From Verrucomicrobiota bacterium (GTDB lineage: Bacteria; Verrucomicrobiota; Verrucomicrobiia; Limisphaerales; CANJXF01): a stretch of DNA of 35,382 nucleotides. Shown here one piece after another: positions 1 through 35,382 of the stretch. Position 1 is the first letter of the stretch; each line of letters begins with the position of its first letter. The stretch covers positions 1 to 35,382 of the forward strand of contig JBBQRQ010000052.1 in NCBI GenBank assembly GCA_038214755.1, read 5' to 3'. The notes under the pieces are model-generated. The model made no database searches and was not told the DNA's origin. It saw nothing but the letters and a program-made list of their open reading frames with translations. The translations under genes and the position numbers were made by a program.

Positions 1-29
1 GGAGTTGCCCGCGCAACCGCCGCCGAAAA

Positions 30-278
30 TCACGGGTGCAAAGCCACCGGCCAAACCGGTCCTGTAGTGAAGACCTGGGAAAGGCGCGCCCTGATTTTCA
101 AGCCTTTGCGCAATTTACCTCCTCGAATCCGCCAAGTCGGGCTAAACTCCAGAATAGCAGGAGTGCTGGAAAAAATCCTGAAGGTCCAACGGGTCCAGAG
201 CCGATGCGCCAGCGCCGCATGGGCCTGACCTGGGTAATAGGTGTTGTAAAGAAAACTGGCGTCCGCGAAGAACTTCAC
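30..278 (-). pseudogene. Truncated PIN/VapC-family toxin
   Basis: The N-terminus MKFFADASFLYNTY...ILEF resembles the PIN start (D-x-S-F-L, later E). The GTG start overlaps the upstream antitoxin stop (GTGA). The ORF is only 82 aa and loses PIN similarity after ILEF. Confidence 0.55.
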
Positions 279-553
279 TGGCGGAGTCTCCTCGCCCGCA
301 TCTTCAGCACCCCGTTTTGCTCCGGTGGAATTTTGGCCAGTTCATCCAAGTCTTTCAAAAATTCCGCATATTCCTCTGGCGTCAGATCGATTTCACCGGT
401 CGCGGCGTTAGTATTCTTTTTCTCAACCGGCACAATTCGAAAAAGCGGTTCTTCACCATTGAGAACGGTGATGTTGTCGCCGCGTTGAGTCAGTTTGGTG
501 GCAACTTCGCAGGTGTCGCTCACGAGATCAGCTACAGTCATGGTGGTTTCCAT
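275..553 (-). CDS. Phd/YefM-family antitoxin
   Basis: 92 aa with RGDNITVLNGEEPLFRIVP, resembling the Phd/YefM G-E-x-V-x-I-T...P-V-A-R-L-V-P pattern. Coupled to the PIN-like ORF. Confidence 0.7.
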   Translation of the reverse strand: METTMTVADLVSDTCEVATKLTQRGDNITVLNGEEPLFRIVPVEKKNTNAATGEIDLTPEEYAEFLKDLDELAKIPPEQNGVLKMRARRLRQ

Positions 554-680
554 GCCCGAATCCTATGGCAAAAGTTTCGATCTTTCCAGCATGGAAAAAA
601 TGTGACGCAAAGCCGCAAATTAAATGAGTTTTCAGAATCGGCAGGTTGACGAAAGAAACTCCACCAGCGACGATGCGCCC

Positions 681-911
681 ATGAACATCGCGCACATTGA
701 AGAAGCGGTAGAGCGCGGCCTTCCGTTCAAATTAAAAGTTGCGGATGGAGATGAATTTCCCGTGCCGCATCCTGACTATATTTTTCTTCCGCCCAAAGCG
801 GCAGAAAAACGAACGTATGTCATTGTTCACAATGACAAAGGATTTGCTTCTCTCCTGTCACTTCTCACAATTACCAGCCTCACCTATCAAGTCGATGCCG
901 GCGCAAAATAA
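681..911 (+). CDS. Small conserved hypothetical protein (PF-x-L-x-x-ADG...VPHP type)
   Basis: PFKLKVADGDEFPVPHPDYI resembles a recurrent small PVC protein family. The ATG at 681 is preceded by TTGACG-N17-GACGAT-N6. Confidence 0.65.
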   Translation: MNIAHIEEAVERGLPFKLKVADGDEFPVPHPDYIFLPPKAAEKRTYVIVHNDKGFASLLSLLTITSLTYQVDAGAK

Positions 912-951
912 CGCTGAATGGAATTAAATGGCCGACGACGACATGACACTC

Positions 952-980
952 TTGAAACCAATTCTCTGCTCCGATAATAT
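952..980 (+). promoter_or_regulatory. Sigma70-like promoter, probably leaderless, for the addiction module
   Basis: TTGAAA(952)-N17-TAATAT(975)-N6-ATG(987). Confidence 0.5.
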
Positions 981-986
981 TTTGCC

Positions 987-1217
987 ATGAGCGTCACCGC
1001 GGAAAAAATAAAAACTCAGTTTTCTTCTCTGACCTCCAAAGAGCGTGCCGAACTCGCCCATTTCCTGATCGTGTCATTGGATACAAAAGTTGATGAAGAT
1101 GCCGAAGCAGCATGGGACGCGGAACTCGCCCGACGCGCCGAAGAAATTCGCAATGGAAGTGCCAAAGGCGAGCCTGCCGAAAAAGTCTTCGCTGAAATCA
1201 GAGCGAAATATTCGTGA
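987..1217 (+). CDS. Addiction module antitoxin (TIGR02574-like)
   Basis: ERAELAHFLIVSLD...EAAWDAELARRAEEI...G...AEKVF pattern. Overlaps the downstream toxin by 4 nt. Confidence 0.85.
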   Translation: MSVTAEKIKTQFSSLTSKERAELAHFLIVSLDTKVDEDAEAAWDAELARRAEEIRNGSAKGEPAEKVFAEIRAKYS

Positions 1218-1519
1218 AGCCGGTAGTCGTCCATGATGACGCGAAAGCCGAGTTGGATGATGCCGTCGCTTACTACGAAGGCCGTGAGAAAGGGCTTGGT
1301 TTGGATCTTCAACAAGAAGTCGAAAGCGGCGTTTTGAAAATTCGCAAATACCCGATCATTTTTCCGCCCCACAAAACTTCCGGTTTCCGAAAATATTTCG
1401 TCGAACGTTTTCCCTACACGATCTTTTTCATGGAAATGCAAGATGCGATTTGGGTGGCGGCAATTGCGCACGGAAGCCGTCGCCCCAATTATTGGCGGAA
1501 CAGGTCATTCACCAATTAG
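1214..1519 (+). CDS. RelE/ParE-family toxin
   Basis: AKAELDDAVAYYE...GLG...RFPYTIF...AIAHGSRRPNYW pattern. Confidence 0.88.
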   Translation: MKPVVVHDDAKAELDDAVAYYEGREKGLGLDLQQEVESGVLKIRKYPIIFPPHKTSGFRKYFVERFPYTIFFMEMQDAIWVAAIAHGSRRPNYWRNRSFTN

Positions 1520-1632
1520 AAATGCCCACAGAAAAGTTTTCCAGTCTGATTGAACGAAGGACAGGATTTTTTCCCTTCGCTCCACTTCAAAGTTGCCTCT
1601 CAACCCTCGCAGTCCAAAGTTTTACCACGCAA

Positions 1633-1661
1633 TTGCCATCCCTTGTCGCTGCGTCTAATTT
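1633..1661 (+). promoter_or_regulatory. Sigma70-like promoter, probably leaderless, for clpS
   Basis: TTGCCA(1633)-N17-TAATTT(1656)-N6-ATG(1668). Confidence 0.55.
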
Positions 1662-1667
1662 ATTTCC

Positions 1668-1976
1668 ATGCCGGAAATTGCCGTTCCATTAGCTTTGCCC
1701 CATGTCACTCCCGAGAAAAAGACCCGCTCCAAATCGAAGTTGGATTCGGCCTGGCTGGTCATCTGTTGGAATGATCCGGTGAATTTGATGGTTTATGTCA
1801 CGCACGTTTTTCAAATCGTCTTTGGCTGGAAACGGGAGAAGGCGGAATTTCACATGAAGCAAGTGCACAATCTGGGGAAAAGCGTCCTCGCTCGCGCCAC
1901 GATGGAAAAGGCCGAGCATTACGTTCATCAACTCCAGAAATACGCGTTGCACGCCACCATGGAGCCGGAGGAATGA
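1668..1976 (+). CDS. clpS: ATP-dependent Clp protease adaptor ClpS
   Basis: WNDPVNLMVYVTHVF...AEFHMKQVHNLGK...AEHYVHQL...LHATME. Confidence 0.92.
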   Translation: MPEIAVPLALPHVTPEKKTRSKSKLDSAWLVICWNDPVNLMVYVTHVFQIVFGWKREKAEFHMKQVHNLGKSVLARATMEKAEHYVHQLQKYALHATMEPEE

Positions 1977-2455
1977 AACTCATCCGCGCAGAAAAAGATC
2001 AATTCACCTTTGGCCTCAACCAGAGGGAAAGAGAGCTTTTATTTCAAATCCTGAAAATGTTTCCGCTCATTCCTCCCTCGCATCATCAACTGAGCAAAAC
2101 AGGAAAGGCGCGTCCGGAGGATCAACGCCTGCTCGACGAAGCCGTCGCCGAACAACGCGGCGAAAACGCTAAACGAGTCCAGGCTTTTCTCGATGAGCCG
2201 GGAAAGTTCCGCGAAATCCAGAATGAAATCCAATTCTCACTCGCGCTCGCGGAAATCGAATGGCTGTTGCAAGTGCTCAACGACGTGCGCGTCGGGGCGT
2301 GGCTCGCGTTGGGTGAACCGGAGGAATTTGCTCTTCCGAAAATTGAGAAAAATAACGCGCGTTATTTTTTTGCCATGGAAGTCAGCGGCCATTTCCAGGT
2401 CGAGTTGCTGGCTGCGCTCGGACATGACCAGTCAAATTACTTCGGCAAGAGCTGA
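1973..2455 (+). CDS. DUF2017-like protein
   Basis: WLLQVLNDVRVG motif. ATGA overlap with clpS, as in the actinobacterial clpS-DUF2017 pair. Confidence 0.7.
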   Translation: MKLIRAEKDQFTFGLNQRERELLFQILKMFPLIPPSHHQLSKTGKARPEDQRLLDEAVAEQRGENAKRVQAFLDEPGKFREIQNEIQFSLALAEIEWLLQVLNDVRVGAWLALGEPEEFALPKIEKNNARYFFAMEVSGHFQVELLAALGHDQSNYFGKS

Positions 2456-2471
2456 TGTTCGGACGAAAAAT

Positions 2472-2569
2472 GGAGCGCGGGCTTCAGCCCGCTTCAACGG
2501 ACAACATCTCAGGGATTTTGCGCATAGTTTTACATTTTCCAAATTGAAGCGGCGTGAACGCCGCGCTCC
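2472..2569. repeat. REP doublet (REPIN-like), GGAG type
   Basis: GGAGCGCGGGCTTCAGCCCGCTTCAA (2472-2497) and an inverted variant TTGAAGCGGCGTGAACGCCGCGCTCC (2544-2569). Each arm has an internal hairpin. Confidence 0.75.
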
Positions 2570-2577
2570 TTTAATTC

Positions 2578-3228
2578 ATGTTACTCGACTCTCATTTGCG
2601 CTTCCCCGATCCGCACGCGGCTGATGCGGAAGGTTTGGTTTCCATTGGCGGCGATTTGTCTGTGCCGCGTTTGCTCCTGGCGTATCGCAGCGGAATTTTT
2701 CCATGGACGATCAATCCCATCACCTGGTGGTCGCCCGATCCGCGCGCCATCATTGAACTGGATTCATTTCGTCCTCCGCGAAGTCTCGACAAGTTGCTGC
2801 GCAAAAAACCATTTAACATCACGTTCGATCAAGCATTCCACCGCGTGATGGAAGAATGCGCTGCGCCCGCCGCTGGCCGACGCGACACTTGGATCACGCC
2901 CGAATTCATCGAGGCCTATACGGGCCTGCACGAGCAAGGCCACGCCCACAGCGTCGAATGTTGGCGGGAAAAAGAATTGGTCGGCGGAATTTATGGCGTG
3001 AGCATCGGCGGTTTTTTCGCGGGCGAATCCATGTTCCACCGCGTCAGCAACGCGTCCAAAATCGCTCTTTGTCATTTGATCGGTCGTTTGCGTGAACGCG
3101 GTTTTGCACTCTTCGATATTCAAATGGTCACGCCCGCCACGCGACTTCTCGGCGCGGCGAAAATTTCGCGGGAGAATTACCTGCATCGGCTCGCTCTTGC
3201 CACCGCCAGGAATTGTTCTTTCAAATAG
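2578..3228 (+). CDS. aat: Leucyl/phenylalanyl-tRNA--protein transferase
   Basis: GGDLS..RLL.AY..GIFPW, WWSPDPR, TWIT, GHAHSVECW and GESMFHRVSNASK motifs. Confidence 0.95.
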   Translation: MLLDSHLRFPDPHAADAEGLVSIGGDLSVPRLLLAYRSGIFPWTINPITWWSPDPRAIIELDSFRPPRSLDKLLRKKPFNITFDQAFHRVMEECAAPAAGRRDTWITPEFIEAYTGLHEQGHAHSVECWREKELVGGIYGVSIGGFFAGESMFHRVSNASKIALCHLIGRLRERGFALFDIQMVTPATRLLGAAKISRENYLHRLALATARNCSFK

Positions 3229-3253
3229 TTTCATCAAAATCGCGATAACAAAT

Positions 3254-3278
3254 GTAGCGGCGCGTCTGTGACCGCCGC
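3254..3278 (+). repeat. REP element (GTAG type)
   Basis: GTAGCGGCGCGTCTGTGACCGCCGC. A near-identical inverted copy lies at 20499-20523. Confidence 0.7.
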
Positions 3279-3365
3279 TGAAATTTCTCTCGCAAAAGGT
3301 GCGAACACAATTTACCTCCCTGCCCTATTGAAACGGGCAAAATTATTGGATAAAAAAGTTGCGCT

Positions 3366-3782
3366 ATGAATACACCAACGAAAAACAAACAGGCTCAAAA
3401 AAAGAAAAACGGAACCGCGTCCAGCATTATCTGGTTTGAAATTCCAGCGGACAAACCAGAGCGCGCGAAAAAATTTTACGGCACGTTGTTCGGCTGGAAG
3501 ATTGCGCCTTTTCCCGGCGTGAAAGATTATTGGCACATCGACACGGGCGGCGCAGACGAAACGCCCGACGGCGGATTGATGCCGCGCCGTTATCCGGGCG
3601 AGCCGATCACCAGCTACATCAGTGTTCCGTCTGTCACCAAATTCATGGCGAAGGTCAAAAAACTTGGAGGCAAAATCATGAAGCCCAAAACGGCTGTGCC
3701 GCAGATGGGTTATTTCGCCATTGGCCAAGACACGGAAGGGAACACCTTCGCTCTTTGGGAACCGGACAGGGGCGCAAAGTAA
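3366..3782 (+). CDS. VOC/glyoxalase family protein
   Basis: WFEIPADKPERAKKFYGTLFGW...GGKI..PK..VP.MGYFA...DTEGNTFALWE. Confidence 0.9.
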   Translation: MNTPTKNKQAQKKKNGTASSIIWFEIPADKPERAKKFYGTLFGWKIAPFPGVKDYWHIDTGGADETPDGGLMPRRYPGEPITSYISVPSVTKFMAKVKKLGGKIMKPKTAVPQMGYFAIGQDTEGNTFALWEPDRGAK

Positions 3783-3847
3783 ATTTTCTACAAACTGAAA
3801 AACAGATAAACATAAATCGTAAAACGATAACCAACTCAGGAGAAAAT

Positions 3848-3939
3848 ATGAATTACGTCGATGGTTATGTCTTGCCGGTGCCAACGAAAAATCTGTGAAA
3901 ACGAAACCCGGCGAAACAACTCCAGCAAAAGAAAAATGA
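3848..3939 (+). pseudogene. Remnant of a DUF1428 (YbaA-like) gene
   Basis: RBS AGGAGA, then MNYVDGYVLPVPTKNL-stop (the family N-terminus). In a shifted frame VKTKPGET follows, matching the family's internal VKxKPGETVVFSW motif. Confidence 0.65.
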
Positions 3940-5264
3940 AAACACTTTACCTCGACATTTTCAGCGGCATCAGCGGCGATATGTTCATCGGCGCAATGCT
4001 CGATCTCGGCGTTGATCTTCACCGTCTCGAGCGCGAACTCGAAAAATTACATTTGCACGGCTTTCATCTCCACGCCTCTCGTCAGAAAAAATCACAGATT
4101 GACGGAGTGAAATTCGAGGTTCATCTGGCCCACGACCACGCGAATGAACACGGGCGCGAACACACTCATGCTGACGGAACAAAACATTCTCATCCTCATT
4201 CGCAGGATGAACCACAGGATCATTCTCACGAGCATCACGACCACGAGGACGAACATCATCACGACGCGCATGAGAAGGACGAACACGGCAGAAATTTTTC
4301 GGAAATCAAAACGCTGATCGCGGATAGTTCGCTTTCCCATTGGGTGAAAGAAAAATCCATCGCGGTTTTTCAGCGCATCGCCGTGGCAGAGGGAAAAATT
4401 CACGGAATGCCGCCGGAACAAGTTCACTTTCACGAAGTCGGCGCGGTGGATTCCATCGTGGATATTATCGGCGCTTGCCTTGCCATCGAGTTGCTCGGCA
4501 AACCAAAAATTCTGGCCGGCCCCGTCATTGATGGAACCGGTTGGATCGATTGCGCGCACGGACGTTTTCCGATTCCCGCTCCGGCGACTCTTTCCATTTT
4601 GGGCGCGCGGGGGATTCCCATTTCGCAATGCGACGAACCGCATGAACTGGTCACGCCGACCGGCGCGGCCTTGCTCGCCGAATTCGTCGAAAATTTTGCG
4701 CCAATGCAAAATCTGGTCGCGACAAAAATCGGTTTCGGTCTCGGCACGCGCGACAACAAAACGCGCCCGAATGTTTTGCGCGCGATTCTGGGCGAGAGCA
4801 GCCAACGCACGGTCGGCGCCCACGATTGGGAGACCGATACCATCAGTGTTTTGGAAACCAATCTCGACGACGTCACCGGCGAAGTTTTGGGAAACTTTTC
4901 TGAAAAAGCTTTCGCCGCCGGGGCGCTGGATGTTTTTCACACTTCCATTCAAATGAAAAAAAATCGACCGGGCGTTTTGTTGACCGTTTTGTGCGCCGTT
5001 TCCGATGCGGACAAATTCAGTGAAATGATTTTGCGCGAGACGAGCGCCTTCGGCGTCCGGCGCACAACGGCGGAGCGTCGAAAACTTCAGCGTGAATTTC
5101 AAAAAGTGAAAACGCAATTTGGCGAGGTGACGGTAAAGATCGGGAAGCTGAATGGAAAAATAATTCATGCCGCGCCCGAGTTTGAATCGTGCAAAAAATT
5201 GGCCGCGGAAAAAAATGTTTCGCTCCAGGAAATTTTCAAAACGGTTAATCTGAACCAGAGATAG
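3936..5264 (+). CDS. larC: Nickel-pincer cofactor nickel insertase LarC with His-rich insert
   Basis: SGISGDMFIGA, His-rich tract, VHFHEVGAVDSIVDI, HG..P.PAPAT, ELVTPTGAA, ETNLDD and MKKNRPG motifs. Confidence 0.93.
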   Translation: MKTLYLDIFSGISGDMFIGAMLDLGVDLHRLERELEKLHLHGFHLHASRQKKSQIDGVKFEVHLAHDHANEHGREHTHADGTKHSHPHSQDEPQDHSHEHHDHEDEHHHDAHEKDEHGRNFSEIKTLIADSSLSHWVKEKSIAVFQRIAVAEGKIHGMPPEQVHFHEVGAVDSIVDIIGACLAIELLGKPKILAGPVIDGTGWIDCAHGRFPIPAPATLSILGARGIPISQCDEPHELVTPTGAALLAEFVENFAPMQNLVATKIGFGLGTRDNKTRPNVLRAILGESSQRTVGAHDWETDTISVLETNLDDVTGEVLGNFSEKAFAAGALDVFHTSIQMKKNRPGVLLTVLCAVSDADKFSEMILRETSAFGVRRTTAERRKLQREFQKVKTQFGEVTVKIGKLNGKIIHAAPEFESCKKLAAEKNVSLQEIFKTVNLNQR

Positions 5265-5273
5265 GAAAGAAAA

Positions 5274-6302
5274 TTGAAAGCCGTCCAACTCACTGAACAC
5301 GGAATTCCCGGGAAGTTTGCGCTCTGCGAAATTCCTGACCCCCAACCGAAGGACGACGAAGCGATTGTGCGAGTCCGGGCTTGCGGATTGAACCGGCTCG
5401 ATTTGTGGACGGAAGAAGGCGCGTTGCCGGTGAAGATTGAATTGCCGCGGGTCTGCGGCTGCGAGATATCGGGCGAAATTTCCCAAACCGGTCACAACGC
5501 TACCGGGTGGAGCATTGGCGACCGCGTCGCAGTGCAATCAAATTTGTTCTGCGGCCAATGCGAATTTTGCCTGCGTGGTCGGGAATCGATTTGTATCAAA
5601 GGAGAAATTCTCGGAGTGAATCGCGATGGCGGTTTTGCCGAACAAGTCGCGGTGCCGGCCTCCTCTCTCATTCGATTGCCAGCCGAGGTCAGCTTTGAAA
5701 CTTCCGCCGCGTTGACTCTGGCCGGAAGCACCGCCATGCACATGTTGACGAAACGAGCGAAGGTTCGTTCCGGCGATTGGATTTTGGTGATGGGCGGCGC
5801 GAGCGGAGTGGGTTCGGCGGCCATTCAAATCGCAAAAGGACTTGGCTCATACGTCATCAGCACCGGATCGACGGAAGCCAAAAGAGAATTCGCCAAAAAA
5901 CTGGGCGCAGATCACGTGGTCGATTCGACCGAGGAATCCTGGCCGGGTGAAGTGCGAAAAAGTACCGGAAAACGCGGCGTTGATTTCGTGATCGAACACG
6001 TCGGCGGAGATGTTTTGTTGAAGGCGTTTGAGTGTCTGGCGCGAGGCGGGACGATTGTCACTTGTGGAGCGACGGCGGGCCGCGATGTGCCGATCCAACT
6101 TTGGCCATTGTTTGTCAAAGAACAAAGTCTGGTGGGAAGCTATGGCCGAAACCGTGCGGACATTGAAGCCACCTTGCAATGGGCGGCCCGAGGAAAAATC
6201 AAACCGGTGATCGATAAAATATTTCCTCTTTCTCAAACCCACGAAGCATTTGCCCAACTGCGCCGACGCGCCGTGATGGGCAAGTTGGTAGTTCAGCCAT
6301 AG
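5274..6302 (+). CDS. Zinc-binding alcohol dehydrogenase / MDR family oxidoreductase
   Basis: GLNRLDLW, CGQCEFC..G.ESIC Zn site, GASGVGSAAIQ Rossmann motif. TTG start. Confidence 0.9.
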   Translation: MKAVQLTEHGIPGKFALCEIPDPQPKDDEAIVRVRACGLNRLDLWTEEGALPVKIELPRVCGCEISGEISQTGHNATGWSIGDRVAVQSNLFCGQCEFCLRGRESICIKGEILGVNRDGGFAEQVAVPASSLIRLPAEVSFETSAALTLAGSTAMHMLTKRAKVRSGDWILVMGGASGVGSAAIQIAKGLGSYVISTGSTEAKREFAKKLGADHVVDSTEESWPGEVRKSTGKRGVDFVIEHVGGDVLLKAFECLARGGTIVTCGATAGRDVPIQLWPLFVKEQSLVGSYGRNRADIEATLQWAARGKIKPVIDKIFPLSQTHEAFAQLRRRAVMGKLVVQP

Positions 6303-6340
6303 AAGAATTTTTTTCTTCCTCGGAACAAAAGGAAATCTGG

Positions 6341-6369
6341 TTGACGCATGAAACACCCGTTCGTAAATT
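6341..6369 (+). promoter_or_regulatory. Sigma70 promoter for tRNA-Asn
   Basis: TTGACG-N17-TAAATT followed by a GC-rich discriminator-like stretch. Confidence 0.6.
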
Positions 6370-6384
6370 GCGCCTCCTTCGGCA

Positions 6385-6459
6385 TCCAAAGTAGCTCAAT
6401 GGTAGAGCAATCGGCTGTTAACCGATCGGTTGTAGGTTCGAGTCCTACCTTTGGAGCCA
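6385..6459 (+). tRNA. tRNA-Asn (GTT)
   Basis: Acceptor stem TCCAAAG/CTTTGGA, anticodon arm TCGG-CTGTTAA-CCGA, GTTCGAG T-loop, encoded CCA. Confidence 0.97.
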
Positions 6460-6467
6460 TTTTTTCC

Positions 6468-6558
6468 GCGAAAAGGTGGGGGCAAACCTGCCGGTTTGCC
6501 GCGACGACCCGCAGGTCGTCGCCCACCCTTTGCGAAATTTATTTTGAGAAACACGTTA
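6468..6558. mobile_element. Partial MITE-like element with REP cargo
   Basis: The interior matches the reverse complement of 15376-15432. The right end GAAATTTATTTTGAGAAACAC is shared with 15439-15459. The left terminal repeat is mostly missing. Confidence 0.6.
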
Positions 6559-6563
6559 ACTTA

Positions 6564-7259
6564 ATGAAGTTGAAAAGACAGATCACCCCGCGCGGTTTTA
6601 CTTTGATCGAACTCCTCGTTGTCATCGCCATCATCGCGATCCTCGCCGGCCTGTTGTTGCCGGCATTGGCCAAGGCGAAAGAGCAGGCGCGCCGGGTTTC
6701 CTGCACGAACAACCTCAAACAAATCGCGCTCGCCTCGCATCTCTACGCGCAGGATTTCCGAGATTATGTCCCGTTCCCGAATTGGGAGTCTGGCACCAGC
6801 GGCCAGGCGGGCTGGCTTACCGTGGCGCCTTACAACAGCAATGACACCCAGACCAATCTGCAAAAAGGAGTCCTGTGGCAGTATCTGCGGGCAGCGCCGA
6901 TTTTTCGCTGTCCCTCCGTGAACGTCACCGCCGCCACTTTCAAACTACGCGCGAACAAATTGAGCGACTACCTCATGAATGGCGCCGCCTGCAATTTTAC
7001 CGATCCGCCGGGCAATCGCTGGTACAAGGCAAGCCAATTCAAACAGGACTCGATCCTTTATTGGATGGGACCGGACAGCGTCAATTACAACGACGGCTCC
7101 AATTCGCCGGACGAACCGATTTCACGCTTGCATAGCGACGGTTCGCCCTTTGGCATCGTGGACGGCCTTGTCGAATTCATGAAATACAATTTCTATCGCG
7201 CCCTGGAGATCAAGGAGCGCGCCCTACGGCGCGGACGATTTTACTGCACCCCGCGTTAA
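6564..7259 (+). CDS. Prepilin-type N-terminal cleavage/methylation protein (PVC DUF1559-like)
   Basis: [46 protein letters not shown] and C-terminal H..G......DG.VE. Confidence 0.9.
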
Positions 7260-7289
7260 CTGAAATTTTCGCAATCTCTTTTCATCGCT

Positions 7290-7682
7290 ATGAAAAAATC
7301 CCTGAACCTTTTCACCATCCTTTGCGCCTTCGCATTCCTGCTCGTTAGCTGTGGCAAAAAAGATTCGCAAAGTGCCGCGACCGACTTGGAAAAGGCGTTC
7401 AAGCCTGCCTCAACTCCCGCCCTGCCCGCCGCCGGAGCCGCGCGTCAGCCGGATCAGGTTGCCCAGGAGATTACCACCGCCATCACGGCCATTCGCCGTC
7501 AGTCTTATGACGAAGCCTTCCTCACGCTGCGCTCGGTCCAGGCCGCGCCAAACATCACGGTCGCTCAATACTCCGCCATCGAAAGCGCGCGGCTAGCCGT
7601 CGAGCGCGAAGTCGCAGCCAAGGCTGCCGCCGGGGATCCCGCCGCCCTTCGAGCACTCAAAGCCATCCAGAACGCCCATTAA
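7290..7682 (+). CDS. Hypothetical lipoprotein
   Basis: Signal peptide MKK...LLVS-C (lipobox-like) and an Ala-rich helical body. Confidence 0.75.
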   Translation: MKKSLNLFTILCAFAFLLVSCGKKDSQSAATDLEKAFKPASTPALPAAGAARQPDQVAQEITTAITAIRRQSYDEAFLTLRSVQAAPNITVAQYSAIESARLAVEREVAAKAAAGDPAALRALKAIQNAH

Positions 7683-7851
7683 TATCATTCCCTCACGCCT
7701 CGAAAGAGTGCCGAACAGACATGAATTATTCGGATGAACAACTGCGATGGTGGATAGAGCGGCATCACCAATTTCTGATCGGCGAGTGAAACAACTTCTC
7801 GGCAAATGAAAGGTTGCCTGACAGAAATTCGCTGGCGTTAATTGATGACGA

Positions 7852-9231
7852 ATGGCGCGCCCGACAAACGATTTTCTAGCGGGAGTTATCGAAGGTTTTT
7901 ACGGGCAACCATGGACTCACGCGGAACGTTTGGAATTATTGGAGTGGATGGAGCGCTGGAAATTGAACACGTATTTCTACGCGCCGAAAGATAACTTGAA
8001 ACACCGCGCCCTCTGGCGGGAAACTTATGTTGTCGCGGAAGCGGAGAGTCTTCGCGAACTCATCAAGGCGTGCGGGCAACGCCATGTCCGCTTCATCTAC
8101 GCGCTCAGTCCCGGCTTGGATATTCGCTACGCTCAGCTCGAAGAAATGGCGCATCTTCAAAAACGTTTTCAACAACTGCTGGATTTGGGATGCGAAAACT
8201 TTTCGTTGCTCTTCGACGATATCCCCGACCGCATCGACGCCGACGATCTGACGCAGTTTGGTTCCCTCGCCTCGGCGCAATGTCACGTTGCGAATACGAC
8301 CTTCCGTTGGCTGCGCGAAAAATGTCCCGACGCCCGTTTCCTTTTTTGTCCGACACCTTATTGCGGTCGCATGGCGAAAAATAAATTGGGGGGAGAAAAT
8401 TATTTGGCCATCGTTGGACGCGAATTGTTGCCGGAAATCGATGTGTTTTGGACGGGACCAGAAATCATTTCGCGCGAGATCAGCGTTGAGCACATTCGCG
8501 AATTGCAAACGCTTCTGCGCCGAAAGCCGGTGATCTGGGACAACCTTCACGCCAACGATTATGACGCTCGCCGATTTTTCTGCGGCCCGTATGCAGGACG
8601 ACCGACCGAATTGCGGGCGGAAGTAAACGGGCTGCTCATCAATCCTAATTGCGAATTTGTTTTGAATTACGTTCCGCTCCGCACCTTCGCACAGTTCCTG
8701 CATGAGGACGGATTTTTCGACGCGCGCAAATCTTATTTGGCCGCGATGGAAGAATGGCTCCCGCAATTTGCCACGGTCGGCGCGCCCATCGCGTTGGACG
8801 ATTTAATTTTTTTTGGCGACTGCTATTACCTGCCGTATGCAGACGGGCCGGAAGCCGGCGCATTTTACGAGCGCGCGAAAAATTTGCTGGCGACGAACCC
8901 ACTCGAATGGGGCGAGCGCGCCGCCGACTTTTTGCAACGATCGGGACGGCTGAAAGAATTTTGTCAGAGCGTCGCGCAACTCAAACAGCGGAAATTATTT
9001 TACGCGCTAAGCCGCCGCGTTTGGGAATTGCGCGAGGAATTGGATTTATTGGAACGTTATGTCGTCATGAAAATGGAAAACAAAAATCAAATCGTTCCTT
9101 GCCAGTCTGACTTTCATTTGCCCGAAACTTATCGCGGTGGATTTGTCTCGCGACTGGAGCTTCTGCTCGTGCAACAGTTTGACGGAACTTTCGTGCCTCA
9201 GGAAACGTTTCCAACAACTTCTCCCCGATGA
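7852..9231 (+). CDS. GH84 beta-N-acetylglucosaminidase (O-GlcNAcase-like), no signal peptide
   Basis: GVIEGFYGQPW, YAPKD, LLFDDI (catalytic DD), FCPTPYC, WTGP, IWDNLHANDYD and NPNCEF motifs. Confidence 0.93.
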   Translation: MARPTNDFLAGVIEGFYGQPWTHAERLELLEWMERWKLNTYFYAPKDNLKHRALWRETYVVAEAESLRELIKACGQRHVRFIYALSPGLDIRYAQLEEMAHLQKRFQQLLDLGCENFSLLFDDIPDRIDADDLTQFGSLASAQCHVANTTFRWLREKCPDARFLFCPTPYCGRMAKNKLGGENYLAIVGRELLPEIDVFWTGPEIISREISVEHIRELQTLLRRKPVIWDNLHANDYDARRFFCGPYAGRPTELRAEVNGLLINPNCEFVLNYVPLRTFAQFLHEDGFFDARKSYLAAMEEWLPQFATVGAPIALDDLIFFGDCYYLPYADGPEAGAFYERAKNLLATNPLEWGERAADFLQRSGRLKEFCQSVAQLKQRKLFYALSRRVWELREELDLLERYVVMKMENKNQIVPCQSDFHLPETYRGGFVSRLELLLVQQFDGTFVPQETFPTTSPR

Positions 9232-9851
9232 ATGATTTCATTATTCGTCCCGCCAGGCCGGGAGATGAGCCAGGCGCTTATCACGTCTGCCTCAAGACCG
9301 GCGACTCCGGTCAAGACGGCGAACCATTTTATCGCGACGACCCGGATGCGTTGGGGCGCATTTTCGTTGGCCCCTATCTCGCCTACGAACCGGGGTTGAG
9401 CCTGATTCTCGAAGACGAACAAGGCATCTGCGGATATGCACTCGGCGCATTTGACACGCGCGCTTTTTTTGCGCGCTACGAAGCGGAGTGGCGACCAAAA
9501 CTCTGCGCAAAATTTTCCGCGCCGCAGGGCGACCCAGGCGGTTGGACACGCACGCAGCAGGTTCACCATTGGTATCATCATCCCGATTATTTTTTCCCGG
9601 AGCCGTATGAAAAATTCCCGTCTCATCTGCACATTGATTTATTGCTGCGCGCGCGAGGGCAAGGTTATGGTCGGCGCATGTTGGAACAGGTCATGGAACA
9701 GCTTCGGCAGCGCGGTTCGCCCGGCGCACATTTGGGCATGAGCGCGGTCAACCTTTCCGCCTTTGGATTTTATCAGCGTCTTGGATTTCAGGAATTGATT
9801 CGCGTCGGCGCTGGAAACGACGCCTGCATTTACATGGGCAAAAGTCTTTAA
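9228..9851 (+). CDS. GNAT acetyltransferase similar to the OGA C-terminal HAT-like domain
   Basis: LEDEQGICGYALG, HLHIDLL, acetyl-CoA loop RGQGYG and FYQRLGF. ATGA overlap with the GH84 gene. Confidence 0.9.
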   Translation: MNDFIIRPARPGDEPGAYHVCLKTGDSGQDGEPFYRDDPDALGRIFVGPYLAYEPGLSLILEDEQGICGYALGAFDTRAFFARYEAEWRPKLCAKFSAPQGDPGGWTRTQQVHHWYHHPDYFFPEPYEKFPSHLHIDLLLRARGQGYGRRMLEQVMEQLRQRGSPGAHLGMSAVNLSAFGFYQRLGFQELIRVGAGNDACIYMGKSL

Positions 9852-9867
9852 TCTCGCGCATCGAATC

Positions 9868-11124
9868 ATGGCACAACAACTCGCGCTGTTCGGAGGAAAG
9901 CCGGTTCGCACCTCACCATTTACGGCGTGGCCCATCTTCGGGAAGCCGGAGGAGAAACGACTTCTCCGCGCGTTGCGCAGCGGCCACTGGGGCCGGTTAC
10001 AAGGGAAGGAAGTTTCCGAATTCGAAAATCGTTTCGCCGAAGTGCACGGCTGCAAATATGGAATCGCGGTCGTCAACGGAACCGTTTCGTTACGCATCGC
10101 TTTGCTCGCCGCCGGAATTCGCGCGGACGACGAAGTCATCATTCCGCCTTACACATTTTTTTCCACGGCCTCTGCGGTGATCGAGGCGAATGCTGTTCCC
10201 GTTTTCGCCGACATTGATCTGCATACTTTCAACCTTGATCCGAAATTCATCGAGGCCGCGATCACACCGCGCACCATAGCGATCATCCCGGTCCATTTCG
10301 CCGGACAAATTGCGGACATGAAATCCATCATGGCCATCGCGCGAAAAAATAAACTCACCGTGATCGAGGACGCCGCCCACGCTCACGGCGCGAGTTACCA
10401 AAATCGTCCAGCGGGTTCGATCGGGCATATGGCTTCGTTCTCATTTCAATCCAGCAAAAATCTCACAGCAGGCGAGGGCGGGATCATCACCACTAACGAC
10501 GACGCGCTGGCAGAATCGTGTCGCTCCATTCAAAACTGCGGGCGCATTGCCGGCGGGATTTGGTATGAGCATCACGTTATTTCCGGGAATTATCGGCTGG
10601 GCGAATTTCAGGGCGCGGTTCTCAACGGCCAACTGACCCGCCTGGAATCGCAGACCAAAACGCGCGACCGCAATGGCCGTTATCTCGCCGCGAAGATTTC
10701 AAAAATCCCCGGATTGTTTCCGCAAAAACGTCCGGCGGATTGCACGCGTCACAGCTATCATCTTTTCATGATGCGCCTCGACGGCGAGATGTTTGGCGCT
10801 CCACGCGGCGCGGTGCTCGAAGCGTTGCGGGCCGAAGGCATTCCCTGTTCCGCCGGTTACGGTTGGTCGTTGCATCGCCAACCGATGTTCCGCAACAAAG
10901 CATTTGGACCCTATCTCGCGGGCGCTTCCAAGGAATTGCGCTACGACAAAACGAATTGTCCCAACAGCGATCGCATCTGCGAGCAAAGCATCTGGATCGA
11001 ACAAAATGCTCTCCTTGGAACACGGTCCGACATGGTGGACATCGCGCGCGCGTTTGAAAAAATTTATGAGAATCGGGACGCGCTCAATACGTTGAAACCA
11101 ACCCGCGCCCGAGGACGAACGTGA
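9868..11124 (+). CDS. DegT/DnrJ/EryC1/StrS PLP-dependent sugar aminotransferase
   Basis: NGTVSL, IIPVHFAG, IEDAAHAHG, FSFQSSKNLTAGEGG (PLP lysine) and GNYRL motifs. Confidence 0.93.
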   Translation: MAQQLALFGGKPVRTSPFTAWPIFGKPEEKRLLRALRSGHWGRLQGKEVSEFENRFAEVHGCKYGIAVVNGTVSLRIALLAAGIRADDEVIIPPYTFFSTASAVIEANAVPVFADIDLHTFNLDPKFIEAAITPRTIAIIPVHFAGQIADMKSIMAIARKNKLTVIEDAAHAHGASYQNRPAGSIGHMASFSFQSSKNLTAGEGGIITTNDDALAESCRSIQNCGRIAGGIWYEHHVISGNYRLGEFQGAVLNGQLTRLESQTKTRDRNGRYLAAKISKIPGLFPQKRPADCTRHSYHLFMMRLDGEMFGAPRGAVLEALRAEGIPCSAGYGWSLHRQPMFRNKAFGPYLAGASKELRYDKTNCPNSDRICEQSIWIEQNALLGTRSDMVDIARAFEKIYENRDALNTLKPTRARGRT

Positions 11125-12380
11125 ATCCAACGACCCACTTCCTCAACCGGCGTATCGTCCCGTTCCTGACCGCGTTGAGCGAGAACACTTATCTCTCCGC
11201 GATTCGCGCGGGCATGGTTTCGGTCGTGCCGCTGACGATCATCGGCGGTTTTTTTATCATCGTATCGTATTTGCCGATCACCGGCTGGGACAAAATTGTT
11301 GCGCCCTATCTCCAAGTTTTGCAAATCCCCGTGACCGCGACGTTCGGCCTGCTCTCCGTTTTTGTCTGTTTCGCCATCGGTTACGATCTGGGAAAACAAT
11401 TGAAACAGGAAGCCATCGTCAGCGCCTCGATGGCGACGGTGATTTTCCTGATGATCTCGCTCAAGCTGGAAGGCCTCACTTTTTCGATGGATAACCTTGG
11501 CTCCAAAGGTCTGTTCACCGCCATCCTTATTGCGCTCATCACCGTTCGCGTTCAGAAATTTTTCACTGACAAACAACTGGTCATCAAGCTGCCTGAAAAT
11601 GTTCCGCCGGTGGTTTATGAATCCTTTCTGTCCCTTAGCCCGCTGTTCTTTCTTGTCCTCATTTTTTGGCTCATCCGTTTTGTGTTTGGAGTGAATATCG
11701 ATCACGGGGTTCAAGTCGCGTTTCAACCGCTCGTCTTTGCGCTGAACACGTTGCCCGGCATTTTGGTGTATGCGTTTCTGGTGACGTTGTTGTGGTCGGT
11801 CGGGATCAACGGAGACAATACGATGGACGCCATCGTCGCGCCGATTTTTCTGCAATACCTCGCGGCCAATGTGACGGCGAAAGGCTTGGGTCAGCCGTTG
11901 CCGTACGTGACGGCTTACGGATTTTTTACGACGTTCGTAAATGTCGGCGGAACCGGCGCGACACTCGCGCTGGCCCTCGTTCTCTGGAATTCCAAAGACG
12001 CGAGCTATCGCAAAGTCAGCCGCATCTCACTGCCGACACAAATTTTTCAAATCAATGAACCGATTTTTTTCGGTCTGCCCATTGTGTTGAATCCTGTTTT
12101 CATGATTCCTTACGTCCTCAATGCGTTGATCCTGACGACGGGCAGTTTCCTGCTGATGCAATGGCATCTCATCAACAAACCTTTCGTCAATGTGCCGTGG
12201 ACGACTCCGCCCATCATCGGACATTATTTGGTATCGGGCGGAGATTGGAGAGCGGCGGTGTGGGGCGCGATCTCGATTGTGCTGGCGATGCTGGTTTATT
12301 ATCCCTTCGCCAAAGCCGCGGAACGGCAGCGCACAAAATCTCAAGTCGCCCATGCGCATGGCGAACGATTGGAAGTATGA
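11121..12380 (+). CDS. PTS EIIC component, Lac/cellobiose/chitobiose family
   Basis: YLSAIRAG...PLTIIG, LGSKGLFTAI, IKLPENVPP.V..SF, GGTGAT, INEPIFFGLPIVLNP, PWTTPP and YYPF motifs. Confidence 0.9.
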   Translation: MNPTTHFLNRRIVPFLTALSENTYLSAIRAGMVSVVPLTIIGGFFIIVSYLPITGWDKIVAPYLQVLQIPVTATFGLLSVFVCFAIGYDLGKQLKQEAIVSASMATVIFLMISLKLEGLTFSMDNLGSKGLFTAILIALITVRVQKFFTDKQLVIKLPENVPPVVYESFLSLSPLFFLVLIFWLIRFVFGVNIDHGVQVAFQPLVFALNTLPGILVYAFLVTLLWSVGINGDNTMDAIVAPIFLQYLAANVTAKGLGQPLPYVTAYGFFTTFVNVGGTGATLALALVLWNSKDASYRKVSRISLPTQIFQINEPIFFGLPIVLNPVFMIPYVLNALILTTGSFLLMQWHLINKPFVNVPWTTPPIIGHYLVSGGDWRAAVWGAISIVLAMLVYYPFAKAAERQRTKSQVAHAHGERLEV

Positions 12381-13828
12381 ACGGAATTTGGCCAGTCCGA
12401 ATCAGAATAGTCATGCTCGTTTTATTTGCCGCCCCCGCGATTCCTTCAGGATGCCAAATGCAAAAATCCAACAGAATAAATTCGCCGGTCATCATCTCGG
12501 AAAAGCAAATTACGCACGGCGCAAAAGGCCGCATTCTCACGAACACTGGAGTGTGGTCGCCTGACAGCAAATGGATTGTTTACGACACGCGCAGCGACGC
12601 GGTCGGGGACCATTTTGATGGCGATACCATCGAAATGGTCAACGTTCAGACCGGCAAAGTGCGGGAAATTTATCGCGCAAAAAATGGGGCGCATTGCGGC
12701 GTGGTCACGTTTCATCCGAGAGAGAATAAAGTCGTCTTCATTCTTGGCCCGGAACATCCCAGCGCAGATTGGTCCTATGCCGCGTTTCATCGGCAGGGCG
12801 TCATCGTCACGTTGGACGAAAAATTCTATCCGGTTTCCACCGCCAACTTGGACGCGCGTGATCTCACGCCGTCTTTTACTGCCGGCGCATTGCGCGGTGG
12901 ATCGCACGTTCATGTTTGGGACGCAGCAGGAGATTGGGTGAGTTTCACCTACGAAGATCATGTGCTCGCGCAATTCAAGGAAGCGTCGCCCGACCACGAC
13001 ATTAATCTGCGCAATGTTGGTGTGAGCATCCCGACTCCGGTGAAGGTGAAGCACGATCATCCGCGCAATCATGACGGCGAATATTTCACGGTGTTGGTGA
13101 CACGCACCACCGCGCAGCCCACGCCTGGCTCGGACGAAATTAAAAAAGCCTTCGAGGAAAGTTGGATCGGAAACAACGGCTACGTTCGCGCTGACGGAAC
13201 CCGCCAGCGTCGCGCGCTCGCTTTCCAAGGTCATGTGCCCGGCCGCAGCGGGGAAACTGTTTCGGAAGTGTTCATCGTCGATTTGCCCGATGACTTGACG
13301 CGAGCGGGCGACGGCCCATTGGGAGGAACCGAAACGCGAATGCCATTTCCACCGAAGGGCTGTGCGCAACGCCGCCTCACGTTTACCACGGATAAAAAAT
13401 TTCCCGGACTCCAAGGCCCGCGACATTGGTTGCGCAGTTCTCCCGACGGCTTGCGCATCGCTTTTCTGATGAAAGATGAGGTGGGCGTTGTGCAGCTTTG
13501 GACGGTTTCTCCAAATGGCGGCGCGCCGAAACAAGTCACCCGCAATTCTTCAAGTATCTCCTCCGCCTTCACTTGGCGCCCGGACGGAAATTACGTGGCG
13601 CACGCGATGGACAAGAGTATTTGTCTGACCGAGGTCGCCTCAGGAATCACGCATCGTTTGACTTCGCGCGCCGATGATGCGCGTGGCCCACGTTCCGAGG
13701 CGTGTGTTTTTTCACCCGACGGAAAAAAGCTGGCTTACCTGCGACGACTTGAAGAATCCGGTCAAACATCAAACCAGATTTTTATTGTCTCACTCAAAGG
13801 TTCCCCTGCAGATAGAAATGCGCCATGA
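12377..13828 (+). CDS. DUF3748 / YidR-like TolB-type beta-propeller protein
   Basis: KQIT...[28 protein letters not shown] and [12 protein letters not shown] motifs. Start chosen at the ATGA overlap with the EIIC stop. Confidence 0.85.
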
Positions 13829-15045
13829 CTTCGCCTTCATCCGTTGACCAACCACCGTTACCGAATGTGGGGAAATCCTCTGCCCGTTTGTTTTCGCTGG
13901 ATGCCTATCGCGGGTTCGTCATGTTCCTGATGATGGCGGAAGTGTTGCGGCTTCATCGAGTGGCAATGGCCAAACCGGAAAGCGCGTTCTGGAAATTTCT
14001 TGCGTATCACCAAACCCATGTCGAATGGATCGGTTGTTCCTTGCACGATTTAATTCAACCGTCGTTCTCGTTTCTGGTGGGCGTGGCGCTGCCATTTTCT
14101 ATCGCCGCCCGAATCAATCGCGGACAGGCTCGCGGATCAATGGTTCTGCACGCCTTCTGGCGCGGACTGATTTTGATCCTGCTCGGCGTTTTTCTTCGCT
14201 CGGTCGGACGCACTCAGACCTATTGGACGTTTGAAGATACGTTGACGCAAATCGGTCTCGGCTATCCATTTCTTTTTCTGCTCGGATTGCGTTCAATGCG
14301 CGCGCAATGGATTGCCTTCATCGCTATTCTCATCGGTTATTGGGCGGCGTTCGCGTTGTATCCGCTGCCCGGTCCTTCCTTCGACTACACGCTTGTGGGC
14401 GTGCCGAAAGATTGGCCGCACCTGATGACCGGCTTCGCGGCGCACTGGAATAAAAACAGCAATTTCGCGTGGGCGTTCGATACCTGGTTCCTCAATTTAT
14501 TTTCGCGGGAAAAACCATTTGTGTTTAACGGAGGCGGCTACGCGACGCTCAGTTTCATTCCCACTCTGGCAACAATGCTTCTCGGACTTATCGGCGGCGA
14601 AATTCTGCGCAGCGGTCGCGCTCCTCAAGCCAAAGCAAAATGGCTGGCGCTGGCGGGAATAACCGGTCTTGGCCTCGGAACTTTTTTTGGTTTCGCGGAA
14701 GTCTGTCCGGTGGTGAAAAAAATCTGGACGCCGAGTTGGGTCGTGTTCAGTGGCGGGTGGTGCTTTCTTTTAATGGCCGCGTTCTATCTCGTCCTCGACC
14801 TTTTTAATTTCAAACGATGGGCCTTTCCGCTCGTCGTCATTGGCACGAACTCCATCGCCGCCTACCTGATGGCGCATCTGTTCGAGGATTTTATTTTCAA
14901 GACTCTGCGCACGCACTTCGGCAAAAACACCTTCAAACTGTTTGGCGACGCTTATGAGCCGTTGCTGCTGGGTAGCGGTGTCCTGGCAGTGCTGTGGCTG
15001 ATTTTATTTTGGATGTACCGCAGAAAAATATTTCTGAAAGTTTGA
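13825..15045 (+). CDS. Heparan-alpha-glucosaminide N-acetyltransferase / NagX / DUF5009-like membrane protein
   Basis: [14 protein letters not shown]...[21 protein letters not shown] and G.NSIAAY motifs. Multiple TM helices. Confidence 0.87.
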
Positions 15046-15149
15046 GCCAATGGAGGGCGTTGAAAAGCGCACAAGGCTCAGAAGAAATTGCTTTTCAAAC
15101 AAAATGGTTGCGAAGTCATTTCCCGGACTTTCCGTCCGCGACCTCAAGA

Positions 15150-15350
15150 AACTTCCGACGACATAACATTGATTTCAAAAAAATCGGACGACAAAATCCT
15201 TCACGACAAACTGGTTCCGCCGGTTGAAAAAATGTTGGAAGCCAGGAAGCATTTGTTTGCCGCCAAAACCGACGGCGACAAAGAACTTTTACGGAAAACA
15301 AATTTGCCGCGCTCGCCCGTCCAATCGACGCGCTGGTGGATGAGCTATAA
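15150..15350 (+). pseudogene. Decayed C-terminal fragment of a type IIG (Eco57I-like) restriction-modification gene
   Basis: Across frameshifts it reads NIDF / DDKILHDKLV..VEKMLEARKHL.AAKTDGDK / ENKFAALARPIDALVDEL, resembling the family tail ...HDK.V.LVE.ML...DRQIDALVYELY. Confidence 0.6.
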
Positions 15351-15463
15351 TCTTTCTCAAAATAAATTTCCGAAAAGGGTGGGGGGGGATGACCTGCGGG
15401 TCGTCGGGGCGAACCGGCAGGTTTACCGCACCTTTTCGGAAATTTATTTTGAGAAACACTCTA
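15346..15463. mobile_element. MITE-like element with 33-bp terminal inverted repeats and REP interior
   Basis: 15346-15378 versus the reverse complement of 15431-15463 match at 30/33. The element begins and ends with TA. Confidence 0.7.
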
Positions 15464-15526
15464 ATCGGGTGAACGGAGCGTGTTCGTCGAATTGACCACC
15501 GCGTTGAAATCATTTAGAAAATAATC

Positions 15527-16177
15527 ATGCGCAGTTCTATCGTCTCGCGGGTCTTGGGAATTTTGTTTATCGCGGTCATCGTGGGCGCGCTCATCGGCTG
15601 GTGGGCCGGTCGCAATCCATCGCGCAGAATGACGATTGCTCCAGAGAAACCAACGCCTCGTCTCAGCACGCGAACGGAACCGGAGCCAATTTCCATTCTT
15701 CCAGAAACGAATGTCATGGCCGTTGCACCCACGCCGACCGCTACGAACGCGAATATTCCGGAAGAACCGGAAACCTGGGAAACTAAACTCAACGAGATTT
15801 TGCTCTCCGACACTGAGCCAAATAAAAAAGGAGAAGATTTATTGGAGTTGATGCCGACCGTAAATGAAGAGGCGCAAGTCGAGCTGGCCGGACACATCGT
15901 AAATCTTTTGGATGATGAACATTTTTCCAGCGCGACAAAATATCTGACCAACGCCGAAATGCCGGAAGCCGTGTCCAGCGTGTTCATGACTGATTTGTAT
16001 AATCGCGGAAATACTCTCAAGTTGCCGCTGGTCCTGGCCGTCGCGCGAAACGAAAAACATCCGCTGCAAGGCGAGGCGAAAGATTTGCTGGAACTTTATA
16101 TTGAAGAAGATCACGGGACGGATTGGAATGCGTGGGAAACTTCGATGAACGCCTGGCTCAAAGAACATCCAGAATAG
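15527..16177 (+). CDS. Hypothetical membrane-anchored protein
   Basis: 216 aa with an N-terminal TM helix, a Pro/Thr linker and an acidic helical domain. Confidence 0.75.
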   Translation: MRSSIVSRVLGILFIAVIVGALIGWWAGRNPSRRMTIAPEKPTPRLSTRTEPEPISILPETNVMAVAPTPTATNANIPEEPETWETKLNEILLSDTEPNKKGEDLLELMPTVNEEAQVELAGHIVNLLDDEHFSSATKYLTNAEMPEAVSSVFMTDLYNRGNTLKLPLVLAVARNEKHPLQGEAKDLLELYIEEDHGTDWNAWETSMNAWLKEHPE

Positions 16178-16185
16178 TTTCCACT

Positions 16186-16292
16186 TCAATGTTCGAGGTT
16201 CGAGGTTCGAGGTTAAATTTCAAAAACATCCAAAATCGAACATCCAACATCGAACATCGAAAGAATTCGCACCCGCCGGAGGCAGATGCTAC
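16186..16292. repeat. Heptamer-repeat hairpin plus single REP arm
   Basis: (TCGAGGT)3, then degenerate (AACATCG)5, then TTCGCACCCGCCGGAGGCAGATGCTAC, identical to 18367-18393. Confidence 0.8.
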
Positions 16293-16373
16293 ACGGTCAT
16301 CCCTCCGTTTCGCGCGGAAGAAAACTTTCTTTAAAGTCGGAAATTGAAATAGAATTAAACCACTTCCAAAGAC

Positions 16374-18233
16374 ATGAAATTTTTTTTGACCGTTGCCTTC
16401 CTCGCACTTTGTTGCATCAACGTCCCGGCCCAACTCGCCATTACCGAAGTTATGTCGTCGGCTTCCACCAATCTGGGTCCGGCTCTGGTCACGCAAAATT
16501 CTGATTTTTGGGAACTCACCAATTTCGGAACCAACCCCATCCCATTGACCGGTTATCGATTTGACGACAGCGACAATGTTTTGACCAATGCCGATTCCAC
16601 GCCGTTCGCAGGACTGTCCATCGCGCCGAACGAATCGATCCTTTTCGTGCAAAATGACGTGAACCAGACGGCGGCGCAGGTTCGCGCGTGGTGGGGAACA
16701 AATCTCAGCACGAACGTCCACATTGTTTTTTATACAGGCAACGGGCTGGGCGCCAATGGAGATGGAATTCGTCTTTGGAATCCGACCACCACCAACGTGA
16801 ACGATGTGGTGGACAGCGTGGATTTCGGCGCGGCGCGGAATGGCTTCACTTTCATTTACAATCCGGTCACCGGAATATTTGGCGACTTCAGCACGAACGG
16901 AACAGGACGCGCGTTTCAAGCAGTGACGGCGGACGATGTCGGCTCCCCCGGCGTGACGACGGGCCGAGTGCCTCTGACGTTTTTGCAACAACCGACAAAT
17001 CTCTCCGTCAACGTCGGCGACGCCGTGAGATTTGATTCGGCGGCGCGCGGGTTGCCTCGCGCAAAATATCAATGGCGTTTCAACGGCGTGCCGATTGTGG
17101 GGGCGACTTCTCCGCAATTATTTCTGACCAACGCGCAAGGATCCAACGCGGGAATTTACAGCGTGCTGGTGACGAATGGAGTTCAGACTTTGCTCAGCAC
17201 CAACGCGCAATTGACGGTGAGCGGCGGAGGGGTCGCTCCAATAATTTCCGTCGCGCCGAAAAGTCAGATTATTTTTATCGGGCAATCCGCGACGTTCAGC
17301 GTGATGGCCAGCGGCGCGCCGCAGCCGAATTATCAATGGGCGTTTGCTGGAACGAATCTTTTTGGCGCGACGAACAACCAGCTCATCGTCGGGAATGTGC
17401 AAACCACCAATACGGGAATTTATTCCGTGCTCGTTTACAACTCGGCCGGCTCGATCTCGACCCAGGCAAATCTCACCGTGACCCGGCGGCCCAATCTGCG
17501 AATCACCGAAGTGATGTCGAGCGAGTTCACCACGCCGGTGGCTGGGCATCAGGACTGGTGGGAGTTGTCGAACCTCGACGATTTTCCCATTGATCTTTTG
17601 GGCTATCGTTTCGATGACGACTCCGCGCTCCTCAGCGCGGCCTACACGGTTACGAATTCCACCGTCATCGGATCGGGCGAGTCGGTCATTTTTGTCGATT
17701 CGATCACTGCCGCCGACTTTCGCGCGTGGTGGGGAACGAACCTCAACGCGAATGTAAAAATCATTCCCTACAGCGGCACAGGATTAGGTTTCGGCGCGAA
17801 CGGCGACGCGCTCAATTTGTGGAATCCCGGCGCGACCGACAACACCGACACGGTGGCCAAAGTAACTTTTTCCATCGCGACGATTGGGGAGTCCTTCACC
17901 TACAACCCGTTTACGGGAGTTTTCGTCGGGCTGAGCAGCGTGGGAACCAATGGCGCGTTTGCCGCCACCCAAAATGGCGACATCGGTTCGCCGGGAGTCA
18001 TTCGCAATCCGCTTCTGGCTCCGAGGCTGACGATTGGAAAATCTGGAAATAATTTTAATTTTTCGTGGCTGGCGGAAACGAACGCGCGTTACCGATTACA
18101 ATTCACGACGACTCTTTCGCAAACCAACTGGATCAACCTCACCAACTTTATTTCTGGAGGCGGGACCGCCACGTTCCTCGATGTTGCTCCGACAAATACG
18201 CAGCGGTTTTATCGCCTGCTCGCCAGCCCATGA
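16374..18233 (+). CDS. Secreted protein with two lamin-tail-like and two Ig-like domains
   Basis: Signal peptide. Duplicated ITEVMSS...D.WEL.N...L.GYRFDD...GSPGV units and two YQW.F.G...G.YSVLV.N Ig repeats. C-terminal ...W...FYRL domain. Confidence 0.85.
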   Translation: MKFFLTVAFLALCCINVPAQLAITEVMSSASTNLGPALVTQNSDFWELTNFGTNPIPLTGYRFDDSDNVLTNADSTPFAGLSIAPNESILFVQNDVNQTAAQVRAWWGTNLSTNVHIVFYTGNGLGANGDGIRLWNPTTTNVNDVVDSVDFGAARNGFTFIYNPVTGIFGDFSTNGTGRAFQAVTADDVGSPGVTTGRVPLTFLQQPTNLSVNVGDAVRFDSAARGLPRAKYQWRFNGVPIVGATSPQLFLTNAQGSNAGIYSVLVTNGVQTLLSTNAQLTVSGGGVAPIISVAPKSQIIFIGQSATFSVMASGAPQPNYQWAFAGTNLFGATNNQLIVGNVQTTNTGIYSVLVYNSAGSISTQANLTVTRRPNLRITEVMSSEFTTPVAGHQDWWELSNLDDFPIDLLGYRFDDDSALLSAAYTVTNSTVIGSGESVIFVDSITAADFRAWWGTNLNANVKIIPYSGTGLGFGANGDALNLWNPGATDNTDTVAKVTFSIATIGESFTYNPFTGVFVGLSSVGTNGAFAATQNGDIGSPGVIRNPLLAPRLTIGKSGNNFNFSWLAETNARYRLQFTTTLSQTNWINLTNFISGGGTATFLDVAPTNTQRFYRLLASP

Positions 18234-18243
18234 AAAATTAAGG

Positions 18244-18395
18244 GGGTAGCATCTGCCTCCGGCGGGTGCGAAAACCGATTCGATGTTCAGCGTTGGATGT
18301 TCGATGTTCGATGTTGGAAAATTAAAACCAAACATCGAACATCGAACATCGAAATAGAAAAATCCCTTCGCACCCGCCGGAGGCAGATGCTACCC
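18244..18395. repeat. REP doublet (GTAG type) enclosing inverted heptamer arrays
   Basis: Perfect 29-bp inverted repeat (18244-18272 / 18367-18395). The interior has (TCGATGT)n then (AACATCG)3. Confidence 0.85.
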
Positions 18396-18406
18396 AGTCA
18401 ATTAAA

Positions 18407-20164
18407 ATGAAGCTGCTGATTGTTATCGCGCTGAGTTTATGTTTCGTCTCGGAAATCTCATGCGAATCAAATCGTGCCGACACATTTTCTCATCCGCGGC
18501 TTTACTTCACCGCGCAGGAATTGCCCAAACTGCGCCAGCTACGAACCGAGCGTTTTCACGCGAAGATCTATAAGAATTTGATCCAATCCGCTGACTGGTG
18601 TTTGACCAAAACTCCCCGCGCAAATTGGATCGCGCCAATTTCTCCCGACCCCATTTACGAAAATCTTTATGACCGTTTCTACGCCATCATGGGCGATCTC
18701 GCGATCACCGAGCACTTGTCGTTCGCTTATGCATTGAGCGGGAAAAAAATTTACGGAGAGGCGGCGCGCCGATGGGTTTTGGCCAGTTGTCGCGCGTGGC
18801 AACGCGAGGCGGAGGGCGAACCCGACGGCGGAAAAGCCTACGCGGTTTCGCGACTGCTCAAAGGCGTCGCCGTTGGCTACGACCTGGTTTACGAACGCTT
18901 CACCGAGTCGGAACGAAAAGAAATCCGCAACACGCTCGCGCGCATCGCCGACTCGTATTTTGAAAAGTATTTTCAGACGCCGACCATTTCCGGCGAAAAT
19001 TTTCACACGCACCACGCCATCGTCGAATGGAGTTCCTTCGGAGTGGCCGCGCTCGCGCTGTTGGGCGAAGAACCGAAAGCGCAAGCCTGGCTCGACGCGA
19101 CGGTGAGAAAATTTGAAGAACATCTGCTGCCCAGCGGCCTCGCGCCCGACGGCGCGCAAATCGAAGGCGGAACATTTTGGGCTTCGACCATGCAATCGAG
19201 AATTTTTTTTATGGATGCGCTGCGCCGTGTCACGCAGCGCGATCTTTTTAAAAAATTTGAAAAGCAAATGAACGCTCATCTCGCGCTCGCGGAAATCGCG
19301 ACGGAGAAATTTCCGGGCTACGAACCGAACTCCGCCAATGTAATTCTTCAGCCGTATTATGGTCAGTTGGATTATTACGCGCCGATTTTATTATTTTTAG
19401 CGCGCGAATATCGTCGCCCAATTTTTCAATATCTCGCGCAGTGGGACCATACCGTCGGGCAAATTCAGAAAACTCGCGCCATCACGCGGCACGGCGAGCA
19501 ACTGCTTTTTGAGTTGGGCGGCTACGCTTATCTCTGGTGCGACTCCAGCGTTCCGGCGAAGGCGGAGGAGAAAAAACTTTCATACCAATTCCCCTCGGTG
19601 GACGAAGCCTATCTGCGCGCGTCGTGGCAACCGGGCGATTTATTGGTCGGCGTTAGCCAAGGCCAACTGGTCATTCACACTGGCGGAAAAACTATTTTGC
19701 TCGAACCGGGTTTGACCGAGCCGCTGTCAGATTTGCGCGTGCAAAGTTTGGTGGACGATGGTTCCCGCGCTGTCATCCGTTGCGGAAATGCGCTTATCAA
19801 TTTTCTGGACATCGAACTGGACCGTCACGCGCGCCTGTTGATCGTGACTCGAAAAATTCCCGGCGATTGGAAATGGTATTGCCACGGTGAACCGCTGCGG
19901 CGAGGCAACGACTTGGAGTGGGGAAAAAAAGTTCGCGTTCGTGTGCTTCAAGGCGAAATAGTCGCGTTCGATCCAGTCGGTTACGCGCCGCCCATGAAAA
20001 CTGGTTTCAATAAACTGGCGCTGAACGATCCGGCGCCGATGAAATTTCCGCTCGTGACCGTGCGACCCGACGCCAGCCAGGAGATCGTTCTTGAAGTGAA
20101 ACTATTCTTCTCGATGCAAAAGAGATTCAGTGTGCGCCGGGTGCATTCACCAAAAGATTTTTAG
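18407..20164 (+). CDS. Secreted DUF4962 / heparinase II/III-like polysaccharide-lyase-fold protein
   Basis: Signal peptide, HPRLYFT..EL..LR, A.GYDLVY, DG...EG..FW and LRASW motifs. Confidence 0.7.
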   Translation: MKLLIVIALSLCFVSEISCESNRADTFSHPRLYFTAQELPKLRQLRTERFHAKIYKNLIQSADWCLTKTPRANWIAPISPDPIYENLYDRFYAIMGDLAITEHLSFAYALSGKKIYGEAARRWVLASCRAWQREAEGEPDGGKAYAVSRLLKGVAVGYDLVYERFTESERKEIRNTLARIADSYFEKYFQTPTISGENFHTHHAIVEWSSFGVAALALLGEEPKAQAWLDATVRKFEEHLLPSGLAPDGAQIEGGTFWASTMQSRIFFMDALRRVTQRDLFKKFEKQMNAHLALAEIATEKFPGYEPNSANVILQPYYGQLDYYAPILLFLAREYRRPIFQYLAQWDHTVGQIQKTRAITRHGEQLLFELGGYAYLWCDSSVPAKAEEKKLSYQFPSVDEAYLRASWQPGDLLVGVSQGQLVIHTGGKTILLEPGLTEPLSDLRVQSLVDDGSRAVIRCGNALINFLDIELDRHARLLIVTRKIPGDWKWYCHGEPLRRGNDLEWGKKVRVRVLQGEIVAFDPVGYAPPMKTGFNKLALNDPAPMKFPLVTVRPDASQEIVLEVKLFFSMQKRFSVRRVHSPKDF

Positions 20165-20324
20165 AGGTGATTTCCGAAGTTGTGGCCGTAATCTTGGAAG
20201 CCTTAGTTAGCCTGCGATTCAATGACGACGTATTTTTCATTTGGTCTTGGACCAACGGAACTGTTGGTTATCGTAGTCGCGCTCGCCGTCTTGGGGTTTC
20301 GGATGATGCGACGATGAATAAAAA

Positions 20325-20401
20325 TGGTGCCAGCGACAGGAATCGAACCTGTGACCTCGGGCTTATGAGTCCCACGCTCTAACCAACTGAGCTACGCTGG
20401 C
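20325..20401 (-). tRNA. tRNA with CAT anticodon (elongator Met, possibly Ile2)
   Basis: The reverse complement reads GCCAGCGTAGCTCAGTTGGTTAGAGC...CTCATAA...GTTCGATTCC...CGCTGGCACCA. G1-C72 is paired, so it is not an initiator. Confidence 0.95.
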
Positions 20402-20498
20402 AAATTGTACTGGTTAATATTTCTCGGACGACCTGCCACCTGTCAAATCGAATGATGTCCAACCCGCATCGACTTTTGGAAATTCATAGAAAAAAGAT

Positions 20499-20523
20499 GC
20501 GGCGGTCACAGACGCGCCGCTCC
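20499..20523 (-). repeat. REP element
   Basis: The reverse complement GGAGCGGCGCGTCTGTGACCGCCGC matches 3254-3278 at 24/25. Confidence 0.7.
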
Positions 20524-20623
20524 AAAACAAAAAAATTTCCGGCGTTTGGGCGAAAGGATTTTGAGTTGCGTGTCCGAAAAATGAATTTTGGAAACCAAGA
20601 CCGACAGGGTTGATTGGGACGGT

Positions 20624-20771
20624 TAAATTATTCTCAAAATAAATTTTCGTGAAAACGTCATGGGAACGGAACGCCGAACTCCGGTTCGGCTCGTTCCAAG
20701 CGAGCGTTCGGTATCGCGCCGACTTGGAAACCAGCGATCCCTTTTGGAAATTTATTTCGACAACCGATCTA
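20624..20771. mobile_element. Degenerate MITE-like element, same shell as 15346-15463 with a different REP interior
   Basis: Left end TTCTCAAAATAAATTT, right end GAAATTTATTTCGACAACCGATCTA. Interior GGAACGCCGAACTCCGGTTCGGC...GCCGACTTGGAAACCAGCGATCC. Confidence 0.55.
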
Positions 20772-20775
20772 GACG

Positions 20776-21384
20776 ATGAACGCAATGCGACTTGCCCACA
20801 GACTCCGCGCTCTGACTCGCGCAATGCAACAGAAGTGGGGAACCGTCAGCGCAAAAAGAAATCTGTGGAACAGCGAATTTCAAAATGGTCGTTGGGATTA
20901 TTTGGAACAGACGGGCGACGATTGTGTTTACGCGTTTATCGAGAGGCATTGTAACGGAGGCAGCGTTCTCGACCTCGGATGTGGCTCAGGCAACACGGGT
21001 CATGAAGTGCGGGAGGAAAAATACGGAGATTACACCGGCGTTGATATTTCTGATGTGGCGGTGCAAAAGGCGATTCATCGAACCCAAGGCACGGGGCGCG
21101 CGCGAAAAAATCGGTATGTTCACTCCGACATCTCGACATATCGGCCCGACAAAAAATATCACGTCATTCTCTTCCGCGAGGCGCTTTATTATACTCCACG
21201 TTCTCAGATCAGACCTTTGCTCCGCCGCTATTGCGACTTTCTCACCGAGCAAGGAGTTTTCATCCTCCGAATGTGCGACCGAAATAAATTCCGGTTTATT
21301 CTTGAGACAATTGAAAGCAACTTTCGCGCAGTGGAAAAATATCTGGACGAATCGACGCCTGCCGTGATCATCGTTTTTCGCTAG
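20776..21384 (+). CDS. Class I SAM-dependent methyltransferase
   Basis: VLDLGCGSG, YTGVDISDVAV and ILFREALYY motifs. Confidence 0.9.
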   Translation: MNAMRLAHRLRALTRAMQQKWGTVSAKRNLWNSEFQNGRWDYLEQTGDDCVYAFIERHCNGGSVLDLGCGSGNTGHEVREEKYGDYTGVDISDVAVQKAIHRTQGTGRARKNRYVHSDISTYRPDKKYHVILFREALYYTPRSQIRPLLRRYCDFLTEQGVFILRMCDRNKFRFILETIESNFRAVEKYLDESTPAVIIVFR

Positions 21385-21390
21385 TCGATG

Positions 21391-21433
21391 AATCAATCCC
21401 CCAAATCCAATAATCCAATAATCCATCAATCCT
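21391..21433. repeat. Short octamer tandem repeat (AATCCAAT) between convergent genes
   Basis: AATCCAAT-AATCCAAT-AATCCATC-AATCC at 21404-21432. Confidence 0.6.
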
Positions 21434-21437
21434 CCCC

Positions 21438-22091
21438 TCACACCATCTTGCTCAATCGTTGAAAAACTTCGCCCGTGTTTTGGAACCACCATCCGAACAT
21501 CTTCAGCAAATCCACTCTCGCCGTGAGCAACGGAATGCCGATCAACAACACGCTGATGTTGCCCAGGAAAATAATCACGATCGAAAATAAATAACCTTGT
21601 TCGGTGATGTCGGTTTGTCGGGTCTTTACAATATGCGCCGTCAACGTCACGTGAAACGCGTAGGCCGCGCCGGTCAGCAAATGGAACCAGGCCAGAAACG
21701 GTTTCCAATTCCAGATGAGATGGCCGATGACAAAAATCACCACGAGGAGCCAGGCGTAAATCGGAAAAAAATAAGGCGCGAGCGCGACTAAAAAATTTGT
21801 CCGGGTCACGACGACGTGTCCGCCGCGAGAGGTCGCTTTGAATTTTTTTACCTTGCCGCCGAAAAGCCAGGTCCAAAGCGCGTGAGTAAATTCGTGGCCG
21901 AGCACGTATAGCCACATTGGTTTTGGCAGCAGAAGAAAAACGCAAATCCAACACGCCGCTCCGGCCAGAAACGGGACCCAGGTTTGATCGGCGGTGCCGG
22001 CGGCGTCAATGACGCGCCACAACGTGCGAATCGCGCCGAGACAAACCGGCAGAAGAAAAATCGCGATGATGAATTTGGCCCATTTGGGCAT
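21438..22091 (-). CDS. Membrane zinc metallopeptidase-like protein (M50-like)
   Basis: HEFTH motif in a hydrophobic context, ALAPYFFP and a downstream QTD. Several TM helices. Confidence 0.75.
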   Translation of the reverse strand: MPKWAKFIIAIFLLPVCLGAIRTLWRVIDAAGTADQTWVPFLAGAACWICVFLLLPKPMWLYVLGHEFTHALWTWLFGGKVKKFKATSRGGHVVVTRTNFLVALAPYFFPIYAWLLVVIFVIGHLIWNWKPFLAWFHLLTGAAYAFHVTLTAHIVKTRQTDITEQGYLFSIVIIFLGNISVLLIGIPLLTARVDLLKMFGWWFQNTGEVFQRLSKMV

Positions 22092-22155
22092 GAGGCAGAA
22101 TTCAGAACCCGGTTTTTAGAAGCCAGCAGAAAAACTTTCCGGTTCGGTCACTGCG

Positions 22156-22210
22156 AACATCACGCCAGATTTCGCGCCGTCTTCGGTGTGGAGATATTCG
22201 TCCTCGGTCA
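22156..22210. repeat. Degenerate direct repeat of 30229-30283 (putative island boundary)
   Basis: Ungapped match at 49/55 to the 3' region of gene 30123-31394. Confidence 0.85.
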
Positions 22211-22223
22211 AAGCCGACAAGTT

Positions 22224-22655
22224 TCAAAATTCCTCGCTCATCTGCTCGCCGCCATGTTCCGGGTTTCCGATCAGACGTTGGCGTTTCGGATCGACGACGA
22301 GATCGAGAACTTCGAGTGGCACCTGGCCTAGGAGGTTCGGCACTGATTCGGGAATTTCAACCACGTCGAAGTTTTCCTTGCGCCCCATAAGTTCGAGTTG
22401 GACCGGCGAGTATTTGAAGCGAAGCGCCTCGCCGTTGGTTGTGAACGAGCGCACCGTGTCGGTCTTGCGTAAGCCGAGCTTCTTGATCACGGACGGATTT
22501 AAGTAGAGGCGCGTCGCACCTGTGTCCACGAGCGCCTCGACTTCGGCCGAGCGCGGTTTTCGCTTACTCAACCCAAGCTCTCGGATTCCCAAGTCCAAAT
22601 AATTTGTGACCTTGATTGTTACGATGACTTTACCCATTTTGCCTTTCTTCGTCAT
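22224..22655 (-). CDS. Clan AA (retropepsin-like) aspartic protease
   Basis: ALVDTGAT catalytic motif and LLGQVPLEVLDLVVDP. The start is supported by TTGACG-N17-GAACAT-N6-ATG. An alternative start is at 22637. Confidence 0.88.
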   Translation of the reverse strand: MTKKGKMGKVIVTIKVTNYLDLGIRELGLSKRKPRSAEVEALVDTGATRLYLNPSVIKKLGLRKTDTVRSFTTNGEALRFKYSPVQLELMGRKENFDVVEIPESVPNLLGQVPLEVLDLVVDPKRQRLIGNPEHGGEQMSEEF

Positions 22656-22725
22656 GATTGCATGTTCTGTGCATCCGCCTTCTGCGTCAACGTTGCGCCT
22701 CAATGACAATTTTCTGAACTGTTCC

Positions 22726-23856
22726 TCAATAGAACGGCCATGCTTTTTTAGGCGGCCCCATCGCTTCTTGTTCAAATGGAACTTTATCTTTCTCCATGTG
22801 CAACGGACGAAAATCGCGCCGAGATTTTTCTTGGAGATCACGCAGGATATCGAACCCGGCTGCATCGTTATCTCCGAAATGCCAGAACTCAAGCGCGGCC
22901 GGCAATCGATGCAAGAGCGCGAGCGTGCCGGAACCTGGATAACTTGTCTGAATCAAAAGTTCGCCTGAAAGTAATTTGGCTAATTCGTGAAATGAAGTTT
23001 CATTTTCCACAGTCAAGCAACGGCGGGCGCTGGTCGCTATTTCTCCGGCGCGTTGGATGTCGGTTAGCGCGAGGCGATATGAACCGTGAAAACGCCCGAA
23101 ATCAATCCAGTCACCGTCGAGCCGAAGGCGCAATGGGCCATGGACGAGAACCGAGCGTGGATTGGCGACGATGCCGAGATCATCCAACGCGCGAATTTCA
23201 CCATTCGTAATTTTTTCCAAAATGCGACCGAGTTTGCCGCGCAATTGTCCGGCGAATTCACCTTCGCGTTCCACCGCGGCTAATTCTTCGAGCCGTTTTG
23301 ATCTGTCGCACTCGCACAGAACGCAACTGGCGAAGCGCACCATTGACTCTCCTTCCCACCGCAAAAGCTTGGGAAGCAAGGCGAGTAATTCCGCATTGGC
23401 CGCAGTGGGTTCGCGATCAAATGGTTCAACGGAATGGCCCGCGAGAGATGCCTGCCGTTGTCGTTCGCACCAATTTTGCCAACCTTCTTTCCAGCGCGGC
23501 GGGACTTCAAATGAAGCAGCGGACAAAAATTGTTGGGCTAAAGATTCTCGAACTCCTTGAGGCGAAAGTCGCTCAAGCAACGCGTAAAGTTCGGCTTCTT
23601 TGCCCAACAGAAGTCTAACTTTGGCGATGCTCGTTGGATCGCGCGGATGAACCGGAATAAGTTCCAGAAGTTTTCCATCCAACTCGCGAAGTTGACGCAA
23701 GGCCAATTCATAACTTTCTCCTTCCACACAATTGGCTTCTTCGGTCAGTTCCGTCAGCGGCACAATGATATCGCGAGTTCCCGTTCCGGTGCGTCCAGCC
23801 CGGCTTTGTTCGTAACGGCGAGCCAACGCTTCGAGAATGGGCGACGGCACTTTCAT
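22726..23856 (-). CDS. jetD: Wadjet JetD toprim nuclease
   Basis: LTVENETSF, HFGDNDAAGFDI (DxD) and EQE motifs. Last gene of a four-gene SMC operon. Confidence 0.88.
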   Translation of the reverse strand: MKVPSPILEALARRYEQSRAGRTGTGTRDIIVPLTELTEEANCVEGESYELALRQLRELDGKLLELIPVHPRDPTSIAKVRLLLGKEAELYALLERLSPQGVRESLAQQFLSAASFEVPPRWKEGWQNWCERQRQASLAGHSVEPFDREPTAANAELLALLPKLLRWEGESMVRFASCVLCECDRSKRLEELAAVEREGEFAGQLRGKLGRILEKITNGEIRALDDLGIVANPRSVLVHGPLRLRLDGDWIDFGRFHGSYRLALTDIQRAGEIATSARRCLTVENETSFHELAKLLSGELLIQTSYPGSGTLALLHRLPAALEFWHFGDNDAAGFDILRDLQEKSRRDFRPLHMEKDKVPFEQEAMGPPKKAWPFY

Positions 23857-23857
23857 T

Positions 23858-26800
23858 TTACTTGTCCATCAAGCGGCGTGCATCGTCCGAATCACGCGCC
23901 AAACTTACAGGAATGTTGCGAATCTCCGTTCGCTTGCCGGTGTGTCGCTCTTCTTTCGAGACGACGACCAGCCAATCGCAATGTTCAAAGGCGTAAGGGA
24001 TGTTGCCGGTGCTCATTGAGAAAACGCCTTGCAGATCGAACGCCTTTAGCGCGGTGATGCAATCTTTGATGCGCTCACCGCTGAGTTTGGAAAAAGCTTC
24101 GTCAATTGGAACCAATCCCAACGACGGCTCTTGTTTGCGGGAACCGTAACGACGGTAGGCGCGCAAATAACTCGCCAGAATCGCGATGAAATAGGGCGAT
24201 TGATTTTCGCCCCCGCTGAATTTTCCCGAGTGCCGATCCACGCTTGTCTTGCGTCCATTCTCGTCTTCGACCTCCATGTCGTATTCGTAGTAATTGCGAT
24301 AATCGAGCAACCGCGCAGCTTCGACGCTGTTCGGTTGTTCCGTAAGCGTTTTTAAAAAAAGTTCAATGGCGGTGCGAAAGCGCGGGTCGGCAGAGGCGAA
24401 CCATAATTCATCTGAGTGCGCCAGCATGTTTGCCTCAACCAATTCATGCCAGATTTTGAATTCAGGATTCTGCCGATAACTAATCTGGTAACGGTCGTTG
24501 CCGATGGGACGTTTTCTTAATTCCTGATTGAGGATGAAAAGCACATTGCGCACGTCGCTCAAAGCGCCGCTCAATTTGTCGAGAACCTGATTACGGAAAA
24601 GTCCTTCCCAATGTTTTCGTTCGCGCTCGGCTTTGGTTTTGTATTCGGGAATTTCGCTTTGCTCCAATTTGATGAGTTGCTTTTCGTGGCTGTCGTTGGA
24701 TTCAGATTCAACTGGCAGATCGTCAAACTTTGAATGAGTTAAAGCTAATTCGCGGCGTTTTGATTTTAATTCTTCCCACGCCGCAGCGGCTTTCTCCCGA
24801 CAATCATGGAAAAGTCCATTGAATTTGTCCGCCGCCACATCTTTGGCGGGAAACTCCGTCAGCATTTTAGCATGAAGTTCTTCCAGGCGTTTTAACCATG
24901 GCGAAATATCGTCGCTACGAATCTGATCAAATTTGTCAGCAAATTCCTGTGCCACTTTTCGCTGGCAAAGCACTGCCGAGTTCAGGCTTTGTACGTGCTG
25001 GCGTTTTGGACTTTGCAACAGGCCGCGTTGTTCGTTCACCCATGCGGCCAAATCCGTTTCCAGTTTTGTTTGCTGGTTGGCCAATTCGTCAAACTTCGCG
25101 CGGTCAATCGAATTGAGTTTCGCAATGTTCTCCTTCAACTCAGCTTGATGTTTGGGAAGCTCCTGCGCGCGGGCGAGGTCGGAATAAAGAGTGGGCGAAA
25201 GATCGAAATATTCGCGCCAACCCTCGTTCAAAGTTTTTATCGCCTTTTCAATTGGCGCGAGACGACGCTCTTCAATTTCCAGTTCGTCGCGTTGCTTTTC
25301 TTTCCAGGCAAGTTGTTGGCGCAAACCTTCTTTGCCCACGAACGGATCGCCATCGTAAAAACGGGGACGTTCGACGAATGCGCCCCGCGCCATAAAACCA
25401 TCCGGCAATATGGCGAAGTCGTGCTCACGCAATTGCTCGCGACGTTCCACGCAAATCACACCGCCGAAAAGATGGCTGACAATGGCTTCGGCAATGGGAT
25501 GACTGGTTTTGATTTTTTCCGCCAGCGAACCGGAGCGAATCTCTCTTTTGGTTTTTAGAGCTTTCGTCGGGTTGATTAACGATTCACGCCCGACTTCGCT
25601 GCCCAACTCAGATGCTTTGAGATTGTGATAAATTTTTTCCGCTGGTTCGTAATCTTCCGGCGAAACAACGACGGCAAATTTCCGCGTGAAAGCAATTTCA
25701 ATGGCGGGTCGCCAACGCTCGTCCAGCACTTCGCACAGTTTACAAAGCGATTGCGCGGGCAACTCTGTTTTGCCTGAAAGCAGACTGCTGTTCAGCGCAT
25801 CGAGCAAACGGGTGGGAAACGGCAGCTTGCCCATTTTGAGCGAGCCGATTTCATCGCGCAATTGTCCTAACTGCTGACGAATTTCTCCAACGCGTTTTTG
25901 TGTGCTGCGTGCCGCGCCGCTCGCTTCCTCTGTTGCGCGATGTGCGAAAGTTTTGAGAGCATTCAGTGTTTCACCGGCGTTTGAAATGTCACCCGCTTCA
26001 ACATCATGAATGGCTCGCTCGACCGTGTTGGCTGGAGCCGCGTCAAATTCGAGCGGGAGCGCGCGCAGTTGTTTCAGCCAGGAGCGCGCGTTGCGAACGC
26101 GATTGGTCAGAGCTTGCTCAAGCGTGTTGCCGATTTCTGTGAGTTGGCTGATTTGCCGGGTGAGTTCGACGTTGCGGCTTTTGATGAAACTATAGAGTTG
26201 GCCTTCGGGCGTCTGATTGATGAGCGCGGCGATTTGTTGTGTTTCCGTTCGACCGCGTTCGATAAGTTCATCGAGTTTTAGTAACCGCTTTTCTTCAACC
26301 GCATATTCTTCACGGAGTTTCGACAATTTTATTTCGTCGGCAGCCAGTTGTTCCGCCGCGTGTTCGTGGCGAAGTTGCGCTTCAAGATAACGAGCCAACG
26401 CGCGGTCACGGCGAAGTTCGGTCAGCCGCGTAAATATTTCGCGAATGATTTTTAATTTTTCAAACTGATCGTTGAGTTCCGTCAGGTCACGCTCGTAACC
26501 CAGAAACGTGCGGTAACTGGAAGTGACGTCGGACACATCCAATTTGTCATCGGGCAAAATGAAATGACGGCAAAACTCGTTGAATCTTTTTAAAAAAGTG
26601 AACGACATCGCGGTAGGCAAGAGCGAGCGGAGAATGTTGCGGTCAAAATTCAGATGCGCCGGTTGAGCCATGTCGCGCAAATACGCATCGATCCCTTCGG
26701 TGAACAGTCGGCCGCTGTGCGCTTCGATAAATGCTTTGAAAGCGGTGGAGTCGAGAGGACGTTTTTCTGCGTCGAGAAAATCGCTGCGCTCCGTTTTTGT

Positions 26801-27205
26801 TGGAATAAAAAACGGCGTCACTTTTCCCTGCGTCTCAGCCGTGCTGTGAAATTCGATGCGCAAACCCCACGTCTCCGCTTTCCTTCCACTCGGCCAGGTA
26901 AATTCCAGCGCGACGTAAGTGATGGCGCTTTGTCGCATGAATTGCGCGACGCCATTTTCTTCCTGTTTGGTGTCGCCCAAACAATAGCCTTTGAGCGAAC
27001 GATCCGAACGATCACCGGTCGCCGATTGATTGAAACGCACGAGACGCTGATCGCCCACGAGCACAAGTTGAATCAAGTCCATCAAAATGGATTTGCCGGA
27101 GCCGGTCACGCCCGCGAGCAGTAGATTGCCTTCGACCGGAATGCTGTCCTTGTAGCCATACCAATTGAGGGCGTGAATACGACTGAGACGAATGGTGCGG
27201 CTCAC
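23858..27205 (-). CDS. jetC: Wadjet JetC SMC-like ATPase
   Basis: Walker A GVTGSGKS, long coiled coils with a central hinge-like region, signature FSGGENQ and Walker B IDEAFSKL. Confidence 0.92.
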   Translation of the reverse strand: MSRTIRLSRIHALNWYGYKDSIPVEGNLLLAGVTGSGKSILMDLIQLVLVGDQRLVRFNQSATGDRSDRSLKGYCLGDTKQEENGVAQFMRQSAITYVALEFTWPSGRKAETWGLRIEFHSTAETQGKVTPFFIPTKTERSDFLDAEKRPLDSTAFKAFIEAHSGRLFTEGIDAYLRDMAQPAHLNFDRNILRSLLPTAMSFTFLKRFNEFCRHFILPDDKLDVSDVTSSYRTFLGYERDLTELNDQFEKLKIIREIFTRLTELRRDRALARYLEAQLRHEHAAEQLAADEIKLSKLREEYAVEEKRLLKLDELIERGRTETQQIAALINQTPEGQLYSFIKSRNVELTRQISQLTEIGNTLEQALTNRVRNARSWLKQLRALPLEFDAAPANTVERAIHDVEAGDISNAGETLNALKTFAHRATEEASGAARSTQKRVGEIRQQLGQLRDEIGSLKMGKLPFPTRLLDALNSSLLSGKTELPAQSLCKLCEVLDERWRPAIEIAFTRKFAVVVSPEDYEPAEKIYHNLKASELGSEVGRESLINPTKALKTKREIRSGSLAEKIKTSHPIAEAIVSHLFGGVICVERREQLREHDFAILPDGFMARGAFVERPRFYDGDPFVGKEGLRQQLAWKEKQRDELEIEERRLAPIEKAIKTLNEGWREYFDLSPTLYSDLARAQELPKHQAELKENIAKLNSIDRAKFDELANQQTKLETDLAAWVNEQRGLLQSPKRQHVQSLNSAVLCQRKVAQEFADKFDQIRSDDISPWLKRLEELHAKMLTEFPAKDVAADKFNGLFHDCREKAAAAWEELKSKRRELALTHSKFDDLPVESESNDSHEKQLIKLEQSEIPEYKTKAERERKHWEGLFRNQVLDKLSGALSDVRNVLFILNQELRKRPIGNDRYQISYRQNPEFKIWHELVEANMLAHSDELWFASADPRFRTAIELFLKTLTEQPNSVEAARLLDYRNYYEYDMEVEDENGRKTSVDRHSGKFSGGENQSPYFIAILASYLRAYRRYGSRKQEPSLGLVPIDEAFSKLSGERIKDCITALKAFDLQGVFSMSTGNIPYAFEHCDWLVVVSKEERHTGKRTEIRNIPVSLARDSDDARRLMDK

Positions 27206-27882
27206 GTTTGCTCCTCCGCATCATTGTCGTCGCCGGCTGCTGATTCGACGCTTTCGGTTGCGTCCGCAATTTCTTTCACAGAAGCCAAATAGCGCTCCGC
27301 ATTTTGATTCCATTCCTCAATGTTCTGAAACGGGATAACGCGCTTGAGCGTGGAAAAAACTTCGATGATGGACCGTTCAAAAGTTGCATCGGGCGCAAAG
27401 CGAACCAGATTTTTGCGTTGGGCGAGTGAGAGAATTTCACGCAGCCGCGAGGGACTCGGAAGATGTTTGCGCAGCGGTTCAAACTTGGCGGTGAGGGCGT
27501 CGTTGAGTTGCTGAACGGTCAATCGCACCGGGGGCGTTTCGCCACGATCTCGCACGGCGGTGTCAAATTCATACCAGAGCGTGAGCAGAACAATCGTGGC
27601 ATCGAGTTTAAGTTTGAGAGTGAACGCGCCACTTTGCGGAACGGCTTGAACGATGCGGTCTTGATGATCCCAATGGAGTTTGAGGTCAAGGAGCGCCGCA
27701 AATTCGTCCACCCACTCGCGATTTTGATAGCACCAATGATAGAGGTCGGATTGCGCGGGTTGAAGACCAAGAATGGAACCGTTGGCCAGCAAACGGCGTA
27801 AAGCTTCACTGAGTCGCTCGCGATCGTGCTCGGGAAGGCGCGCGAGAAGGCCGGTGGTGTTGATGGGTTCTGTGTTCGTCAT
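27202..27882 (-). CDS. jetB: Wadjet JetB (DUF4194-like KITE subunit)
   Basis: Size and position between jetA and jetC, with LKLDATIVLLTLWYEFD. Overlapping start and stop codons on both sides. Confidence 0.8.
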   Translation of the reverse strand: MTNTEPINTTGLLARLPEHDRERLSEALRRLLANGSILGLQPAQSDLYHWCYQNREWVDEFAALLDLKLHWDHQDRIVQAVPQSGAFTLKLKLDATIVLLTLWYEFDTAVRDRGETPPVRLTVQQLNDALTAKFEPLRKHLPSPSRLREILSLAQRKNLVRFAPDATFERSIIEVFSTLKRVIPFQNIEEWNQNAERYLASVKEIADATESVESAAGDDNDAEEQT

Positions 27883-29327
27883 CACTTTTTCACCAGAGTA
27901 AATCGCTCGATGCGGTAGCCAAGCTTGGCGTCAAATTCTCCGGCGTCGGCTTCGTCAACGGTACGCGGCACATCAACTCGAAATTTCGCGTCGGTCGAAC
28001 GAGCATGCAACAAACACGCAATCAAATCAGCCACATCTTCGTCGTTGTGAATATATTCCCCAACCAGATCAGTGGAGTTCAGACGCGCCCCGCGTTCGCC
28101 GGGCAGTGCAGCTACGAAACGATTGGCACGATTGACCGTCAGCGAATCGCGCATCGTTCCTCCCAATTCAGCCAACGCGCGATCCTGCTGGCGCTGATCG
28201 GAATCTTCCAGCGGTTCAATCTCCCCGCCAACTCGCCGCAAGTGCGGTGTGTAAAGCGATTCCATTCCGCCGATGAGTTTAGCGTCGTGCAATAAAAGCA
28301 CCGGGAAATCAATATTCAATTCATCCAAAGCGGTGAGTCGTTGACCGGCGAAATGTTGATTGAGCGTTTCGAAAAATGTTTGAATGCGTCCGCGATTTTC
28401 ACTGGTCGTTTCTTGCAGATAACGAAAACGCGCTTGGGAACGGCGGGCGAATTCGGCGGTGCGACGATCAATCACATCGGCGAGCGGCTCAACCTGTTCG
28501 AGTAATTCAGCGAGTTCATCCAGACGCAATCGCACTCGCGCCATCGCTGCTTCCGGCGAAAGCGTTGGTTCGCGTCGCATGACCTCAGTCTGCATTTTGG
28601 TTTGAAGATCGGCTTGAGCGAGTTGATCGTTCACCGTTCGTTTCGCTTCGGCCAAACGCGACGGCAATCGCGCATGAACCAGTTGCGCGTAACAGGTGCG
28701 TCCAATTCGTTCGGCGAATTGGTCGAACATCACGGAAAGATTTTCTTTTAACGTTCCAGCGGCAAGCTGCTGCCGCGTATAACGCTCAATGGACTTTTGC
28801 ATTCCGCGCAGTTCAGTAAGACCGGCTTGCAACGTGTCAACGCAACTTTCCACCTGCTCCCACGGCTCCCTGACGAGGGCATCGTGATTGGCGAGCGTCG
28901 TGCAAACATTGACGACCTTGTCTGAAAATATTGCGGCATCAGGAAACGCAATTTTGCGCAATGCCTGCATGACAACGATTCCGTTTGGATCGAAGAAAAC
29001 GATTTTTTGATAATCCGAACGGGCGTCGTCTTCCGCCAGCCAGCCAGCTTGTTTTAAGTAGTCGAAAACCGCGCGGGCTTTGTCTCGAATAGTAGCGGCC
29101 TGTTGCAGTGCTTCATTTTCCGCATCGACTAATCCTCCATGCGCTTCCACCACTTGTTCAATCAAAGCCAAAGCTTCCTCGCGCTCCAAGCCATGATTGC
29201 GTCGAGCCGCTTCGCGTTCCAACGCATCGAGCGTATCCACATAAAGCCGCGCCAATGATCCCGACAACACGCGGAAAAAATCAGGGCGAACTTCGCGGAA
29301 TAATGAGGAAGCTAAGGAGGAACTCAT
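27882..29327 (-). CDS. jetA: Wadjet JetA (DUF5716-like kleisin)
   Basis: LFREVRPDFFRVLSG...LY and L.QAGWL..D winged-helix-like N-terminus. About 480 aa, first gene of the jet operon. Confidence 0.82.
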   Translation of the reverse strand: MSSSLASSLFREVRPDFFRVLSGSLARLYVDTLDALEREAARRNHGLEREEALALIEQVVEAHGGLVDAENEALQQAATIRDKARAVFDYLKQAGWLAEDDARSDYQKIVFFDPNGIVVMQALRKIAFPDAAIFSDKVVNVCTTLANHDALVREPWEQVESCVDTLQAGLTELRGMQKSIERYTRQQLAAGTLKENLSVMFDQFAERIGRTCYAQLVHARLPSRLAEAKRTVNDQLAQADLQTKMQTEVMRREPTLSPEAAMARVRLRLDELAELLEQVEPLADVIDRRTAEFARRSQARFRYLQETTSENRGRIQTFFETLNQHFAGQRLTALDELNIDFPVLLLHDAKLIGGMESLYTPHLRRVGGEIEPLEDSDQRQQDRALAELGGTMRDSLTVNRANRFVAALPGERGARLNSTDLVGEYIHNDEDVADLIACLLHARSTDAKFRVDVPRTVDEADAGEFDAKLGYRIERFTLVKK

Positions 29328-29423
29328 TTCATGCAGACGCGCGTATGCGAACAAAGCGTTTCTTAAAATTTATTCTTCCAATAGGCTGCCATTCGGATTC
29401 ATTTCTGTTTTGTTTCATTCCGC

Positions 29424-29981
29424 TCACTTGCCTTTTGATTTGTCAGCGCGAAACCCAATCAGCCGACGGCCTTCGGGATACGCCCAGCTTGAAGTTTCGT
29501 CGAGTTGGCGCAACGCGGCTAAGATCATCTGGATGTCTTCGCCGTGCAGTTGTTGGTTGCATTCCAGTTCGGCAAGTTTGCGAGCGAGTTCCGCGTAGCG
29601 ACCCGATTCCCGCCGCAACGTCACGAACGCGCGGATGACATGAATGCTCATCTCCACCGCGCGCCGACTGCTGAGAACATTTGCCGCCATGATCGCGCCG
29701 TGCTCGGTGATGGCGTAGGGAAGATATTTCCGGTGCTGGCCGCGTCCGGCGTTTAAGGTCGCAAATTGCGACCTTAAAGAATCGACTTCGTCGGACGTGA
29801 GTTGAAACACAAAGTCATCTGGAAAGCGCTTGGCGTTGCGGCGCACTTGTTCATTCAGTCGTTTCGTCGTCACACCGTAAACGCGCGCGAGGTCAACATC
29901 CAGCATCACGCGTTCTCCTCGTATCTCACGAATCAGCGGCTCGACTGGCTCAACTACCAAAACACTTTTCTTTTTCGCCAT
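29424..29981 (-). CDS. ORF6N domain DNA-binding protein
   Basis: IRGERVMLDVDLARVYGVTTKRLNEQVRRN..RFP.DF.FQLT..E...LRSQFATL....G..R..PYA.TEHG..MAA.VL.S..A. Confidence 0.92.
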   Translation of the reverse strand: MAKKKSVLVVEPVEPLIREIRGERVMLDVDLARVYGVTTKRLNEQVRRNAKRFPDDFVFQLTSDEVDSLRSQFATLNAGRGQHRKYLPYAITEHGAIMAANVLSSRRAVEMSIHVIRAFVTLRRESGRYAELARKLAELECNQQLHGEDIQMILAALRQLDETSSWAYPEGRRLIGFRADKSKGK

Positions 29982-29988
29982 AAAGTTT

Positions 29989-30115
29989 TTTGAAATGCCA
30001 AATTGGCATTTCAAAGTATGCGGTCGCAAATTGCGACCGCTTCCCGTTTCTGTTCAAGGTCGCATTTTGCGACCTTGAACAACGCGCTCTTGATATCGCA
30101 ATTTGCGATATCAAG
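29989..30115. repeat. Array of four related palindromes upstream of the ORF6N gene
   Basis: Palindromes at 29989-30015, 30020-30040, 30051-30081 and 30089-30115, with perfect arms of 13, 10, 14 and 13 bp. All are related to the in-gene palindrome at 29752-29778. Confidence 0.92.
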
Positions 30116-30122
30116 TTGCACC

Positions 30123-31394
30123 TCAGAATTTATTCTTCCGATACGCACCCATCTTCGGCGCGGCGGGATTCACTTCGGGGCCGAAGTAACGCAGGACGAC
30201 GAGCGGTTCGGTTTCGCTCGTGTTCTCAAACGTCACGCCGGATTTCGCGCCGTCTTCGGTGCAGAAATATTCGTCCTCAGTCAGTTCGGTGAAGCGGATG
30301 AGTTTCGGGGAGTTGAGCGGCAGGCCGTTGATCTGGCCGATGCCTTGCACGCAGATGAGACCGTAAGCGCCGTTGTCTTTGATGTTACATTTCACTCCGG
30401 GATCGACGGTCAATTCTTTCGCGGTGAAAAGTTGTTCGCCATCGACTTTGCCGTAAACGATCCAGCGATCGATGAACCCTTCCTCGCGGGTGTCGGCGAC
30501 GGGCACGGGTTCGAGGTAATGATTTTCTTTAAATTTCGGGTCAACGTTTTTTTCCCAGTCGAGTTGCTCCACGATGAAATCCAAATCGCGATGTTTATTC
30601 TTCGGCATGTCTTTGACGAGGAGAGACCATGGAACTTCGCGGCCTTCGACTAGGTTTTGATACATGCCAAAAACGTCGCTGCCCCATTGCGGCTCGTAGG
30701 TGCAGAGCGAACCAGGCGCGTGAAGAATGCAGGGACCAATCAGCCATCCCGAACCGACTTTCAAACGATATGCTTTCGATAGATCAAGGATGCCGTTGTC
30801 GCCTTTGTTCCAATTTTCCAAACATTGGCGGACTTGCGCTTTGGTCGTGCCAGGCTCAAAGCCCATGAACGTGTAAGGAAAATTATTTCCAACGTTGTTG
30901 TGCTGAGGCGGAAAATAATAGGACTCGGGTTTGCCTTCCTGTCCGACAAGTTTGGCCTGCTTCTGCGACTGGTGCATGTGATGGGGAATCGGTCCCATGT
31001 TGTCGAAAAATTTGGAATAGACCGGCCACTTTTTATATTTTTTCCAAATGGAGTTGCCGATGATCGTCGCGCCGCAATCGGCCACGGCTTGTTGAAGTGT
31101 GAAACGTGAACCGCGAACGACCACGTAGCTCAAGCCTTCATCGGGCGTGCGATTTTCATTGGCGGCGGGCGTGGTGGAAGCGAACCAACGTTCGTCGATA
31201 CCACCGCGATTCAACCCGTAGGCATAGGTGTCGTCGGGGTGAAGTTTAAGTCGCAAGCCAGGTTGCAGAAACGAGCGGGGAACCCAGCAGGGCGCCAGGC
31301 GAAGCAATCCTCCCGTCTCGGAAATTTCTCCTTCGACGAGGCTTTTGACGTTTTTGGAAACGGTCTTGAGTTGGGTGATCGTATTGAGGCTCAT
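30123..31394 (-). CDS. Conserved cupin protein, phosphomannose-isomerase type I-like
   Basis: KFFD...PIPHHMH, GKPESYYF and ILHAPG metal-binding-like motifs. Confidence 0.7.
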   Translation of the reverse strand: MSLNTITQLKTVSKNVKSLVEGEISETGGLLRLAPCWVPRSFLQPGLRLKLHPDDTYAYGLNRGGIDERWFASTTPAANENRTPDEGLSYVVVRGSRFTLQQAVADCGATIIGNSIWKKYKKWPVYSKFFDNMGPIPHHMHQSQKQAKLVGQEGKPESYYFPPQHNNVGNNFPYTFMGFEPGTTKAQVRQCLENWNKGDNGILDLSKAYRLKVGSGWLIGPCILHAPGSLCTYEPQWGSDVFGMYQNLVEGREVPWSLLVKDMPKNKHRDLDFIVEQLDWEKNVDPKFKENHYLEPVPVADTREEGFIDRWIVYGKVDGEQLFTAKELTVDPGVKCNIKDNGAYGLICVQGIGQINGLPLNSPKLIRFTELTEDEYFCTEDGAKSGVTFENTSETEPLVVLRYFGPEVNPAAPKMGAYRKNKF

Positions 31395-31481
31395 AAATAA
31401 TGCAGAAGGTACTTTTTAAAATTTGTCGAGCGCTTAAAGCGAGAAAAATTGAAGACGCCGTAGATTGAAGACGCCGTAGAT

Positions 31482-31721
31482 TTATGCTGCCAGAGGGCGA
31501 ACGCTAAGAATTTCGTCGGCGCGCAAAGGCTCCAGCGAGGATTCCGGCACGCATGTCACCGCGATGGTTTCTCCGAGTGCGTTAAAAACTTCAATCGCGT
31601 ATCCTTTCGTCCCATCTGGAGCCTTAACATGGTCCACCAGAGTGACAACATCACCTCGGCGCAAACCATTTCCCGGCACGTCCTCGGTGAGTGCAACTTT
31701 CGTATAAAGTTCAAATTTCAT
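31482..31721 (-). CDS. DUF4926 domain protein
   Basis: VALTEDVP..GLRRGDVVTLVD...GYAIEVFNALGETIAV. Confidence 0.85.
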   Translation of the reverse strand: MKFELYTKVALTEDVPGNGLRRGDVVTLVDHVKAPDGTKGYAIEVFNALGETIAVTCVPESSLEPLRADEILSVRPLAA

Positions 31722-32050
31722 TGCCGTGTTTTGTTCGGGTACAGCGTGACAAACCGCGCCTTGTCTGACAAGGAATCCCTAAGCCAAACCGACCGAACTC
31801 GCAAGATGACGCCGCTCGGTCCTCGCAGATTCGCGTCCACTATGAAGATTTTACCAAATCGACTGGTTTGAATTTCTGTCACCCGTTGCGATAACACTTG
31901 CTCTCGAATCTCGCGTTCCACCAATTCCGGGTTTGCCATTGTGTAGCCAGCGCTGAAGAGCCACGCCGACTTGTCGTCTTCGAGTTGGTGAACTAACAAA
32001 TAATGCGTCAACTTCCTTCGAGCAATCACCGCATCCGCTGGTAGTTTCAC
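31718..32050 (-). CDS. DUF6883-like protein
   Basis: MKLP..AVI...KLTHYLL....DKS..L...GY...N...FG...L.GPSG....VRSVW......RFVTLYP. Coupled to DUF4926. Confidence 0.75.
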   Translation of the reverse strand: MKLPADAVIARRKLTHYLLVHQLEDDKSAWLFSAGYTMANPELVEREIREQVLSQRVTEIQTSRFGKIFIVDANLRGPSGVILRVRSVWLRDSLSDKARFVTLYPNKTRQ

Positions 32051-32054
32051 AAAA

Positions 32055-35000
32055 TTATTTTTTCTTTTTGGAAAAATTCTCCGCGTTGGATTTTCCCACC
32101 GAGTCCATGTAGGCGAGCAAATCCAAAATCTCTTCTTCCGTAAAATTGTTCAGCAACCCTTCCGGCATCGGCGAAAGTTTTGACATCCCGCGCGTGGCCA
32201 CGTCGGATTTTTTTATTTCCACGCGGTCTCCCGTTAATGGATTGGGTTCCAGAATAATTTTGTCATCCGTCTCATCGACAATGCGCCCGACCACATCATC
32301 GCCATCTTTTTTGGTGATGACCGCATTTTGGAATTGCTCGGAAAGAACTTTGGATGGTTCGAGGATTGAATCCAAAATGTCGCGGCGGCTGAATCGGCTC
32401 GACACCACCGTTAACTCCGGCCCGACCGCCCCGCCGTCATTGCCGAAACGATGGCACGCCAGACATTGCGCGTCGGAGAAAGCTGTTTTGCCTTTCTCAA
32501 AATTTCGCCCCGCGCCGACTTTCGACAGAGAGGATTCCAGGTCCGACAGCTTCCATTCCTTCACAAATTTTCGCTCTTTGGACGGCTTGTTGGTGACGCT
32601 TGTCTTCTCTTCCGCGGCCAGCTCTCCCAACTCGGTTCGTTCCGCCGTGCTCAACGCGGCAATCGCGTCCCGGCGGATATTGACCAGATATTTTGGATAG
32701 CTCGCGCCGTCGCCGTATTCGCGGCCCGCTTCTTTGAACCAACGCAAGAGTTCTTCAGGATGTTCGCGGCTGGGACGGAATTCACGCTCGGTTTTAGATT
32801 CGGTCAGAGCAGGATTATTCGTGCCGCCTTTGGTTTGTTGTTGCGCCAGCTTCAGCCACCTAAAATATTTTTTCCGCTGCTCCAGCGTCCAGCCGGTCTT
32901 CACAGTCCGCAGGTAAAAAATATAATACAGTTGGTCCTCCTGCGTTTTGGCCCTTTCGAGAAGCGCCAGGCTCTTGGTAACCACCTCCGGCGCTTCCAAA
33001 TAAACCAGCAACTGACAAAGCTCGTGGTTCAACACGTCACTCGAAGCCGGATAATATTGGTTCAATTTTTCCGTGGCTAACTTCGCGATCTCCGGGGCCG
33101 GTTTGCCCTGCCGAATAAAACTCAATTGGATAATGCGCAGTTTCTCCAGTTTTTGCTCTTCGCTCAGCGAACCGACCGGAAAATTTTTCAACGCGAAAAG
33201 CAATTCGCGTTGCGTTTCTTTACCGCCCATCCGAGCCAGGGCGAGCAGCGCAGTCAAAGCCGCCTTCGGATCTGTTTCCTTCAACGCGCGATCTTTCCAT
33301 AGCGAAACATTTTGGCTTTCAATGGCGATCCGCGCCGCGTAACGAATCCAGCGGTCCTCGCTCGCCAAATGCGGCCAGGCGAAATCGACCGCGTCGGTAT
33401 CCTGTTTGCCGGCGAGAGATTCAAGTCTGTGTCGCAAAGTGCGCGCCTCTTTTGCCGCGTGCTCGGCGGCCATTTCGTCCAGCGTCTTTTTTTGTTTTTT
33501 GGATTTTTTTCCAACATAGGTGACGCGATACAAGCCCGATTGAGTGGCGCGACCGCCGGTGATGAAATACATCGCGCCATCTTTTCCAAAGTCGAGGTCG
33601 GTGACGTTGAGCGGTTTTCCTTTCACGAACGTTTCAAATTCTCCCTCGTAACTCGCGCCGCGCGGTTCCAGATGCACCGCGAAAATCCGGCCGTAAGACC
33701 AGTCCATCGCGAAAAGAGCACGTTGATATTTTTCCGGGAAATTGCTTTTCGTTCCGAACTTCACGCCGGTGGGAGAACCAACGCCGATGTTCACCGCCGC
33801 GGGCAAACTGTCCGCGTAATAATCCGGCCATTTCCCGGAACCGGAACGCCAGCCGTATTCGCCGCCGATGACTGCGTGAATGATTCGCGTCGGGCGATAC
33901 CACGGCAAACCCCAATCCCATTCCATGTCGCTGTCGAAGGCAAAAATTTCTCCCTCAGAATTGAAATCAAAATCGTAGGTGTTGCGAAATCCCCCGAGCA
34001 TTAACTCCCAATTTTTTCCTTCCTTGTCCGTGCGCAAAATGTGTCCGCCCGGCGCGAGAATCCCGACGGCATGGCCGCCCGCGTCCCATTGCCGGGGCAA
34101 AAGTAAATCCTCCTGATAATTTTTATGCGGCGACGTCGCGGAAATTTCTTTCGGCAACTTCGTGTGATTGCCGTTCATCATGTAAATCATTTTGTCGGGC
34201 CCGAGAACCAACGCGTGATAACCATGCTCGCCTTCCCCGGGAATTTTTTTCAAAAAAGTAATTTCGTTTGTGTCGAACCGATCATTTTTATTTTTGTCCA
34301 CGAGCCGATAAAGCCCCGTTCCGTCCGGGCCGTGCGCGTTGGCGTAAAGGCTGTCATGCGCGTAAAGCAAACCCATCGCTTGATGAACCGGCGCGGCAAT
34401 GTTTTCCTTTCTTTCAATTTTTCCAAAGCGATTGAGAGTGACGCGCCAGAGCGGGGCATCGTCAGCTTGCGGAGAAATAATGAGTCGGCCTTTGCCGTCA
34501 ATCGTCATGCAAATCCAGGAGCCTTCACCCGGTTGAGACGACCAAAGTAATTCCGCTTTGAATCCCGGTGAGAGCATGAGGTCGGCGGCGGGCGTCGCTT
34601 TAATTGCTTTGAGAACTTCGCCCCACGGTTCCACGCCATGTTTTCCACGGCTGGTGGCAAAGACCCACTGTTCGCCGGGGACAAAATGTGGCGTTGACCA
34701 ATTGGTTTCTTCCAGCGACGCGGTCTTCCAACTGGTGTCCGTGACGATGTGCCGTTGTTTTTTGCGCGGCAAATCGATTTCCAAACGCGCCAGGATAGCG
34801 GCGTCGCCCGTGGCATTTGTGCCGCGGATCGCGATGACATTTTCACCGCGTTCCAATTTTTTTGTGACGTCGAGATACTTGGCTTCGTTCCAACCTTTGA
34901 CACTGAGAATTTTTTCGCCGTTGATCCAGACATCGATTTCGTCATCGCCGGTCGCCGCGAGCACGGCCTTTTTCGGCGGCTCACTCAACTCAAAAGTTTT

Positions 35001-35132
35001 GCGAAAAAAGCGGACTTCATTGTTGGTCGGGGCCGCGCCGCCGTTCGGATGCCAAATCCATTCGGGAACTTGTCCCTGCGACGCGCTGGAAAAAAATGCG
35101 AACAAAAGAAAAGGGAACGTGGCTTTCAACAT
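32055..35132 (-). CDS. PVC-type heme-binding CxxCH membrane-associated dehydrogenase-like protein
   Basis: Signal peptide MLKATFPFLLF..., N-terminal WIW...RFFRKTF sugar-binding-like domain, propeller GFRN.YD..F...G..F.FDSDMEWD.G.PWYRPTR, helical repeats, CLACH...GPEL and SPMPEGLL. Confidence 0.9.
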   Translation of the reverse strand: MLKATFPFLLFAFFSSASQGQVPEWIWHPNGGAAPTNNEVRFFRKTFELSEPPKKAVLAATGDDEIDVWINGEKILSVKGWNEAKYLDVTKKLERGENVIAIRGTNATGDAAILARLEIDLPRKKQRHIVTDTSWKTASLEETNWSTPHFVPGEQWVFATSRGKHGVEPWGEVLKAIKATPAADLMLSPGFKAELLWSSQPGEGSWICMTIDGKGRLIISPQADDAPLWRVTLNRFGKIERKENIAAPVHQAMGLLYAHDSLYANAHGPDGTGLYRLVDKNKNDRFDTNEITFLKKIPGEGEHGYHALVLGPDKMIYMMNGNHTKLPKEISATSPHKNYQEDLLLPRQWDAGGHAVGILAPGGHILRTDKEGKNWELMLGGFRNTYDFDFNSEGEIFAFDSDMEWDWGLPWYRPTRIIHAVIGGEYGWRSGSGKWPDYYADSLPAAVNIGVGSPTGVKFGTKSNFPEKYQRALFAMDWSYGRIFAVHLEPRGASYEGEFETFVKGKPLNVTDLDFGKDGAMYFITGGRATQSGLYRVTYVGKKSKKQKKTLDEMAAEHAAKEARTLRHRLESLAGKQDTDAVDFAWPHLASEDRWIRYAARIAIESQNVSLWKDRALKETDPKAALTALLALARMGGKETQRELLFALKNFPVGSLSEEQKLEKLRIIQLSFIRQGKPAPEIAKLATEKLNQYYPASSDVLNHELCQLLVYLEAPEVVTKSLALLERAKTQEDQLYYIFYLRTVKTGWTLEQRKKYFRWLKLAQQQTKGGTNNPALTESKTEREFRPSREHPEELLRWFKEAGREYGDGASYPKYLVNIRRDAIAALSTAERTELGELAAEEKTSVTNKPSKERKFVKEWKLSDLESSLSKVGAGRNFEKGKTAFSDAQCLACHRFGNDGGAVGPELTVVSSRFSRRDILDSILEPSKVLSEQFQNAVITKKDGDDVVGRIVDETDDKIILEPNPLTGDRVEIKKSDVATRGMSKLSPMPEGLLNNFTEEEILDLLAYMDSVGKSNAENFSKKKK

Positions 35133-35382
35133 AAGGCGAGATTGGTAAAAGCCGTCCTGGGCTGGGTCAATGGAATTTTTGCTTGCTCGCAGCATTCGGG
35201 TTGAGAAAGTCCAATGAGCTTTCGACATTTTTTCAAAATTCCATTGCAAACTTTTTCCTTAGTTCGTAAAACATCCGCGTCCCGAAAATCATGTAACAAA
35301 AAAACAACTTAAACATTTTGCGAGCTTCAGCCGCAGGTCCGTTCCGAAACTGGTGATTTCACAAGGACTTCAACGCGGCGCT

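What the first reader, a model, noticed from the sequence alone, without database searches (positions are those of the whole stretch)
29752..30115. ORF6N gene preceded by an array of alternative versions of its own palindromic coding segment
Seen: the ORF6N CDS contains a perfect 27-bp palindrome, TTTAAGGTCGCAA-A-TTGCGACCTTAAA (29752-29778), encoding LRSQFATLN. The ~140-bp intergenic region directly upstream is almost filled by four non-identical palindromes of the same design: TTTGAAATGCCAA-A-TTGGCATTTCAAA, GCGGTCGCAA-A-TTGCGACCGC, TGTTCAAGGTCGCA-TTT-TGCGACCTTGAACA and CTTGATATCGCAA-T-TTGCGATATCAAG. Their centres are at 30002, 30030, 30066 and 30102 (spacing 28, 36, 36). The differences are compensated on both arms, so symmetry is maintained. 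Each translates into a variant of the same peptide: LKCQFGISK, KRSQFATAY (MRSQIATAS on the other strand), SRSQNATLN and LISQIAISR. From memory these resemble variants seen at this position in other ORF6N proteins. Inference, two models. (a) The array is a reservoir of cassettes for swapping or inverting a specificity segment of the protein. (b) The palindromes are operators, each bound by the ORF6N variant that carries it, so the array senses several incoming ORF6N-bearing mobile elements and controls the downstream ORF6N-jetABCD genes. I know of no description of either arrangement.
Basis: partly seen in the sequence, partly recalled or inferred. Interest (0 to 1): 0.92.

Follow-up and report, generated by a model that had tools for sequence, protein, structure and literature searches.

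The report
ORF6N gene with docking-site palindrome array
A small DNA-binding gene at the head of a Wadjet anti-plasmid operon carries a symmetrical DNA site inside its own coding sequence and four related sites in front of it, which are most likely docking sites for this protein and for sister proteins, not spare gene parts.

Summary
Five perfect palindromes lie at the stated coordinates: one inside the ORF6N coding sequence and four that cover 106 of the 141 intergenic bases upstream. They are not a genome-wide repeat.

The coding palindrome is a DNA-level feature of the whole family. 94 of 96 relatives keep at least 10 of 13 pairs at the same codon. A synonymous Ser third base pairs with its partner in 65 of 67 genes.

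Four residues on one face of a predicted recognition helix (K40, R41, E44, Q45), about 90 nt away, co-vary with site base pairs 4-8, also in phylogenetically independent pairs. By this code units U2 and U3 and the coding site fit the window's own protein. U1 and U4 fit ORF6N variants found in related genomes (U4's match rests on unpublished genome G009).

Best reading: docking sites forming an auto- and cross-regulated operator array for ORF6N-jetABCD. Binding and repression are inferred, not shown. A BstA/aba-like self-immunity role is the main rival. The cassette-swap model is not supported, because the palindrome-encoded peptide lies in a low-confidence loop.

This scan noted the same phenomenon before on other DNA (32 notes). 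My literature searches found no published description.

The parts
29424..29981 (-). ORF6N gene (185 aa): winged-HTH N-terminal domain followed by a long coiled coil
   Evidence: Pfam PF10543 at E 9.7e-33. PADLOC PDC-S05 at 1.2e-47. AF2 model with mean pLDDT 83.9.
29838..29867 (-). Codons of the predicted recognition helix T39-R48. K40, R41, E44 and Q45 co-vary with site base pairs 4-8.
   Evidence: Helix H39-48 has pLDDT about 97.
29752..29778 (.). Coding-sequence palindrome (27 bp, half-site GGTCGCAA) encoding LRSQFATLN. It is the cognate type for the gene's own helix.
29989..30015 (.). Unit U1 (27 bp, half-site GAAATGCCAA), centre 21 nt before the ATG. It is a heterologous type and is absent from the G007 ortholog.
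   Evidence: The matching CDS site and R44 helix are in G005:C157.
30020..30040 (.). Unit U2 (21 bp). Its 17-nt core is identical to the core of the coding-sequence site, so it is a cognate type.
   Evidence: (I3).
30051..30081 (.). Unit U3 (31 bp, 3-nt centre), cognate type. Its centre is flipped (AAA/TTT) in the G007 ortholog.
30089..30115 (.). Unit U4 (27 bp, half-site GATATCGCAA), heterologous at base pairs 7-8. In G007 it is replaced by a cognate-type unit through three compensated pair changes.
   Evidence: The matching CDS site is in G009:C472, an unpublished genome.
22726..29354 (-). jetA (27882-29354), jetB (27202-27885), jetC (23858-27205) and jetD (22726-23856). They are co-oriented and start 69 nt after the ORF6N stop.
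   Evidence: Pfam JetA, DUF4194 and SbcC-like hits. PADLOC JetD. No terminator-like site in 29300-30300.
22156..22210 (.). 55-bp copy, 89% identical, of part of the 3' end of the 423-aa gene (30229-30283). It marks the far end of the roughly 7.9-kb ORF6N-Wadjet island.
30123..31394 (-). Conserved 423-aa gene (no Pfam hit). The DNA after its stop codon differs among relatives.

Best explanation
The five palindromes are docking sites for dimers of ORF6N-type proteins, which combine a winged helix-turn-helix domain with a coiled coil. One face of helix 39-48 (K40, R41, E44, Q45 in this protein) reads base pairs 4-8 of each half-site. By that code the window's protein fits GGTCGCAA. That half-site occurs in its own coding sequence (29752-29778) and in units U2 and U3. 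U1 (GAAATGCCAA) and U4 (GATATCGCAA) fit other ORF6N specificities that circulate in the same bacterial family. The four units fill the intergenic region to within 8 nt of the start codon. Occupancy by the gene's own product, and by foreign or sister ORF6N proteins, would therefore set transcription or translation initiation of ORF6N and probably of the co-oriented jetABCD genes. The site inside the gene may help through looping or as a roadblock. Shown here: the palindromes, their DNA-level conservation, the residue-base co-variation, the promoter-proximal placement, and cognate variants in relatives. Inferred: binding, dimerisation, repression, and co-transcription with the jet genes.
For: (1) The site is a DNA-level feature of the family. 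68 of 107 representatives (<80% identity) have perfect arms of 9 or more, which none of 300 within-gene synonymous shuffles reached; the null mean arm was 4-5. 94 of 96 aligned genes have at least 10 of 13 pairs at the same codon. The synonymous third base of the Ser codon is complementary to its partner in 65 of 67 genes. In L077 and L102 the same core is read in another frame. (2) There is a recognition code. Site base pairs 4-5 co-vary with residues 41, 44 and 45, and base pair 7 with residue 40 (z 24-36); other columns not encoded by the palindrome score low. TCG goes with R-E-Q/A in 34 of 35 genes, TCA with [A/V]-Q-A in 27 of 32, TGC with R44 in 7 of 7, and GG/CC with K40 in 54 of 56. In independent pairs on supported branches the change went the same way 5.8 of 6, 8.2 of 9 and 8 of 8 times, and never the opposite way. 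(3) The fold is a winged-HTH/KilA-N-like domain, with H28-35 and H39-48 forming the HTH, followed by a long coiled coil. (4) Extra units concentrate upstream: 0.65 per kb upstream, 0.22 per kb downstream and 0.053 per kb in farther flanks. 26 of 32 upstream units lie at -125 to -17. (5) The cognates of U1 and U4 exist as coding-sequence sites of ORF6N genes with the expected helices in G005:C157 and G009:C472 (G009 is unpublished). (6) In the G007 ortholog, all 3 changed pairs of U4 are compensated in non-coding DNA. (7) The palindromes are not genome-wide repeats.
Against: No binding, dimerisation or expression data exist. The homodimer prediction gave no verdict. No sigma-70-like promoter was found in the region, so the position of the units relative to the promoter is unknown. 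Most family members (102 of 125) have only the coding-sequence site and no extra unit within 400 bp upstream or 300 bp downstream, so promoter operators cannot explain the family-wide feature. The helix and the site are only about 90 nt apart. Co-inheritance through recombination blocks could therefore mimic co-evolution. One paralog in this genome (C10) breaks the code for its coding-sequence site, although its upstream unit fits. G000 carries U1 but no R44-type protein in a 97%-complete assembly. G007 has an R44-type protein but lacks U1 at this locus. This argues against tuning to resident paralogs. Structural matches are only middling (Z 5-7; Foldseek best E 0.49).
Confidence: 0.55

Rival explanations
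1. Self-immunity or decoy sites in the manner of BstA/aba. ORF6N would be a single-gene anti-phage or anti-plasmid effector that acts on DNA. A cognate site inside its own gene would mark or protect the replicon that carries it. The upstream array would collect tags for several specificities. Regulation would be secondary.
For: The protein matches the PADLOC candidate defence family PDC-S05. One PDC-S05 representative, reported with a RhuM domain, reduced plating of T7 and T5 about 1000-fold (bioRxiv 10.1101/2024.09.26.614923, passages read). BstA has a KilA-N-like N-terminal domain and a cognate DNA element overlapping its own gene (PMC8585504, section 12 and passages). The coding-sequence site is near-universal while upstream units are not, which fits a need for unbreakable gene-site linkage. 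The heterologous units lack a resident cognate protein.
Against: Four of the five ORF6N genes in this genome sit in housekeeping contexts, not on phages or plasmids. The extra units cluster at -125 to -17, whereas a decoy could lie anywhere. aba is not a palindrome; it has terminal direct repeats and spans the gene start. The tested PDC-S05 protein may have a different architecture. No phenotype is known for this subfamily.
Confidence: 0.2
2. The palindromes act as RNA. Hairpins in the 5' leader and in the coding region, or leader-to-coding pairing of identical palindromes, would control translation or mRNA stability.
For: The proximal unit ends 8 nt before the ATG here, and at similar distances in all five paralogs and in relatives. 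Two copies of one palindrome are mutually complementary. Compensated changes are what RNA stems show.
Against: Sense-strand G.U-compatible mismatches number 14 of 81, which is the chance share of 2 in 12. Heterologous units cannot pair with the coding-sequence site. RNA structure does not explain the co-variation with helix residues 40, 41, 44 and 45. It is not known whether the array is transcribed.
Confidence: 0.07
3. The palindromes are structure-prone DNA with no dedicated reader. They would be kept symmetrical by hairpin template switching (quasipalindrome correction), spread as mini-insertions, and serve as recombination or insertion hot spots of a small mobile ORF6N cassette.
For: The centre of U3 is flipped (AAA/TTT) between orthologs while its arms are unchanged. 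U1 is a clean 31-bp indel bounded by a 5-nt direct repeat. U4 was replaced by three compensated pair changes. ORF6N genes lie inside atp and sdh operons or are flanked by duplicated target-gene ends.
Against: Template switching explains symmetry. It does not explain why the same half-site sequence and codon position persist across phyla, nor why helix residues track the bases. The units are confined to ORF6N loci.
Confidence: 0.08
4. The array would be a store of alternative cassettes that are swapped or inverted into the coding sequence to change a specificity segment of the protein.
For: The coding-sequence site of G007 shares 25 consecutive bases with unit U3 of G000, and the flanks of the coding-sequence site are hypervariable, with 9-nt and 6-nt indels. 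Units U4, U3 and U2 lie in one reading frame.
Against: The three differences in the 27-bp coding-sequence site equal the background divergence (12-18%) and are uncompensated. The encoded peptide lies in a coil with pLDDT about 60. The specificity-linked residues are elsewhere. The shared frame is lost in G007, where the spacing is 39 and 34. No recombinase or reverse transcriptase was found among the scanned ORFs. Most relatives have no array.
Confidence: 0.05
5. A centromere-like or DNA-bridging module. An HTH-coiled-coil protein would assemble on a site array to segregate, pair or condense the DNA that carries it.
For: The DNA-binding domain resembles that of pSK1 Par bound to centromere DNA (8csh, Z 6.0) and that of RacA (5i41, Z 5.1). 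That those proteins also combine an HTH with a coiled coil and bind repeat arrays is recalled, not checked.
Against: The Z values are middling. The genes are chromosomal and mostly have a single site. No partner ATPase is present.
Confidence: 0.05

Closest known systems
BstA abortive-infection protein and its aba element (Owen et al. 2021, PMC8585504; outline, section 12 and passages read)
   Same: A KilA-N-like N-terminal DNA-binding domain. A DNA element that overlaps the protein's own gene. Each homolog has its own cognate element. A defence context.
   Different: aba is 63 bp spanning 29 bp upstream and the first 34 bp of the gene. It has terminal direct repeats and no palindrome is described. 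BstA is prophage-borne and larger. Here the site is a 27-bp palindrome in mid-gene, extra and heterologous copies sit upstream, and no defence phenotype is known.
Autoregulated HTH repressors with operator arrays and auxiliary intragenic operators, such as lac O2 inside lacZ and gal OI inside galE (recalled)
   Same: Dimeric HTH proteins on palindromic operators. Several adjacent sites cover a promoter region. A distant site inside a coding region could support looping.
   Different: Here the intragenic site lies in the regulator's own gene, is conserved across phyla, constrains the protein sequence, and co-varies with the recognition helix. The arrays mix sites of different specificities.
Binding sites embedded in the gene of the protein that binds them, such as lambda ori iterons inside gene O and parS inside parB (recalled)
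   Same: The protein and its site are physically linked inside one gene.
   Different: Those proteins serve replication or partition of their replicon. No such role is evident here.
pSK1 Par and RacA type HTH-coiled-coil DNA organisers (PDB 8csh, 5i41; titles, biology recalled)
   Same: A similar small HTH DNA-binding domain followed by a coiled coil. Binding to repeated sites near the gene.
   Different: Structural similarity is only middling (Z 5-6). The family is different (ORF6N/KilA-N). The context is chromosomal.
PADLOC candidate defence family PDC-S05
   Same: The window protein matches three PDC-S05 models (E 1e-47 to 3e-34).
   Different: PDC-S05 is a candidate defined by genomic context. 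The one tested member that I read about was described with a RhuM domain, and Pfam does not find that domain here.

Membership tests
ORF6N (Pfam PF10543) | Match to the family model above its gathering score | tested here: met
   112.8 bits against a cut-off of 27.8, E 9.7e-33, residues 17-102.
ORF6N subfamily with a coding-sequence palindrome | Palindrome centred on codon position 1 of the residue after the conserved Gln | tested here: met
   13 of 13 pairs in the window. 93 of 96 relatives have their best centre at the same position.
PDC-S05 (PADLOC candidate defence system) | HMM match | tested here: met
   PDLC04869 at 1.2e-47 and PDLC04856 at 3.6e-47.
PDC-S05 (PADLOC candidate defence system) | Anti-phage activity | not testable with these tools
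   The only evidence is one representative of the type in a preprint.
BstA/aba | Sequence membership in the BstA protein family | tested here: inconclusive
   The PADLOC scan returned only PDC-S05 models at E <= 0.01. That the library holds a BstA model is recalled, not checked. No BstA sequence was compared directly.
BstA/aba | Anti-element: DNA at the gene start with terminal direct repeats | tested here: not met
   Here the sites are palindromes in mid-gene and upstream.
Wadjet (JetABCD) component | Regular association of ORF6N with jet genes | tested here: not met
   None of the 130 neighbouring ORFs of other ORF6N loci is a Jet protein. Four of the five copies in this genome are not next to jet genes. 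The same layout is found only in the same-genus ortholog G007.
REP / genome-wide palindromic repeat family | Many dispersed copies unrelated to one gene family | tested here: not met
   Long family-type palindromes occur only at ORF6N loci. A separate GC-rich REP-like family is distinct.
Shufflon / invertible cassette / diversity-generating system | A recombinase or reverse transcriptase nearby, and variable copies exchanged with the expressed copy | tested here: not met
   No such domain was found in the ORFs scanned between 18.4 and 35.2 kb. Exchange could not be tested with contigs.
KilA-N/APSES-like winged-HTH fold | Structural similarity of the N-terminal domain | tested here: inconclusive
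   VIA-align Z 7.0 (4ye7), 6.0 (1l8r, 8csh) and 5.2 (Mbp1, 1bm8), all middling. Foldseek best E 0.49.

The most novel reading that the evidence does not exclude
ORF6N genes are self-identifying modules with a readable protein-DNA code. Four helix residues would specify base pairs 4-8 of a palindrome that every gene carries inside itself as a cognate 'self' tag, similar in principle to BstA/aba. Arrays such as this one would be collections of tags for several specificities. They would make a defence island, here Wadjet, immune to or responsive to ORF6N proteins brought in by other mobile elements. That would amount to a recognition network among competing genetic elements.
Probability: 0.2. Interest if true: 0.9.

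Novelty: new variant of a known kind. Interest (0 to 1): 0.72.

Why it matters
If the reading holds, a widespread family found in many bacterial phyla and in viral contigs, and listed as a candidate phage-defence gene, has a DNA site embedded in its own coding sequence. That site shapes the family's most conserved peptide motif and co-evolves with a recognition helix. This gives a simple, testable recognition code: four residues against five base pairs. It explains a 'conserved motif' as a DNA constraint. It also suggests that a Wadjet operon can be wired to several ORF6N specificities through a mixed operator array. The family has almost no literature, so these predictions open it to direct experiment.

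Tried and rejected
(1) Reads. Only assembled contigs of public runs were available. In the probable source run the contigs break at the palindromes. The few joints come from short contigs of low likeness. Nothing can be said about swaps or inversions.

(2) Homodimer prediction: no verdict (score 0.33, mark 0.42).

(3) Foldseek against PDB found no match at E <= 0.001.

(4) The promoter/terminator scan of 29300-30300 found no sites. The consensus may not suit this lineage.

(5) The two other exact core hits in the genome (C80:10932, C168:535) are chance hits in unrelated coding DNA.

(6) A generic REP family is rejected.

(7) ORF6N as a regular Wadjet partner is rejected for the 130 neighbours examined.

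(8) Gene conversion between U3 and the coding-sequence site. The 25-nt identity between the G007 coding-sequence site and G000 U3 looked suggestive. The three differences are no more than background divergence, so I do not count it as evidence.

(9) A search of this scan's notes for this genome returned nothing.

(10) A literature search for pSK1 Par did not return the structural paper, so that comparison rests on the PDB title and on recall.

Full report
OBSERVATION. The window is contig C52 of a 5.1-Mb, 97%-complete genome. On the minus strand lies an ORF6N gene at 29424-29981 (185 aa; Pfam PF10543, E 9.7e-33). It is followed after 69 nt by jetA, jetB, jetC and jetD. They are 29752-29778 inside the gene, then U1 29989-30015, U2 30020-30040, U3 30051-30081 and U4 30089-30115. 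The four upstream units cover 106 of the 141 bases between the stop of the upstream 423-aa gene and the ORF6N start codon. The centres and the spacing (28, 36, 36) are as stated. The peptide readings are correct but follow simply from the DNA similarity of the units.

NOT A GENERIC REPEAT. The 13-nt core occurs exactly six times in the genome, against none for the reversed control. Three copies are here, one is inside another ORF6N gene, and two are chance hits in unrelated coding DNA. I scanned the whole genome for palindromes with a CA-NNN-TG centre and found 15 with arms of 10 or more. Eleven of them lie at four ORF6N loci. A separate, abundant GC-rich REP-like family is unrelated.

ALL FIVE PARALOGS SHOW THE DESIGN. 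The genome has five ORF6N genes. Each has a palindrome, perfect or decayed, at the same place in its coding sequence, and one to four related palindromes just upstream of its start codon. The other four copies are not next to defence genes. One lies between atpA and atpG. One lies between two succinate-dehydrogenase-like genes. Two are flanked by duplicated ends of the neighbouring gene.

FAMILY-WIDE DNA FEATURE. I fetched 80 loci from bacterial genomes of many phyla and 80 from viral contigs. Of 161 genes I kept 107 representatives below 80% identity. Of these, 68 have a perfect palindrome with arms of 9 or more at nt 115-250 of the gene (own genome 3 of 5, other genomes 57 of 75, viral 8 of 27). 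None of 300 within-gene synonymous-codon shuffles reached the observed arm in any of the 68, and the null mean arm was 4-5.

I then aligned 96 proteins: the window, the G007 ortholog and 94 representatives. Twelve representatives of odd length were left out by eye, and 11 of those have arms of 10 or more. In 93 of the 96 the best centre falls on codon position 1 of the residue after the conserved Gln, and 94 have at least 10 of 13 pairs. Three observations show that the DNA, not the peptide, is what is kept.
- The synonymous third base of the Ser codon is complementary to the second base of the Ala/Val codon in 65 of 67 genes.
- The centre base is A in 51 genes and T in 39, which alone makes the Ile/Phe alternation.
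- In L077 and L102 the same core is read in another frame, giving VANCD in place of RSQIAT.

WHERE THE PEPTIDE SITS. An AlphaFold2 model built on the 96-row alignment has mean pLDDT 83.9. It gives two strands, helices 28-35 and 39-48 (a helix-turn-helix, pLDDT about 97), a coil from 70 to 88 (pLDDT about 60) and a long coiled coil (106-143, 149-164). The palindrome-encoded residues 69-77 lie in the low-confidence coil. Foldseek found nothing significant. VIA-align gave middling matches to small DNA-binding domains: Orf22 of a granulovirus (Z 7.0), Dachshund (6.0), pSK1 Par on centromere DNA (6.0), Mbp1/APSES (5.2), RacA (5.1) and MerR-type proteins (about 4). This is consistent with a KilA-N/winged-HTH fold but does not prove it.

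A RECOGNITION CODE. Mutual information between site positions and protein columns singles out residues 41, 44 and 45 for base pairs 4-5, and residue 40 for base pair 7 (z 24-36). Apart from the residues that the palindrome itself encodes, other columns score low.
- TCG cores go with R41-E44-Q/A45 in 34 of 35 genes.
- TCA cores go with [A/V]41-Q44-A45 in 27 of 32.
- TTC cores go with N41-K44-A45 in 7 of 10.
- TGC cores go with R44 in 7 of 7.
- GG/CC at base pairs 7-8 goes with K40 in 54 of 56.

I built a FastTree tree without the helix columns and the palindrome-encoded columns. In independent pairs on supported branches the change went the same way 5.8 of 6, 8.2 of 9 and 8 of 8 times, and never the opposite way (median p 0.03, 0.008, 0.008). 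The four residues lie on one face of a helix (i, i+1, i+4, i+5). There are two caveats. The helix and the site are only about 90 nt apart, so recombination blocks could carry both together. The shuffle z-scores also ignore relatedness.

READING THE ARRAY WITH THE CODE. The window's protein (K40 R41 E44 Q45) is predicted to read GGTCGCAA. That half-site occurs in its own coding-sequence site, in U2 (17-nt core identical to the coding-sequence site) and in U3. U1 (TGC core, AA at base pairs 7-8) and U4 (TCG core, TA at base pairs 7-8) are of other types. No protein of those types is among the five paralogs. Same-family genomes do have them. G005:C157 encodes an ORF6N with G40 A41 R44 A45 whose coding-sequence site has the half-site of U1. 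G009:C472 encodes one with M40 R41 E44 Q45 whose coding-sequence site has the half-site of U4. G009 is an unpublished genome, so the U4 statement rests on it. The U1-type unit also sits upstream of ORF6N genes with different own sites in G004:C212 and G007:C13.

Across 125 distinct genes, 23 have extra units. Of the 40 extra units, 13 match the gene's own coding-sequence site in both core and base pairs 7-8, 14 match in one of the two, and 13 match in neither. Mixed arrays recur, for example L096 with seven units of three types. Extra units are concentrated upstream: 0.65 per kb, against 0.22 per kb downstream and 0.053 per kb farther away. Of the 32 upstream units, 26 lie at -125 to -17.

THE ORTHOLOG. 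A same-genus genome, G007, has the same layout at 82% identity: the 423-aa gene, the array, ORF6N and jetA. U2 is conserved. U3 has its 3-nt centre flipped (AAA/TTT) with unchanged arms. U4 differs at three base pairs, all compensated on both arms, which turns it into a cognate-type unit. U1 is missing as a clean 31-bp indel bounded by a 5-nt direct repeat. The coding-sequence site differs at three uncompensated positions, no more than the background divergence. Its flanks carry 9-nt and 6-nt indels. Units are therefore kept symmetrical in non-coding DNA and turn over as whole units. I see no good evidence for exchange with the coding copy.

CONTEXT. Downstream of the 423-aa gene every relative examined carries something different. 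In the window, a 55-bp, 89% identical copy of part of that gene's 3' end lies beyond jetD and an aspartic-protease-like gene (22156-22210 against 30229-30283). The ORF6N-Wadjet block therefore looks like an island of about 7.9 kb. None of the 130 neighbouring ORFs at other ORF6N loci is a Jet protein. The neighbours are a mix of housekeeping genes and defence-type genes such as HsdM, HamA, SIR2, a STAND NTPase and Eco57I. No recombinase or reverse transcriptase was found in the ORFs I scanned.

INTERPRETATION. The best-supported reading is that the palindromes are docking sites of ORF6N dimers. The array would be a mixed operator cluster that lets the gene's own product and other ORF6N specificities set expression of ORF6N and probably of jetABCD. 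No terminator-like site was found between ORF6N and jetA.

The main weakness is that most relatives have only the coding-sequence site, so promoter control cannot be the family's basic function. A BstA/aba-like self-tag is the main rival. The protein matches PADLOC candidate PDC-S05. One PDC-S05 member gave about 1000-fold protection in a preprint (passages read). BstA has a KilA-N-like domain and a cognate DNA element overlapping its own gene, but that element has direct repeats and sits at the gene start (PMC8585504).

An RNA-hairpin reading gains nothing from the mismatch spectrum: 14 of 81 mismatches are G.U-compatible, which is the chance share. Model (a), a cassette store, is not supported.

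LITERATURE AND EARLIER NOTES. 'ORF6N' occurs in 12 papers of the library, and none of the 10 titles and abstract beginnings listed concerns palindromes (listing only). The terms 'KilA-N' + 'palindrom' + 'binding site' gave two unrelated papers (listing only). This scan has noted the phenomenon before on other DNA: 32 notes in at least 30 genomes. Those notes gave me the BstA lead and the idea of a helix-site relation. I tested the helix-site relation independently here.

Noticed in passing
G000:C6:7318-8971 (L009) and G000:C17:19268-20927 (L011): Single ORF6N genes with their palindromes are flanked by direct repeats of the neighbouring gene. About 75 bp of the 3' end of the upstream purB-like gene is repeated after the ORF6N gene on C6. 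About 180 bp of the 5' end of the downstream oxidoreductase is repeated before it on C17. This looks like small inserted cassettes.
   Followed up: partly
G000:C10:30070-31720 (L007); L033; L063: An ORF6N gene lies between atpA and atpG in this genome. The same kind of neighbours (ATP synthase alpha and/or gamma) appears at two other verrucomicrobial loci.
   Followed up: partly
window 22156-22210 and 30229-30283: A 55-bp, 89% identical direct repeat of part of the 423-aa gene brackets the ORF6N-jetABCD-protease block. This suggests an island of about 7.9 kb inserted at that gene's 3' end. Locus L022 shows a similar duplication around a different cassette.
   Followed up: partly
window 30051-30081 versus L013 (G007): The 3-nt centre of unit U3 is AAA in one genome and TTT in the other, with identical arms. 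This is the signature of a hairpin-loop flip, not of three separate substitutions.
   Followed up: no
L077 and L102 (second gene): The conserved palindrome core is read in a different frame (EVVANCDHL in place of LRSQIATS), so the family's 'RSQ' motif is dispensable as a peptide.
   Followed up: partly
G000:C2:81428-81527: Two long palindromes (35 and 27 bp, TGTCGCACA type) lie inside another coding region on the minus strand. They encode a repeated IVAQxVRQLP-like peptide. This may be a second gene family with palindromes in its coding sequence.
   Followed up: no
G000, genome-wide (for example C49:10960-11210): There is an abundant REP-like family, GGCAGACA-NNN-TGTCTGCC and close variants. 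It makes up most of the 118 short CA-NNN-TG palindromes found, and is unrelated to the ORF6N units.
   Followed up: no
G000:C80:10507-11350: An insert of about 630 bp is flanked by direct repeats of about 107 bp of the surrounding gene. This is another case of insertion with target duplication in this genome.
   Followed up: no
window 29950-30114 (-): A 54-aa frame reads U4, U3 and U2 in phase because their spacing is 36 nt. The phase is not kept in G007 (39 and 34 nt), so it is probably coincidence.
   Followed up: yes
window 31482-32050 (-): A pair of small genes, DUF4926 and DUF6883, lies upstream of the 423-aa gene. A DUF4926 protein also neighbours the ORF6N gene of L075.
   Followed up: no
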